64,000 bases of DNA from a virus (Duplodnaviria; Caudoviricetes), in the IMG/VR virus record IMGVR_UViG_3300043010_000145; one strand, written 5' to 3'. Of this stretch, positions 1-64,000 are shown piece after piece. The notes under the pieces were generated by a model, which was given only the letters and a program-made list of their open reading frames with translations, was not told where the DNA came from and searched no databases. The position numbers and the translations under genes were made by a program. Position 1 is the first letter of the stretch. Every line of letters starts with the position of its first letter.

Positions 1-134
1 TACCTAAACACTATACCATCTAAAATTTTTTAAGTGTAACAATTTTTATATAAAAGTAAATTTTGTATAACATTGGACAATTTAAAAAATACAAAAGTTG
101 TATAAAGTTTGAGAAAGGACAGGTATTTTATAGT

Positions 135-3100
135 ATGAAAGAAAATAGAAAATTTTGGGGTGTTCTATTTTTACTGTTTGCTTCTTTATCACTATTTGCT
201 GTTACAAACAGTCCACCACAAGTAACAGTATCTGCGGATGAAGAAAGAGTTTGGGTTAAACCTGGGAAGAATGTAAAATCAGCAGTACCATCCGAGGCAA
301 CATCTGTTGTATTTACAAACACGATTCTACCACCAGACGGAACATCCTACACCGACCTATCAAATGATTCAGATGGTCTTGTTCGTGGCTGGCTATCTGG
401 AACAACTTATTACATTTCTTCTATGAAAGAAGGTGCAACAATCTGGCTGAACGGAGATAGTTCCTACATGTTCAATGAAAAAACAAATCTAGTTAGTGTA
501 GATTTTGGCCCAACAAATTTCTGGGATGTAAACACATTGAATTCTATGTTCTCTGGTTGTACAGCTCTTCAAACAGTTAATTGGGGTACTGACTGGCATA
601 ATATGGATAATGTTACCGACATTATGTATTTATTCAACAACTGTTATGCATTGACCGATACAGGAGATATTGGCTGCTGGAATACTTCCAAGGTTGTTAA
701 TATGAGCCAAGTATTCTATAAATGCTATGCCGTAAAGCGATTAGATGTTAATGGCTGGGATTTATCCTCTTGTGGTGAAACAGAGCAGATGTTCTATCAC
801 ACAGAAAGTTTAGAAGGCTGCTTGAATTTATCTTACTGGAATATGACTTCTGTAAAGAATGTCAACGGTATGTTCGAGGGTTGTGGTGCAGATTCCTTGA
901 ATCTATATGGTTGGAGTTTAGATTCACTTTCTAGAGATAAGAAAGTTTTAATAGGCTCTGATAAAGTAGGGCTTGAAAAAGTAGTTTATGACTGCCCGAA
1001 TTTAAAACGAATTTATGTGCAAGAAGGGTTTGCCTTACCAACTTCATATGCTTCCGAAACAGATTCAAAATCGAATACATTTAAGAATTGCCCTTTGTTG
1101 TACAGCGATTCATTAAGTGCAGGCTGCGGTACATCAGGCAATTATGCTTTCTGTATTGATGGTGGTTGGTTAACAGCAATTAGCAATCCTTATGTAACAA
1201 TTACTGCGTCAGCAATCAATGGTACAGTTGCAACACCTTCCATAACCCTACCTATTGGCGATAAAGTATATATGGCATTCACACCAGATAAATCGAATTA
1301 TCCAGTAAAACAGCTGCTTGTGAATGATGTGAATACCGTTAGCACGAATGGGAATGCTGGGCATACATTATCTTTGGTAGAAACAGACACCACTGTTTCG
1401 GTAGAATTTGGATTAGACCAAACAATTACTACTTCCATAGATAACGGTGGCACCATTACACCTACAACCGATGTAACGTATGCTACAACATTTGATGTAA
1501 CATGGTCAGCAGCAAACGGGTATTATGTTTCCAAGGTGATTGTGGATGGTGTAGAGCAGGCAAGTTTGATTGATGCTAACAAAACAACTTTCACAAATGT
1601 AACTGCTTATCATACAATTTCTGTAGAAACAGAAAAATACAGCTCTGTTGTAACATCTATTGATAATGGTGGTACAATTACGGCTTCTTCCAATGTAGTA
1701 AAGCAAGGAGAATCATATTCTGTAACTTATAAGCCTGCAAGTGGGTATTATGTTTCTGATGTCATAGTAAATAACACATCAAATTCTTCATTAAAAACGA
1801 ATGACACATATACTTTTACAAATGTAACAACAAACCAGTTGTTTACGGTTAAAACAAAAAAATATGTATCTATTACAACTTCTATTACATCCGGTGCTGG
1901 TACAATTACGGCTTCCAAATCTAATTTGCAGCAAGATTCTACAACTAAGATAGAGTACAAAGCAAATTCAGGGTATTATATTGATTCTATTAAAGTAAAT
2001 GGCAGTGAAGTGAGCACGAGCACCTATGCTACTGCTTATACGGTAACAAATCCAACGGAAGATACAACAATTGAAGTTACTTGCAAGAAATATGTAACTG
2101 TTACTGTAAACATTACGAATGGTACAGGTACAGCAACTACACAAGCAAAGCAGAATACAACTTTACCAATTACATATAAGCCGAACGATGGTTATTATAT
2201 AGATTCTTTTAAGGTCGATAATGTATCTGTGCCTGATGCACTAGATTCCACAGAATATGCTTTATTCGTAGGAACATCAGATATTACCGTAGATATTGTT
2301 TTCGCTAAATACATATCTGTAACAACAGCTATCACAAATGGGCAAATTACACCAACAAGTAATGAAATTAAATATGGTGAGCACTTTGCAGTTATTTTTG
2401 AGGCTGATGAGGGTTATTATATTGCAGAAATTCGTATCGGAAAAAGTGGCTATGCAGACCCAGATGAACATGAATACGGTTATTATTTTTCTAATCTAAC
2501 CGATGATACATCTATTACGGTAACTTGTCTACCTTATTTAGAAATTACAACATCTTCTTCAAGCAACGGTACTATTTCAGAATCTATTACAGGCATTAAA
2601 GCAGGGGAATCTAAGAAGATTTCTTATGCAGCAAATGATGGGTACTATTTGAGTTCCTTACTAATAGACGGTGCCGAAGTAGATAAAACGGATTATCCAA
2701 ATGATTATACTTTTGCCAATATGACTGAAAGTCATACAATTGAAGCAGTATTTAGTTCATACAGCGGTATTCGTACATCTGTTTCTCACGGTACAATTAC
2801 ACCAACAAATGAATCCATAGCGAACGGTACTGATTTTACCGTAGAATATGCACCAGAAAGTGCAGATTATTATTTATATGAAGTTCTTGTTGATGGAAAA
2901 TCTGTTTCTACAACAACCTATGATTCTTCATATACTTTCACGAATATTACTTCTGCACATACGATTTCTGTTGTTTATAAGAAATACATTACAATCACTG
3001 TCAATGCACCTGATACAGTACAGGCTACATCTTCGTTTGTAAAAGTTGTACAAGACCAATCATATACAATTACTTATGCAGCCAAAGATGGTTATTACAT

Positions 3101-6100
3101 AGAATCTGTAACAAACAACGGAACAAGTGTTGACCTGACAAAATATCCTAGCAGTATTGTGATTTCCAATCCAACTTCTGACAATACAGTTACAATTACA
3201 GCCAATGAGTACTATTCTGTAACCACATCAAAAACTGGCAGTGGTACGATTACAGGTTCCAGTACGAAAATCAAGAAAGGTGAATCTTACAAAGTAGATT
3301 ACAAACAGGCAGCTGGGTATTATTTAGCACAAGTACTTGTGAATGGAAATAAAGTAGACAGAACAGCATATGCAAGCTCCTATACTTTCAGTAATATATC
3401 GGAAAACAACACAATTGATGTTACATTTAATAAATTGCATATATTGACGGTCAAGGCTGACTCCAATAATGCTGCATCTATTGCTTGGTCAAATACTTCC
3501 GTAGAAGATAATGAATCTTCCACATTAACTGTTTTGAATACAGAACAAGATTCTTATTATATTACAGATATACAGTTGAACGGTACAAGCTTAGGTGCAG
3601 ACGCAATCGAATCTTCCAATACAACAGGGTATACTTATAATTTAACAGACATTTTGCAAGATTATACTGCAACTGTAACAACAAAAGCATATGCTTCTTA
3701 TTCTTTGCAAGGAACAGGCACAGAGCATGTTACAGTTAATACAAATGATGTTGATTTGAATAAAGTAAAAGAGGGGGAATCCGTTGAGGTTACATATACA
3801 CCAGATGAAGGGTATCGGATTGTTGAATTTTATGTCAATGATACAGATTTGTCCAATGAAATTTTAGATGATGGTTTATCCCTTAAGCACACATTTACTG
3901 GCGGAGAAGATGCAAATGTGAAATTGATTGTAAAGCGATATTATAATCTAACGTATAGTATTACCAATGGTTCGTTTACAAATAGCCCAGCCTATATTTT
4001 AGAGGGTGATACAGTTACAGTAAAATACAACGGTGCATCTAACACTTATCTTGAATCTTTTGCAGTCAATGGTTCTAGTGTTAGCCTGAATACTTCCTCA
4101 CTTGATAATTCTTATGTGTTGAAGAATATTAGCAAAGATACAGCATTAACTATTAGCTTTGAAACATATAAGTCTGTAACTACGTCTAAAACTGGGAATG
4201 GTACTATTACTGCTGCTACTTCTATCTTGAAAAAAGGAGAATCTTATACGGTAACTTATCAGGCTGACAGCGGGTATTATTTGTCAAAGGTATTAGTAAA
4301 TGGCAGCGAGGTAAGTAGAAGTACATATTCCACATCTTATACTTTCAGTAATGTAACCAAAGATAATACTATTGCCGTTACATTTAATAAATTGCATAAT
4401 CTTACATATGTGCAAGATGCAAACAATATTGCCCTTATAAAATGGAGCAATACTTCCGTAGAAGATAATGGTACATCCACTTTAACTGTAAAAAATACAA
4501 ATTCATCAGATTATTATATTACAGACATATTGCTGAATGGTACAAGTATTGGTGAAGAAGCTGTAACTCTGTCAAATACGACAGGGTATTCTTCAACATT
4601 AAATAATATTATGCAGGATTATGAAGTAAAAGTTGTATCAGAATCATATTCTTCCTTCACATTAACAGGCGAGGGCTTAGACCATCTAAATGCCGAAAGT
4701 GAATGCCAAGATTTAACCAAATTAAAGGCTGGTGAACAAGCCGATGTTGTTTTTACACCAGAAGAAGGTTATCGTATTCTTGGATTTTATGTAAATGAGG
4801 AAGATTTATCGGACGAAATATTAGAAGACGGTTTATATCTAAAACATACTTTCACAGGTGGTGAGGAAACAAACATTAAATTGATTGTAAAAAGATATTA
4901 TAATTTAACTTATAAAATCACGAATGGAATGTATACCGCACAGCCTCAATATATTATAGAGGGTGATGCAGTTAAGGTTGCTTATACTGCGAATAAGAAT
5001 ACGTATTTGAAATCTATAACATTGAATGATGAAAGTATTTCATCAGGTTTAGAATCCTTCACAAGTGAGTACACTTTGAGCAATATTACAAAAGATACTC
5101 TTGTTACAGTTACTTTCGAGCCTTATAAGTCTATAACTACAACTAAAGTAGGAAATGGCACAATAACAGAATCAAATACAAAACTGAAAGATAATTCCAC
5201 CTATGATGTTTCTTATCAGGCAGATACAGGGTATTATGTGTCATCTATTCTTGTAGATAACAAGGAAGTTTCCATTGAAGATTACCCAGCATCTTATTCT
5301 TTCAAGAATATAACAGCAAATCATACTATACAAGTTACGTTCGAGAAATATCTGTCTGTAAATGTTACTGCAACAAATGCAGTCGTAACCAGTTCTTCTG
5401 CTACCATAAAGAAAGGTTCTGATTACAAAGTAGAATACAAAGCAGATGAAGGATATTATATAGAATCTGTTTCTGTAGATAATAAGCAAGTGAATTTGTC
5501 AAAGTATGCTTCTTCTTATACTTTTGCAGCAATAACTGAAAATCATACCCTAGAAGTGGTAACTAATAAATATCTTACCATTAGTACAAGTGCAACAAAT
5601 GGAACAATTGATGCAACATTAACAAATTTGAAACAAGGTGTTGCCCAAACTGTGAATTATGCACCAGATACAGGCTATTATATTTCGAAACTTGTTGTTG
5701 ACGGTGTAACCGTTTCGGAAAGTTCAAACCCTAGCTCTTATACATTTGCGGCAGATACCATGACACAGAATCATACTATTGCTGTTACTTTTGAGAAATT
5801 TTCAGGTATAAAAACATCTGTTCAGCATGGTACAATAACAGAATCTTTATCATCTGTTAAAACAGGCGAAAATATAACGATTGAATATAAACCTGAAAGT
5901 GGTAGTTATTACCTTTATTCCGTGAATGTAGACAATAAATCAGTTGATATTGATACGTGTGCAAGTTCTTATACTTTCACAAATGTAACATCTGCACATA
6001 CAATTGAAGTTGTCTACAAAGCATATGTAACTTTGGATTTATCTGCGGATTCAACTATAAACGGTGGAACAGTTACTTATCCAACAGGTAATTTAAAACA

Positions 6101-7814
6101 AGATGAAAAACAAACTGTTAGCTATAGAGCAGATGAAGGGTATTATGTACATGCAATTGTTGTGGACGGGAAATCTTTAAGTCCAGATGATTACCCAGAA
6201 TCTTATACCTTTGACGATATGACACAAAGTCATACCTTCAATGTTGATTTTAGGAAGTATTTGACCGTAGAAACAAATATGCAGTACGGTACAATTACGC
6301 CAACAAATACAAAAGTAAAGCAAGAACAAGATTATACCGTAGAATGGACTATTGATACAAATTCGTATGTTGCAGCTGTTTATATTGATGATTCTTTGTA
6401 TCAATCCTTTGTTCCTTACAATACAACAAAAGCTAAATCAATTATTGCTAACGCAGCTGATGATTCTAATGAGACAGGTTCGTATACTTTTAGCAATATT
6501 ACTGAATCTCATACCATTACCGTTGTAGACTATAATTATTTAGATATTGATATTAGTGCAGGTAATTGTACAATACTTACAGCAGCACCGTATTATAACG
6601 GGCAAGATATTGATATTCAGATAGATTTATCGGATGATGAATACCTTACTAAAGTTCTTGTGAATGGGAAAGAAGTAACAGTTGATGAGAATGGCATACT
6701 TCATTTAACAAATGTAACTGACAATGTTTCCGTGGAAGTTGTAACAAGTAAATATTTGCTTATAGATGGTAAAAAGTTTAAAGAGGGTGATTCCTATACC
6801 TATACGTATCCTCAAAAAGAGGGAAATTATGTAAGTGAAGTACTTGTTGACGGTAACTCAATAGATTTGAATAAATACCCTACCAGCTATACATTTGAGA
6901 GCATTACGGAATCACATACTATTGAAGTAAATTATCATAAGTATGAAACCATTCAATTTGCACAACCTAATAACGGTACAATTACAGCTGATAAAGATTT
7001 AGATTCTTTGCATATAGGTGATGACGTGATTCTAACATTTACAGCAGACAAAGGGTATTATTTGAGTAAGCTGCTTATTGACGGCGAAGAAGTAGACATT
7101 ACACCAACGTATACTTTCAAGAATTTGCAAGAGAGCCATACCGTAGAACCTGTGTTTAGTGCTTATATGGGCATTCATACCGAAGTTGTAAATGGTAAAA
7201 TTACAGAATCTATACCCGAAATTGAATTGAATACAGATGTGGTTATTCAATATCAGGCAGATGATGGTTATTATTTAGATACTGTTTCTATTGATGGTGT
7301 TGTTGTGTATTCTCATATTCCGCAAGATATTCCAGCAGCAATTGATGATATTGATACATTAGAATTAAAGCAAGAAGATTATACATCCGAATATATATTT
7401 AAAGATGTAACTGAATCACACGAGATACTTGTAGTTTATAAACCATATATTTCATTAACTGTTCTTTCTGAAAATGGCACTGTAACATCCCAACCGAAAG
7501 AGTTAAAAGTTGGTGATACTGCTACATTCCAGATTCAAATGAATGAAGGGTATTTGCTTGACCATGTAGCGTCTGACTTTGAAATTGGTGAAATTGTAAC
7601 TTACATGGGTAATACCGTAACGATTGAAAATGTGCAAAAAGACCATATACTTCAAGTTATAGCAACAATACCTTTGGAAGAAGTTTCTGCCCCAAATCTT
7701 CCTGATGCAGTTATAACGGTTGTTACGAAAGTTGCAACCAGTGTTTATACTAGAAATCTTCTGCCAATTATGCTCCTAGCTTTGGCTGGTATGTTTATAC
7801 GTAAACGTATCTAA
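135..7814 (+). CDS. Giant cell-surface protein: signal peptide, BspA/DUF285-like leucine-rich repeats, many ~75-aa beta-sandwich repeats, C-terminal membrane anchor
   Basis: ORF track starts at 63; ATG 135 gives an MKENRKFWGVLFLLF signal peptide. Repeats such as 'WNTSKVVNMSQVFYKC' and 'WNMTSVKNVNGMFEGC' are present. Recurring 'GYY..V.VDG...YTF.N.T..HTI.V' units follow. The protein ends in a hydrophobic stretch plus RKRI. Confidence 0.85.
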   Translation: MKENRKFWGVLFLLFASLSLFAVTNSPPQVTVSADEERVWVKPGKNVKSAVPSEATSVVFTNTILPPDGTSYTDLSNDSDGLVRGWLSGTTYYISSMKEGATIWLNGDSSYMFNEKTNLVSVDFGPTNFWDVNTLNSMFSGCTALQTVNWGTDWHNMDNVTDIMYLFNNCYALTDTGDIGCWNTSKVVNMSQVFYKCYAVKRLDVNGWDLSSCGETEQMFYHTESLEGCLNLSYWNMTSVKNVNGMFEGCGADSLNLYGWSLDSLSRDKKVLIGSDKVGLEKVVYDCPNLKRIYVQEGFALPTSYASETDSKSNTFKNCPLLYSDSLSAGCGTSGNYAFCIDGGWLTAISNPYVTITASAINGTVATPSITLPIGDKVYMAFTPDKSNYPVKQLLVNDVNTVSTNGNAGHTLSLVETDTTVSVEFGLDQTITTSIDNGGTITPTTDVTYATTFDVTWSAANGYYVSKVIVDGVEQASLIDANKTTFTNVTAYHTISVETEKYSSVVTSIDNGGTITASSNVVKQGESYSVTYKPASGYYVSDVIVNNTSNSSLKTNDTYTFTNVTTNQLFTVKTKKYVSITTSITSGAGTITASKSNLQQDSTTKIEYKANSGYYIDSIKVNGSEVSTSTYATAYTVTNPTEDTTIEVTCKKYVTVTVNITNGTGTATTQAKQNTTLPITYKPNDGYYIDSFKVDNVSVPDALDSTEYALFVGTSDITVDIVFAKYISVTTAITNGQITPTSNEIKYGEHFAVIFEADEGYYIAEIRIGKSGYADPDEHEYGYYFSNLTDDTSITVTCLPYLEITTSSSSNGTISESITGIKAGESKKISYAANDGYYLSSLLIDGAEVDKTDYPNDYTFANMTESHTIEAVFSSYSGIRTSVSHGTITPTNESIANGTDFTVEYAPESADYYLYEVLVDGKSVSTTTYDSSYTFTNITSAHTISVVYKKYITITVNAPDTVQATSSFVKVVQDQSYTITYAAKDGYYIESVTNNGTSVDLTKYPSSIVISNPTSDNTVTITANEYYSVTTSKTGSGTITGSSTKIKKGESYKVDYKQAAGYYLAQVLVNGNKVDRTAYASSYTFSNISENNTIDVTFNKLHILTVKADSNNAASIAWSNTSVEDNESSTLTVLNTEQDSYYITDIQLNGTSLGADAIESSNTTGYTYNLTDILQDYTATVTTKAYASYSLQGTGTEHVTVNTNDVDLNKVKEGESVEVTYTPDEGYRIVEFYVNDTDLSNEILDDGLSLKHTFTGGEDANVKLIVKRYYNLTYSITNGSFTNSPAYILEGDTVTVKYNGASNTYLESFAVNGSSVSLNTSSLDNSYVLKNISKDTALTISFETYKSVTTSKTGNGTITAATSILKKGESYTVTYQADSGYYLSKVLVNGSEVSRSTYSTSYTFSNVTKDNTIAVTFNKLHNLTYVQDANNIALIKWSNTSVEDNGTSTLTVKNTNSSDYYITDILLNGTSIGEEAVTLSNTTGYSSTLNNIMQDYEVKVVSESYSSFTLTGEGLDHLNAESECQDLTKLKAGEQADVVFTPEEGYRILGFYVNEEDLSDEILEDGLYLKHTFTGGEETNIKLIVKRYYNLTYKITNGMYTAQPQYIIEGDAVKVAYTANKNTYLKSITLNDESISSGLESFTSEYTLSNITKDTLVTVTFEPYKSITTTKVGNGTITESNTKLKDNSTYDVSYQADTGYYVSSILVDNKEVSIEDYPASYSFKNITANHTIQVTFEKYLSVNVTATNAVVTSSSATIKKGSDYKVEYKADEGYYIESVSVDNKQVNLSKYASSYTFAAITENHTLEVVTNKYLTISTSATNGTIDATLTNLKQGVAQTVNYAPDTGYYISKLVVDGVTVSESSNPSSYTFAADTMTQNHTIAVTFEKFSGIKTSVQHGTITESLSSVKTGENITIEYKPESGSYYLYSVNVDNKSVDIDTCASSYTFTNVTSAHTIEVVYKAYVTLDLSADSTINGGTVTYPTGNLKQDEKQTVSYRADEGYYVHAIVVDGKSLSPDDYPESYTFDDMTQSHTFNVDFRKYLTVETNMQYGTITPTNTKVKQEQDYTVEWTIDTNSYVAAVYIDDSLYQSFVPYNTTKAKSIIANAADDSNETGSYTFSNITESHTITVVDYNYLDIDISAGNCTILTAAPYYNGQDIDIQIDLSDDEYLTKVLVNGKEVTVDENGILHLTNVTDNVSVEVVTSKYLLIDGKKFKEGDSYTYTYPQKEGNYVSEVLVDGNSIDLNKYPTSYTFESITESHTIEVNYHKYETIQFAQPNNGTITADKDLDSLHIGDDVILTFTADKGYYLSKLLIDGEEVDITPTYTFKNLQESHTVEPVFSAYMGIHTEVVNGKITESIPEIELNTDVVIQYQADDGYYLDTVSIDGVVVYSHIPQDIPAAIDDIDTLELKQEDYTSEYIFKDVTESHEILVVYKPYISLTVLSENGTVTSQPKELKVGDTATFQIQMNEGYLLDHVASDFEIGEIVTYMGNTVTIENVQKDHILQVIATIPLEEVSAPNLPDAVITVVTKVATSVYTRNLLPIMLLALAGMFIRKRI
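3213..5126 (+). repeat. Internal ~957-bp (~319-aa) tandem duplication within the surface protein
   Basis: 'SVTTSKTG.GTIT...WSNTSVEDN...LKHTFTGGE...KLIVKRYYNLTY' occurs twice, starting near 3213 and 4170. Confidence 0.8.
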
Positions 7815-7820
7815 TTGTGA

Positions 7821-7856
7821 AAAAGCACCAATCTTAGATTGGTGCTTTTGTTTTTT
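7821..7856 (+). terminator. Intrinsic terminator
   Basis: AAAAGCACCAATC-tta-GATTGGTGCTTTT followed by a T-tract, just after the stop at 7814. Confidence 0.85.
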
Positions 7857-8198
7857 ATCTATCTTTCCTATTTTATTTCTTTTGTCTATTCCTGCCTGTT
7901 TAAGCAGATATATTTATTATTTGAGTATTCTAATTTTCATCTACAATTTTCATCACTATCTATATATTTTCTATTCTACATTCTAACCAGCTCCTTTTGT
8001 AATCTAATTTGCAATATACAGTTCTTACTATTATCTATTTTATTCTTTTGTCTACATTGTTCTCACCTCTTTTCTATCCTTATCTATCTGTCTTTATTGT
8101 AAACCCGACACCTACACAAACCGTGTCATAATAAAGAAAATTTCTGATTTTTTTCTAATTTTTCTCTTTTTCTTCACCAAAACAAAAAAGAGCAGCTT

Positions 8199-8552
8199 TT
8201 AGCTGCTCTTTTCAATAATCTCTAACAACTCCGCATTATTACAACAAGCATATTGCCCAAGCACAAACTCAATTAAAGCCTTATCTGACTGCACAAATCT
8301 TGGCAATTGATAATATTTCGCCAGCGGAATATTTGCCGAACCATAGGCTAGAAATCGCTTATACACGACTTGAATTGTTGGTCCATAGTCTGCCATGACA
8401 ATTCTTTCTCGAAAGCAAGGCTTTCCTCTGTTTGCTGTATATGTTTCATTGATTAAATACAACAATCGCAGTAATTTCAGTAAATCTATATGTAGCAGCC
8501 TGAAATTACAATATTCAATAATATATTGACAAAGCTCAAATACAGGGTACAT
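8199..8552 (-). CDS. Panacea/SocA (DUF4065, GepA-like) antitoxin-domain protein, C-terminally short
   Basis: 'LLKLLRLLYL...F.ERI..ADYGPTIQVVYKRF..YG...I' matches the KLQKLLY / GPV..VY pattern. The usual TH...PW end is missing. Confidence 0.7.
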   Translation of the reverse strand: MYPVFELCQYIIEYCNFRLLHIDLLKLLRLLYLINETYTANRGKPCFRERIVMADYGPTIQVVYKRFLAYGSANIPLAKYYQLPRFVQSDKALIEFVLGQYACCNNAELLEIIEKSS

Positions 8553-8586
8553 TCCTCTTATTCTCCTTTACTTTTCTTCTATTATA

Positions 8587-8617
8587 CAAAAATACAAGCC
8601 CTCTTTCGAGGGCTTGT
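8587..8617 (-). terminator. Intrinsic terminator after 8621..9232
   Basis: ACAAGCCCTC-tttc-GAGGGCTTGT hairpin with a T-tract on the minus strand. Confidence 0.75.
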
Positions 8618-8620
8618 TTC

Positions 8621-9232
8621 TTATTTGTTCAAAATATATGTATAATCTCCATTCAGGAAATCTTCTACTTCCTCTTTTGTCATAAGTTTTGCAAGTTTAT
8701 TGATTGCCTTGATGTTTCCATGACAAGTTCGAACAGCTTGTTTGCCATCATATTCTTCTACATGTTCTTCCCAAGTTCTACCTTCATCCGCAGCACCTGT
8801 ATCCCAAGCCATATATTGCTCTGCATTCATAATATTATCGGTATTATTACTCCAATCCAAGAAGCAGTATTTAATTGTTGTACCTTTTACATCAACTAGC
8901 AATCGACCATCGTTGTTGTCTATGCCGAATAAGAGCTCATTTAAGGAGTAGTCATAGCCACCCTTTGCATATTCGTCAAAAATACTCCAGCTAGGATAAA
9001 TATCCCAAGTATTAAAATCTGTATTCATGTAATCTGCAATAAGTCTGCTATCGTATGCCTTATAGTCGAACACAAACGGGTATTCTATTCTGCTATTTAA
9101 GTATTCCAGCAAACCTCTTGTTCTACTAATCATACCTGTTCCATAGTTCCACTGGAAGTATTGTGCCACCATATTTTTGTATTTACCATCCGCACTTTCG
9201 TATCTTACATACATTTGACTTCTCTGTCCCAT
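8621..9232 (-). CDS. Hypothetical protein
   Basis: 203-aa ORF with an AGGAG RBS, its own promoter and a terminator. Confidence 0.8.
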   Translation of the reverse strand: MGQRSQMYVRYESADGKYKNMVAQYFQWNYGTGMISRTRGLLEYLNSRIEYPFVFDYKAYDSRLIADYMNTDFNTWDIYPSWSIFDEYAKGGYDYSLNELLFGIDNNDGRLLVDVKGTTIKYCFLDWSNNTDNIMNAEQYMAWDTGAADEGRTWEEHVEEYDGKQAVRTCHGNIKAINKLAKLMTKEEVEDFLNGDYTYILNK

Positions 9233-9312
9233 AATATTGTCTCCTTCTAGCTTTTCAGCTCTATTATTTATTTGTAAGTTTTGCTATTCTTTCTAGCTGC
9301 CTTACATCTATT

Positions 9313-9340
9313 ATTATACTTTTTCGCTTCCAAAAGTCAA
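9313..9340 (-). promoter_or_regulatory. Sigma-A-type promoter
   Basis: TTGACT-16 nt-TATAAT on the minus strand, upstream of 9232. Confidence 0.65.
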
Positions 9341-9489
9341 CAATATAATATACTATTTTTTATTTTCTATACACACAAAATGTAATAAACCTATTATTTT
9401 CTCACACCTTCCTATTGTTCCAAATTAGTATCGGTTGAAAATTTTTTATGGAAACAACTATATGCTATGAAAGGATGTGAAATCTTAAC

Positions 9490-10281
9490 ATGAGAAAAAC
9501 ATTTTATGCCTTAGGCATAATTGGGTGTTTGCTGGTTGGCACAGCTTCCGCAACAATCACTCCTCAAATAGATGCCTATGCATGGGGTGATGAAATTGGT
9601 GGAAGTAGTTCCAGCGGTTCTGATTCCAGTTCAAGCTCCAATTCCAGTTCAAGTTCAAGTAATTCTGGCTCTGCAATGACAGATGAAAGCAGTCAGACTA
9701 TGGCAGACTACCTTCAAAATTATCAGCCTGTAACCAGTGAAGATATGGAACAAGGTCAAGCTGTTGTAAAACCATTTGTCCGTTATGCTGGCACATTTAT
9801 TACAGCAGGCATTGTTATCTTAACAATCTGCTTATTCTTACTCACAGTATTAGATTTAGCATACATCATCGTACCACCACTCCGTAATGTTCTTTACAAA
9901 GGTGGACAAGGCGGTGGCAGTATGATGCCCGGCAGTATGATGCCAGGTAGAGGCATGGGTCCAAGCCGTTCAGGTGGCGGCGGGGGAACTCAATGGGTAT
10001 CCCAAGAAGCCATTCAAGCAGTTCAAGCCTCAGGCGGTGGTATGCAAGGGAATAATCTGATGCGAGGAAGTATGGGTCCAGGTAATTATGGTGGCGGTTC
10101 TGCACCAACTGGTTCTAATGCACTTGTTACCTATTTCAAGAGCCGAGTTGTAACAATGGTTGTATTTGGCGTTTGTTGTGTACTATTATTCACAAATATT
10201 TTCTTTAATGTAGGTACAGCAATCGCAGAATTTATTTACAACATTCTGGCGTTTATCATGCAGATGCTGAACAATGCTTAG
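9490..10281 (+). CDS. Signal-peptide membrane protein, pilin-like paralogue 1
   Basis: Signal peptide and Ser-rich linker, then TM-'DLAYIIVPPLR'-Gly/Met-rich loop-'WVSQEAIQAV'-'YFKSR'-TM. This module is shared with 11696 and 13314. Confidence 0.7.
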   Translation: MRKTFYALGIIGCLLVGTASATITPQIDAYAWGDEIGGSSSSGSDSSSSSNSSSSSSNSGSAMTDESSQTMADYLQNYQPVTSEDMEQGQAVVKPFVRYAGTFITAGIVILTICLFLLTVLDLAYIIVPPLRNVLYKGGQGGGSMMPGSMMPGRGMGPSRSGGGGGTQWVSQEAIQAVQASGGGMQGNNLMRGSMGPGNYGGGSAPTGSNALVTYFKSRVVTMVVFGVCCVLLFTNIFFNVGTAIAEFIYNILAFIMQMLNNA

Positions 10282-10294
10282 AAAGTAAGCAACT

Positions 10295-10582
10295 ATGTCA
10301 GTATTTGACCAATTTTCCGAGTTAATGAGTGAACGGTACGGCCCAAGCAGCAGGTCGGATAGCGAGGATGACCGTACACATGCTGCACTTGTTCGTGTTA
10401 TTGAGGAACAATGTCGGGAATATCTTGTTCGCAATGACGATGAGTTAGTTTTTGAAGTAACTGATAAAGTGAAACCGCAAATGTTATCTGTATTACAAGA
10501 TAAACGATTAACGAATATGTATGAATTTGAACAAGTGGGTATGTATCAATATAAAGCTCGGAAAAAATTATTTCAAATTTAA
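10295..10582 (+). CDS. Hypothetical protein
   Basis: 95-aa ORF tightly packed in the operon. Confidence 0.75.
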   Translation: MSVFDQFSELMSERYGPSSRSDSEDDRTHAALVRVIEEQCREYLVRNDDELVFEVTDKVKPQMLSVLQDKRLTNMYEFEQVGMYQYKARKKLFQI

Positions 10583-10605
10583 TATAGCAATCGAAGGAGA
10601 AAGTT

Positions 10606-11052
10606 TTGGAAACAATCTACAGACAAGAAATGGTAGAAGAGATTTCAGAACAAACAGGGCAGCCGAAGAATACAGTTATAGACATTATTAAAGGCTATAC
10701 AAAGTATATTTATGAACAAACGGCTTCATTAAAACCTGTTAAATTTTTACATCTCTTTTATCTAGACATTAAACATGAAAATGAGAATACAGACCGAGAT
10801 ACATTGGCTTATGTATGTACGGAACTTGCAAAAGGAAAAGTCTACACAGGACATACCGTTCGCACAGTACTTGAATCTTATGAAGAATGTATTCTTGACG
10901 CTCTGGCAGATGGCGATGCAATCAGTATTTATGGAATTGCAAGGGTATCTGTCAATCCAAATCTTCGTATTCGTAAGACAGGCAGATTAGCGAATACAGG
11001 ATATCGTGTAAAAGCCACAAAACATTTTCGAGAGGAGGCTAACTCTTTATGA
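10606..11052 (+). CDS. HU/IHF-like DNA-binding protein (divergent, possibly two HU-like units)
   Basis: 'EMVEEISEQTGQPKNTVIDII' and 'ILDALADGDAISIYGIARVSV' resemble the HU helices and beta-arm. AAGGAG RBS. Confidence 0.6.
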   Translation: METIYRQEMVEEISEQTGQPKNTVIDIIKGYTKYIYEQTASLKPVKFLHLFYLDIKHENENTDRDTLAYVCTELAKGKVYTGHTVRTVLESYEECILDALADGDAISIYGIARVSVNPNLRIRKTGRLANTGYRVKATKHFREEANSL

Positions 11053-11675
11053 CAGGAAAGACACACCGTATAGGTGGTGTAGTTGCCTGCCTAAGCGGGT
11101 ATCTGATTCTTGAAAAAAACGGCATGCTGCTAGGTGACGTGAATCCTATATTACAGTTAGCAGTTATGTATCCATTTGCCATGTATGGCAGTACGGTTTC
11201 TGACTTAGACCACCATTGGCAGTCAGCACCTTCAAAGGATGTAGTGAGTTTTGTAATCAATAAACTCCTTCATATTAATCCTAATTCAAAGAACAGTTTT
11301 TTAAATGCTAAGCATCGTTCTTGGCAAACACACTCTGATTTATTCTTAGCTTTAATGATAGTGATTGGTGTGCTGTTGTTTACCGCAACAGCAAATACCC
11401 CAGACCAAATCTTAATTAGACTTATATTCAGTGGTCTGATTTTAGGTATTATCAGCCATTTAGTATTAGATATGTTGACACCAGCGGGAATCTGGTCTTT
11501 AGCATTATTGCTGTTCTATCGCATTTTTAATATTAAGAAAAAGCCTTACAAGATTGATTTAGTTCCTGATACGAAATTCTTTGCAACAAATGGCCCGTGG
11601 GAACATTATGTGCAAGTTTTCCTTTGGTGGACTTCTATTATCTTGTTGGCAATAACAGTTTATACAATGATATAA
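11049..11675 (+). CDS. YdjM-like membrane metal-dependent hydrolase
   Basis: Motifs MTGKTH, DLDH, HRSWQTHS and SHLVLDMLT, plus TM segments. Confidence 0.85.
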   Translation: MTGKTHRIGGVVACLSGYLILEKNGMLLGDVNPILQLAVMYPFAMYGSTVSDLDHHWQSAPSKDVVSFVINKLLHINPNSKNSFLNAKHRSWQTHSDLFLALMIVIGVLLFTATANTPDQILIRLIFSGLILGIISHLVLDMLTPAGIWSLALLLFYRIFNIKKKPYKIDLVPDTKFFATNGPWEHYVQVFLWWTSIILLAITVYTMI

Positions 11676-11695
11676 GGAAAGGAAAAGTAAATTAA

Positions 11696-12631
11696 ATGAA
11701 ATTAAGACAATATTTTACGGCTGGTGCATTAGCCCTGGGTATGTCTTTTGGTACAATGGCTGCTCCTGTAACGGCTTTTGCAGATACAATCGTAGCTTAT
11801 GCAGATGATGATGTATATTCTGATGCAATGTCTACTGGTGAAGCTACATATAGCTCCTCTATGTATGCTAGTGCTGCAAATTGGGATACTGACTTAAAAT
11901 TATATGACACAGACGGCAATATTGTGAAGGCACGAGATTGCTTTGTAGAATACAGCAGCAGTGGCAATGTAAAAGGTTATATCCCGGGAAATAAATTTGA
12001 AAGTCTTACAACGACTTCTCAACAGGATTTATTGGATAGAGTACAAGCTTATGGCGTTGCTTATGCCCAAACAACAAATGAGAAATTTGATACAAGTACC
12101 GCAGTAGCTGATTGGTGGGACCGTGTTGTATCTACTAATGGTGTAGGAGCAAATTATGTTTCCAGCTTAACTCAAGGACTAAAAGCAGACTTAACAGCTG
12201 GCTATTCTGTATTTAAACCTTTACAAAGCATCATTAACACAATTCTTGGTGCTGGTGCAATTATTATCATTGCATTCTTGCTGGTATCTATTTTGATTGA
12301 CCTGTTCTATATCACACTTCCACCTGTACGTATGGCTATGGAAGGCAGTGGTAAGAATGGAAATGGTTCTCGTGGTGCTTCTTATTCACCTGGTCATAAC
12401 CACGGTGGTGGCGGAGCAAATGGTGGACCAAAATATGTATCTGCTGCCGCTCGTGAAGCAGTAAATGCTGAAGAATCTGGTGAAAATGGTTTAATGCTTT
12501 ATTTAAAGAAGAGCATTGTCAAGATTATTGTTCTTGCTTTGTGCTTAGTATTACTGATTTCCGGACAGATTTTCACATTTGTTGGATGGGTATTGAATCT
12601 CGTTGCCGATATGTTTGGCTTGAGTTTCTAG
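11696..12631 (+). CDS. Signal-peptide membrane protein, pilin-like paralogue 2
   Basis: Signal peptide, then TM-'DLFYITLPPVR'-Gly-rich loop-'YVSAAAREAV'-'YLKKS'-TM. Confidence 0.7.
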   Translation: MKLRQYFTAGALALGMSFGTMAAPVTAFADTIVAYADDDVYSDAMSTGEATYSSSMYASAANWDTDLKLYDTDGNIVKARDCFVEYSSSGNVKGYIPGNKFESLTTTSQQDLLDRVQAYGVAYAQTTNEKFDTSTAVADWWDRVVSTNGVGANYVSSLTQGLKADLTAGYSVFKPLQSIINTILGAGAIIIIAFLLVSILIDLFYITLPPVRMAMEGSGKNGNGSRGASYSPGHNHGGGGANGGPKYVSAAAREAVNAEESGENGLMLYLKKSIVKIIVLALCLVLLISGQIFTFVGWVLNLVADMFGLSF

Positions 12632-12725
12632 TCATTAGTACAGAAAAAACGGGGTTCCGAAAAGAATCCCGCTTTCTATTATATATTTAGTTATTTAATA
12701 TTTATTTAAGAAAGGAGATAATTTT

Positions 12726-13301
12726 ATGGGTTGGTCATATAATCCTTGGGCTGAAATTTCACATAACGATAAAGAAGCCAAAATAAAAGAAGTAGAAAGT
12801 TATTTTGATAAAAATATACATATCGTAAAATCTGCTATGATTGGAAGTACTTATTATGCAGCTGTGTATAATGAAGATAAACCAAATGAAGTATTTGCAG
12901 TTGAAGTTCTTACACGAAATAGTGCTAAGATGGGCTTTGGTACTAAAATAATGGATGAATTTGTTGGTCCTATACCAAGACAATGCCCCGCAAGTATTTT
13001 AAAACTTCTGACACCTTTGAATGAGATGTCCAATATATCTGAACAAGGCTTACAATGGGCACAAGAGTGGCGAAACGAGTGTGCTGAGTATAACAAAACA
13101 AAAAATAAGAAAAAAGACCTTCCAATCGGAACAATCATCGAATTTATAGATTGGGACGGTGAACCTTTGCAAGTTCGTAAGATGCCACCAGCATATCAAT
13201 TTAAAACAACTTGGTGGCAAGTAAAAGGCGGCACTAATTATGTGAAGAAAAAAGACATCCCAGATGAATTTACAATCATTTATATGCCTAGCACGAAATA
13301 A
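12726..13301 (+). CDS. Hypothetical protein, DUF6927-like
   Basis: 'GSTYYAAV...FGTKIMDEFVGP...CPASILKLLTP...AQEWRNEC' pattern typical of this mobile-element family. Confidence 0.65.
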   Translation: MGWSYNPWAEISHNDKEAKIKEVESYFDKNIHIVKSAMIGSTYYAAVYNEDKPNEVFAVEVLTRNSAKMGFGTKIMDEFVGPIPRQCPASILKLLTPLNEMSNISEQGLQWAQEWRNECAEYNKTKNKKKDLPIGTIIEFIDWDGEPLQVRKMPPAYQFKTTWWQVKGGTNYVKKKDIPDEFTIIYMPSTK

Positions 13302-13313
13302 TTAAGGTGATTT

Positions 13314-14729
13314 ATGCGAAAAATAGCAAAAGTTTTATTATCAATGAGCCTTACATTTGGCTCACTCTTTGCGGGTATTCTTCCCTCGATGGTATCTTCA
13401 CCTACGTTAACTGTGTTTGCTGCGGATACAACTGATAATTTTTATTTTTATTTATCTTCCGCAGACGTAAATACAGGTGTTGATAAAGTAACAACCTTTG
13501 TATCAAATGTAAACACAAATATATTCAAGGGAAATTCTGTTATAATCTGGGATACATCAAAGAAAGTATTAAATTTTAATAGAACCCTAGCAGTGAATAC
13601 AATGAAAGCAGATGCTTCTTCCACTGCAACTGATACAGGTCAAACTATGTTGACTAATTTGTTAAGTCAACTTACATCTTCTTATTTAACAGATAATGCA
13701 AAAACAGAATTAAAATCTTGGTTTTCTAACGTAATGAATTACAGTATTGCCACTGCATCTGTAACAACTGCTGTAAATGCAACAGCACCTGCACAGATTG
13801 CATGTTCGGGTACAATGACCAATGATGAAATGTCTGCACTTAATTTATCTGGTAAGGTTACTACAACTACCAATGATTCTAGTTCTGAAGCTAGTTCTAG
13901 TTCTAGCTCCACGTCCAGTGAGGATACAACAAGTACAAAAACAGTTGCAGGTCGGAAATCGACAGACCCTATTATACAATTAGGTGCTACGGCATATACA
14001 GAAGTTTCAGGTGTGATATCAAGTGCAAATACGTATATCACAGATGAGTTAGGTTCAGATGCTTCTCCAATTTTAGTTGGAGATGGCAGCAATGTTTCTT
14101 TTAGCGTATCAAATTATAAGAAGCTGTCTACTGCACAGAAGCAAGATTTTATGAAGAATACATTGTATTTGATTCGAAATTGTGGTGCATCTAGTCAGAC
14201 AATTTCTAAGTTTTATAATTGGGTAGCAGAGAGAGATAGCACGGCAGCAGCAGCCGTGAAAGTTCTCACGGAAGATTATGGCAGCGACTTTGATTCTGTG
14301 AACAATTGGATAGTTAGTAAAGGTTGGAATAAGGGCGTACAAAAACTATTAGGTGCGTTAACCTTACTTATTTTTATGGGACTAAGTATAAGTTTTGTTA
14401 CAGATTTGTTATATATCAATGTACCAACAATTCGTTTATTAATAGATGGTGCTGGTAAAGGTGTTGATTATGCAGCCGACCATACGAGACATGTTGGTGG
14501 TTTTCTAAAACATGCACATTGGTTAAGTAAAGAAGCAGTAGATGCAATACATGAAACGGAAGCCAACGGTGGCGAAACAAATTGGTGTTATTTAAAGAAG
14601 AAAGTTACTTCCATAACGATTATGAGTATTGTACTTGTTTTAATGATTACAGGTAATTTATATAAAGTAATTGGTTGGATAATTGATTACGTAACATATG
14701 TATTAAATATTTTCGGCTTTGGTATTTAG
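13314..14729 (+). CDS. Signal-peptide membrane protein, pilin-like paralogue 3
   Basis: Signal peptide and Ser/Thr-rich ectodomain, then TM-'DLLYINVPTIR'...'WLSKEAVDAI'-'YLKKK'-TM. Confidence 0.7.
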   Translation: MRKIAKVLLSMSLTFGSLFAGILPSMVSSPTLTVFAADTTDNFYFYLSSADVNTGVDKVTTFVSNVNTNIFKGNSVIIWDTSKKVLNFNRTLAVNTMKADASSTATDTGQTMLTNLLSQLTSSYLTDNAKTELKSWFSNVMNYSIATASVTTAVNATAPAQIACSGTMTNDEMSALNLSGKVTTTTNDSSSEASSSSSSTSSEDTTSTKTVAGRKSTDPIIQLGATAYTEVSGVISSANTYITDELGSDASPILVGDGSNVSFSVSNYKKLSTAQKQDFMKNTLYLIRNCGASSQTISKFYNWVAERDSTAAAAVKVLTEDYGSDFDSVNNWIVSKGWNKGVQKLLGALTLLIFMGLSISFVTDLLYINVPTIRLLIDGAGKGVDYAADHTRHVGGFLKHAHWLSKEAVDAIHETEANGGETNWCYLKKKVTSITIMSIVLVLMITGNLYKVIGWIIDYVTYVLNIFGFGI

Positions 14730-14763
14730 CCAAAGCCTTTTTTCGAAAGGAGGGTTGAGTTTT

Positions 14764-17700
14764 TTGTTTAAAAAACTTAGAAATAAAATAGCAGTAATTT
14801 CAGTAAGTTTAGGCTTGACCTTGGGTATGGTGATAACAAATATCTTACCCGCTGCTCCAATTACTGTTCTAGCAGATGATGATAGTTCATCTAGTTCAAG
14901 TTCTTCTAGTTCTTCTAGTTCATCTTCCAGTTCTTCAAGTAGTTCTTCAAGTTCTAGCAATTCCAATATGACAGATGCAGAGAAACGAGTATCTACATTT
15001 ATTAGTTTTGCAGCGGGACAAACTGAAGTGTCTGATTCAGATATTACATTGACTGATGAGGATTTGGAATTTATGGGTGTTTTCCTATCTAATTGGTATA
15101 TACCTTTTTGTACAGAGTTAGGTTCTGCTGCTTCAAAGAAGTCTGATGATGACGATGATAATAGTGATAGTACAAAAACATCCGACACAATTAACTTGGA
15201 TGATATGGTTCAAGCTTTGATGAAATATGGTAGTTGGGACGAGGATACAGCTACATATCTTGTAAAAGAAACTATTGGTACAGGTATGGCTAACGTGTCT
15301 GATTTAATTGTGTATGTGTCTGAAAACTATACACCAGAAGATTCTTCTAGTTGGACAAAAGTGGATTGCTTGTCTAATAACTATTATACATTCTTATGTG
15401 CTATGTTTGGCGGTTTAGGCGGTGGGGGTTCTGCAAATCTTTTATCTAAAACAATGCAGGCTTACTCTAATAACGGTACAGATAATGTTAAGACTAGCAC
15501 TGTTGGTTATAATACGTTTGGAACGGGTTTAGATACAGATACTATAAGTTTATTGGATAATATAGCTAATGGTAAATATGGGTATATGTATTATGTCGCA
15601 AAAAGCACAAATAAAGTTGTGTGGGATGCCTATATTGGTACAGATACATCAGAGAAAACAGCTTGCCAGCTTGTTTTTCAGGAGTTGTGGGATAGTGTTT
15701 CTTCGACAGCTAGTGTAGCGGCATATATGTGGGATTTTGATACTTCTGATATTTCAGATGCATCTAGTGTATCCAATTATCTATCCAATCTATATTCAAA
15801 GTATGCGGATGATAATACCATAACTAATCAAGATTTAGCAGATATGTCTATTTTTAGAACTCTTGTAAAGGTTGACTGTTTTGGGAATTTATATATGATA
15901 GGCGGGAATCATCAATATGTATTAGTTCCAGCTGCTTCTAATCCTTATAGGTGGACGGATTTATATAATAAAACAACAGGTGAAGATGTAATGTTGTTGT
16001 GTGGACAGCTTTTAGCCAGATATGAGTTAGGAAAGTTAGGTATAAGCGTAGGTACAGCTGGTGGTGATAGTACAAAAATAGACGTCAGTAAATCAAGTAA
16101 TTCTAACAGTTCAAGTAATTCTAACAGTTCAAGTAATTCTAACAGTTCAAGTAATTCCAGTTCCAATACTACGGAAAATACAAAAGATAGTAGTAGTAAA
16201 ACAGCTAATTCAACAGCAAATAATATTAAAAAAGCTTGTGTTCCAACTACTCTGAGCAATGGCCAAGAGATTGGTTGTGAAGAGAACGAAACTAAATTAT
16301 CAGTAACAAAAGGTGTTACAGAGGATGTTAAGGAAAATGTGGAATTAGATATTTTAGCAAATGCAAGTAATGAGTTGTTGAACACTATGTCTACACGAGA
16401 GAGTGTAATTTATTATGTAAATACAAACTCTGTTGTATTATCCTCGTGGAGTAGTGCAATTGGTTATGACTATTTTAAATCTTCTTCCGTAGATTCTGCT
16501 AAGGAGCTAGAATATAAAAAGACCATAGAGGCCTTGTTAAAAATAACTGCAAATGCTTCTGAGGGTTTAAATTTTGGTGTAAATAATATTTTAATAAATA
16601 CAAATAATGGTACATGGCAACTTGAAAATGCAGATGTGGCAAGTGCATTATCTTTTAATGTAGATTATTTAAAGCAGGCAATGAATGATTATGATGAGTG
16701 GGTTACCATAGCATCGGATAGTGCTAAGGCTGGTTATAGCTATTTAACAGAAAGTACAGATTTGTTTGGTAGTAATCGGTTTAAAGATATATGCACAAGT
16801 GTTGGTTCAGTAGATAAATTCTATGCCGCGTGGTTAAAGGATATATCCGGTTTGCAAGAAAATGTAAAAGCGAATATGTCTATAACTCTTACAGGGGAGA
16901 ATTCAAGTACTGATACAGAGAATAGTGAAAATAAAGCAGATTCAAGTTCTTCCAGTAAGGAAAGTACTACAAGTAATTCTAATGCTAATGAAGGTAATAC
17001 TACATATATAAATTGTAACTATTCTCTAACATCCAATGCAAAACAAAACGGTAATGCTAATGGCGATAAGGGTGAATATCGTACTTTACTCAGTGTAGTA
17101 CGAGGGGTTTCCACAACGGATTTAGGTGATAAAATATTTGAAAGCAGTGATTTACAAAAGTTACTTTTGTCAACTATGCAAGGGTATGCAGCTAGTTACG
17201 GCTATGTAGATATGTATACACCTATGGATACGACATGGGAGATAAAAAATGTTAAGGCAGTAGATTTCCCGTATAATACAACAACAAGTGGTTCTTATGT
17301 AATTAAAAATTTAAGTCTAAAAACTTTAACAAATTGCGTATTTATAGATACATTAGGAGAGTCTACAGCAAATGCAGACTATGATACATTTAATATAGCA
17401 TCTTATATTAAACCAAATAGTGGTACTGGTTCATATAATTCCGATTATAAAGGAGGAGAAAGTAGTTTTAAAACTACAGATTCTATCTGGGGTAGTAAAA
17501 TTGATGATAGTTGTATGAATAAGATAACTACGTATGCTTTTACATCAGAACTAGGCTCTATGCTATATTCTACTTATTTATTTGCAGCTTATGGTGTAGG
17601 TGTTGAGAAATTAGGCTATCAATTATCCGAAGGCAGATTTCCAAATATGTCCAATGCTGCTCTTGACCTAGATTCCCTTTCCGATGAAGATACCACATCA

Positions 17701-20700
17701 GACGAAATGAACGAAGCAATTCGCAACTGGATTTACTACTTACTCCACCCAACACAAGGTATCGACTACATGCGAATTTGGGCAACAAACAAAATCAATG
17801 GTGTTCTTTGTGGTTTCCACGATTCTATGCTTGGTACAACAGGAACAGGTAGTATTACAGGTGCAACTCGTTACAAAGGTTTCACAGGTTACACAACTTG
17901 CCCAGAATTAGGTGATACAGCTTTCACAAGCACACTCTATTCTGCCTACAACACGGGCATACCGATAATGATTCTATTTGTAATTATCATAATGCTACTA
18001 GCATGGTTTGCTTCTGACCTAGGCATGCAGAGGGTATTGATTAACATTGTGATTTTCAGTATTTGTATCTCTTTGCCACCAATAGTTATTAACGGAACAA
18101 TTGCTGTAACAAATAACATATCTTCTATGTTCTATACGGATAAATTTATGTACTGGGCTTTAATGCAACATCAAATCTATCTTGAAGGGATTACAGAAGC
18201 AGCAGATGACGAGAATTCTTCCTATGACGAATATCTCCGCACACTCTACGAGGAAAGTGCAGCATCTACAAATACAACAGGGTCTAACTCTATTACAGTT
18301 CGTTGGCAAGCTGTGAAGAAGCTTCAAAGTTTGCAATATTCAGAAAATGATTCTGACACAGTGAGCCAGTTAAAAGAAGCGTCTGCCAATAGTTCTATAC
18401 TAGATAGTTGGCTTACAACTTTGACTAATACGTATTCCGCACAGTCTTTTACAGATGATGCTTCTGATACGTATTTATATCGTAATTATATTGATATTGC
18501 TAATAACAGTAGAATTATCTATAAAGGGATTAACAGCAGCAGTTCTAAATTTTCGTCTTCTCTTACATCAAATATAGATTCCGCAGATAAGACAAACTGG
18601 ACTTCTGAGTATCGTTCCGCATGGTCTAACTATAAAGAAAATGATTCTAATTATGAGAATAAAGCTCTTTCTTCCGTATCGGGCGATGCAAAACTGTATC
18701 AGTTATTGGCCTCGTCTAGTAATATTGTCAATTCTGCTTTAAGTCAACTTAATGATTTATCTAATGATGCTGATTCTTTGTCCAAATACTATGGGATTTC
18801 AGACAAAGCATTCTGTTTCTCCTTAAAAGCATTTAATACAGGCAATTCTATTTCCGATACAGTGACTTCCACAGCTGAAACATTGGAAATTACAGATGAT
18901 AATTTTGATGAAACAGCTTATTCCGATGCAGAATACGCAGCATTGGCAGCATATGCACTGTATTCCGAAAACCCGTATTATTACTTCTCATGGTATTTGT
19001 ATTCCATAGGCCTTAGTACCGATTCTACTGCAACAAATGGTTACAAGAATTTATTGCTCGGTGATGACGGTTTCTTCAACAATACTTCCTCAGGCGATTT
19101 AAAAGATTTTATGGACTTAAAATCGCTATTCACATATGTCATACCATATTTAAAAATGTGCAATGACATTGTTATAGCCTGGGATGACACATACGGGGTA
19201 TTCTTCTATGACGGCGTTCCAACTGAGGCAGGCTATGAAAATGACCCAGATATTACATCTAGTGCAGAAATGCAGCAGAAATATTGGCACAATGTTTGTA
19301 CTCGCAGACTTTACAATATGTACTCCCCTTGGGTAGATTTGCTGTATGCTTGCGATTATGCACAGCCACAAACCATTAAAGTGCTCGGTGAATCCGTTAC
19401 TATAGAGAACCCACTTGACCCAGCTTCTTATCCAGAAAATCGTCCTATGATTTTCTCCGAAGCAGAAATGGCAGACTGGGGCTTGGATTCCTCGGATTTA
19501 ACAACAGTTGAACGAAACATCATCAAATTCAACAAGAAACTTCGTGAATCTTTCTACGAATTATTGAATTATGCAAATTTCAATGATGTTGTTTTGAATG
19601 CAGCCGCAGCGATGGAATCGGTATTTGCTTTTGACCAGTGTTTCTCACAAACAGGTTTCTTAAGCAATAGCATTACTTTGTATCCTACAAGTTTTGAAAT
19701 CAAGGATTTCTCCTACGATGCATATTTACGCTTTATTCTTGCCAACAACTCTGTTGACTCGATTACAGGCACAAGTGAATCGATGCAGAATGCAGATTAT
19801 GGCGATACACTGGAAGAAAAAGGATTCTACCAGCGAATTGTAGCCAAATCAAGCATTATGACTTCTATTCTTCTTGTTATCAATGCAGTAATTGCTCAAT
19901 ACCTATTGCCAATCTTGAAGTGGTTGTTTATTATTGGGGTGTTCCTGTTGAGTGGAATTGAGATACTTTACGGGGTATTCCAATTAGCAGGAAAGCGAAG
20001 TTACTTACGAGATGTCTTTAAAAAGTTATTCTTGCCATGGTTAGGCTTCATGTTGCTCATGTTAGCATTATCCGCCATGATTTCCATGCTTATGGGTTCA
20101 GGTGCAAGCGGTGTAACAGGTGGAAGCAGTTGGTCAATCGTTTTAGGTTCACCAGAAATGACACTGACCTTATTGCTTATCATCAATGTAGTCGTAATTC
20201 TCGTACTCTTGAAGTTATTCTTAATGGTATTAACAAATATTCGTTCAGATGGAAGAGCAGTTGCTGCCAAAATCTGGGGTACTGTTGTGGCTGGTGCTTC
20301 TGCAATTACAGACAAACTTTCTCATAGTATGTCCAAGGCATCTTCCAATGCAGCTGGTTCTGGTGGTGGCGGAGAATCTACTACGAACAACTCTGTTGCT
20401 ACAACGAATAACAATACAACTGTTAATAATGTATCTGGTAGCAATCAGAGACAAGGACAAGTTGTTGTTGTTCAAGGTAAGAATGGTATGACACAACAAG
20501 AGGAAGATGAGAAAGCTACGCTCAGAACTCCACAAATGATGACTCCTGAACAATTGGCAGATTATTCAGGAACAACACAAGAAATTGATGCAGCCATTAA
20601 AGATGGTGAAAAGAACCAAAGAAATGGTAATTATTCAAGTGGTTCTTATAACAATAATTCTTATGGTTATTCTAATAATTCTTATGGTTATTCTAATAAT

Positions 20701-20937
20701 TCTTATGGTTATTCTAATAATTCTTATAGTAGCAATTCTTACAGTAACAATTCTTACAGTTCCTATAGTAATACTGCAAGCAACGCATCTAATAGCGTTA
20801 GCAATACGGTTAGTAATGTTGCTGAAAGAGCTGGAGAAGCAGCTCAACAAGCAGCTCAGGCAGCTACTGAAGCAGCTGAAACTGCTGCCGAGGCTGCAAG
20901 TGAAGTTGCTGATTCTGTTGGTTCGGGAAGCGTCTGA
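14764..20937 (+). CDS. Very large polytopic membrane protein with big extracellular domains (possible VirB6-like channel/adhesin)
   Basis: ORF track starts at 14719; TTG 14764 follows GGAGG. Signal peptide, poly-Ser, two TM clusters and a low-complexity C-tail. The function is inferred from context only. Confidence 0.6.
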   Translation: MFKKLRNKIAVISVSLGLTLGMVITNILPAAPITVLADDDSSSSSSSSSSSSSSSSSSSSSSSSSNSNMTDAEKRVSTFISFAAGQTEVSDSDITLTDEDLEFMGVFLSNWYIPFCTELGSAASKKSDDDDDNSDSTKTSDTINLDDMVQALMKYGSWDEDTATYLVKETIGTGMANVSDLIVYVSENYTPEDSSSWTKVDCLSNNYYTFLCAMFGGLGGGGSANLLSKTMQAYSNNGTDNVKTSTVGYNTFGTGLDTDTISLLDNIANGKYGYMYYVAKSTNKVVWDAYIGTDTSEKTACQLVFQELWDSVSSTASVAAYMWDFDTSDISDASSVSNYLSNLYSKYADDNTITNQDLADMSIFRTLVKVDCFGNLYMIGGNHQYVLVPAASNPYRWTDLYNKTTGEDVMLLCGQLLARYELGKLGISVGTAGGDSTKIDVSKSSNSNSSSNSNSSSNSNSSSNSSSNTTENTKDSSSKTANSTANNIKKACVPTTLSNGQEIGCEENETKLSVTKGVTEDVKENVELDILANASNELLNTMSTRESVIYYVNTNSVVLSSWSSAIGYDYFKSSSVDSAKELEYKKTIEALLKITANASEGLNFGVNNILINTNNGTWQLENADVASALSFNVDYLKQAMNDYDEWVTIASDSAKAGYSYLTESTDLFGSNRFKDICTSVGSVDKFYAAWLKDISGLQENVKANMSITLTGENSSTDTENSENKADSSSSSKESTTSNSNANEGNTTYINCNYSLTSNAKQNGNANGDKGEYRTLLSVVRGVSTTDLGDKIFESSDLQKLLLSTMQGYAASYGYVDMYTPMDTTWEIKNVKAVDFPYNTTTSGSYVIKNLSLKTLTNCVFIDTLGESTANADYDTFNIASYIKPNSGTGSYNSDYKGGESSFKTTDSIWGSKIDDSCMNKITTYAFTSELGSMLYSTYLFAAYGVGVEKLGYQLSEGRFPNMSNAALDLDSLSDEDTTSDEMNEAIRNWIYYLLHPTQGIDYMRIWATNKINGVLCGFHDSMLGTTGTGSITGATRYKGFTGYTTCPELGDTAFTSTLYSAYNTGIPIMILFVIIIMLLAWFASDLGMQRVLINIVIFSICISLPPIVINGTIAVTNNISSMFYTDKFMYWALMQHQIYLEGITEAADDENSSYDEYLRTLYEESAASTNTTGSNSITVRWQAVKKLQSLQYSENDSDTVSQLKEASANSSILDSWLTTLTNTYSAQSFTDDASDTYLYRNYIDIANNSRIIYKGINSSSSKFSSSLTSNIDSADKTNWTSEYRSAWSNYKENDSNYENKALSSVSGDAKLYQLLASSSNIVNSALSQLNDLSNDADSLSKYYGISDKAFCFSLKAFNTGNSISDTVTSTAETLEITDDNFDETAYSDAEYAALAAYALYSENPYYYFSWYLYSIGLSTDSTATNGYKNLLLGDDGFFNNTSSGDLKDFMDLKSLFTYVIPYLKMCNDIVIAWDDTYGVFFYDGVPTEAGYENDPDITSSAEMQQKYWHNVCTRRLYNMYSPWVDLLYACDYAQPQTIKVLGESVTIENPLDPASYPENRPMIFSEAEMADWGLDSSDLTTVERNIIKFNKKLRESFYELLNYANFNDVVLNAAAAMESVFAFDQCFSQTGFLSNSITLYPTSFEIKDFSYDAYLRFILANNSVDSITGTSESMQNADYGDTLEEKGFYQRIVAKSSIMTSILLVINAVIAQYLLPILKWLFIIGVFLLSGIEILYGVFQLAGKRSYLRDVFKKLFLPWLGFMLLMLALSAMISMLMGSGASGVTGGSSWSIVLGSPEMTLTLLLIINVVVILVLLKLFLMVLTNIRSDGRAVAAKIWGTVVAGASAITDKLSHSMSKASSNAAGSGGGGESTTNNSVATTNNNTTVNNVSGSNQRQGQVVVVQGKNGMTQQEEDEKATLRTPQMMTPEQLADYSGTTQEIDAAIKDGEKNQRNGNYSSGSYNNNSYGYSNNSYGYSNNSYGYSNNSYSSNSYSNNSYSSYSNTASNASNSVSNTVSNVAERAGEAAQQAAQAATEAAETAAEAASEVADSVGSGSV
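16093..16157 (+). repeat. 18-bp coding tandem repeat (SSNSNS) x3.5
   Basis: TCAAGTAATTCTAACAGT at 16093, 16111 and 16129, with a partial copy at 16147. Confidence 0.9.
20653..20727 (+). repeat. 21-bp coding tandem repeat (NNSYGYS) x3.5
   Basis: AATAATTCTTATGGTTATTCT at 20653, 20674 and 20695, with a partial copy at 20716. Confidence 0.9.
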
Positions 20938-21071
20938 TAAGAGTTTCCGTATTTTAGAAAAGTCAAAGACCAAACCTAGCCTTTGGCTTTTCTTTTTTCT
21001 TTATTATCCTTTCTTCAATACAAACACTTATATTTGTTGTATAAGTAAAATATTGAGGAGAAACGATAAAT

Positions 21072-21992
21072 ATGCATAATACAACAGATAGAACCGAATG
21101 GTATGAGAATTTTGTAGTATATGATACCGAAACAACGGGATTATATGCTTCTGATGAAATATTGCAGATTAGTGCCATTCGCTACATCAAATTGAACACT
21201 TACGAAGTACAAAATGGACAGGCTATTCCTGTAGATGCTGAAATTATGCCTTTGCAAACTTTTTTAGATATGCTCGGTGTGGAAACAGATTTAGTAAAAT
21301 ATGCAACATTTAATGCCTATATCTATCCAAAGAAAGGCATTAGTGCATCAGCGGAAGCAATCAATCACATTTCCCTAGATTTCTTTTCCGATATGAATCC
21401 AGAAAAGATTGAAGCAGAAAAAGTACTGCGGGAGTTTTTAGACTTTGTTGGAAAAGATGTGCTTACTGGCTGGTACGTAACCTACGATAGAAAAATGGTG
21501 AATTCCAATGCAAATCGTGCGGGTATCCGAGTGGATTTTAAAGAACACCCGCATTTTGATTCCAAGTCTTTAGCCGCTTGTTTTAACACTATTCCACGTG
21601 ATTTAAGAGAGGATTATTATTCTGATGAGGATAAGTTGCAACTGTTTAGCCAAGGCCTTCTGCCTGATAACAAACTTATAACAGTTTCTGATTACATCTA
21701 TTATTTATCTCACGGAATATTAAATCCAGAAAATGCTCTTGCACATGAGGCAATGTACGATTGTCAGAATACAGCCAATTCCTACTTGTTTATGTTGGAA
21801 TATCTGGATAAATACCAAAGAGGTGTGCAGCCTGATAGATTTCACAAAGCAGAACACGGTATTACAAAAGATTTTGTAACAGTGTACACAGCAGACGGCA
21901 GTATGATTTATCAGTTCAAAACACCAAAAGTATCTTTTAAGAATACAGAACAGCCGTATGAAACAAATGTGCCTGTAAAACCTGTGCAGTAA
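21072..21992 (+). CDS. DEDDh 3'-5' exonuclease (DnaQ/PolC-exonuclease-like)
   Basis: ExoI 'YDTETTG', ExoII 'YD' and ExoIII 'AHEAMYD' motifs. Confidence 0.85.
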   Translation: MHNTTDRTEWYENFVVYDTETTGLYASDEILQISAIRYIKLNTYEVQNGQAIPVDAEIMPLQTFLDMLGVETDLVKYATFNAYIYPKKGISASAEAINHISLDFFSDMNPEKIEAEKVLREFLDFVGKDVLTGWYVTYDRKMVNSNANRAGIRVDFKEHPHFDSKSLAACFNTIPRDLREDYYSDEDKLQLFSQGLLPDNKLITVSDYIYYLSHGILNPENALAHEAMYDCQNTANSYLFMLEYLDKYQRGVQPDRFHKAEHGITKDFVTVYTADGSMIYQFKTPKVSFKNTEQPYETNVPVKPVQ

Positions 21993-22173
21993 TCTAATCA
22001 TTTCAATAGTCTTTCTTAACAGAATATATTAACAGAAAAGTTAAGCAATTCTTTCCTAACTTGGAAAATTCTAGCTTTTCTGTTTTTCGTCATCTAAACG
22101 GTTTATATTTTTCGGGAGGTAATAGGAACTATATTCTAAGGAACGGCAGCCTTTTAGTTCCAAAACAAGTTTT

Positions 22174-22542
22174 ATGGTAACAAAAAATACAAAAATTCAG
22201 AATGGCATTGACAACATCAAGAACATGATGAAAGAATATGCTAACCCAAACATCACGATTGAACGCTTAATTCATCTGTATGACACAACAGGACCACTCA
22301 TCAATCAATGGTTGTGGTATCTTATGCAAATGTGCGAATCTTCAAAGGATACCAAGGCAACACAGTACCTTATCAATCAAATTGCAGAATGGGAAAAGAT
22401 GCAGGCATATTTGAACGGAATCAAGATGGAAGACGATGTAGAGGGTATTGCCTGTACTATTTGTGCGGATACACCAGCAAAATCAACAGATGTATGCACT
22501 GCAAAAGACTTAATTCAAGTTGTTAGTCAAATGGCATACTAA
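22174..22542 (+). CDS. Hypothetical protein
   Basis: 122-aa ORF followed by a hairpin. Confidence 0.6.
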   Translation: MVTKNTKIQNGIDNIKNMMKEYANPNITIERLIHLYDTTGPLINQWLWYLMQMCESSKDTKATQYLINQIAEWEKMQAYLNGIKMEDDVEGIACTICADTPAKSTDVCTAKDLIQVVSQMAY

Positions 22543-22976
22543 AATTCTAAGGCGGGTATTTTATTCGCCTTATATGTATGTTACTATGTTTTATTTTTAT
22601 CATACTTATATTTTCTCACTTCTATACAAGAAAAATAGCAGAACTATATTTCTAAATTTTCATTTGAAAACGCTTTCAAAATAATGTATCATACCGACAA
22701 GTACTATTTTTCAAAAAAAATCTAAAAAATGCTTGCTTTTTGTTATACTATGCCCTATACTTTACTCGTAACAAAAAGTTATCTATGTTATAAATTGCTT
22801 AAACATAGTTGACAGATTATGGAAGAAGGTTATGCACAAAGAAAAGTTTTAAGAAAAGAAGTTTGATTGAAGAAAAAGAAACGTTTAGAAAAAGGAATTG
22901 AGATTGAGCGAGCTTAAAAACAGTTGTGCTTAAAACCAAGAAAAGTTTAGAAGAAAAGGAGTTTAACAAGAACATT

Positions 22977-23450
22977 ATGGAAAAGAAGTTTGCGAAAGAT
23001 GTATTAGCCCTGAAGGATTTATTACAGCTGGAATTTGATAGATGTGAGTCAAAATTAGACGATGCCTTCGAAGAAATGACCTATTATGGTGCTTCTTCGG
23101 AAACAGTTTCCCCAAAAGAAAAAATTGAGCATTTCAATGCAAACAGAAATCAGGTTGAAGAGTTTTTAAACTCTTTTGAAATCTATTGCAACGAACTGAA
23201 AAAATGGAATAGCAATGAAGAAGATGGAACTCGTAAGGAAGTTTACAACGATATTATGGGTAAAATTGCTGCCCTAAATGATAAGAAAGAAACCTTGGTA
23301 TCCGAGTGGAATCTTGTAAAACCATACCTTGCTGCATTTGGTACAGACGAAGATTTGTGTGAAGTAGCTGCTTATAATATCGCAAAATATTCACAGGATT
23401 CTGACCAGTTCTTTACCGCAAAAGAAGTAGTAGAAACCTTTGCCATTTAG
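22977..23450 (+). CDS. Hypothetical coiled-coil protein
   Basis: ORF track starts at 22926; ATG 22977 follows AAGGAG. Start is uncertain. Confidence 0.65.
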   Translation: MEKKFAKDVLALKDLLQLEFDRCESKLDDAFEEMTYYGASSETVSPKEKIEHFNANRNQVEEFLNSFEIYCNELKKWNSNEEDGTRKEVYNDIMGKIAALNDKKETLVSEWNLVKPYLAAFGTDEDLCEVAAYNIAKYSQDSDQFFTAKEVVETFAI

Positions 23451-23519
23451 GAAAAGCTATTGCATAAAATAGCAGATTTTGGTATAATAGTATAGAAATA
23501 AATACCGGAGGTGCTTTTT

Positions 23520-23795
23520 ATGATAAATGCTGTACCAGACAGACCAATGCCTGATGAACCAAAAGTAACACAGAAAATGATTGAACCAGTTTTGCATGCT
23601 TTAAAGGCTTATAGTGAGGAATATTTGCAAACCAAACAAGATACAAGCCTAGATTATGCTGAGAAACAAGAATATCTGAAAGATTTAAAAGGTCAGATTA
23701 TTGATTTACGAATTGAGATTCAGGATATGGCATTAGACGGTAATCTTCCTATTCCCCAAGAAATTAATGAGGGTGCATTTGGACTACCATTCTGA
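23520..23795 (+). CDS. Hypothetical protein
   Basis: GGAGGT RBS before ATG 23520, with TG-TATAAT upstream. Confidence 0.7.
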   Translation: MINAVPDRPMPDEPKVTQKMIEPVLHALKAYSEEYLQTKQDTSLDYAEKQEYLKDLKGQIIDLRIEIQDMALDGNLPIPQEINEGAFGLPF

Positions 23796-23802
23796 TACAA
23801 AT

Positions 23803-23836
23803 AAAGCCACTAGCTATTCAGCTAGTGGCTTTTCTT
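23803..23836. terminator. Bidirectional terminator between convergent genes
   Basis: AAAGCCACTAGCT-attc-AGCTAGTGGCTTT. Confidence 0.8.
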
Positions 23837-24635
23837 TATTTTTAGCATCTTCTTTTTCTCTATAATCTACATCTGCTTTAAGCATTCGTAACTTATGTGT
23901 TAATTGAGAAATGTTATCATAATCAATATCTTCTTTTACATATTCCTGTGCTACAATTGGTTCTTTTTTTGTTTCTTCACTTTTTTCTGCGTCTGCTATC
24001 TGTTCATCAAATATATTGCTTGCTTCCACATTTTCTGATATAACTTCTTGTTCTTTCTTTTCTGCAACCTGTTGCATTTCCTCTGCGGTATCTACAACAC
24101 CGTCACCAATCATCGTGTTTTTTAACTTTTGACCCTTAGTTTTCAGGTAATACAAACTATCCACTTGCCCGCCTCTGTCATGCGGAATGCATTGAATAAT
24201 GTTGTAACCTTCTTTTTGTGCCCAAGTATTTGTTTTGTGATTGGTTGACCATGTTTGGAAACCCATATCACAGTTCACTTTTAAAGCCAGTTTAAAATAC
24301 ATAGTTCTAAATACTTCTTGATTTCGCCAGTCATCTCGCACGATAGCAATCGTCATATAGCAGAAATGCTGTTCCTCATCTAAGATGTAAGCAATAAAGC
24401 CAACAACAGTTCTTGGAGCACTATAAGCTAGGATAAAATGTTCTTTTAACAGTCCGTTATAAAATCGTTTAGGAATTGATTCAGTTGAATATCTTTTATT
24501 TAAGTTTTTAGTTGTGGGTGAGTCCATTTTATTTAGAGAGGGTACGAAGTCATCATTTGCTTCTCGTAGTAAATCAAAGACCTGTACACCGTCTAACCTT
24601 GTGAACTCAGAGCCTGTTTTAAATAAATACTGCAT
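23814..24635 (-). CDS. GNAT-family acetyltransferase with an acidic C-terminal tail
   Basis: 'VVGFIAY...YMTIAIVRDDWRNQEV...TWSTN' GNAT motifs. Confidence 0.7.
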   Translation of the reverse strand: MQYLFKTGSEFTRLDGVQVFDLLREANDDFVPSLNKMDSPTTKNLNKRYSTESIPKRFYNGLLKEHFILAYSAPRTVVGFIAYILDEEQHFCYMTIAIVRDDWRNQEVFRTMYFKLALKVNCDMGFQTWSTNHKTNTWAQKEGYNIIQCIPHDRGGQVDSLYYLKTKGQKLKNTMIGDGVVDTAEEMQQVAEKKEQEVISENVEASNIFDEQIADAEKSEETKKEPIVAQEYVKEDIDYDNISQLTHKLRMLKADVDYREKEDAKNKEKPLAE

Positions 24636-24791
24636 TGAGCCACCTCGAATCTACTTCTATTATACCGTATTTTCTTTTTCTTCCAAAATTTAACGGTGCT
24701 TTGCCTTTGTTTGCTTTCCCTCTAATTTCCACTTTGTGCTTTCTAGCCATTTATCTGTTCTGTGCTAAAATTATTATAGGAGAGAGTTGAA

Positions 24792-25793
24792 ATGTTAGAG
24801 AATGGAAAATTAACGAAGAATGGTTCTAATGCAATCAAGGGTTTTGCCATAATTGCCATGATTGCCTACCATTATTGGATTCGTGATTACGATTTTGGTA
24901 CACCTTTTGTAGATGCAAACACCTTATATTTAATTGGTAGAAGTCTGCGGTATTGTGTGGCTCTATTTGTATTCATTACAGGATATGGTTCATACATTTC
25001 GCTTCAAAACAAGAAAGACACAGACCTATTTCGCTGGGCAGTAAGAAGAATATTCAGCATTTGGAGCGGCTATATTTTCTTTGCCATACTTTGTATTTAT
25101 CTTGGAACTCGCTTGAATTGGCAAGAATGGGATTGGCATCGAATTTTTGAAGATTTTACAGCCATACATTACTCAGGCGACTACCGTGGGTATCTCAATA
25201 CTTGGTGGTATTTACCAACTGCTTATATTCTTGTGTTACTTGCACCATTCGTGAAGAAAGCAGTCGATAAATATGGTGCTTTCATCCTACTGTTATCTTT
25301 TGCTTTTCCTCTTATTTTCGATAAGACATATGAATGGTGGGAACCATGCTTTTTATGGCTGCCTATTTTAATTGAGGGAATGCTTGCTGCCAAACTAAGC
25401 CTACGAGTTTCTAAGAGTACTTTGTGTAACTTCATATTTGGTACTTTCTTACTTGCCGTAGGTACAGGAATTTGTATGATTTGCTTAGAGTTAGACGGCT
25501 TTGCTCTTTGGATTCGCTTCTGGCTTGCAACACCATTTCTCATTTACGGTATTATCAATATTTGTTCATGCAAGCCATTAAAGACTATTCTTGCTTTTCT
25601 GGGTAAGTATAGTTTCGGTATGTTTCTATTCCATTTATTGCTTTACAATGCATTCTTTGATGAACTTAATATCCTCAGCCAGCAGTATTGGTTGTTGCCC
25701 GTGCTGGTTGTTCTGCTAATTTCTTTGCTGGTATCTATTCCAATTACAATATTATCAAATTCTCTTTTCAAGAAATTAAGGGCTGCTATCTAG
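24792..25793 (+). CDS. Acyltransferase-3 (OafA-like) membrane O-acyltransferase, paralogue 1
   Basis: 'IKGFAIIAMIAYH', 'LFVFITGYG', 'WWY' and 'LGKYSFGMFLFH' motifs; about 10 TMs. Confidence 0.9.
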   Translation: MLENGKLTKNGSNAIKGFAIIAMIAYHYWIRDYDFGTPFVDANTLYLIGRSLRYCVALFVFITGYGSYISLQNKKDTDLFRWAVRRIFSIWSGYIFFAILCIYLGTRLNWQEWDWHRIFEDFTAIHYSGDYRGYLNTWWYLPTAYILVLLAPFVKKAVDKYGAFILLLSFAFPLIFDKTYEWWEPCFLWLPILIEGMLAAKLSLRVSKSTLCNFIFGTFLLAVGTGICMICLELDGFALWIRFWLATPFLIYGIINICSCKPLKTILAFLGKYSFGMFLFHLLLYNAFFDELNILSQQYWLLPVLVVLLISLLVSIPITILSNSLFKKLRAAI

Positions 25794-25890
25794 CAGCCCT
25801 TTTATTTCACCTTAGTGAAATATCTTTGTTTCTACCTATTGTGTACTGCACTTAGAGTATAATGAATAGGAAGAAAAGAGAGGGAATTTT

Positions 25891-26886
25891 ATGAATACTA
25901 CCATTTTGCAAAATGGTAAACTAACGAAGCAGGCATCTAATGCGATTAAAGGCTTCGCTATTATTGCCATGCTGATACATCATTTTTTAATCCGAAGCTA
26001 TGATTACAACACCTTTATCTTGCCTACAAATGTAATGCATGTATTTGGTCTTGCCCTTCGCATTTGTATACCATTATTCGTTTTCGTCACTGGCTATGGC
26101 TCATATCTTTCTTTAAAGAATGATACAAATATTTTCCAATGGGCAAAGCGAAGAATTTATAGCATCTGGAAAGGATATGTGCCTTTCGCCATTATCTGCA
26201 TACTCCTAGGTGTCGCAGTAGGTTGGAAAGCATACGATTGGCACAGAATTTTCGAGGATTTATCTGGTCTGCACCAAACTTCCGATTATCACGGATATAT
26301 CCTTTCTTGGTGGTATATGCCCACGGCTTATGTTTTAGTCCTAGTTGCACCATTTACAAAGAAGCTTGTAGATAAATACGGTGCTTACATATTTCTAGTT
26401 TCACTAATTCTGCCATTAGTTTTCGATTTTGAGTATACAGGCTTAGATGTACTGTTCTGCTGGCTGCCTGTTCTAATTGAAGGAATGCTCTTTGCAAAAG
26501 TGAAAATCAAACCACAGAATAATTTCGGGTTCGGGATTCTTTATATTTGCCTAGGCTTGCTCCTTTTTGGAATCTGCTTAGTTCTTGGCGGGTATATATT
26601 GTGGTTCCGTTTCTGGCTTACAACACCATTTTTCATTCTGGGCATTCTGAATATCTGCTCTTCAATAAAAATTACACAGCTCATAGCCTTTCTTGGCAAA
26701 TACAGTTTTGGAATGTATCTCTGCCATACACTTATTTATGATGTATTCTTTGAGTATATCAATGCACTTAGCAAAGTTTATTGGCTCTTGCCTGTAATTC
26801 TTACAGCAGGCATTTCTTTACTTGCAACCATCCTAATTTCCAAATTGTCATCTAAAATATTTGCCAAAATCGAAGCAGTATTCTAA
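25891..26886 (+). CDS. Acyltransferase-3 membrane O-acyltransferase, paralogue 2
   Basis: Same motifs as 24792. Confidence 0.9.
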   Translation: MNTTILQNGKLTKQASNAIKGFAIIAMLIHHFLIRSYDYNTFILPTNVMHVFGLALRICIPLFVFVTGYGSYLSLKNDTNIFQWAKRRIYSIWKGYVPFAIICILLGVAVGWKAYDWHRIFEDLSGLHQTSDYHGYILSWWYMPTAYVLVLVAPFTKKLVDKYGAYIFLVSLILPLVFDFEYTGLDVLFCWLPVLIEGMLFAKVKIKPQNNFGFGILYICLGLLLFGICLVLGGYILWFRFWLTTPFFILGILNICSSIKITQLIAFLGKYSFGMYLCHTLIYDVFFEYINALSKVYWLLPVILTAGISLLATILISKLSSKIFAKIEAVF

Positions 26887-27010
26887 GAATACTGCTTTTT
26901 ATTTACTTTTTCTCTTACCTGTTCCTCTAATTTAATTGGAACATTCTCAATACTTAAAGAAACAACTTATATACTAAGGTAGGATAGATAGGAGGCTTTA
27001 CAAGTATAAA

Positions 27011-27997
27011 ATGCTAGAAAATGGAAAATTAACCAAACAGGCATCTAATGCAATCAAAGGTTTAGCACTAATCACCATGTTGTTAAATCATTATCTTATC
27101 CGTAATTTTACCGTCAACACCTTACTTATACCTTCTGACATATTAATTCTTCTCGGAAAGAGTATGCGGTGTGCCGTGCCACTGTTCGTTTTTGTAACAG
27201 GTTATGGCTCATATTTTTCTTTACAAAACACTAACAACTATCAGAAATGGGCAAAAAGAAGAGTTCTCAGTATTTGGAAAGGCTACATTCCTTTCGCAAT
27301 TCTTTGTATCATAATCGGTGTTGCAGTCGGCTGGCAAGCATACGACTGGGCAAGACTATTTGAAGATTTCACAGGATTGCATAGATTTGCAGATTATGCG
27401 GGGTATCTTGGCTCGTGGTGGTATCTGCCCACAGCTTATGCTCTGGTACTTTTCGCACCACTTATCAAAAAGCTTGTCGATAAATACGGAACCTACACCC
27501 TAATTATTTCAATGATTTTACCGCTTGTATTCAATTTCCAATATACAGGTGTAGATGTCCTCTTTGCATGGCTGCCAGTTCTAATCGAAGGAATGCTTCT
27601 CGCAAAATGTAAAATAAAAGACCAGCACAACATTTTCCTAGGAATTTTGCAAATCATAGCAGGCATACTGATTTGCTGGCTCTGTTTTGCATGCGGTGGG
27701 TATTTGCTTTGGGTTCGTTTCTGGATTACAACTCCACTAATTGTTTTCGGCACTATTAATATCTGCACATCTAAGAAAACGGCGAAGTTTCTTGCTTTTC
27801 TTGGTAAATATAGCTTCGGAACTTATTTATTCCACCCTCTCCTATATGATGCATTCTTTGATTTTGAAGAGATGCTCGGTTCTGTATACTGGCTTGTGCC
27901 TGTAATAGTAACATTAGCCATTGCCCTTGCAGTTTCAGTTATCGTAACAAAACTATCAGAAAAGTTCTTTTATAAATTAGAGGCAGCATTCCACTAG
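27011..27997 (+). CDS. Acyltransferase-3 membrane O-acyltransferase, paralogue 3
   Basis: Same motifs as 24792; closest to paralogue 2. Confidence 0.9.
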   Translation: MLENGKLTKQASNAIKGLALITMLLNHYLIRNFTVNTLLIPSDILILLGKSMRCAVPLFVFVTGYGSYFSLQNTNNYQKWAKRRVLSIWKGYIPFAILCIIIGVAVGWQAYDWARLFEDFTGLHRFADYAGYLGSWWYLPTAYALVLFAPLIKKLVDKYGTYTLIISMILPLVFNFQYTGVDVLFAWLPVLIEGMLLAKCKIKDQHNIFLGILQIIAGILICWLCFACGGYLLWVRFWITTPLIVFGTINICTSKKTAKFLAFLGKYSFGTYLFHPLLYDAFFDFEEMLGSVYWLVPVIVTLAIALAVSVIVTKLSEKFFYKLEAAFH

Positions 27998-28141
27998 GGA
28001 ATGCTGCTTTTTTCTTCTTTCCTTGCCTCTCGCACCCGTACAACTGCAAAAACTTACAAAAACTCTACCACAGAAAAAACTTTTTTTGTATTATCCGTCT
28101 TTCTATGCTAAGATTTCATTGAAGAAATATAGAAAGGACTG

Positions 28142-29137
28142 ATGCATTTGTATGTTGCCCTCTTGATTATTCTCTTTGTAATTATAGGTGTTGCCCTCAT
28201 ACTCATTAAGACAGGTTTAGAAATAAGACAACCTTGTTATGAATTAGACCCAACACTAAACGAACGATTTACTTATACCATAGAAAGTTTCATACATTCT
28301 ATTTTATACAACAATCAGCTAAGGTGGTCTACCTTAACCTTATTTATGTGTCTTGTCTTACTTTTTAATCTAATCCAATCCACAAGATTTGAAGCAACAG
28401 AACGAATAATTGCTGCCAAAAACATTGAACAGCAAGAAGAATACCTATTATACAACGAAGATAATGAATCTAACGAAGAAACCACAATCAAAGCAAGCGA
28501 AGAACCAACACCATTAATTGTAGAAGCAAAAGACGATTCAGAAGAACTAGAAGATACAGAAGTAGAAGAATCTGCATGGCAAGAAATACCGCTTTGCGAT
28601 ACAAAGTATTCAACCAAAACCTATATGGACGATGAGAAAATTACATCTCGAACAAGTGAACAATGGAAATTATTCAACGAATCTAAATGGGGAGACGTCA
28701 TTACAGATGACATTGGCTTCCAGTACATCTTAGGAACTGACCCAGATACTGGCGAAGAAATGAAATTCTACACCGTAGCCTTGGGTACTTACTACATGGA
28801 CCATATCGGACAGAAGTTCCGCATTACATTGGAAAGTGGTTTTACATTCGGAGCAATCATTGGCGACCAAAAGAGCGATGCTCACACACATGCTGGCTCG
28901 GAAAGTGCTTCTCTGCTTGAAACGATGACAGATGAAGAAATATCTGCACACAATCCAAATAAATGCCTTGCTGGTTCAAATGATGCCTTAGAGTTTATCA
29001 TAGATAGTGATGTTTTATATTCTTACTTTCCGGGGAAGAACGGGTATGCCAATTCTGGAAGTATGAATTATGATTTCGATGATGAACACATGTTTTCAGG
29101 CAAAATTGTAAAGATAGAAGTTCTTACAGATTCTTAA
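28142..29137 (+). CDS. Membrane-anchored extracellular protein; C-terminal domain paralogous to the N-terminal domain of 34026
   Basis: Two N-terminal TMs and an acidic linker, then 'VALGTYY..IGQKFRITLE...EFIID...DDEHMFSGKIVKIE'. Confidence 0.7.
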   Translation: MHLYVALLIILFVIIGVALILIKTGLEIRQPCYELDPTLNERFTYTIESFIHSILYNNQLRWSTLTLFMCLVLLFNLIQSTRFEATERIIAAKNIEQQEEYLLYNEDNESNEETTIKASEEPTPLIVEAKDDSEELEDTEVEESAWQEIPLCDTKYSTKTYMDDEKITSRTSEQWKLFNESKWGDVITDDIGFQYILGTDPDTGEEMKFYTVALGTYYMDHIGQKFRITLESGFTFGAIIGDQKSDAHTHAGSESASLLETMTDEEISAHNPNKCLAGSNDALEFIIDSDVLYSYFPGKNGYANSGSMNYDFDDEHMFSGKIVKIEVLTDS

Positions 29138-29351
29138 TCTATTCTATTAACAACACACGCCGCACAACCTCCTACGGAGCCGTGCGGCTTTTCTTGTGCC
29201 AGCTAAATCTTTCCCCTATTCTATCTTGCACCAGCCCTATCTTCCCCTACCATATCTTACCCGAATATCTGTCTATTCCCGCCTATTTTTATCCCAACAA
29301 ACATCTAACCCAAGGAAAACACCTATATTTATTACTAAATGAGGAATACTT

Positions 29352-30089
29352 ATGTACAAATTCAGTCCAATCCAAGAACATCTAATCGACTACACTGTCT
29401 CACCCAAATATATGTCTGTCTACCAGAATATTCTGCTGCCACTAGCCAAAGATTTAGAAAACCGTGCCGACTGGCATGGTTTTCATACAGAACTGCAAAA
29501 CCTTGTTTTGCAGGAACTAATCGCAGCCTATCCACCTTCTATACCAAATGCAGAAGAGCTTGCTCGTCAGCACCCGTACTATCAAACGATTTCAGCCATA
29601 GCAAGCTGTGAAGAATGGTGCACCTATATTGCTGTTCTAAGCCCTCGTTCTCTTGAAAAGAAAGACCCTCGCAAGAATTACAGCAACTGCACCCGCCAAG
29701 CCTTGCATACTGCTGTTCCAGATTTTGAACAAGACTTTATCGACTTGCACAACCTTTTCGGTTTCTTAAAGTATGACACTCCGCAAAGAGTTGCGGAAAG
29801 ATGTATGATGTCTTATTTATACAAGAACAAACCTGAAATTCGCCTTCGCATCGTAGAAGGCATTTCTTTCTCGCATCAGCCATTCCAAATTGGCGAAGCT
29901 GTCATTAAAGATTTGCTCGTTGCCAATGCAGCCGTGCAGCAGAAATTCGGGTATTCCTTGCATAAATCCGAAATTGTTTGTTTTGTGAATCGGATTGTGT
30001 ATGATTATTTGCCTTCTGACTTGCAAAAGAAAGCCAATAAAGAGCAGCTTGTGTATACAGATGATTTTAAGCGGTATAAGTATGTGTAG
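29352..30089 (+). CDS. Hypothetical protein
   Basis: 245-aa ORF with a GAGGA RBS and a downstream hairpin. Confidence 0.75.
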   Translation: MYKFSPIQEHLIDYTVSPKYMSVYQNILLPLAKDLENRADWHGFHTELQNLVLQELIAAYPPSIPNAEELARQHPYYQTISAIASCEEWCTYIAVLSPRSLEKKDPRKNYSNCTRQALHTAVPDFEQDFIDLHNLFGFLKYDTPQRVAERCMMSYLYKNKPEIRLRIVEGISFSHQPFQIGEAVIKDLLVANAAVQQKFGYSLHKSEIVCFVNRIVYDYLPSDLQKKANKEQLVYTDDFKRYKYV

Positions 30090-30319
30090 TTCTTACATAG
30101 CTCTGTATGATATTAAATAATACAAAAGAGCGGCCAGAAGGCTGCTCTTTTGTATTGCTGTATATTGCGATAAGGATTTCTAAGTACTTTGTTTTTGCTT
30201 TGATATAAGTGATAGTGATAGTGATAGATAAATAAAGGGAGGTTTTCTGCACTTAGAATCCTTGGACATAATTTCTATTTCTTTTTACATCTTTAATATA
30301 CACGAGGACATAAATCGTG

Positions 30320-31042
30320 TCAACAAAAAAATAAACTTTTTTTATTTTTTTCGCATAAAGTTATTCGTATAGCTTCTAAACCAATTTCCCGTGCTAAATT
30401 ACATAGTTTTTCTACAATATATCTATCTGTATTTGTCCATTTTCTAAGCCAAACAACATCTGCACCCAGTTCTGCTATCTTTTCCACTTGTTCTCCACCA
30501 TGCTCATACCTGTCCATTACTATGCCACAACTCTGCTTATCCGCACTCTGCCAGTAGAGAATATAGTGTAATCCATTACCAAACCAATACTTTTGCAGAC
30601 CAACAGTAATCTGCTCCGCCCTATCTGCAAATTGCAGCCATTCCCAGAGCATAGTTCCTTCCAGCTGTTCTACTAAAACTGTCATATTCCAGCCCAGTCC
30701 GTAATGTCGCAGTCTGCTTTCCGCACAGCCCTCGTCACCCACAGCATATTGCACAGCCAGATGATTTCCCTTTGTTGCAACACCTAGCTCTTTATTAGCT
30801 AGTAATCGAACCAACTCCTGCACAGGTGCAACGGGTATACTCATCTTCTTATCTTGCTCTTTTTTGCCTTTCTTCTGCCTTTCCTCTTGAACCATCTCGC
30901 CTTGAAAATAATACACACCTTGTGCAATTTCCTTGGGCAAGGTCATCAGCACGGTATGCATCTTCTTGTTGCTATCTCTTGCATAGATAAATCCGCTGCC
31001 TTTTTCATCTTCTTCATAGTAAAGTTTATACAACTGCCACAC
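30320..31042 (-). CDS. Hypothetical protein
   Basis: 240-aa ORF with AGGAGG near the start; the exact start codon is uncertain. Confidence 0.6.
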   Translation of the reverse strand: MWQLYKLYYEEDEKGSGFIYARDSNKKMHTVLMTLPKEIAQGVYYFQGEMVQEERQKKGKKEQDKKMSIPVAPVQELVRLLANKELGVATKGNHLAVQYAVGDEGCAESRLRHYGLGWNMTVLVEQLEGTMLWEWLQFADRAEQITVGLQKYWFGNGLHYILYWQSADKQSCGIVMDRYEHGGEQVEKIAELGADVVWLRKWTNTDRYIVEKLCNLAREIGLEAIRITLCEKNKKSLFFC

Positions 31043-31238
31043 CTCCTAGCCTTTTTCTGCTTGCTTCCTAATTTCGTTTGTTCTATTTTCTTTTCCCCTA
31101 ATATTACTAGGTTTTCTTTTCCTTATTTGTTAATTTTCTTTTTTAATCTTGCAAAAAGAACTAGTTTTTACAAATTTTCTTTTCTATTTCAATAAACATA
31201 AAAAACAGCCCGTGCTTTGCACAGGCTGTTTCTTCTAC

Positions 31239-31631
31239 CTAATTAAATTGTACGACACCAAGATAAGATAAGAACTGATGTTGCATAGCTCCGAATTCTT
31301 CCTCCGTATATTCTGGAAATTTATCGGTTTTTCCTTGCACATATTCCAGTACCAGTTTTGTATAATCCAAACCTTTCTGCAAGGAGTCTACTACTTTGTT
31401 CCAGCTTTCTGTCTCGCCCAAGTCTTTTCCGACTTCACACACCCATTTGGCTGTTTCCAGATATTTTTCTTGTTCCGAGATATATTCCTGAATTGCTTTC
31501 TCTTTTTCTTCCTGAGTAATTGTGCTGACATATAATGTTGTGCAGCATTTGTTTGCAGCCAATTCCAAATTATCGCATAACTGCAACAAGCCAGTGTTCA
31601 GCACCTGTCGTTTCATTTCTTTTGTTGTCAT
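31239..31631 (-). CDS. Hypothetical helical protein
   Basis: ORF track extends to 31679; ATG 31631 follows AAGGG. Hairpin downstream. Confidence 0.65.
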   Translation of the reverse strand: MTTKEMKRQVLNTGLLQLCDNLELAANKCCTTLYVSTITQEEKEKAIQEYISEQEKYLETAKWVCEVGKDLGETESWNKVVDSLQKGLDYTKLVLEYVQGKTDKFPEYTEEEFGAMQHQFLSYLGVVQFN

Positions 31632-32019
31632 ATTGGTTTCCCTTTCTTCGATACCAACATTTTTACATACTTTGCTCAAAAAAGCAAGCAGAAACTACTA
31701 TTTTCGCCACTAATTCACACTCGGGGTATTCTCATCACAGCCACTTGCGAAATTTTCGCTTCTAGCACCATACCGTTACCAACTGTCCGCTTTTTCGTCT
31801 AGCACCTATACTCACGGGCTTTATTTCGTAAAAGCTCGGAAACTGCATTTTCCGAGCTTGCAGAACTTCGGAAAACACACTCTCCGCCGTTTTAGATTAG
31901 AAACAACTTTATCTATTTTTCTTCGGCAAAACCCAGTTCTTCTTACAGGCAATATCTTCCCCTTGCACCTTTCTTTTTAGTAAAAGTTGTATAATGAGTA
32001 TAGAAATGAGGACACTCCC

Positions 32020-32475
32020 GTGAAAAATTTTTGGAAAATCCTGATTGCCATAATCGTTCTAGTATTAGTATTTGTATTTACTGTCTGGACACCGCTGTTT
32101 CATCAAGATAAAGTTGTTAATACAACCAATCACAGCATGTATGTAATTGTAAAGATTGATGATGCAGAAGAATTAACAGACAACTGGCTGGAATTATCGG
32201 ACGGCAGATATGTGTATGCACAGAACGGACAGCCTTGGCAAGTAGCATCGGATGAAGAAGTAGATATTACCAAAGTATCTCTTGCAGGCACTACATCTTC
32301 ATACACGGTATACGGTATGAAAGACTATGAGGAAACGGATATTATCCACAATGACGAAACCGAAATCGAATACTCTAAGGAGTTTGGTAAGCGAGTTACC
32401 ACTTATAAAATTGTAGAATCTAATTCCCTTACTTTTGGCAAGAATGCTACCGAAACAGATTCCGCCGATGACTAA
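32020..32475 (+). CDS. Membrane-anchored extracellular hypothetical protein
   Basis: GTG after GAGG; N-terminal TM, acidic body and a downstream terminator. Confidence 0.75.
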   Translation: MKNFWKILIAIIVLVLVFVFTVWTPLFHQDKVVNTTNHSMYVIVKIDDAEELTDNWLELSDGRYVYAQNGQPWQVASDEEVDITKVSLAGTTSSYTVYGMKDYEETDIIHNDETEIEYSKEFGKRVTTYKIVESNSLTFGKNATETDSADD

Positions 32476-32542
32476 AAAAAAGCAAGCAGCTACGCTGCTT
32501 GCTTTTTTCTTCTCGGTCTTTTGCCAGTATAGAACAAAGTCA

Positions 32543-32633
32543 GGAAACATCCCCCGCCCGTGCGGGGCAAATAGGCCTTGTACAGATTGCATACTTTTAG
32601 CATAGGAAACATCCCCGCCCGTGCGGGGCTAAT
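32543..32633 (-). CRISPR. Cas-less type I-E-like mini-array: 2 repeats and 1 spacer
   Basis: The minus-strand repeat ATTAG-CCCCGC-ACGG-GCGGGG-ATGTTTCC (29 nt, 32633-32605) has the 5+6+4+6+8 layout of I-E repeats. A second copy lies at 32572-32543 (30 nt). The spacer is 32 nt (32573-32604). Confidence 0.8.
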
Positions 32634-32799
32634 AAATTCCACTGGCAACTAAACAAGTAAAGCATTGCAGTAAACGTGCACTTTTACTGACCTATATCAT
32701 TTGCTAGCTTTAAATGATGTAGGATTTCCCTGCATATGCTCACTTGATTGTTTCTTGCATAAGCAACATAATGTATAATGCTTTTACTTGTATGATTAA

Positions 32800-32827
32800 A
32801 GTATACCACTAAAATTACAATAAGCAA
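32800..32827 (-). promoter_or_regulatory. Sigma-A promoter facing the mini-array (leader ~160 nt)
   Basis: TTGCTT-16 nt-TATACT with an extended TG on the minus strand. No ORF lies between it and the array. Confidence 0.6.
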
Positions 32828-33622
32828 GAAGAATATGAAAGTTTAGCTAAATTTTTTCAGTACATTTTAAGCAAAAGCACAGTTTTCAACTGTACTCCTT
32901 TTCTTCTTTCTTTTTTCTCTCTTTGCTCTCTTTTACAGTACTCTATTTTTGTACCGAATGCAATTTTACAAAAAAAGACCTTATCCTAGTCGATAAGATT
33001 AGTTCAAATAATAAGCATCAGATACTTCTTTAACGATTTCTCGTACAGATTGCATACTTTTCGTGTAGCTATACGGATTATGCACCAAGCTGAAACTCTG
33101 CTTTCCGTGTAGTTTTAAGGTATGCCCAACCATTTTCTCTAAGGTTTTTCTTTCCTTTTGCATACCGTTGTCATCACCATACAACACATCTTCTTTTACA
33201 GCTTGCATGGTTTTCTCAAAGTACTTTGCATTTTCAGCTTGCTGAAAATGTTCTTCTAATGTAAGAAGTTTTGCAAAACCTTTCTCTAAATGTATGAGCT
33301 GTCCTTTGAGAACTTTTGCGGCTGCTTCATTCAGATTGGTTAAATCGTAACTTCCGCTAGTTTCTTTGTAAACTCCTTCGTATTGCTCCTTGCTTACATT
33401 TCTATTTACAGGCAAGAAATAGCGGCCAGTAGTAGTTTCCAGAACGACTTTAATGGGGTATTGTTCTTCAATTTCTTTTGTAGTAGTTAGCATCAAATTC
33501 CTCTAACTCCTTTCTTTAAGTAATAATAAACTAATTACATATAATATGCAAGAAGAATATTAAAGTTTAGCTAAATTTTTCAGTACATTTTAAGCAAAAA
33601 GCACAGTTTTTCAACTGTGCTT
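32824..33622. repeat. ~72-bp direct repeat pair (32824-32895 and 33548-33620): terminator plus promoter-upstream module
   Basis: GCAAGAAGAATAT.AAAGTTTAGCTAAATTTTT(T)CAGTACATTTTAAGCAAAA(A)GCACAGTTTT(T)CAACTGT occurs twice. Confidence 0.9.
32999..33496 (-). CDS. Hypothetical protein containing a partial protospacer match to the adjacent mini-array
   Basis: 165-aa ORF with an AAAGGAG/GAGG RBS and a TTGCAT-17-TATTAT promoter (33551-33523). Confidence 0.8.
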   Translation of the reverse strand: MMLTTTKEIEEQYPIKVVLETTTGRYFLPVNRNVSKEQYEGVYKETSGSYDLTNLNEAAAKVLKGQLIHLEKGFAKLLTLEEHFQQAENAKYFEKTMQAVKEDVLYGDDNGMQKERKTLEKMVGHTLKLHGKQSFSLVHNPYSYTKSMQSVREIVKEVSDAYYLN

Positions 33623-33655
33623 CTTCCTATATTTCTATTCTTCCGTTCTTTTATC

Positions 33656-33895
33656 TTATGTGTTCTTCACTTTTCGAATCTTCTTAATATCAATACCATT
33701 GATACAGAAACCATACTGATTGCTTAAAGAATCTACAATATCATCATAATCATAGTATTGCTCTAATTCTTCTTTGGATTCTGCTTCCAATCGAACTTTT
33801 ACAGTTTCAGGTAATCCTAACTCCTTAGAAGACATTTCTTCTTCATAATCTTCGGATGTATCCCAATCAACATATAATGTTACATCGTATTCTAT
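33656..33895 (-). CDS. Small acidic hypothetical protein (not in the ORF track; start uncertain, possibly lost)
   Basis: Open frame 'IEYDVTLYVDWDTSED...LGLPETV...IVDSLSNQYGFCINGI'. A strong AAGGAAGGAG lies upstream, but no canonical start sits at normal spacing. Confidence 0.5.
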   Translation of the reverse strand: MEYDVTLYVDWDTSEDYEEEMSSKELGLPETVKVRLEAESKEELEQYYDYDDIVDSLSNQYGFCINGIDIKKIRKVKNT

Positions 33896-34025
33896 ATATC
33901 TTTTCTTTACTCCTTCCTTTCACTTTTTCTTATCCTTCCTCTTTCTTCTACCGCCTTTATCCTTTCAGAAAATCAACGGATACTCGCACAAAATAAAGAA
34001 AACACATATACCTTTCGAAAGTGAG

Positions 34026-36182
34026 GTGCATGGTAAATTGTTTGTCATAAGTATATTGTGCGGTATTATCGCTATAATATTAACTTTAATTTCTTGGTCA
34101 CTTCGACTTCTTGCATCAGGAGTAAAGATTACGAATAATGTTATTCGTTATAAAAGACATAAATATGCACAACGTGATACACTGGATGATGTTGTAGATG
34201 GCACATCAGCACTTATTAAATTGTTTTCAAAGATAATTCTAATTTTCCGAAACATATTAGCAGGAATCGCAGGTTTTGGTGGTACCTTGACAACTTTAGT
34301 TGTATTGCTTGTTGTGGCTGCCGTATCTGCTTATAGTGTCGTTCTAGCAGATGACTTGCAGACCGCCGTGGATTCCACCAGTGATACGTCAGATACCTGC
34401 TCTAATGCTAAGGCAGTAGGAGGGTATTGGGAAGAGCTAGACGTTTGCTATACAAAAGATGACGTACAAAAAATAAATACACCATTAGAGGATATATCTT
34501 TAACAACTAGTGACCAGTATAAATTGATACATGAAGACCCGAATTTTTCCGTGGATGAGTATGGTTTAGCTAGATTATATGATGAAGATTTAGACATTTA
34601 TTTTTTTGGAATTGCATGGAGTTATACGTATAATGCAGGTATTGGAGAAAAATACAGGGTTACTTTGGAAAAAGAGGACGGTTCCACAAATTATGTATAT
34701 GTGTTTATGCTTGATTTACGCAGAATGGAAGATTCTAGACCGGATGATAATGAAAAGTATAAATGGTGCTATAACAAGTATAGTGCTATAATGGAATTTT
34801 ATGTTGACAGAGCTACATATTATAAAAACTTTCCGGAAGTAGTAAATGACCCATCTAAGGATTTAACACAAATCAATTACGAGAGGGATATTGATGAAGA
34901 CCATATGTTTGCAGGCCCTATTGTTAAAATAGAACATTATTTAGGTATAGATGGTTCAGGTGACTCATTGGATGATATTCGTAAGGGCAATACAGAGTTC
35001 AACCGTGTAGAAGCAGAAGTTATTAAGTCTAAATATGCAGACGGAAAAACAACAAAGTCTACAAGTAAGAGTTGCGAGAAGTCTAGTACTATTAATTCAG
35101 TTGACGGCAGAATTATTTGGGTTGGGGATTCTAGAACAGTTGGTCTAGAGTCTGGCTGTAAATATAATGGTCAATGGGATGATGATAAAGATATTGCATT
35201 TGGTATAATTAGTGGTACTTATTCTTCATTTACAGGGGACCTACCCAATATTAATGCCATATTAGAATCTGGTGATACTATTGTTATAAATTATGGCGTA
35301 AATGACTTATGGGATGCTGATTTGTATATCGAGAAATTAAATGAATTAGCAGAAGGTGATTGGAAAGGTCATGATATCATTTTTATGTCTGTAAATCCTC
35401 TGGTGTATGATTTGTATAAAGCGAATTACACCGCGAGTACGTATACGGAGAATAGTGTTGCTGATTTTAATGAGCAGATGAAAGAAGGCTTAGCTAGTAG
35501 TATTACTTATTTAGATACATATACCTATATAAATGAAGATATTGCTGATATTTCTAGAATAGAAGCAAAAGATGGTTTGCATTGGAGTACAGCTTCCAAT
35601 GAAGATGGTGAGTACCCTTACCAAGTCTACGGCTATCTCTACGATGCTGTCCGAGCAGGCAAAGGTACGGTTGTTACCCGTGGTGTAGATAATATCAACA
35701 TTGATTTCAGCAATCGTTTCTACACTTATAACACAGATGGTGTTTACGGTTCTCCATCTGGACAAACTGTAACAGGTACAGCAACATTACCAGAATCTTA
35801 TTCCAGTACGGCATATGCATCAGGCAGAGCTTGGGAAGTTTTAAATTATGAAGGAACAGACCCAATGCCAACGAAATGGGTGCAGCAAGCATTAGATAAC
35901 CAAGAGTTATCTTGGTCAGACGGTTCTGCATGGGACGGTGAAGTATCTTTAACAACACCATTATATAATTCGATTCTCTTATATACTGTAGATGGTGAAG
36001 CACATGCTGCTTTCGTGGAAAATATAGTTGGTGGTTCCAATATACTTCTTTCTTGGACTTCAGAAAAAGAAGAAGTTGGTTACGGTTTCAACAACAAATG
36101 GTATGATTCCGTAGATGATTTTCTTAAAGAACAAAATGGAACATTGGTTTGCTATCTGAAGCCAAATGAAGATGGTAGGTGA
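34026..36182 (+). CDS. Membrane-anchored multidomain cell-wall enzyme: unknown domain + SGNH hydrolase + degenerate CHAP-like domain (VirB1-like position)
   Basis: N-terminal TMs; SGNH blocks 'WVGDSR', 'YGVND' and 'DGLH'; CHAP-like 'SSTAYASGRAWE...HAAFVE'. Confidence 0.7.
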   Translation: MHGKLFVISILCGIIAIILTLISWSLRLLASGVKITNNVIRYKRHKYAQRDTLDDVVDGTSALIKLFSKIILIFRNILAGIAGFGGTLTTLVVLLVVAAVSAYSVVLADDLQTAVDSTSDTSDTCSNAKAVGGYWEELDVCYTKDDVQKINTPLEDISLTTSDQYKLIHEDPNFSVDEYGLARLYDEDLDIYFFGIAWSYTYNAGIGEKYRVTLEKEDGSTNYVYVFMLDLRRMEDSRPDDNEKYKWCYNKYSAIMEFYVDRATYYKNFPEVVNDPSKDLTQINYERDIDEDHMFAGPIVKIEHYLGIDGSGDSLDDIRKGNTEFNRVEAEVIKSKYADGKTTKSTSKSCEKSSTINSVDGRIIWVGDSRTVGLESGCKYNGQWDDDKDIAFGIISGTYSSFTGDLPNINAILESGDTIVINYGVNDLWDADLYIEKLNELAEGDWKGHDIIFMSVNPLVYDLYKANYTASTYTENSVADFNEQMKEGLASSITYLDTYTYINEDIADISRIEAKDGLHWSTASNEDGEYPYQVYGYLYDAVRAGKGTVVTRGVDNINIDFSNRFYTYNTDGVYGSPSGQTVTGTATLPESYSSTAYASGRAWEVLNYEGTDPMPTKWVQQALDNQELSWSDGSAWDGEVSLTTPLYNSILLYTVDGEAHAAFVENIVGGSNILLSWTSEKEEVGYGFNNKWYDSVDDFLKEQNGTLVCYLKPNEDGR

Positions 36183-37267
36183 CGTATTTGGCAAGAGATT
36201 ACAGTGGCGTTTTTAAACCAAGACCTGATTCAACTCGTTTGAGTTTACCAATTACAATGGATTACAAAGGTGGCAGAGCAGAGAAAACCAAGAACCGAGT
36301 ATTATGGGTTCTTGGCTGGATAGCAGTTACCTGTGTTATCTGTTTTGGTTTATTAACATCAAAAGATGGAACTTTTTTAGTAAAATTAGTACGAGCAATT
36401 GCGGTATCTTTCATATCAATAACAATACTTCGTTTTGGTTATTTAGATGAGGGGAAACTACGAAATGAGGAAATAAAGCTGCAAGATTCAGATTATCAAG
36501 TAGGAACATATGCCACATGGGGAATCTTAACCGTGCGGGAAAACATTCAAGGAATACCTATTTGTCAGTATAGGAATGGCCGCTCGGGTGTATTCGTTCG
36601 TATGGAAAAGAATGTATTCAAGGGTGATAAATCCGCTTCTAAATTCAGGCATAGGGAAGCAGTTGGAAACTTTTTCAATTTGCTTGCCCGCACACCAGAT
36701 TTGAAAGTTTCTCATATAGATATGATGGATTTTGTTGGTAGTGATGAGCGAATTGACCTAGCTATTGAAAGTACCAAGAAGTGTTCCAACCCATTGTTGA
36801 AGAAATGGGTATATACGATATACAGAAAGCTTAAAGAAGATTCTCAATATGAAATTTATGCCAGCGATATATTTATCTTCACATGGACAGGAAACAATGA
36901 TTTGAATATGCAGACCGTGCAAAATGCATTAGGTTTTTTGCAGCAGAATGCAGGCTATATTGGGTATGAATATATGGGTATGGCTGAGTTAGGTGAGTTG
37001 TACAAAGTATTATTCAATGTTGTAGATTTTGATACAACAAGAGCATGCACCTTGGCACAAGGTGAGATTGGAAATATGGGTATCACACCGTTGAAAGTTA
37101 TACATGGCAACGGCGGTGTAGACGTAATAAATTTAAGCAGAGAAGAAAAATTGCAACAAAGAGATAAAGAATCAATGCGTTCTACACAAGGGTATAACGG
37201 GCCAGTGGATACTATGTATTTACGAGACAAACATCAGGACGATATGCCTGATAGTTTTGAAATTTAA
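36179..37267 (+). CDS. Two-TM membrane protein with a cytoplasmic domain (PrgI/TcpE/VirB3-like by architecture)
   Basis: N-terminal TM hairpin; lies upstream of the VirB4-like gene in the same operon. Confidence 0.5.
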   Translation: MTYLARDYSGVFKPRPDSTRLSLPITMDYKGGRAEKTKNRVLWVLGWIAVTCVICFGLLTSKDGTFLVKLVRAIAVSFISITILRFGYLDEGKLRNEEIKLQDSDYQVGTYATWGILTVRENIQGIPICQYRNGRSGVFVRMEKNVFKGDKSASKFRHREAVGNFFNLLARTPDLKVSHIDMMDFVGSDERIDLAIESTKKCSNPLLKKWVYTIYRKLKEDSQYEIYASDIFIFTWTGNNDLNMQTVQNALGFLQQNAGYIGYEYMGMAELGELYKVLFNVVDFDTTRACTLAQGEIGNMGITPLKVIHGNGGVDVINLSREEKLQQRDKESMRSTQGYNGPVDTMYLRDKHQDDMPDSFEI

Positions 37268-37332
37268 CGTTTAAGTGCAAGTTTGTTGTACTTAAATAGC
37301 TATGCAATCCCTATAGAAAGGAAAATTATACT

Positions 37333-38652
37333 ATGAGAATAATGATATCTTTTGGTAAGAATACTGAAACTATTGTGCAAACACTGGCACATGAGTTGCC
37401 AGGTAATTCATATTATACGTATACAGGCGTAAAAACGTTTATTGAAAGCGACCAAAGCTATAATGAACGTATTGACCGTATTTTGATTGTGCCTGATTTT
37501 TTTAGAAATGTGCAAGTAGAGCTGCAAGAGTTGTATAACTATATTGCAAATGCAAGTTCTGCAACGGAAATTGTTGTGTTTTTAGTCCGTCAACGACAAA
37601 AGGATATGTCATTTATAGATTACTTCAATAATATCTTTATTGGACAGAACTATGCCATTTATTGTTCAGATGGAAATTTAGCAAAAGAAACATTAGTTTC
37701 TTTTGCAAGCAATACAACACTTACAGAGTTAAGAAATCGGTTTGCAGAGTTCATTATTGAGAATCCAATGAATCAAAACCAAAATATGGATAATATGAAC
37801 AATGGAAATCCACAAATGTATCCAAATCAAGTTCCGAATAGTAATATGAATATGGGGAATGTGGGCGTTATGCCTATGGATATGCAGAATCCTATTTCAC
37901 CTTCACAATGGAATTCTGAAATTCCGCAAGGAAACCCACAACCAATGTATAACAATGCACCTATGCCACCTATGCAGGAACAAGATGAGCAGATTTTGCC
38001 TATGGAAATGCAGACAAATCGTAAGGTAGTTATCTTTATTGGTGATTATGCAAGCGATTGGCATTATAATGCTGCTACTCTTGCTTTAACTGCAAATTGC
38101 AACAAAGTACTGATGGTTGATTTAGATGACGAGTATAATTATTTGCTAGGTGCTATCGGAACTGAGAAGTTCTTCAATCAAGGTCAAGAAAAAGGAATTA
38201 CTCGTTTACAGGCATTTGAAGAAGACAGAAAAGTTTCCGTTATGAGTAATGGTTACGGGTATAAAGTTACAAATAGTGACGTGGATAATTTAGTGAATCA
38301 GGTTGTCTTGAATAGCTATGCCAATGAAGATATTTATGACTTATATATTTTTGTATGCCCGCTCCACCGTATGAATTTGTTAAGTACTAAGCTAGTGGAA
38401 AGCAGTGATGTACGATTCATTGTACGTGGTGTACGAGAATCATTATTTGCTTTTGCACATGATTTGACAAATCGAAATATTGTTTCTGGACAGTTGGAAG
38501 ATATGTTATTCCGTAACGGCAGGGTATTTATTGTAACAGATAATGTAACGAACCCTGAAATTTTTGAAGAAGATAAAGCCTTGATGCATAAGTATGTGTA
38601 TTTCCCAAGAAACGATTGGTATTCTAAGTTTGAATATGTTCATAAAGGATAG
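37333..38652 (+). CDS. Hypothetical protein with an N/M/P/Q-rich linker and a degenerate MinD/ParA/CpaE-like domain
   Basis: 'KVVIFIG...AATLAL...KVLMVDLD' is present but the Walker A GKT is absent. Confidence 0.5.
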   Translation: MRIMISFGKNTETIVQTLAHELPGNSYYTYTGVKTFIESDQSYNERIDRILIVPDFFRNVQVELQELYNYIANASSATEIVVFLVRQRQKDMSFIDYFNNIFIGQNYAIYCSDGNLAKETLVSFASNTTLTELRNRFAEFIIENPMNQNQNMDNMNNGNPQMYPNQVPNSNMNMGNVGVMPMDMQNPISPSQWNSEIPQGNPQPMYNNAPMPPMQEQDEQILPMEMQTNRKVVIFIGDYASDWHYNAATLALTANCNKVLMVDLDDEYNYLLGAIGTEKFFNQGQEKGITRLQAFEEDRKVSVMSNGYGYKVTNSDVDNLVNQVVLNSYANEDIYDLYIFVCPLHRMNLLSTKLVESSDVRFIVRGVRESLFAFAHDLTNRNIVSGQLEDMLFRNGRVFIVTDNVTNPEIFEEDKALMHKYVYFPRNDWYSKFEYVHKG

Positions 38653-38654
38653 AG

Positions 38655-39929
38655 GTGGTTTCCATGACATTCATTGTAACAACATTGAATAGGGTATATG
38701 GGCCACGATACAAAACATATCAAACAATTGAAGATGCACTCGAGCATATAAATGATGAACCATCCATTGATTTAATCTACCATAGAGCTATTGATGAGGA
38801 AACTGTGCCGTTAAGCAGTATCTTTAACTTAATCAAGAAAGCGAATAGGTGCTGGTATATTCATACAAAGGAAACAATGGATATGCGTATTCGTTTACTT
38901 ATGCATGGAAAAGGCGGAAAGATAATCAGTGATGAACTGTTTCTTGATAATGATACCGCTTTAGCAGATATTGAGAATTATGAAGATGCTGCTGATGGAA
39001 GCCATGATTTGCTTTTAACTATTTGCGATAAAGTAAATGCGGGTTTTACTATTGAAAGAGCTTATGCAATGCTTATAACAGATACTGCAAAAGATTTAAT
39101 TGTTCAAAATCAAACAATTAAAGATGATACAGAAAAGGAATGTAAGGCTGCATTTGATATTGTTAGTGAATTATTAAGTAAGAATTTTACATCACAGCAA
39201 GTTAGTCCACCAAATCAGGAATTTGTGCCAACGAATAATTCCAATACGTCCAATGAACAAGATGTTTATTCTGTTACAGATGTTACTCGCTCACGTATTT
39301 TGCCTGCTAGGGCTGCATATGAAAAGAAGAAATATAGCCTATTTCTAGTAAAAGATTTAGACCGTGTACAATATTTGACTACATTTATGCTTGGTTTGCA
39401 GTTTTATTTAATCAATGTATTAAAAATTAAGACAAGAATTGTTTTTATTGAAAATGTAGGCGAATTAGCCAAGATGAGGTATCCAGAAGGGTATTGGATT
39501 ACGTCTGAAAATCATAATACCGTAAGTATTACAAAAAATAGAGATATTATTCTATTGAATTTTCCAGATACTCGTTTGATTAAAACTATTATAGAAGACC
39601 CGAAATATAGATGTACCGTGATTGTGGATAGAACAACTTATACAACAAGGCATATTGTACAAACAGCTTATGAAAGTTCTGTTTATTATGCAGTACAGGA
39701 GTCTGCCTCTTTAAATATGATAAGACCAACTATTCCGTTAAATCGTGTTATTACCGCTAATGGCTTGATTAAAGATGCGGCTGTAACTGTGCGGTATGAT
39801 TCAGGATTTAGCAATACAAATAATCTTGCTGAAAAATGCTCATATTATATGGGAAGATATGCAAATGAATATAATAAATTAGTGCATGAATGTGGTAGCA
39901 TTAAAGACTATGTAATTGGTTTCAAATAA
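38655..39929 (+). CDS. Hypothetical protein in the transfer operon
   Basis: 424-aa ORF tightly coupled to its neighbours. Confidence 0.75.
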   Translation: MVSMTFIVTTLNRVYGPRYKTYQTIEDALEHINDEPSIDLIYHRAIDEETVPLSSIFNLIKKANRCWYIHTKETMDMRIRLLMHGKGGKIISDELFLDNDTALADIENYEDAADGSHDLLLTICDKVNAGFTIERAYAMLITDTAKDLIVQNQTIKDDTEKECKAAFDIVSELLSKNFTSQQVSPPNQEFVPTNNSNTSNEQDVYSVTDVTRSRILPARAAYEKKKYSLFLVKDLDRVQYLTTFMLGLQFYLINVLKIKTRIVFIENVGELAKMRYPEGYWITSENHNTVSITKNRDIILLNFPDTRLIKTIIEDPKYRCTVIVDRTTYTTRHIVQTAYESSVYYAVQESASLNMIRPTIPLNRVITANGLIKDAAVTVRYDSGFSNTNNLAEKCSYYMGRYANEYNKLVHECGSIKDYVIGFK

Positions 39930-39974
39930 TATGGTAGTTTACTACATATGTCTTTTCTGTATTTTAGATAGGAA

Positions 39975-42128
39975 GTGATGGTATTGTTACATTTGTTACG
40001 GCAATTACGGGGTCTTTCCGATAACAAACGTTCAAACACAAAGATTGGTGCGGTAAAGTTATGGGTACAGCATTGGGAAGATAGCCATAGAGAAGGACAT
40101 TCTGACAGGTTTGTAACTAGACCATATAATCAATATACAGACGGTTCAGGTATTTATTCACAAGACACTAACGTTACATATTTTTATACAATAGACAATT
40201 ACCCAATGGAACTGGCTAGTGATATGAAGCGACTTTTACGAAACAAAGTTCCTCGTGGTAGCCGTGTCCGTGTATCTTTTATAGATTTGTACGAGCAGAC
40301 AAGCATTGACTGGGATTCCGCCGCTGTTCGTGCCAAACTGAACACATGGCGTGTTTTAAAAGAAGAAACTAAAGAGGGCGATATTTACAACCTAAGTGAA
40401 ACAATTGGACAGACTGCAAGTATGGACTGGCGTGAGGCTTCCTTGGGTTATCTTGTTGAAGCACTTCGCAGCCGTGGAAGATATTTATATCGTGTAAGAA
40501 CCTTAATGATTATTTCAGGTGAGCGTGGTGAAGTGTATGATAAAGCTCTCCTTGAAATTTTGGAAGAATGCCGAACAAGTTTTGGGTTATCTGTCAATCG
40601 TATCAATGGCAATTTGGAAGATTACCTCGAAATGTTTTCACCTTTTACCTTAGAATATAAGGACAGAATTCGTAAGCGAGTAGGTAACTTTGCCATGACA
40701 GATGAGATTCTCGGGCAGCTTTACACATACAGTCAAGGAAAAGTAGGGTATGACGGTATTTATTGGGGAACTGATATTGATTCACGTTTCCCTGTATTCA
40801 AAAAAATGAAACCAAGAGCAGAAGATGCTGAGAATATTTTAATTACTGCACAGACTGGTGGTGGTAAATCATTCTTTGCTAAATCGCTTATCTTTCAGAT
40901 TTTAGCAGATGACCGTTTTAACGGTACAATTATGGACTTTGAAGGTAATGAATATGCTCCATTGACTGCATTCCTTTGTTCCCAAGACGGTTTTGGTCCA
41001 AGAGAAGTTATTACACTAAATATGGCAGAGGGTTCAGGTGCATATTTTGACCCTGTTGCTATTTGTATTTCCCAAGCTGGACAGGAAATGCGGCAAGATT
41101 CTTTGGAGAACAATGCTTTCAATATGGCAAAAGCATATTCTAAATCAATTATGACCGTATTATGTGGTGCTAATGCAAATCGAGATGATTATATTGGTAA
41201 TATTTTAAATGAAGCTATTGAAAGAACTTATGCCAAAGTAGGTGTTACAGATAACCCTAGTACATGGCGGTATTCTAAGGGGTTAACTTTAAAGAATATT
41301 TATGAAGCTATTTCTGAAATTGAAGTAAAATGGCAGAATTTAGAGCAAAAGAGCAGAGCTGGATATCAGTTGACTTCTGAGGAGCGTGCTCTATTAGACC
41401 CGAATTACAAAACAGCCTTAAATAAAATGATTATGATGCTGCGTAGTTATTTTTCCGAAGATGGCATCAATTCCTATATTTTCCGAAATCCAATTCGATT
41501 AGATGAAGTGAGTAATGCACGTTTAGTTGTTTGTTCTTTCGGTATGCAAGGGCGAAGCCCTGAAACGGTTGACCCGATTCAGATGGCTCTTATGGAAATT
41601 TATGCTGCCAATATTTCTCACATACGTTCTATTTATAGTAAAGATGCTGGTAAATTTAATTTTAAAGTTTGGGAGGAGTTTCAGCGATGGAGTGCTTTTG
41701 CAGGCAGTGAAGCTACAATTAAAACAGCTTTGACTGGTGGACGTAAAATGGGTGATGTCAATATTATCATTACCAATGCAGTAGAAGATTTGCTTGTGAA
41801 TGATACATATGCAGTTATGGGTAGTATTACATCTGCTGCAATTGGTTTGTTGCGGCAGGAAACAACTAGACAAATGCTTTGTGAACGATTATCTATACCC
41901 GAATCAAAAGCAAGATTAGATGAAATTGCAAATAAAAATGAGAACCGTGTCGAAATGAATACAAGAAAAGGTGCAAATAGCCGTAGTGAAACAAAAAGTG
42001 ATTACGATAAGGCTTTCTTAGTGTATCTTGACCAAGAAGTAACAACGGTAAGTAAAATGTATTTACCAAGCCAATTGATGCATAGTAAAATATTTAAAAC
42101 AGGTGTGGAATTACAGCACGGAAACTAA
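39975..42128 (+). CDS. VirB4/TraE-like conjugation ATPase
   Basis: Walker A 'AQTGGGKS', 'MDFEGNEY', Walker B-like 'KVWEEFQ' and 'GRKMG'; 717 aa. Confidence 0.75.
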   Translation: MMVLLHLLRQLRGLSDNKRSNTKIGAVKLWVQHWEDSHREGHSDRFVTRPYNQYTDGSGIYSQDTNVTYFYTIDNYPMELASDMKRLLRNKVPRGSRVRVSFIDLYEQTSIDWDSAAVRAKLNTWRVLKEETKEGDIYNLSETIGQTASMDWREASLGYLVEALRSRGRYLYRVRTLMIISGERGEVYDKALLEILEECRTSFGLSVNRINGNLEDYLEMFSPFTLEYKDRIRKRVGNFAMTDEILGQLYTYSQGKVGYDGIYWGTDIDSRFPVFKKMKPRAEDAENILITAQTGGGKSFFAKSLIFQILADDRFNGTIMDFEGNEYAPLTAFLCSQDGFGPREVITLNMAEGSGAYFDPVAICISQAGQEMRQDSLENNAFNMAKAYSKSIMTVLCGANANRDDYIGNILNEAIERTYAKVGVTDNPSTWRYSKGLTLKNIYEAISEIEVKWQNLEQKSRAGYQLTSEERALLDPNYKTALNKMIMMLRSYFSEDGINSYIFRNPIRLDEVSNARLVVCSFGMQGRSPETVDPIQMALMEIYAANISHIRSIYSKDAGKFNFKVWEEFQRWSAFAGSEATIKTALTGGRKMGDVNIIITNAVEDLLVNDTYAVMGSITSAAIGLLRQETTRQMLCERLSIPESKARLDEIANKNENRVEMNTRKGANSRSETKSDYDKAFLVYLDQEVTTVSKMYLPSQLMHSKIFKTGVELQHGN

Positions 42129-42209
42129 ATTTTTGCAAAACAAATATATAAGTAAAAAGAATAGAGAATTTAGTAATTCTCTATTTTATTATGCAGAAAG
42201 GACAATTAT

Positions 42210-43106
42210 ATGAATGGTATTAAGCAGTTTGTAACAAAGCATAAAGTCATATTGGGTATTATAGCAGCAGTAATTGTTGTGGCATGTTTTGCAGGCTACA
42301 AAGGTGTGCAATCCTATAAAAAGAAAAAGCAAACTGAGGCAGACATTGCTTGGATTGAAGCAAATAATGCAACAACTGAGGATTCTACGGATAAGTTGAC
42401 AGGTACATCCTCTCTGTTAATCTCTATGCAAGATAGTTTAACGGAGTCTTACGGTGAAGCACCAGACGGTTTTGTTTGGGATATGGACGGTACTTTAATC
42501 TCTATTGGGGATTCTAGTATGACCGCTGAGGAAGTTGTATATGCTTATTTACAGGCTTTGTCTAAATTAGATATTGATGCAGCTTCTAAGTATTCTCGTA
42601 AAGCGTCTACTGTTAGCCAATATTCTAAATATTATGATAGTACATCTTACACAAGTTACAGCGACCAGTTTAATAGAAATATGTATGCTGCTGTATTAAA
42701 GAGTATTCAGATTGATAAAGTTGAAAGCACGAGTACATTTTCTGCAAATAAACAGGTTTTCACAGTAAGTGCCACGATTATTGATTTAACAAATAAAGAC
42801 TTTTGGCTGAACGACAGACAAGAAGTGTTTGAAACATTGTACACATATGGTGTAGATGAATCCGATAGTACAAAAGCAGACCAGTATTTGTATGAGTATA
42901 TTCTTAGTTATTTTGACAGTGATGTAGCAATTACAAGAACTGTAACATTTGATTTAACTCTTGAAAAATTGACAGACTTCAACACAGGCTGGTTAGTTAC
43001 AGGAGACGGTGATTTAAATAATGCTTGTATCTATAAAGACGGAACAACTGTTTTAACTTATATCAAAGAGCAATATTATGATTACTTAGAGGATTTATAT
43101 TATTAA
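42210..43106 (+). CDS. Single-TM extracellular protein (possible VirB8/NTF2-like)
   Basis: N-terminal TM; 'AEEVVYAYLQALSKLD...GWLVT' pattern. Confidence 0.55.
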   Translation: MNGIKQFVTKHKVILGIIAAVIVVACFAGYKGVQSYKKKKQTEADIAWIEANNATTEDSTDKLTGTSSLLISMQDSLTESYGEAPDGFVWDMDGTLISIGDSSMTAEEVVYAYLQALSKLDIDAASKYSRKASTVSQYSKYYDSTSYTSYSDQFNRNMYAAVLKSIQIDKVESTSTFSANKQVFTVSATIIDLTNKDFWLNDRQEVFETLYTYGVDESDSTKADQYLYEYILSYFDSDVAITRTVTFDLTLEKLTDFNTGWLVTGDGDLNNACIYKDGTTVLTYIKEQYYDYLEDLYY

Positions 43107-43118
43107 GGGGTTTTCTAT

Positions 43119-43274
43119 ATGACAGCATTAGTAATGTTATTAACGTTTTTAATGATAATGACCTTTGGTTTCCTGTTTTCCTTAGAAATCAATGAAAATA
43201 GTAAAGCCACAGTTACATCGGTATTTATTATACTTTTAGTAATTTATATTTTAATTGTTCTGTTCTATCGTTAG
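43119..43274 (+). CDS. 51-aa two-TM small membrane protein (below the ORF-track cut-off)
   Basis: AAGGGG RBS; sequence MTALVMLLTFLMIMTFGFLFSLEINENSKATVTSVFIILLVIYILIVLFYR; fills the gap in the operon. Confidence 0.65.
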   Translation: MTALVMLLTFLMIMTFGFLFSLEINENSKATVTSVFIILLVIYILIVLFYR

Positions 43275-43304
43275 ATATTTTGGATGTAGAAAGGAGATAA
43301 TTAA

Positions 43305-45686
43305 ATGAGTTATGCAGAAAATTTAAGACGCAGACCATCATTTCAGCCAGGTCAAGGTGATGATGACGATGATTTTATGAATAAAAAATCAGCAGCAGAC
43401 GATGATGACGATGATGACGATGACGGTGGTGGTTCATATACACCAAGAAGCAGTCTAAATATGGGCGATATACATAGGAGCAATTCGTTTGCAAACGGTG
43501 CAAGTGCTCTTTCGAGTAGACCCGCTGGTTTGAGTAATGCGAGTTCTTTTAATCAAGGTGGTGGCTTCGGAGGAAACTCTATGAGCGGTGGCTTCAGTGG
43601 TAATTCCCTAGGCGGTGGCTTTGGAGGAAACTCTATGGGTGGCAGCTTTGGTGGTAACACTATGGGCGGTCCAATGGGAATTAACAGAGGCTGGGGTATG
43701 CAACAGCAACAACAGCAACAACAAAAAACTGTGGAAGAACAGTTTTGGGCTGCGGGAAAAAGTGCAGCAAATACAAGTAAAACATTTTTCATAGCCGTAA
43801 AAGATACTTTTGCAGGCAGTAATGCAACAGGTAGAGTAAATGCGGCTTATAACACTTTAAAAATATCAGCTGCATGTTGTGGTTTAGGTGTAATTATGAT
43901 GTTGCTTGGTGCATTTTATCCATTATTTACAAATGGTTTCGGTGTTTTATTAGGTAGTTTAATCTCATTAGGTACTTCTATGTTGATTTACGCTACGCAA
44001 TTAGACCCCGCAAAGAAAGAAGTTCGAGATAGAAAAGCACAAACAGAGTTAGCTGGTATTTATGATAAGCAAGAACCTGAGCCAGTATATATTCCTGAGC
44101 CTGAACCAGAACCTGAGCCAGAACCTGAACCTGAACCAGAACCTTTCTTTCCAGAAGAGGAGGAAGAAGAGGAACCTTATGTTCCATATATTCCGCCTGA
44201 ACCAGAACCTGTGTATACAAAAATGGATGTAGAATCCGCTATGCGAACCATTCCAGATGTGCCAGCCCATGTATATACAAGAAGTTTCTTATTTGAGCAG
44301 TGTAACAAAGTATTGCCAACAATGCAGCCGGATTTTGATGCATGGAAAACTATTCCTGTAACCCAAAGTATTGCAGAAGAATTTCAAAATGCACTTATGG
44401 ATATTTGTATGGGTGCTGGTATAGATGAAGCCAAAGAGGAATATCCGCAAATCACGGAAGTTGCAGAGAATGGTTTTATGTATCGTATTTATATTGCAAA
44501 AGGGACAAAAACATTTTTAGCAAACTGTCAGAAATTTGGTGCAGAATTGGGTAAAATGATTGCCAGCGACCCAGTTACAGGTAGAGCAAGACCAGAATAC
44601 GAGGGTATGTATGGTATTGGTACAAAATTAGGTGTTCAAGTTTATTTCTACCTATTTAAAGGTAAAGCAAGCAATTCCCTTTTATCTTTAGGTGATTGCT
44701 ATTTGAATAAAAAAGTACAGGATTCTATTATGAATCCAAAAATGAGAATGCCTGTTATCTATGGTGTTTCTGAATTTGGGGATATTCATCTTGTCGATTT
44801 CTGGAATGTTGAATCTGCAATTGTATCAGGGCAGCCACGTTCAGGTAAATCTTGGCAAGTTCAGAGTATGCTGCTGCAAATGTGTATGTATAATTCACCA
44901 GAAGAACTCGTATTCGAGGTTATGGATGTCAAAGGTGTAACCAGCGATTATGTTGCTATGATGAAGCATCTTCCACATTTCCGTGTATTCCGCAGCGACC
45001 CAAGAGGTATTATTGAGCGATTAGAGTATTTATTAAATGTTGAAGCAAAACGTAGAGAATCTATTCTGCGACAAAATAACTGTATCAATATTAAAGACTT
45101 AAAAGAGAAATGTCCGACAATCAAGTTGCCATATTTATATGTAATCATTGACGAGATGGCTTCTTTGTCCAATCAGTTGAAAGAGTTAGACAGTTCTTTA
45201 CCTAAAAAAGACCAAGTATTTGTTCAGAAATATAATGGCTATTTACAGCGACTTGCAACACAAACACCTAACTTGGGCTTACGTGCAATTTATGTACCAC
45301 ACCGTTTGACAGATAAGATTATTTCTAAAACAACTTATGAAATGGTTGGAACTCGTATGTGTGTACGTGCAAACCGTGAAGATTTGATTGCAGGTATTGG
45401 TGCAAATGAACGTGTATTCCCTTATAGTTTATCTAACCCAGGTGATATGGGTATGCAAGATTCCCAGATTAACGGCGGTAGACCATTCTTCAATCATGGT
45501 CCAGCTATTGCAAAAGATAACGATGCCAATGAGGAAATTTTTAGCTATGTTGGTGCTTTATGGCAGCGGTTAGAACCTGATTATAAACCACATACAGAAC
45601 AAATTACATTGAGTTCCTTGGCAGAACATGATTATATTGATGTAGATTATTCTATGGAAGGAAATGTATTTGAACGAGAAGACTAG
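43305..45686 (+). CDS. FtsK/SpoIIIE-domain DNA translocase (TcpA-like coupling protein candidate)
   Basis: Two TMs and a PE-repeat linker; Walker A 'GQPRSGKS'; 'MDVKG'; Walker B 'YVIIDEMA'. Confidence 0.85.
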   Translation: MSYAENLRRRPSFQPGQGDDDDDFMNKKSAADDDDDDDDDGGGSYTPRSSLNMGDIHRSNSFANGASALSSRPAGLSNASSFNQGGGFGGNSMSGGFSGNSLGGGFGGNSMGGSFGGNTMGGPMGINRGWGMQQQQQQQQKTVEEQFWAAGKSAANTSKTFFIAVKDTFAGSNATGRVNAAYNTLKISAACCGLGVIMMLLGAFYPLFTNGFGVLLGSLISLGTSMLIYATQLDPAKKEVRDRKAQTELAGIYDKQEPEPVYIPEPEPEPEPEPEPEPEPFFPEEEEEEEPYVPYIPPEPEPVYTKMDVESAMRTIPDVPAHVYTRSFLFEQCNKVLPTMQPDFDAWKTIPVTQSIAEEFQNALMDICMGAGIDEAKEEYPQITEVAENGFMYRIYIAKGTKTFLANCQKFGAELGKMIASDPVTGRARPEYEGMYGIGTKLGVQVYFYLFKGKASNSLLSLGDCYLNKKVQDSIMNPKMRMPVIYGVSEFGDIHLVDFWNVESAIVSGQPRSGKSWQVQSMLLQMCMYNSPEELVFEVMDVKGVTSDYVAMMKHLPHFRVFRSDPRGIIERLEYLLNVEAKRRESILRQNNCINIKDLKEKCPTIKLPYLYVIIDEMASLSNQLKELDSSLPKKDQVFVQKYNGYLQRLATQTPNLGLRAIYVPHRLTDKIISKTTYEMVGTRMCVRANREDLIAGIGANERVFPYSLSNPGDMGMQDSQINGGRPFFNHGPAIAKDNDANEEIFSYVGALWQRLEPDYKPHTEQITLSSLAEHDYIDVDYSMEGNVFERED

Positions 45687-45783
45687 GCAAATTGCTTAGT
45701 CTTTTTGTTTCTTTCTATTTGAGTAATACTGCCTGTTTTCTTGGTGAATCTTATCAAATTTAGTATAATATCTATGAAGAAAG

Positions 45784-47340
45784 TTGGTGATTCTTGTGAT
45801 ACCAGAAATCGGATTGGATATTTGGGCGAAGAATACAGACCGTAACCGCTATATGCAAGAAAGTTTTCGACCTACATTCACAAGATACGTTTGTGGAAAT
45901 ACAGAGGACGAGTATAACGATGTGTGTGCTTCATTAAATGCACAAATAAAATCACATCAAGAGATTACGGTATTCATCGAGGGAAACCCAGTCTTTGAGC
46001 CTGATTTGTCTGTTTTACAGCAGCTAAAATCAGAGCTTCCTAAAATGAATCTGTTAAATTTAACAAATGATGATTTAAGGCTCTTTACAGATGATAGAGT
46101 AAATACTTTATTTTTGCGAGCTTTAAATTTCTTATTGAAAGAGCAAAAACTTGCGAATAAATCTGCACAAGAAAACTTTGTTAGTACAATCGTTGTCTAT
46201 GCTCTTAGATACTTGCCAAAGTTGAAGTTTTCCGATGAAGAAACCTGCAAAGTTGTGCAGTACGGTACTTGTGATGATAGAGGAAAGAATTTTCTTTATC
46301 TTTGTCATTTAATGGGTATGGATGTGGTTAGCTTAACACCAATGGTGGATAACGATACTTGGCCTTCTATGTGTCAAGTCATTAAATACAATCGCATGCT
46401 TCGTCAATATCCATGGGAACAAAGATGCAAACTCGGAGTTGTTCATAACCAATACCAAACTTCCACTAGTTTAGCTGCTAAGAATGTGCAGTCTGTCCTT
46501 TTTGAAGGTGATACAAATTTCCGTCCTTGGAGTTTTCGAGAAGCTACAATCGAGCCTACTCTTTTAATTTCCACAGAAGCGGATATTGATATTTCTTGGA
46601 ATGAGCAAGCCCGTATGCGAGAAGGTTTCAAAGCAAGTGTTGAGCAGAAGATTTGTGTAATTCCGCATTTCTTTTATCTCTATGACGGTATCTGTAACGA
46701 TATGAATGTATATCGTGAGAAATTGCACCGTGCAACACATGTGAAAACTTGTTGTTTTGATGCCGTAGGTGGTAAGAAATTAGCTAAGCCGATACCTTCC
46801 TCTATTGCTGCAAGATTGATGTCTCAGGGTATGCAAGGAAAAGTATTCTCCTTAGACAAACTTTGGAGATTAGACTGGTATCCGTATACAGATTTGCCTG
46901 TTGATACACAACAACGAATTATTGGTGTTATCAATAAAATTATGGAAAACGGCAGACATATCTACCGTGGAACTTTAGATGAGCATTCCAAAGCAACCTT
47001 TGTAAGTTATGCTTTCGGTTTAAGCGATACAATTCTGAGTATGATTGACAATTTTGATTGTCCGTATGATGTGCCAAAAGTTGTCTTGTTATTGCAAGGA
47101 AAAGCTTTTCTTGATGACGGAACTTGCTTAATTCTTGGCTTGCTTTCACTTCTTGGCTTTGATATTGCGGTATATTCACCAGCAGGGAGAAGTGGTTTGT
47201 TGAAAGTGATTTCTTCCGAACAATGTTGCCATTTCCGTGGGGATAGAACTGTAACAGATTATCAGTTGCAACTTCCACCAGAACAGCAACCGCAACAAGA
47301 ACAGAAACGAAAAAGCTGGTTACAGGAGCTATTCGAGTGA
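45784..47340 (+). CDS. YceG-like Ter-cluster protein
   Basis: 'RPWSF...W.EQARMREGF...IPHFF...DG' and 'FDCPYDVPKVV...LLSLLGFDIAVYSPAG' motifs; telA and terD lie nearby. Confidence 0.7.
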   Translation: MVILVIPEIGLDIWAKNTDRNRYMQESFRPTFTRYVCGNTEDEYNDVCASLNAQIKSHQEITVFIEGNPVFEPDLSVLQQLKSELPKMNLLNLTNDDLRLFTDDRVNTLFLRALNFLLKEQKLANKSAQENFVSTIVVYALRYLPKLKFSDEETCKVVQYGTCDDRGKNFLYLCHLMGMDVVSLTPMVDNDTWPSMCQVIKYNRMLRQYPWEQRCKLGVVHNQYQTSTSLAAKNVQSVLFEGDTNFRPWSFREATIEPTLLISTEADIDISWNEQARMREGFKASVEQKICVIPHFFYLYDGICNDMNVYREKLHRATHVKTCCFDAVGGKKLAKPIPSSIAARLMSQGMQGKVFSLDKLWRLDWYPYTDLPVDTQQRIIGVINKIMENGRHIYRGTLDEHSKATFVSYAFGLSDTILSMIDNFDCPYDVPKVVLLLQGKAFLDDGTCLILGLLSLLGFDIAVYSPAGRSGLLKVISSEQCCHFRGDRTVTDYQLQLPPEQQPQQEQKRKSWLQELFE

Positions 47341-49298
47341 GTAAGTTAACATTAGGAAGCTTATTTGACGGTTCAGGTGGTTTTCCTCTTGCAGCTGAAT
47401 TATCAGGTATTAAATCTGTATGGGCTTCCGAGGTTGAACCGTTTCCCATAGCTGTTACTAGGAAAAATTTTCCAAATATGAAACAGTTGGGTGATGTGCG
47501 GAAAATAGATGGTGCAAAGATAGAACCCGTAGATATTATTACTTTTGGTAGCCCTTGTTTTCCAAAAGGTACACTTGTTCTTACAAAGAAAGGCTATGTA
47601 CCTATTGAAAAAATTTCTACGGAAGATTATGTACTTACACATACAGGAAATTGGCATAGAGTACTTCAGACTGGTTCAAAAGAGGCAAATACTGTTCTAT
47701 TGCATGGCTGCCATCAAGGTTTGGAATGTACACCAAATCATCCAATTTATTCTGCTGAGCTTATCTCTAAGAAAGCAATAGAGGGTACAAATACATATTT
47801 TGTGAATGAACCTACTGCGGAACATACTTGGCTGGCTGCTAATGATATGTTGGGGAAGTTATGGGCTGTACCAAAATGTATTAAAGAAATTGTAGCTATG
47901 CCTAGAGATTTTTCTTTTGATGAAATGCATGAGTTTGGTTTTTCTATTACTGAAGATTCTCACTTAGAATCTTGGATTTATACTATGTCTACTGATTTAC
48001 AGCATGCATTATTAAAAGGTATTATAGATAAAGTTGGTTCATATGAAGCAGAAAGCACATTTCAGCTTGTATTTAAATCACATCATCTAGCGGAGTCTAC
48101 ACGTTTACTCGCTGAAATATTGAATTATTCAACTACTGTTTCTTATTATGATAATTTATACCATTTGCTTATTGCTAGAATTCGTCCTGAAACAAGATGT
48201 GATGATAATTTGCATTCTTGGTATTTGGTGAATGATATTGAAAAGCTTGCGTACACTAAAACCGTATATAACTTAGAAGTTGAAACGGATAATAGCTATA
48301 TTGCAAATAATATTGTTGTACATAATTGTCAGGATTTGAGTGTTTCAGGTAAGCGTGCTGGTTTAGAAGGTAAGCAATCAAGCCTTTTTCTTGAAGCAAT
48401 TCGTATTGTAAAAGAAATGCGGGAAGCAACAAGTAATACCAAACCTAGATATATTGTTTGGGAAAATGTTTGTTTTATAAAAGATACTCTGATTACAACA
48501 CCAAATTCGTATGTACCAATTCAAAATATACATATTGGAGATATGGTTCGCACACATAAGGGTACATTTGAACAAGTGCAAGGTGTACAGTGTACAAAAA
48601 ATGTGCCAACTTATACTTTGTCTACTTTATCAAATACTGTTACTGCAACTGGTGAGCATCCTTTTCTTGTTCGGAAGAAAGATAGTAAGCCAGTTTGGAA
48701 GGAGCTTTCTAAGATTTCTGAAAATGAGTATATTTCATATACATTGAATGATTCTAATCTTGCACATATATCTGATTTACTAAATAACATACTTACTAAA
48801 CATACTTCTGCTAATTCCACAGATTATTTTATTTCTGAGAATAGATTGTGGGAGAAAGTTGTTTCAGTAAAGCATGCAAGTATTCAAACTGTATATAATA
48901 TAACCGTAGAAAGAGAACATACATATGAAGCAAACGGTATCACAGTTCACAACTGCGGAGCATTCTCAAGCCATAACGGAGAAGATTTCCGAACCGTCCT
49001 CGAAGAAATTGCAAAAGTCAAAGACCCCGAAGTTTCAATACCTAAATCTGAAAAGTGGGAACAGTCCGGCTGCATCATGGCAGACAATTACAGTATTGGA
49101 TGGCGAGTTCTCGATGCTCAATATTGGGGAGTTCCCCAAAGAAGAAGCAGAGTCTTCGTTGTCGCAGATTTTGCTGGAACAGGTGGCGAAGAAATATTAT
49201 TTAAGTCCGAAGGCCTGTCAGGGTATTCTGCGGAGGGCTTTAAACAAAAACAAGAAATTGCCAAACAATATGGCAGAGATTCTTCAAAAACAGGCTAA
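47337..49298 (+). CDS. C5 cytosine DNA methyltransferase, N-terminal part (motifs I-VIII), with two inteins
   Basis: 'SLFDGSGG', 'GSP|CQD', 'WENV|CG' and 'GVPQRRSRVF' motifs; 235 aa after removing the inteins. Confidence 0.9.
   Translation: MSKLTLGSLFDGSGGFPLAAELSGIKSVWASEVEPFPIAVTRKNFPNMKQLGDVRKIDGAKIEPVDIITFGSPCFPKGTLVLTKKGYVPIEKISTEDYVLTHTGNWHRVLQTGSKEANTVLLHGCHQGLECTPNHPIYSAELISKKAIEGTNTYFVNEPTAEHTWLAANDMLGKLWAVPKCIKEIVAMPRDFSFDEMHEFGFSITEDSHLESWIYTMSTDLQHALLKGIIDKVGSYEAESTFQLVFKSHHLAESTRLLAEILNYSTTVSYYDNLYHLLIARIRPETRCDDNLHSWYLVNDIEKLAYTKTVYNLEVETDNSYIANNIVVHNCQDLSVSGKRAGLEGKQSSLFLEAIRIVKEMREATSNTKPRYIVWENVCFIKDTLITTPNSYVPIQNIHIGDMVRTHKGTFEQVQGVQCTKNVPTYTLSTLSNTVTATGEHPFLVRKKDSKPVWKELSKISENEYISYTLNDSNLAHISDLLNNILTKHTSANSTDYFISENRLWEKVVSVKHASIQTVYNITVEREHTYEANGITVHNCGAFSSHNGEDFRTVLEEIAKVKDPEVSIPKSEKWEQSGCIMADNYSIGWRVLDAQYWGVPQRRSRVFVVADFAGTGGEEILFKSEGLSGYSAEGFKQKQEIAKQYGRDSSKTG
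47556..48326 (+). mobile_element. Intein 1 (257 aa) at the catalytic Pro-Cys, with a LAGLIDADG remnant
   Basis: Begins CFPKGTLV, has 'CTPNHPIY', ends 'VYNLEVETDNSYIANNIVVHN|C'. 'LLKGIIDKVGS' is a degenerate endonuclease motif. Confidence 0.92.
48471..48953 (+). mobile_element. Intein 2 (161-aa mini-intein) directly after the ENV motif
   Basis: Begins CFIKDTLI, has 'ATGEHPF', ends 'VYNITVEREHTYEANGITVHN|C'. Confidence 0.92.
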
Positions 49299-49953
49299 TG
49301 CACAGATAGATAATGATATACAAATATGTGGTACAGTTTCAGGAGTGGCATTTACTCAAAATCAACGAGATGAAGTGAGAATTTTAGGAGATAAAGTTGG
49401 TGCTCTGGCTGCACATTCGGGTTCACATCAAACGAATTATATCTTGCTTTGCTCTGAGCCACCCAATGAAGTTGTTTCGGGAAAGCCTATTGTGGCTACT
49501 TTAATGGCCAGTCATGGTAAAAAGTGCTATCTTGGTAATCAAGATTCTTTTTCTGGTGATTATTTCTTCAATCAACCTTTGTATATTTATAATGAGGAAA
49601 TGAATAGTGTATCTGAAACAGATATTCGTATTCGCAAACTTACACCTAAGGAATGTGCTAAATTACAAGGATTTCCAGAAAATTGGGCATCAAATTTAGG
49701 TGTTGCTAATCCCACGGAGGAGCTTATACAACAAAATCAGAATATATTCAGTATATATGCAGCCACCATAGGAAATGCAGGTAAAAAGAAAACAGAAAAG
49801 CAAATTCGTAAATGGCTTGCTAATCCACACAGCGATACAGCTGAGTATACAATGTGGGGCAATGGTGTTGCATTACCTTGTGTGTATTTCATTATGGAGG
49901 GTATTGTTTGGCATGCAGCCCAAGGAAATGCCGAATATAATTTAGAAATTTAG
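49114..49953 (+). CDS. C5 methyltransferase C-terminal polypeptide (variable region + motifs IX-X) in an overlapping frame
   Basis: ORF is open from 48925; a plausible ATG is at 49114. Contains 'KYYLSPKACQGILRRA', 'RKLTPKECAKLQGFP' and 'MWGNGVALPCV'. Confidence 0.8.
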   Translation: MLNIGEFPKEEAESSLSQILLEQVAKKYYLSPKACQGILRRALNKNKKLPNNMAEILQKQANAQIDNDIQICGTVSGVAFTQNQRDEVRILGDKVGALAAHSGSHQTNYILLCSEPPNEVVSGKPIVATLMASHGKKCYLGNQDSFSGDYFFNQPLYIYNEEMNSVSETDIRIRKLTPKECAKLQGFPENWASNLGVANPTEELIQQNQNIFSIYAATIGNAGKKKTEKQIRKWLANPHSDTAEYTMWGNGVALPCVYFIMEGIVWHAAQGNAEYNLEI

Positions 49954-49972
49954 AAAGGAAATTTTTTACTCT

Positions 49973-51190
49973 ATGAATTTAGACTTAGAAAAGCAAGAAT
50001 CAAATTCCACAGATTCTTCTGTTATTACTGCTTCATTTGAAGAAAGTCCATTTGATGAAAATCCGTTTGCTGCTGAAAACTCCTATGTTCCAGCCGTTTC
50101 CGTAGACAAGGAACTAAGCAAACGAGATACTACTGTAATGGAAGCACCAGAGGAATACAAGGCACGCCTGAAACAACTTCCACAAGTACAAGAATTAACC
50201 AACAAAATTGATATCAACAATCCTCGTACTGTTGAAATGTTCGGTCAAGAAGCAGGAGACGGTATTAGTCGAGTTGCTGACAATATGTTAGCAAGTACAC
50301 GAGCCATTAAAACTTCTGAAATTACTGCAATGATGGACCAGTTATCCAATGTAATGAAGAAAGTAGATGCTTCTGAACTAGATTTAGATGACATGTCAGG
50401 CAAAAGAGGTTTCTTTGGTAAATTACGAATGAGAGCCAAAGAATCCTTAGAAGAATTGATTAACCGTTATGACAATGTAGGTAAAGAAGTAGATAAGATT
50501 GCCCAGATATTAAACGGGTATATGACTGACATTGACCAGACAAATAAAAATCTGCTGAAAATGTACGATGCCAATATGCAATTCTACAAACAGCTTGAAT
50601 GGTATATTGCTGCTGCTGATTGCGGATTAGATGAGTTGACTGCTGAAATTGACAAAGTAAATGCAGATACAACTAAACCAAACGAAGAAAAAAGTTTCTT
50701 AGTAAGCAAATATACAGAAGTAGCAAACCGTCTTGAACAAAGAAAAGTAGACTTACAAACTGCCGAAGTGGTATCTTTACAGTTGCAGCCTACAATTATG
50801 ATGATGATGTCTTCTAATTATCGTCTTATGGGTAAAATTAACACTTCCTTCATCATTACATTGCCTGTTTTCAAAATTGCTCTATCCAATGCAATTATGT
50901 TGAAACGACAAGAAATTGAAGCAAGAAGTATTGCACAATTAGATGCTACCACAAATGATTTCCTCGAAAGAAATGCAAAAAATACAGCAACTCAAACAAA
51001 AGCGATTGCTAAAATGGCAAATCAGACAGGTATTAAAATCGAAACTCTTGAAAAAGTACAAACTACAATCATTCAAGGTGCAGAAGAAACACAACAGATT
51101 ATTGCAGAAGCTTCTCGTAAACGTAAAGAAGATTCCGCTCAAATGGATAAGATGATTTACCAGATGAAACAAAAAGGTTTCGCACAGTAA
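49973..51190 (+). CDS. telA: Toxic anion resistance protein (TelA/YaaN/YceH family)
   Basis: Coiled-coil ~400 aa with 'FGQEA...IS', 'GFFGKL', 'RLEQR..DL' and 'TLPVFK...NDFLERNA'. Confidence 0.88.
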   Translation: MNLDLEKQESNSTDSSVITASFEESPFDENPFAAENSYVPAVSVDKELSKRDTTVMEAPEEYKARLKQLPQVQELTNKIDINNPRTVEMFGQEAGDGISRVADNMLASTRAIKTSEITAMMDQLSNVMKKVDASELDLDDMSGKRGFFGKLRMRAKESLEELINRYDNVGKEVDKIAQILNGYMTDIDQTNKNLLKMYDANMQFYKQLEWYIAAADCGLDELTAEIDKVNADTTKPNEEKSFLVSKYTEVANRLEQRKVDLQTAEVVSLQLQPTIMMMMSSNYRLMGKINTSFIITLPVFKIALSNAIMLKRQEIEARSIAQLDATTNDFLERNAKNTATQTKAIAKMANQTGIKIETLEKVQTTIIQGAEETQQIIAEASRKRKEDSAQMDKMIYQMKQKGFAQ

Positions 51191-51299
51191 ATTTTAAGCA
51201 AGGCAATTTCCCGCCTTGCTTTTTCTTTTTCAAAGATTTTTCCATTTCAAAAAAATCTATATTTAATAGAACAAATAAGAAAGGAAGATAAACCTATTT

Positions 51300-52535
51300 A
51301 TGAAACCTTATACACATCTTGTAATGGTAAATAATGATAAGAACAACTACAAATTCTATGATATGTATGTTGAGAATTATACGGTTCGTTGTGTTTATGG
51401 ACGAATTGGTGCTGGAAGACAACAGCAGAAAGTGTATTCCCTTAGTGAATTCGATAAAATATATAACTCTAAAATAAGAAAAGGATATGTAGACCAGACA
51501 GATTATGTTGTGGAATCCACATCACAGCAGCAAACGGTTCTAAATGAAGAAAAGAAAGAAAAAGTAAAGAACGAAGCCAAGGTAACAGATGAACAGATAG
51601 AACTCTGGTATTTTCTTAAAACTTTAACAGACAATGCCAATCGCCGAGTTTTCACCAATGTCGGAGCAATTAGCAGAGCGGGTATCCGTCATGCCAAAGA
51701 ATTGCTTGAAGAAATGAAATACCATGCCAGTAAAGGTGATGTAAATTCTTTTAATGAGTGCATTATGGAAATAATGGCTATTTGCCCAAGAAATGTATCA
51801 GGCAACGGACAATATGGTGTTCAATCTTGGTTGACAGATATTTCTTATGATGCAGATGTGCAAGCTCGAATGATGCAGAGAATCATAAATCGTGAGGAGA
51901 ACATTATTCTTTCCATGAGTTCTCAGCTTGCTTACAATAACAGCAGTATTATTGTCGATAACCAAGAAGTCGGGTATATCACAGATACGGTTAAAGAAGC
52001 TACACCATATCAAGAACAGATTGTTCGTAAACATCTGACCGATTCTTTAAACAAAAAAGTTTACAAAATCTATCGTGTCATTCCAGAAGAACAAGGCAAA
52101 AAATACAAATTCTATTGCGATAAGTATGATATTCACAAAAAGAAACTCTTATGGCACGGCAGCCGTAATGAAAACTGGTTGAGTATCATTGAAACTAGCT
52201 TATCATTAAATCCAAAAGCAAAAATCACAGGCCGAATGTTCGGAAATGGTATATACTTTGCTAACAATCCTCGTAAGAGTTTCGGGTATACATCTAGCGA
52301 AAGTGCCTATTGGACGAATGAACATAGTGATTATGCGATTATGGGTTTATATGAAACTGCTTATGGTAATCCGCACGATTGCTATGCACCACATCACTAT
52401 TCCCAAAGAGAATTAAATGCAGAACATAAGAATTGTGTACATGCACACAAAGGACAGTATCTCTACAATGATGAAATCATTTATTATGATGAAGATGCAA
52501 TTTGCTTGCAATATATCGTAGTTTTCTATGCCTAA
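51300..52535 (+). CDS. WGR-domain poly(ADP-ribose) polymerase-like ADP-ribosyltransferase
   Basis: N-terminal 'NNYKFY...YGRIG...KIRKGY'; catalytic 'LLWHGSR', 'GRMFGNGIYFA', 'KSFGY' and 'NDEIIYY' give the H-Y-E triad. Confidence 0.88.
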   Translation: MKPYTHLVMVNNDKNNYKFYDMYVENYTVRCVYGRIGAGRQQQKVYSLSEFDKIYNSKIRKGYVDQTDYVVESTSQQQTVLNEEKKEKVKNEAKVTDEQIELWYFLKTLTDNANRRVFTNVGAISRAGIRHAKELLEEMKYHASKGDVNSFNECIMEIMAICPRNVSGNGQYGVQSWLTDISYDADVQARMMQRIINREENIILSMSSQLAYNNSSIIVDNQEVGYITDTVKEATPYQEQIVRKHLTDSLNKKVYKIYRVIPEEQGKKYKFYCDKYDIHKKKLLWHGSRNENWLSIIETSLSLNPKAKITGRMFGNGIYFANNPRKSFGYTSSESAYWTNEHSDYAIMGLYETAYGNPHDCYAPHHYSQRELNAEHKNCVHAHKGQYLYNDEIIYYDEDAICLQYIVVFYA

Positions 52536-52548
52536 TATTCTTACATAG

Positions 52549-52602
52549 AAGAGTAAGTACTCACTTACTCTTTTTTTCGTTTCTACAAGAACTGTTCGCC
52601 CG
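52549..52602 (+). repeat. Direct repeat, left copy (includes a terminator hairpin)
   Basis: AAGAGTAAGTACTCACTTACTCT7CGTTTCTACAAGAACTGTTCGCCCG; matches 56294-56346. Confidence 0.92.
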
Positions 52603-52744
52603 CTTCTTCGGGAAAGGACTTGCTTTGTTGTATAATAGTAATAGAAATATTGTTAGGTAAGCATACTCTAACTCATACCAATTGTATGTTGCACTGAGTA
52701 TAGGCATGACCTTGAAATGTTTAACATTAGAGAGGGTATTAGCT

Positions 52745-53758
52745 ATGAAGATAAATAATCGAAGATATACGGGAAGTAAGTATAAATTAATGCCATGGAT
52801 TAAAGAATTAATTCTTGAAAACTGTTCTGAGCATAACACTTTATTTGATGTATTTGGTGGAACTGGTGTTGTTACTGCTGAACTTCTAGATGTTTTTAAT
52901 AGTGTAACAATAAATGATTTTCTTTTTTCAAATGAAGTTATTTATAAGGCTTTTTTTGGAAAGGATATCTATGATGAACAGAAATTATACGAGTATGTAA
53001 GAAAGTATAATTCATTGGATACAGATAAAATTGAAGATAATTATGTCTCTTTAAATTATGGAGGTAAGTATTTTCAGTATACTGATGCTAAGGTTATAGG
53101 GGAAATAAGGGAAGATATCGAGTCTGAGTATGTGCAGAAAAATATTAATACTCGTGAATACAATATTTTGCTTGCATCTTTACTGTATTCTTTTGATAGA
53201 TGTGCTAATACAGTAGGACATTATGAAGCTTATATTAAAGGAAAAGAGATTCCAAAAAAATTTTCTTTTAATTTGATTGAACCTTTACACATTGAAAATG
53301 AAATAACAATTTATCGTTCTGATGCAAATGAGCTAGCATCTTTGATTACAGCAGATGTTGCTTTTATTGACCCACCTTATAATAGTAGGCAATATTCTCG
53401 TTTTTATCATGTTATGGAGACAATTACGAAATGGGATAAGCCCAAACTTACAGGTGAGGCCATGAAACCACCAGTTGAAAATATGTCTGATTATTGTAGA
53501 AGTACAGCTCCTAGTGTTTTTGCGGATTTAATAGGAAAAATACAGGCCAAATATATTGTTGTTACTTACAACAATACTTATAATTCAAAAAGTACATCTT
53601 CTAGAAATAAGATTTCGTTAGAACAGATAAAAGATATTCTAGATACAAGGGGTAAAACGAAAGTGTATGAAAAAGCATATCATAGGTTTAATGCAGGTAA
53701 AACCGATACGAAAGGGCATAAAGAGTATGTCTTTATAACAGAGGTGTACGCTGAATGA
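52745..53758 (+). CDS. DNA adenine methyltransferase M1 (D12 class)
   Basis: 'RRYTGSK', 'DVFGGTGVV' and 'DPPY' motifs; ATG 52745 follows GAGGG (ORF track starts at 52682). Confidence 0.9.
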   Translation: MKINNRRYTGSKYKLMPWIKELILENCSEHNTLFDVFGGTGVVTAELLDVFNSVTINDFLFSNEVIYKAFFGKDIYDEQKLYEYVRKYNSLDTDKIEDNYVSLNYGGKYFQYTDAKVIGEIREDIESEYVQKNINTREYNILLASLLYSFDRCANTVGHYEAYIKGKEIPKKFSFNLIEPLHIENEITIYRSDANELASLITADVAFIDPPYNSRQYSRFYHVMETITKWDKPKLTGEAMKPPVENMSDYCRSTAPSVFADLIGKIQAKYIVVTYNNTYNSKSTSSRNKISLEQIKDILDTRGKTKVYEKAYHRFNAGKTDTKGHKEYVFITEVYAE

Positions 53759-54672
53759 AAGACAATGTTTTACGTTCTCCGTTCTTTTATGTTGGTGATA
53801 AGTATAAATTGATGCCACAACTAAGAGAACTTTTTCCTAAGGATATTGATACCTATGTTGAGCCATTTGTTGGGGGTGGTAGTTCTTTCTTAAATGTAAC
53901 TGCAAAACATTATGTCGTGAATGACATTGATGCGAGCATAATTGAGTTACATAAATGGCTAACTTCCTATAAAGGAAAGGACGAGCAACTCTTAAATTTG
54001 CTATATGAACATATAGATAAATATGGTTTATCTTGTTCTTACAAAGGTATTTGTGTGCCAAATGAACTAAAGAAGAAATATGTTAAGACTTATTATTCAC
54101 ATTATAATCGTGAAGCATATCAAACTATGAAGAATGATTATAATAAAGAGAGCAGTACAGACCTTTTGTATCTTTTGTTAATTTATGGTTTTAATCATAT
54201 GATTAGGTTTAATAAGTCTGGTGAGTTTAATGTTCCAGTGGGGAATTTAGACTTCAATAAGAATGTCTTTAATGCAATACAAGGATATTTGAGTTTTATG
54301 ACTCAGAATATTGTAGAGTTCTATAACATGGATTTTATGGCATTTTTAGAACAGGTAAAGTTGAATGAACATTCTTATGTGTATCTTGACCCACCTTATT
54401 TAATCACAGGTTCTGAGTATACTAAATATTGGAATGAAAGTGAAGAAATAAGATTATGCAAATATTTAGATTTTTTGAACGATAAAGGCATAAGGTTTGG
54501 TATTACTAATCTTATTAACCATAAAGGAAAATTGAATGAAATATTCCTAAAATGGTCGAAAAAGTATTATGTTTATAATATTAATAGTAACTATATTAGT
54601 TTTAACGATAATACTGTGAAAAAAGAATCTAAGGAGGTATTTGTAACAAATTATGGCAAAAAGGAAATTTAA
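53755..54672 (+). CDS. DNA adenine methyltransferase M2 (Dam/D12 class)
   Basis: 'SPFFYVGDK', 'EPFVGGGS', 'RFNKSGEFNVP' and 'DPPY' motifs. Confidence 0.9.
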   Translation: MKDNVLRSPFFYVGDKYKLMPQLRELFPKDIDTYVEPFVGGGSSFLNVTAKHYVVNDIDASIIELHKWLTSYKGKDEQLLNLLYEHIDKYGLSCSYKGICVPNELKKKYVKTYYSHYNREAYQTMKNDYNKESSTDLLYLLLIYGFNHMIRFNKSGEFNVPVGNLDFNKNVFNAIQGYLSFMTQNIVEFYNMDFMAFLEQVKLNEHSYVYLDPPYLITGSEYTKYWNESEEIRLCKYLDFLNDKGIRFGITNLINHKGKLNEIFLKWSKKYYVYNINSNYISFNDNTVKKESKEVFVTNYGKKEI

Positions 54673-56218
54673 GCCTCTATCGTTTTCTACAACAATTCGA
54701 AATCCAGAAAGAATTCCTAAATTTTTAGCTTGTATATTACCGTATGAGAATGAAATACTTACATCAGAGATTATACATGAAATTGTTAAGATGCTTATAC
54801 GAGAGAAAGAATATAGACCGAGATATATTTTAGAAAATGATGAATTAAAAGCAATATATAAGGATTCAGATAAGACATATTCAGATAAGCAAATTGAAAC
54901 TATAATTAAGTATTCACCACAGAAACATAAAGAGGCTGGGTTTAAAAGTGGGTGGGATTCTAGATTTGATACATGGTATAAGATGTTAAAGGAACTTGGA
55001 TTTATAAAATATAAAATGGGTGCACCAATACAAATTACTGAAACTGGACATATGCTTATTGATGACTTCAACGATTCGTCCTCGAATAGCACAAAAACAA
55101 GATTAGTGTTCTTAAATGCATTAATGAAATACCAAACAAATAACCCACTTAGAAAAATCTCAAATGAAAATGCACCTTTGCCTTTACTATTAAATGTTCT
55201 GAAATATTTTAAAGAAGATGAAGAAGAAACAGATGCAGGTATTGCACGCCAAGAATTACCTATACTTATTTGTTGGACAAATAATGATGCAAAGGCAGCT
55301 TATCTTTATATAAAGAATATGCGGAAAGAGGTAGGTTTTAAGTATTCTGACGAGTATATTTATGATAAGTGTCTTTCTATTTTAGGTAATAATAATAAGA
55401 AATATTTGAAAATGAGTAAGATATGTCATGAATCTGTGGACGAATATATACGCAAAATGAGAATGACAAATCTAGTTTCTTTAAGAGGAAATGGTAGATT
55501 TTTAGATATTAATAGTTTTGAATGGGCTACTGTAAATTATATAATTGAAAATTACACAGATTACCTAAAATATGAGGATGAGGACACGTATATTGAATAT
55601 ATGTGTACCATAGATAGTAAGCTATTTAAGTTTGATGCACCACAACAGTCAAATAGTGCTGATGTTAAACAAAAGACACTATATAAGTATGCATCTACTT
55701 TAAGTACTGATGTTGTGCAAAAAGAACTTAAATTATTGTGCAAAAAGCAAGAGAGTACAAATGAGCTTTTCCGTTTTATTCCACCAGCAACTCGTTTGGA
55801 ATTCTTAACAAGTATTGTATTAGTCCAATGCTTTAAGTCATTAGATGTTAAGCCAAATTATGCTGTTGATGACGAGGGCTTACCTACATTTACTGCTGGC
55901 GGTGGCCTTGCAGATATAGAGTGCACCAGTAAAGATTACACAGGGTATGTTGAGGTAACATTACAATGTAGCAAAGTTAATCAAGTAAATAATGAGATAA
56001 TACCTATTTCTAGACATTTATTAGAAGCTAAACAGAATCATGAACAGCCTATGTTTACTATTTTATTAGCACCTAATATTCATTCAGATACAAAAGAAGC
56101 AGCTGATTGGCAAAGATATAAGTATGGTGCGGATATAAGAACTGTGGCTATGCCTGAGTTTTTAGATACTATACATAACAACAAAGATATAGAACTTGAA
56201 CAGGTTGGGAAACAGTAA
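54653..56218 (+). CDS. AlwI-family type IIS restriction endonuclease
   Basis: N-terminal 'LSFSTTIRNPER'; C-terminal 'DDEGLP..TAGG..ADI...VEVT...E..PISRH'; paired with two MTases. Confidence 0.82.
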   Translation: MAKRKFKPLSFSTTIRNPERIPKFLACILPYENEILTSEIIHEIVKMLIREKEYRPRYILENDELKAIYKDSDKTYSDKQIETIIKYSPQKHKEAGFKSGWDSRFDTWYKMLKELGFIKYKMGAPIQITETGHMLIDDFNDSSSNSTKTRLVFLNALMKYQTNNPLRKISNENAPLPLLLNVLKYFKEDEEETDAGIARQELPILICWTNNDAKAAYLYIKNMRKEVGFKYSDEYIYDKCLSILGNNNKKYLKMSKICHESVDEYIRKMRMTNLVSLRGNGRFLDINSFEWATVNYIIENYTDYLKYEDEDTYIEYMCTIDSKLFKFDAPQQSNSADVKQKTLYKYASTLSTDVVQKELKLLCKKQESTNELFRFIPPATRLEFLTSIVLVQCFKSLDVKPNYAVDDEGLPTFTAGGGLADIECTSKDYTGYVEVTLQCSKVNQVNNEIIPISRHLLEAKQNHEQPMFTILLAPNIHSDTKEAADWQRYKYGADIRTVAMPEFLDTIHNNKDIELEQVGKQ

Positions 56219-56293
56219 GTTCTAATATTGTTTAAATCAAAGTTTTCCTATATTTCCTATTCGTGCAGAGTGTATTTCTACTTCTATTCCATA

Positions 56294-56346
56294 AAGAGTA
56301 AGTACTCACTTACTCTTTTTTCGTTTCTACAAGAACTGTTTGCCCG
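56294..56346 (+). repeat. Direct repeat, right copy
   Basis: Same sequence as 52549-52602 except one fewer T and one substitution. Confidence 0.92.
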
Positions 56347-56411
56347 TATTTTTGGAAAAAATATGGAAACTAGTATAATAAAAGCATAGAGAAGAAAGGA
56401 CGGTTTGAAAT

Positions 56412-57110
56412 ATGCTTAATTTCACCGAATCTGCATCAAGCGGTTTTAGTGGCAATTCTGCCTTAGACCTTGATATTACAAAACAAGACTTATCTTTGGA
56501 CCTTTCCAAAACTCCTACATACTTAAATAAAATTTATGTTGGTGCTTCTTGGGATGCTCCAATTTTTGACTCACAGGGGGAAAGTTATGACCTTGACCTT
56601 ATCGCTGTATTCCTGAATGCAAATGGAAAACTGCTAGGTTTCAATCGTGCCAATGTACAAACAGCTATTAAGGGTATGCTTTGGTATCACAATCCAACAG
56701 CTCCGGGTATGCGATTCACAACTGGCGACAACCTAACAGGTTCTAGTGCACAAAATCGTATGAATACTGCAACAGATGATGAGGAAATTGAAATCTGTTT
56801 GAACGAAGTTCCAGCAGATTTGTGCAAAATTGTCTTCTGGATTGACATTAACGAAATCAGAGGAACAGGCCCTGCTATGTATAAACTGAGCCAAACGTTC
56901 GGACAAATCGAAAATGCACGAATTACTGTCTATGACGAAAATAAAAATGTACTGGCTCGTTTAAATCTGAATCAGGACTATGTAACAGACACAGCAGTTT
57001 GTGCGGGACAGTTAGAAAGAACACCGTCAGGCTGGGAATACAATGTTGTAGATGCTAAAAATCGTCATGGTATTTTTGATGTAAACGGCATTTGGCAGCA
57101 ATACATCTAA
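56412..57110 (+). CDS. terD: TerD-family stress protein
   Basis: 'VGASWD...DLDL...GDNLTG...DDEEI...QTFGQI.NA' motifs. Confidence 0.85.
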   Translation: MLNFTESASSGFSGNSALDLDITKQDLSLDLSKTPTYLNKIYVGASWDAPIFDSQGESYDLDLIAVFLNANGKLLGFNRANVQTAIKGMLWYHNPTAPGMRFTTGDNLTGSSAQNRMNTATDDEEIEICLNEVPADLCKIVFWIDINEIRGTGPAMYKLSQTFGQIENARITVYDENKNVLARLNLNQDYVTDTAVCAGQLERTPSGWEYNVVDAKNRHGIFDVNGIWQQYI

Positions 57111-57129
57111 TTTTGAATGAGGAAACTTT

Positions 57130-57768
57130 ATGAGCATGTTAGACCTTGACCTCACAAAAGTTGAGGGTATCGACCTTACCAAAGGTGATTTATTAGACTT
57201 ATCCAAAGGTGGCTTAGAGACACACAAGTTACGAGTCGGAGCTGGCTGGAACTGTGTTGAGCGAGAAATGGGTTCTTTTATGGGCTTTCTGTTTGGCAAA
57301 ACACAAATGCTAGACGTAGACCTTGACCTTATTGCTGTTCTTGAAGATAAAAATGGCAGAGAACTCGAACGAGTTTACTTCAACCATAAGACGGATAGAC
57401 ACAATGCTATCCGTTTGGATAAAGATGACCGCCAAGGAGAAGCGGTAAGAATCAACATCGACTACCGTTGTACAAATACTTGCAAAGATACAGAAAACAT
57501 GACCGTTATCTTATCTAACTTGCCTGACAATGTACAGCATGTACGATTTGCCGTAGCCATTTATGATGAAAATACATTCCGTGATGTTCCACAAGCTTAT
57601 TGCAAACTTGTAGATGAAACAGAAGGACGGGTATTATGTAGTTTCAAAATGTCCGAAGACGGCGGAAGAAACAAGTCCATTCGTATGCTGACTTTACATA
57701 GAGCTGGCACAAGCTGGACTTTGGAAGCTATTGGTGAATACACACCAAATCGTTGGAACAATGTGTAA
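57130..57768 (+). CDS. terD: TerD-family stress protein
   Basis: 'LTKG..LDLSK...VGAGW...DLDL...VYFN...DDRQG...W..EAIG' motifs. Confidence 0.85.
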   Translation: MSMLDLDLTKVEGIDLTKGDLLDLSKGGLETHKLRVGAGWNCVEREMGSFMGFLFGKTQMLDVDLDLIAVLEDKNGRELERVYFNHKTDRHNAIRLDKDDRQGEAVRINIDYRCTNTCKDTENMTVILSNLPDNVQHVRFAVAIYDENTFRDVPQAYCKLVDETEGRVLCSFKMSEDGGRNKSIRMLTLHRAGTSWTLEAIGEYTPNRWNNV

Positions 57769-57797
57769 TTCATAGATACAGAAAGGAAAATAGATTT

Positions 57798-60431
57798 TTG
57801 ACAAAAGAAAATTACGGCTTGACCACCGAGCAAGCCGCAGAGAGCAAGAAGAAATACGGGACGAATGCTCTTTCTGTTAAAGAAGGCGACAGTTTCTGGA
57901 AAATCTACTTAGGTACTTTTGAAGATACTTGGATTCGTATTCTCTTAGCTGCTGCAATTATCGACTTATTGATTTATGTACTTGGTATTTTCTGGCCTCA
58001 GTATTTCTCTGGGGATTTAATTGAAGTTGCTGGTGTAGTATTTGCTATGCTTCTTTCTACGGGAGTTTCTGCTCTGACAGAATGGAAGAACAACAAGCAA
58101 TACAACACACTGCAAGCAGAAGCAAGTAAAATCAAGACAAAAGTATATCGTGACGGGGAACTTCACGAAATGCTTATTGACGACCTTGTAAAAGGAGATG
58201 TAGTTCTGCTTCAAGCAGGCGACCAAGTACCAGTTGACGGTTTAATTCTGAAAGGTTCTTGCGAAGTTTCACAGGCTGCCTTGAACGGAGAAAGTGAACC
58301 ATGCAAGAAAGAAGTAGCACCTGAAACCTTAGACCGAGATACGATTGATGAAGATTATGTCAATCCATACTGGGTATATCGTGGTTCTGTTATTACAGAA
58401 GGTGAAGTACTTGTCGAAGCTCGTGTAATTGGTGATTCTACTGTATTAGGTACGATTGCTGATGCCATTGGCGAGAAAACAAAACCTAGTCCGTCTGCTG
58501 AAAAAATGGACAAACTGGCTGGTTCTATTGGTAAATTAGGCTTATACGGTGCAACATTAGCTGTTATTGCTAACATTGTCATTACTCTTATGAGTGCGGA
58601 CTTATCTACTTATACAATCGGTTCTTATCTGTCCTTGGGTATTGCTAACTTAATGCTCTTTGTTGCTATTATCATTATGGCTGTACCAGAAGGTTTGCCA
58701 ATGATGAACAGCCTTGTTGCAAGTATGAACTGTGGACGAATGATTAAAGAAAATGTACTCGTTCGCCATGCAGAATCCATTGAAACAACAGGGTATATGA
58801 ATGTATTGTTCTCTGATAAAACAGGAACAATTACAAAAGGGCAACTCGAAGTAGTAGATATCATTGATGTAAACGGAAATGTAGTTCCAGCTGCTGACCG
58901 TATCAACCAAGATAATGTGATTGCACAAGAACTTGTAAAAGGACTTGGCTTGAACAATGATGCTATGGAAGCAGACGGAAAAGCTATTGGTTCTAACGGT
59001 ACTGACCGTGCATTACTGAACTTCTTGATTGAAAATGATAAATATGAAACTCTTGACCGTTCCCTTGTTGGCGAAAAAGAACCATTCACATCTGCTACAA
59101 AATGTGCAAGAGTGCATACACCAGACGGTATTTATTGGAAAGGTGCACCAGAAGCTGGCTTAGAAGTTGCTAAATATTGCATGTACGATGATGGTGTAAT
59201 TAAACCATTGAACAATCATCGTATGGAACAGATTACAAAAGCAATGAAAGACCAAATGGGCAGAGCCATGCGACTGCTTCTGATTATGAAAGAAACACCG
59301 GGCTTTGAATCACCTATCTTCTTGGGTATCGTATGTATTCGTGATGAAGTTCGTCCTGATGTAGTTCATACTGTTGAGCAAATGAACACAGCAGGCTGTG
59401 CCGTTGTTATGGTTACAGGTGATTCTGCTGATACTGCACAAGCTATTGCAAGAGATGCTGGCATTTTAAAACACGAATCTGATGTAGTTTTAACTTCCAA
59501 ACAACTCGCTGCCATGTCAGATGATGAAGTAAAAGAAGTATTACCATTCCTTCGTGTTGTAAGTCGTGCTAGACCAATGGATAAACGTAGATTAGTCCAG
59601 CTTGCCCAAGACATCGACATGGTTTGCGGTATGACGGGTGATGGTGTCAATGATGCTGCCGCTTTATCTGCTGCTGATGTTGGCTTTGCTATGGGTGACG
59701 GAACTTCTGTTGCAAAAGATGCTTCTGACATCGTTATTGTTGACAACTCTCTGACTTCTATTGGAACTGCTATGAAATATGGTCGTACTATGACAAAATC
59801 AGTCCAGAAATTCTTGATTTTCCAGCTGACTGTCAATATTACAACTATTCTGATGAATGTACTTGCACCATTCTTAGGCTTCTCCGAACCATTTACAATC
59901 GTGCAAATTCTCTGGATTAACTTAATTATGGATACACTGGCTGCTCTTGCTTTTGGTGAAGAACCAGCCTTAGACAGATATATGGACGAGAAACCAGTTT
60001 CCCGCAATGCTTCTGTATTAACACATTACATGAAGTCCTCTATTGGAACTGCTGCTATCTATATCGCTGTTATTTCTGTATTAGGTTACTGCACAAACTG
60101 GCTGAATACTTATCTGTCAATCAGTACAGACAAGGGTATTCGTAGTTTTGTATTCTGCACATTCATCTATGCAGTAATCTTCAATGCATTCAATACTCGC
60201 TCTTCCGATTACAACATCTTCGAGGGTATTACGAAAAACAAGAAGTTCCTCTATGTAATGGGTTCTATCTTTGTTCTGCAAACTCTCTTAATCTATGTAG
60301 GCGGAGCCGTATTCGGTACTGTACCAATGGATGCTCAAACATTGCTTGCAAGCATTGGACTTGGTTTCTTAATTATTCCAGTTGATATGGTTAAGAAATT
60401 TATCTATAAACACTTTGTAAGCGAAGAATAA
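57798..60431 (+). CDS. P-type cation (Ca2+, PMCA-like) transporting ATPase
   Basis: 'LNGES', 'VPEGLP', 'DKTGT', 'KGAPE', 'TGD' and 'GDGVND' motifs; TTG 57798 follows AAAGGA. Confidence 0.93.
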   Translation: MTKENYGLTTEQAAESKKKYGTNALSVKEGDSFWKIYLGTFEDTWIRILLAAAIIDLLIYVLGIFWPQYFSGDLIEVAGVVFAMLLSTGVSALTEWKNNKQYNTLQAEASKIKTKVYRDGELHEMLIDDLVKGDVVLLQAGDQVPVDGLILKGSCEVSQAALNGESEPCKKEVAPETLDRDTIDEDYVNPYWVYRGSVITEGEVLVEARVIGDSTVLGTIADAIGEKTKPSPSAEKMDKLAGSIGKLGLYGATLAVIANIVITLMSADLSTYTIGSYLSLGIANLMLFVAIIIMAVPEGLPMMNSLVASMNCGRMIKENVLVRHAESIETTGYMNVLFSDKTGTITKGQLEVVDIIDVNGNVVPAADRINQDNVIAQELVKGLGLNNDAMEADGKAIGSNGTDRALLNFLIENDKYETLDRSLVGEKEPFTSATKCARVHTPDGIYWKGAPEAGLEVAKYCMYDDGVIKPLNNHRMEQITKAMKDQMGRAMRLLLIMKETPGFESPIFLGIVCIRDEVRPDVVHTVEQMNTAGCAVVMVTGDSADTAQAIARDAGILKHESDVVLTSKQLAAMSDDEVKEVLPFLRVVSRARPMDKRRLVQLAQDIDMVCGMTGDGVNDAAALSAADVGFAMGDGTSVAKDASDIVIVDNSLTSIGTAMKYGRTMTKSVQKFLIFQLTVNITTILMNVLAPFLGFSEPFTIVQILWINLIMDTLAALAFGEEPALDRYMDEKPVSRNASVLTHYMKSSIGTAAIYIAVISVLGYCTNWLNTYLSISTDKGIRSFVFCTFIYAVIFNAFNTRSSDYNIFEGITKNKKFLYVMGSIFVLQTLLIYVGGAVFGTVPMDAQTLLASIGLGFLIIPVDMVKKFIYKHFVSEE

Positions 60432-60444
60432 GCCAAATACAAAC

Positions 60445-60476
60445 AACCGTGTGCAACAGCACACGGTTTTCTTTTT
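60445..60476 (+). terminator. Intrinsic terminator
   Basis: AACCGTGTGC-aaca-GCACACGGTT followed by a T-tract. Confidence 0.85.
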
Positions 60477-60507
60477 GCACAATTCTAAAATTTCTTTCTA
60501 TTTTTAG

Positions 60508-60536
60508 TTGACAACACTTTATACATACTATATACT
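60508..60536 (+). promoter_or_regulatory. Near-consensus sigma-A promoter
   Basis: TTGACA-17 nt-TATACT. Confidence 0.75.
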
Positions 60537-60542
60537 ATGAGT

Positions 60543-60735
60543 GTATCTACTAAAAGAAACGCTGTAGATATATTTAGATTTTGCAAAATGTTTCAACACA
60601 TTCGGTACTTCTGTACCTAATGACAACTGTTCCGTCCAATTGCAGTTTATGAAATATTTTCGCCTAATCATTCGTTAAATTAAATATCCTCTTGAATTAG
60701 CGGTGTGGCCATCAAACACATCGCTTTTTCTTTTT
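60543..60735 (+). ncRNA. Candidate ~190-nt small RNA
   Basis: Bounded by the promoter above and a terminator (AGCGGTGTG...CACATCGCT + T-tract, 60699-60735). No RBS-led ORF. Confidence 0.45.
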
Positions 60736-61012
60736 CCTTTTTCTTGCTCTCCCTCTCCTATTCCTAATTCTGCCTGTACTTATATCGCTTCTGCTTGCAC
60801 CAGCTTGCATGGGTATGCCAGTCAAGTCTTCCTATCTAGGATTAGCTTATCTAATATTAGTCTATCTAATATTAGATTATCTGCACATCTTCGTGTGCAC
60901 CTAAATTTGCTAACAGAAAATTTTTCTAAGGAAAACTGCTATATAAAAGGGGAAGTATGGAAAAAGACTAGGGCTGTCTACAAGCTTTTTACTTAGCTAA
61001 AAAGCCTTATTT

Positions 61013-62075
61013 GTAGCCTTTTCTAGCCTTTTTGCTTGTCTGCAACAAACTTCTCGCAAGCATTTTATGATTTCTGCAACCAGATTTTTCTTTGCACAAG
61101 CTAACAGCTATAACCAGAGATGATTGCTCCAATGCTCCAATGCTCCAATCTCAATCCCAACTCTATCTTCGCCCAGAAACCGCTTGCCCCAAGTTGTCTG
61201 CAACCAGAAAGAACTGTGTCTGTTAGCACGAAGTGTTTTGTTGCAAATTTCTTTGGCTGTTTTTGTCTTGGCGAAGATTTTTTATTGACAGAAAATATGG
61301 GCTAATAGGTTTATATTTAGCTTTCTTTTAGCTTTCTTATAGCTAATAAGATAGGCGGGCGACCTCGTTTTCGTTTCACTCAAACGGACTTCCCGCCTAT
61401 CGTTGTAGGTAGTTAAACCAAGGCAAAGCTAAATTTAGGCATAGATAAACCAAGGTAAAGCTAGAACTAGCCATAGCTAAATCAAGGCAAAGCTAGAACT
61501 AGCCGTAGCTAAACCAAGGCAAAGCTAGAACTAGCCGTAGCTAAATCAAGGCAAAGCTAGAACTAGCCGTAGCTAAGATAGGCGAGCAACCTAGCCTGTT
61601 TTCGTTTCACTACAACAGTCGTGGCTAAAAGCACCCCTAAACACGAAGTGTTCTAGTGGTGCTTACAGGCATATGTAAAGCATATGCCTGTCTGCTGCCA
61701 CCCTGACCGCTCGCCTCCGCCCCTCACAGTATTACTTTTCGGGGCTATCGTTGTAGGTAGCTAAAACAAGGTGTAGCCTTTTTGCTTGTCTGCAACAAAC
61801 TCTTTGCAAGCATTTTACGATTTTCTTCAACCAGAGATGTCTGCTCCAATACATCAATACATCAATACTCCAATGCCAATTCCATTCTTCAACCAGAAAC
61901 CGCTTGCCCCTTATTAGCTATACAAATCAATAAATTGATTTATATAGCTATTCTGCAACCGGAAAGAACCTGTGCCTGTTGGCACGATTTGATTTGTTGC
62001 AAATATCTTTGGCTGTTTTTGTCTTGGCGAAGATTTTTATTGATATAAAATATGGAATGCTAGGGATAGATTTAG
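61013..62075. repeat. Imperfect ~300-bp duplication (about 61013-61320 and 61773-62075), with a third partial start at ~62180
   Basis: Shared blocks TTTTGCTTGTCTGCAA, CCAGAAACCGCTTGCCCC and CTTTGGCTGTTTTTGTCTTGGCGAAGATTTTT. Confidence 0.8.
61410..61576. repeat. 32-bp tandem repeat x5 (iteron-like)
   Basis: TAGCTAAA(C/T)CAAGGCAAAGCTAGAACTAGCCG at 61410, 61442, 61474, 61506 and 61538. Confidence 0.9.
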
Positions 62076-62429
62076 TTTTCTTATAATACTTACGATAGGC
62101 GAGCAACCAATTTTATTCCGCTTTGCTTCATAAAATCGCCGCTCGCCTATCGTTGTAGGTAGCTAAAACAACATATATCCTTTTTGCTTGTCTGCAAATA
62201 TCCCCTATGACTGGTGCCTTCCGCAGCCAGATTTTTTGCCCAAGCCTACATCTGCACCCAATCTAACTAGGCGGAACTCCCCAGCACTTCGTGTAGCTAA
62301 TCAGTCAAGCTATTGACTGATTAGCTCCGTCTCTATCTCTAAATCTGAACGATTAGCCACACGAAGCAAGATGAACTTGCTTCATATGGCTGAGAATTTG
62401 CTATAATAAATATAGAAAGGAGCACCACC

Positions 62430-62957
62430 ATGCCCAGCAAGAGAACCCCAGCCCATTTCTACACGAGAGGGAAATTTGGGAAGCGACTTCGAGAAGTCGC
62501 TGACCAAGAGAACCCCTACTTATATTCACAAGGAAGGTATGCAACGAAGTTGCAACCTTCCGACCTCCCCAATACTTACATATCTATTCACAGCAGAAGC
62601 TTATGGTACACCGAAGGCTTTATCCAAACAGCGAATGTCGTAGACATCTGCTACATACCGCTGCATCTAAATCATCTATTCAAAGATGACTATTTATACA
62701 TCAGTTATTCCGCAGACCGACCTCTGCAAATCGAGCCAACCCGATATGGCATTCCCGAATGCCTAAGCTACGACATATGTATCTGTGGCAATGACATACC
62801 GAAGCTGCTAGAAGCCATCGCTCTCAACTCCCCACACTGCCATAATCTCTCTGAGACCAAAGCCTCTGTGAAAGAGAAAGTAGAATGGTTTGCCACTCGT
62901 TACCCCGAGAGCTCTAAATCCATCAATTATCTGCATGAGCACTATGACTGGTTATAA
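62430..62957 (+). CDS. Hypothetical protein embedded in the repeat region
   Basis: AAAGGAG RBS and TG-C-TATAAT upstream; 175 aa. Confidence 0.75.
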   Translation: MPSKRTPAHFYTRGKFGKRLREVADQENPYLYSQGRYATKLQPSDLPNTYISIHSRSLWYTEGFIQTANVVDICYIPLHLNHLFKDDYLYISYSADRPLQIEPTRYGIPECLSYDICICGNDIPKLLEAIALNSPHCHNLSETKASVKEKVEWFATRYPESSKSINYLHEHYDWL

Positions 62958-63150
62958 CCAGTCATTTTTATTACCTATCTCCAATATTCTCGCCTGTCTT
63001 TTATCGCCTGTCCTCTATCTCGCCTATCTGCTCTCGCCTGTCTGCTCTCGCCCGTCTATCCTTGTTGTAGTTCAGCCAGCCTATCCTATCCACCTAGCAC
63101 CACTTCTTCGGGTATCTTGTCGTAGCAGATGTTTCTGCCACCTTCTGCCT

Positions 63151-63220
63151 TGCCTTATCTTGCCTTATCTTGCCTTATCTTGCCTTATCTTGCCTTATCT
63201 TGCCTTATCTTGCCTTATCT
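63151..63220. repeat. 10-bp tandem repeat TGCCTTATCT x7
   Basis: Seven perfect copies. Confidence 0.95.
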
Positions 63221-63362
63221 TGCATCATTTCTATCTTGTAGGGTACTTTTGTCTTGGCTTAGCTTTATTCTCGCCTATCTCTATCTTGGCTTAGCTCTAT
63301 CTCTGCCTAGAAAGGCGGCCACGGTTCTCATTACATTTCGAACCTAAGACCCGCCTTTGTCT

Positions 63363-63493
63363 AGGCAAAGCAATCATTCAGGCAAAGCAATCATTCAGGC
63401 AAAGCAATCATTCAGGCAAAGCAATCATTCAGGCGAAGTAATTATTCAGGCGAAGTAATTATTCAGGCGAAGCAATTATTTAGGCGAAGTAAT
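63363..63493. repeat. 17-bp tandem repeat AGGC(A/G)AAG(C/T)AAT(C/T)ATTC x7-8
   Basis: Copies every 17 bp from 63363; a related array lies at 63859-63941. Confidence 0.92.
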
Positions 63494-63709
63494 CTCTTGG
63501 CGAGTAATTATTTAGGAGAAGATACACCAAATGCTTGAAGTCCAGCACACTTCATCGGGTATCTTGTCATAGCAGATGTTTCAACAGACTGGTTATCTTG
63601 CCTTGCCTTGCACTATCTTGCCTTATTCCTATCTTGCAGTGTACTTCTGTTTTGTATTAGATTTACTCTTGCCTATCTTTATCTCAGTCTAGCTTTATTC
63701 TCGCCTATC

Positions 63710-63777
63710 TTTTGTCTTGGCTTAGCTTTTGTCTTGGCTTAGCTTTTGTCTTGGCTTAGCTTTTGTCTTGGCTTAGC
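63710..63777. repeat. 17-bp tandem repeat TTTTGTCTTGGCTTAGC x4
   Basis: Four perfect copies; the reverse complement resembles the 32-bp unit at 61410. Confidence 0.92.
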
Positions 63778-64000
63778 TTCTGTATTGGCTAGCTATATCT
63801 AGGTATAGAAAGGCGGCCACCTTGGTAACTTCTCTATCCTCGTTACCCGCCTTTGTCTAGGCGAAGCATTTAACTAGGCGAAGCATTTAACTAGGCGAAG
63901 TAATGATTCAGGCTAAGTAATTATTCAGGCGAAGCAATCAACTCTGCATAAATATATCTGGCAAAGCATATTCTACTTGCATACAGCATGAATCAAGCAT

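Follow-up and report, generated by a model that had tools for sequence, protein, structure and literature searches.

The minus strand of the 64-kb stretch of DNA analysed here (hereafter the window) carries a mini-array in which a 32-nt spacer stands between a 29-nt repeat of type I-E shape and a degenerate repeat of 30 nt; its repeat unit is GCCCCGCACGGGCGGGGATGTTTC, and the whole lies within a transcription unit of its own. The leader-proximal repeat, which a repeat-finding search located together with the distal one, occupies 32605..32633 (minus strand; ATTAGCCCCGCACGGGCGGGGATGTTTCC when read 32633..32605) and is composed of the stem CCCCGC, the loop ACGG, the stem GCGGGG and then the 8-nt handle ATGTTTCC. 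It is followed by the spacer at 32573..32604 and by the distal repeat at 32543..32572, both again on the minus strand, the distal repeat differing by A4T and by one extra G after the stem. These are the features by which type I-E arrays are recognised, i.e., a 28-29-nt repeat with a G+C stem, a 4-nt loop and an 8-nt handle, and a spacer of ~32 nt. The initial annotation had described two I-E-shaped repeats around a 32-nt spacer, and the spacer string is exactly as it was given there. No further copy of the repeat was found in the window with a 25-nt pattern allowing up to 3 mismatches (0 copies in 100 shuffles), and none of the Rfam CRISPR-DR families scored above threshold for it.

The mini-array promoter lies at 32800..32827 on the minus strand, with a -35 of TTGCTT (32827..32822), a 16-nt gap and an extended -10 of TGgTATACT (32808..32800). 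A generic sigma-70 scan missed this promoter because its -35 matches at just 3 of 6 positions. Downstream of it comes a structured RNA leader of ~130-160 nt (32634..32795, minus strand), in which a closing stem, a 12-bp hairpin with the loop GCTAGC and a 7-bp hairpin with the loop GTGCAC can be drawn; folding of the whole array transcript gave z = -3.7, and neither leader nor transcript matched an Rfam family, the only hits being partial and terminator-like. From the last repeat, a 34-nt tail (32509..32542, minus strand), possibly a second, terminator-capped guide, leads to a bidirectional intrinsic terminator at 32476..32508, which has 15-bp perfect arms and partial Rfam hits of terminator type and serves the array unit as well as the gene converging on it, 31987..32475. 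A target search with the tail over 112 kb of the element got no further than 23/34, within noise. At the other end of the unit, a module of terminator plus -35 (32816..32900, minus strand) ends the neighbouring gene, ORF165, and also opens the array unit; a second copy ahead of ORF165 (33530..33645) is 91% identical over 87 nt, and the module occurs in just these two copies in 112 kb.

A spacer resembling the neighbouring gene

ORF165 (32999..33496, or 32999..33493 and 164 aa from its ATG, on the minus strand) is an ORFan. Protein searches with it returned self matches alone, with neither ORF165 nor the element's other target gene having a homologue among 5.8 to 15 billion proteins, and domain searches gave sub-threshold hits in Pfam and none in NCBIfam. 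Its AlphaFold model, predicted from the single sequence, has a pLDDT of 36.7, and its neighbours in the ESM Atlas score 0.85 or lower, which is uninformative.

The spacer is a diverged copy of 33067..33036 in the 3' part of ORF165, and, as the initial annotation had reported, the two agree at 25/32 nt with an exact run of 19 nt. This is the top non-self match of the spacer in 112 kb of the element, and the relation is far beyond chance: shuffled spacers (n=300) had best window matches of 19-23 and reached 25 in 0 cases, while the chance expectation for a 19-nt exact run is ~5e-7 in 2 x 64 kb. The similarity ends exactly at the repeat borders, covering exactly 32 nt, and the spacer keeps the reading frame of the gene, encoding YAKSMQSVQG where ORF165 encodes YTKSMQSVRE; of the codon changes one is synonymous and several are conservative. 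A match bounded by the repeats and in frame, with changes of the coding type, is consistent with a spacer derived from a functional homologue.

The resident copy is mutated relative to the spacer, with 7 mismatches at positions 3, 4, 6, 26, 29, 30 and 31. Together with its PAM position the site spans 33036..33070 (minus strand) and lies 34 nt ahead of the ORF165 stop codon. The PAM position (33070..33068) reads AGC, in contrast to the AAT found at the corresponding sites of two sister cassettes described below. The earlier statements that the resident copy mismatches the seed at positions 3, 4 and 6, that it has AGC at the PAM position and that the crRNA would have the same sense as the mRNA were all confirmed from the sequence.

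Three cassettes on a plasmid-like element

The element carries genes of mobile type, encoding a VirB4/DUF87-like ATPase, an FtsK/TcpA-type translocase, restriction-modification functions, TelA and TerD, and its VirB4-like protein shares 35.6% identity with the counterpart on Bacillus thuringiensis plasmids of 350 kb. To judge by this gene content, the carrier is a large, pXO16-like, conjugative plasmid-like element of Firmicute type. It is found on contigs of 157-577 kb; those from several samples are 100% identical, and there is therefore no sign of spacer turnover. The source samples are JGI 3300035506 and 3300043085 (runs SRR11793927 and SRR11793928). The carrier contig also encodes an 1811-aa repetitive protein of BspA type.

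We read the neighbourhood of the array by stepwise exact-protein look-ups along the contig, from +121.5 kb to -9.9 kb, i.e., over ~131 kb. That no cas genes are in the window, as first reported, was borne out by Pfam searches, which found no cas family in any window ORF of at least 120 aa. Among the called genes from -10 to +121 kb, no Cascade, cas6e or cas1-cas2 genes were found, and the only Cas-type genes in the ~131 kb are two Cas3'' HD-only genes, 78 kb off. The cas6e, Cascade, cas3 and cas1-cas2 set that a complete I-E system would offer was thus not found in this region, and the description of the array as Cas-less is valid, these two genes apart, for the ~131 kb around it on a contig of at least 577 kb.

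Two paralogous cassettes lie at 39 and 73 kb from the array, bringing the number of cassettes to three, and share with it the promoter motif, GTGGTATACT (3 of 3 cassettes), and the structured leader. The leader of the array (cassette 1) is 79% identical to that of cassette 2 and 73% identical to that of cassette 3, with unrelated flanks, and the consensus fold of the three (RNAalifold) has 31 pairs with 1 compensatory change (CG to AU). The region of 131 kb contains six hairpin repeat units, all within the three cassettes and in constant orientation relative to promoter and terminator. Promoter, leader structure, handle and terminator are retained in every cassette, as is at least one perfect hairpin, and the conservation of promoter motif and leader despite 21-27% divergence elsewhere argues for selection. 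In each sister cassette the guide resembles the gene beside that cassette and, as for spacer 1, has diverged from it in the manner of coding sequence. No target was found on the element for the tails 3' of the last repeats. The initial annotation had overlooked that the array belongs to a set of three.

The sister cassettes differ in layout. Cassette 2 has an additional solitary repeat within its leader, the only solitary one in the cassette leaders, and a degenerate first repeat. Its guide, a 26-nt spacer, matches codons 3-11 of the divergent neighbour gene, which encodes 233 aa; the site is flanked by AAT, and the 15 bases proximal to the PAM are paired perfectly. Judged from this pairing, the guide looks regulatory rather than self-sparing. 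In cassette 3 a lone repeat runs straight into a gene copy, of which the last 17 codons and the stop are present; this copy is 41/51 identical to the neighbour, and the fusion is in register and begins exactly after an AAT flank. This is a recombination junction and not an acquired spacer.

Relatives of these sequences were sought in several collections. A perfect protospacer in an ORF165 homologue on a related element, which the initial annotation had proposed as support, was not found in IMG/VR, JGI metagenome contigs, PLSDB or INPHARED, nor did these collections yield any relative of the element or of ORF165; a nucleotide search of PLSDB and INPHARED with the 2.1-kb locus gave no match, and the leader and looser repeat patterns were not found in IMG/VR. 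To look for host arrays, 185,579 species genomes were scanned with the pattern CCCCGC-N4-GCGGGGATGWWTCC. Among them, no low-G+C (Firmicute-type) candidate host turned out to have an array combining this repeat with this handle. The multi-copy matches came from Bifidobacterium gallicum and Saccharopolyspora soli, which are high-G+C Actinobacteria, and from one Bacillota MAG of >50% G+C. The array repeat agrees at 23-24/29 nt with repeats located near cas6e in Mitsuokella and Bifidobacterium gallicum, and similar repeats adjoin cas6e (PF08798) in three genomes. A metagenome repeat scan found only a degenerate I-E array from an unrelated organism of 56% G+C. No shared leader was found between the cassettes and the I-E loci retrieved for comparison, the repeat-like part of the cassette 2 leader alone matching Mitsuokella repeats.

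The closest look-alikes in the genome scan were single hairpins of Chitinophagaceae, 27/29 identical, with a conserved upstream and a variable downstream side. We rejected these as a guide-RNA scaffold: the flanking ORFs are NuoF and NuoD, making this an intergenic hairpin of the nuo operon whose likeness is coincidental. As the genes of the element have no relatives in any database, the missing protospacer and the missing host array are weak negatives; with no homologue of either ORF165 or the other target gene, the relatives of the element are simply unsampled.

Interpretation and comparison with known systems

Mini-arrays have been described from viruses, namely SPV1 and SPV2 (Saccharolobus portogloboviruses), and from prophages (Medvedeva 2019, PMC6858448; Faure 2019 as cited there; reviewed in PMC11656645). 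The published examples have 1-2 spacers, a leader and no cas genes, their spacers match near-array regions in close relatives, and the carrier's own orthologous locus bears point mutations (PMC6858448; PMC7099407; PMC11656645). The role proposed for them is heterotypic exclusion of close relatives with host Cas proteins (PMC6858448; Faure 2019 as cited there). The marks of such arrays, i.e., one or two repeat-flanked spacers, a mobile carrier and a mutated carrier site, all recur at the present locus, and going by its sequence the array is a new example of this already described pattern and not a new kind of system.

The reading we prefer, at a probability of roughly 45%, is that this is an orphan I-E-style array for exclusion between elements, aimed at close relatives with another ORF165 allele. 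Transcription would run from the extended -10 promoter through the structured leader and the repeat-spacer-repeat, stopping at the intrinsic terminator, and Cas6e/Cascade acting in trans, from the host or from another part of the element, would cut the repeat hairpins to give a ~61-nt crRNA with the handle AUGUUUCC. This crRNA would direct interference at close relatives of the element bearing the presumed other allele. The carrier's own allele would be spared because the PAM position and seed positions 3 and 4 differ, as do position 6 and four distal ones, and the net result would be heterotypic exclusion, or incompatibility, among sibling elements. An exclusion model of this kind had been put forward initially; its array anatomy, diverged coding spacer and mismatched resident copy all stood up, and the perfect protospacer and the host array with this repeat did not come to light. 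These two negatives count against it, as do the lack of any ORF165 homologue and of a Cascade or cas6e gene from -10 to +121 kb. Moreover, the carrier itself might become the object of primed adaptation through the 25/32 self-match, a cost that PMC7099407 discusses, and the intact PAM-like flank and seed of cassette 2 against its own neighbour are not predicted by simple exclusion.

It is possible, if on the unlikely side, that the cassettes are instead anti-CRISPR or regulatory crRNA-like RNAs of the Racr or Cracr type, loading host I-E Cas6e/Cascade so that Cas proteins are sequestered or come to repress element genes or the cas or toxin promoters of the host, with the likeness of spacer 1 to ORF165 merely historical. 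Solitary repeats and mini-arrays, among them I-E arrays that have two or three spacers of reduced length, are documented from phages and plasmids (PMC10651486; 10.1101/2024.10.29.618823). Cassette 2 would suit such a role with its solitary leader repeat and degenerate first repeat, and its shortened spacer, flank and PAM-proximal pairing on the first codons form a bind-but-not-cut signature; as no match on the element was found for the cassette tails, these could be directed at the host. However, a Racr is a solitary, guide-less repeat, whereas the array has two repeats, and its spacer has the full length of 32 nt. Moreover, the sole relative of spacer 1 is seed-mismatched, has no AAT flank and is matched at the 3' end of the coding sequence and not at a promoter.

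We regard as somewhat less likely the view that the cassettes are an inactive relic, transcribed with no Cas use, which earlier adaptation or a recombination between spacer and protospacer involving a host array has left behind. The lack of a cognate cas operon in ~131 kb and of a matching array in a plausible low-G+C host among public genomes would agree with this, as would the partial degeneracy of the repeats, the recombination junction of cassette 3 and the absence of spacer turnover among identical contigs. Nevertheless, promoter, leader structure, perfect hairpin, handle and terminator are kept in three diverged copies, and decay would not preserve such parts.

A more speculative idea, to which we attach little weight, is that the cassettes spread themselves as a natural CRISPR-guided homing system or gene drive. 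The rival allele would be cut, or spacer and protospacer would recombine, with repair from the cassette-bearing element; such repair would copy the cassette and the immune allele into the rival and so place leader and repeat beside the gene targeted. Cassette 3, with its repeat set in register against the 3' end and stop of the gene copy, after AAT, has the look of such a junction. If true, this would account for the unexplained proximity of spacer and array noted in viral mini-arrays.

The initial annotation had offered a regulatory guide as an alternative, and a CreA/CreR-like cis regulator, through which Cascade would bind the resident ORF165 without cutting it, seems to us very improbable. 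Like CreTA and CreR modules (PMC8501985, PMC9458426), the array does adjoin a gene that it partly matches, and the sister cassette 2 resembles such a guide. CreA, CreR and Cracr guides combine a PAM with at least ~9 nt of PAM-proximal pairing at a promoter or start and with a distal mismatch or a short spacer, an arrangement seen in cassette 2 and not in the array: seed positions 3 and 4 are mismatched, AGC takes the place of AAT in the flank, pairing involves the central and distal parts of the spacer, and the target, so close to the stop codon, lies away from the promoter and start. Finally, that the hairpins are REP-like elements or terminators around a decayed gene-duplicate fragment, with no CRISPR origin, is hardly tenable and already largely refuted, for although a generic scan scores both hairpins as terminator-like, the terminator-promoter module stands on both sides of ORF165 and a near-identical hairpin exists in Chitinophagaceae, that hairpin between nuo genes is a coincidence, the ORF165 likeness stops at the repeat borders, spacing and handle are I-E-like, and, contrary to the dispersal that had been named as grounds for refutation, all units are confined to the cassettes in a fixed orientation, which rules out REP elements.

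Should the exclusion reading hold, the mini-CRISPR weapon of archaeal viruses and prophages would also act between giant low-G+C conjugative elements, with borrowed I-E machinery. The three cassettes make a self-escaped full-length spacer, a repressor-like short guide and a repeat-gene recombination junction comparable in one locus, and together could explain why mini-array spacers often correspond to array-adjacent genes. The conserved structured leader is in itself an uncharacterised RNA.

Among known systems, the SPV1/SPV2 and prophage mini-arrays resemble the array in their few spacers, promoter-bearing leader, lack of adjacent cas genes, matching of a near-array gene and mutated self copy. 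Unlike the SPV1/SPV2 arrays, it has an I-E-shaped repeat and is borne by a conjugative plasmid-like element of apparent Firmicute type and not by a virus; neither a host array sharing its repeat nor a targeted sibling element is known for it, and a conserved structured RNA leader is common to its three cassettes. Racr (Camara-Wilpert 2023, PMC10651486) and Cracr (bioRxiv 10.1101/2024.10.29.618823) are likewise RNAs that mimic CRISPR repeats and are encoded by mobile elements as small separate transcription units; their repeats are degenerate, they are at times multiplexed into short arrays, and there are I-E examples. Racrs, in contrast, are solitary repeats without a guide, and Cracr spacers match host cas or toxin promoters in PAM-proximal fashion, whereas spacer 1 is of full length and its only known relative is a seed-mismatched gene of the element. 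CreA and CreR (PMC8501985, PMC9458426, PMC10120712) also set two degenerate repeats and a spacer-like segment beside a partly matched gene, but they are located in cas loci and pair with promoters PAM-proximally, while the array has no nearby cas locus and a pairing unfit for Cascade binding. Plasmids with type IV CRISPR-Cas (Pinilla-Redondo 2019/2020, PMC7038947) are similar in that a conjugative element aims guides at competing elements, but have their own effector complex and longer arrays, where here there is the RNA part alone. With canonical I-E arrays, of the Escherichia coli type and beside cas6e in Mitsuokella jalaludinii, Bifidobacterium gallicum and Saccharopolyspora soli, the array shares the 29-nt repeat, the CCCCGC/GCGGGG stem, the 4-nt loop, the 8-nt 5' handle, the 32-nt spacer and the 61-nt period; it differs from them in having one spacer and no adjoining cas operon, and in a handle, ATGTTTCC, that was not found as an array consensus in any low-G+C species genome.

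Anatomy of the mini-array and its likeness to a neighbouring gene

The single-spacer mini-CRISPR (cassette 1) is a real feature and, read along the minus strand of the window, forms a compact transcription unit. A promoter with the -35 element TTGCTT (32827..32822), separated by 16 nt from the extended -10 element TGgTATACT (32808..32800), is followed by a roughly 160-nt leader and a 29-nt first repeat, ATTAGCCCCGCACGGGCGGGGATGTTTCC (32633..32605). Then come a 32-nt spacer (32604..32573), a 30-nt second repeat (32572..32543) that carries one substitution and an additional G, a tail of 34 nt, and a bidirectional, perfect 15-bp terminator (32508..32476), supported by a repeat search and by partial, terminator-like Rfam hits. 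The repeat pair was recovered independently by a repeat search of the window, which, together with the minus-strand reading, bears out the two I-E-shaped repeats around a 32-nt spacer described in the initial annotation; no further copies were found in the window or in shuffled sequences. The stem CCCCGC/GCGGGG, 4-nt loop, 8-nt handle, and 61-nt period are traits of type I-E arrays, and arrays of repeats identical at 23-24 of the 29 positions lie close to cas6e (PF08798) in the genomes of Mitsuokella jalaludinii, Bifidobacterium gallicum, and Saccharopolyspora soli. A Logan short-read contig (L002) ends inside the leader at the equivalent of window position 32673, the exact end of a run of 42 nt that cassettes 1 and 2 share without a mismatch; this break is repeat-induced and gives no evidence of array polymorphism.

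Spacer 1 matches 33067..33036 within the neighbouring gene ORF165 (32999..33493, minus strand) at 25/32 bases, 19 of them contiguous, and this exceeds every other non-self match across 112 kb of the element; 300 shuffled spacers reached 19-23 at best. The similarity goes no further than the repeat border on either side. In frame, the spacer encodes YAKSMQSVQG and ORF165 YTKSMQSVRE, and since one codon change is synonymous and the remaining changes are mostly conservative, the spacer most likely derives from a homologue that was functional rather than from a duplicate in decay. Mismatches between the resident site and the spacer fall at positions 3, 4, 6, 26, and 29-31, and AGC stands directly before the site. 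On re-reading, the identity, contiguous run, peptides, seed mismatches (3, 4, and 6), and AGC first annotated for this pair were all correct. ORF165 repeats the motif K(T/S)MQ(A/S)V(K/R)E internally (33189-33220 and 33036-33067), and the upstream copy is also similar to the spacer (21/32). ORF165 is an ORFan, with only its self-match among 5.8 billion clusters and 1.84 billion representatives and no Pfam or NCBIfam family assignment; structure prediction yielded no usable model.

The carrier element and two sister cassettes

The window is part of a large, low-G+C, conjugative plasmid-like element encoding a VirB4/DUF87-like ATPase, an FtsK/TcpA-like translocase, giant BspA-type surface proteins, and restriction-modification, TelA, TerD, and PARP-like proteins. 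The closest relative of its VirB4-like protein is found on 350-kb Bacillus thuringiensis plasmids (35.6% identity), and the same DNA occurs in several samples on contigs of 157 kb up to 577 kb, with no mismatches in any overlap. Other gene content includes a C5 cytosine methyltransferase split by intein/Hint domains (47337-49298; Pfam DNA_methylase, Intein_splicing, Hint_2, and Vint), tandem acyltransferase-3 paralogues (24792-27997; Pfam Acyl_transf_3 confirmed for two), and a protein with WGR and PARP catalytic domains on this bacterial mobile element (51300-52535), with TelA on one side of its gene and two Dam-type methylases grouped with an AlwI-type endonuclease on the other. Downstream of a P-type ATPase, about 5 kb from 60431 to the window end and on to position 19135 of the adjoining stretch L106 are nearly devoid of called genes, have raised G+C (0.39-0.43), and match no Rfam family; a 175-aa ORF there (62430-62957) has a good ribosome-binding site, and just two short contigs carry it as a called gene.

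As initially annotated, the window lacks cas genes: a Pfam search of its ORFs of at least 120 aa found no cas families. The sole cas-related genes found in about 131 kb around cassette 1 are a tandem pair for Cas3'' HD-only proteins (297 and 371 aa; PF18019, TIGR01596) at L113:10001-12473, about 46.7 kb past the window end, 78 kb from cassette 1, and 5 kb from cassette 3, without a helicase or other cas gene nearby.

Reading the contig beyond the window stepwise by exact-protein look-ups, we verified two cassettes homologous to cassette 1. Cassette 2 (L108:16148-16600) lies about 39 kb downstream of cassette 1 and 7.7 kb past the window end and shares the promoter GTGGTATACT. Its leader has 79% identity to the cassette 1 leader and contains an entire solitary repeat; next come a degenerate repeat and a good one separated by a 26-nt spacer, then a 24-nt tail and a terminator. 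Against a divergent 233-aa neighbour, itself an ORFan gene, the spacer aligns with codons 3-11 at 22/26 bases, the first 15 perfectly and with an AAT flank; from this pattern, cassette 2 looks like a regulatory guide that would bind but not cut. Cassette 3 (L112, about 13567-13960), about 73 kb downstream of cassette 1 and 41.5 kb past the window end, has the same promoter and a leader with 73% identity to the cassette 1 leader. Its single repeat runs straight into 51 nt that copy, in register, the 3'-terminal 17 codons and stop codon of a small gene next to it, at 41/51 identity and with three synonymous changes. The resident site in that gene has AAT on its 5' side and departs from the guide at positions 1 and 3; the arrangement is probably a spacer-protospacer or insertion junction. 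Tandem genes for a family of paralogues of 62-66 aa surround the cassette. The leaders of all three cassettes fold into a common multi-stem structure, in which one pair is compensatory and the palindromic loops GCTAGC and GTGCAC are invariant.

Proposed exclusion of sibling elements and competing readings

Our preferred but tentative reading (probability roughly 0.45) is that cassette 1 is an orphan mini-array acting against sibling elements with another ORF165 allele. Its crRNA, with a borrowed, trans-encoded I-E Cascade, would exclude such siblings, and PAM and seed differences would spare the carrier's own allele. The initial annotation had proposed the same; the spacer, seed, and PAM pattern, which is as in known mini-arrays, speaks for it, whereas the perfect protospacer and host array were not found. 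Outside array context, a perfect protospacer, the related-element hit that the annotation had sought, was not found in IMG/VR, JGI metagenome contigs, PLSDB, or INPHARED, and no low-G+C species genome had an array with the cassette 1 repeat and handle, the host system likewise sought; multi-copy matches occurred in high-G+C organisms. One metagenome match to the repeat was rejected as a degenerate, unrelated array, and the likeness of a conserved Chitinophagaceae hairpin, ATTCGCCCCGCCCAGGCGGGGATGTTTCC (L059:1372-1400 and nine other loci; 26-27/29 identical), is a coincidence, the hairpin being intergenic in the nuo operon. Formally, the negatives are part of what the annotation had named as refuting exclusion. 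They carry little weight, because the element itself and homologues of ORF165 and the 233-aa gene are all absent from the searched collections, so that neither siblings nor host have been sampled.

A Racr/Cracr-type counter-defence or regulatory RNA, which cassette 2 favours, is unlikely, and a transcribed relic, favoured by the absent Cas partner and the recombination junction in cassette 3, is slightly more so. A homing model is speculative and quite improbable; if true, it would account for the likeness of each guide to its neighbouring gene. Cis regulation of ORF165 is contradicted by the pairing pattern between spacer 1 and that gene and is very improbable. Since all six repeat units in about 131 kb lie within the three cassettes, the dispersed REP-like hairpins that the annotation had raised are ruled out, and a REP or terminator artefact is essentially excluded.

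Comparison with known mini-arrays

An orphan exclusion mini-array is a known kind of system; the type of carrier is new, and both the conserved structured leader and the family of three cassettes also deserve follow-up. SPV1 and SPV2 carry leader-bearing mini-arrays of one or two spacers without cas genes, and point mutations or deletions at the orthologous loci prevent self-targeting of the carriers (Medvedeva et al., PMC6858448). Prophage mini-arrays, as Faure et al. 2019 are cited in PMC6858448, target adjacent genes of closely related viruses and not the carrier. The exclusion function is summarised in a review (PMC11656645), and the priming cost of imperfect self-matches is discussed by Iranzo et al. 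(PMC7099407). The main alternatives to exclusion likewise have known counterparts, in stand-alone repeats that act as RNA anti-CRISPRs (PMC10651486) and in the crRNA-like regulatory arrays carried by phages and plasmids (10.1101/2024.10.29.618823).
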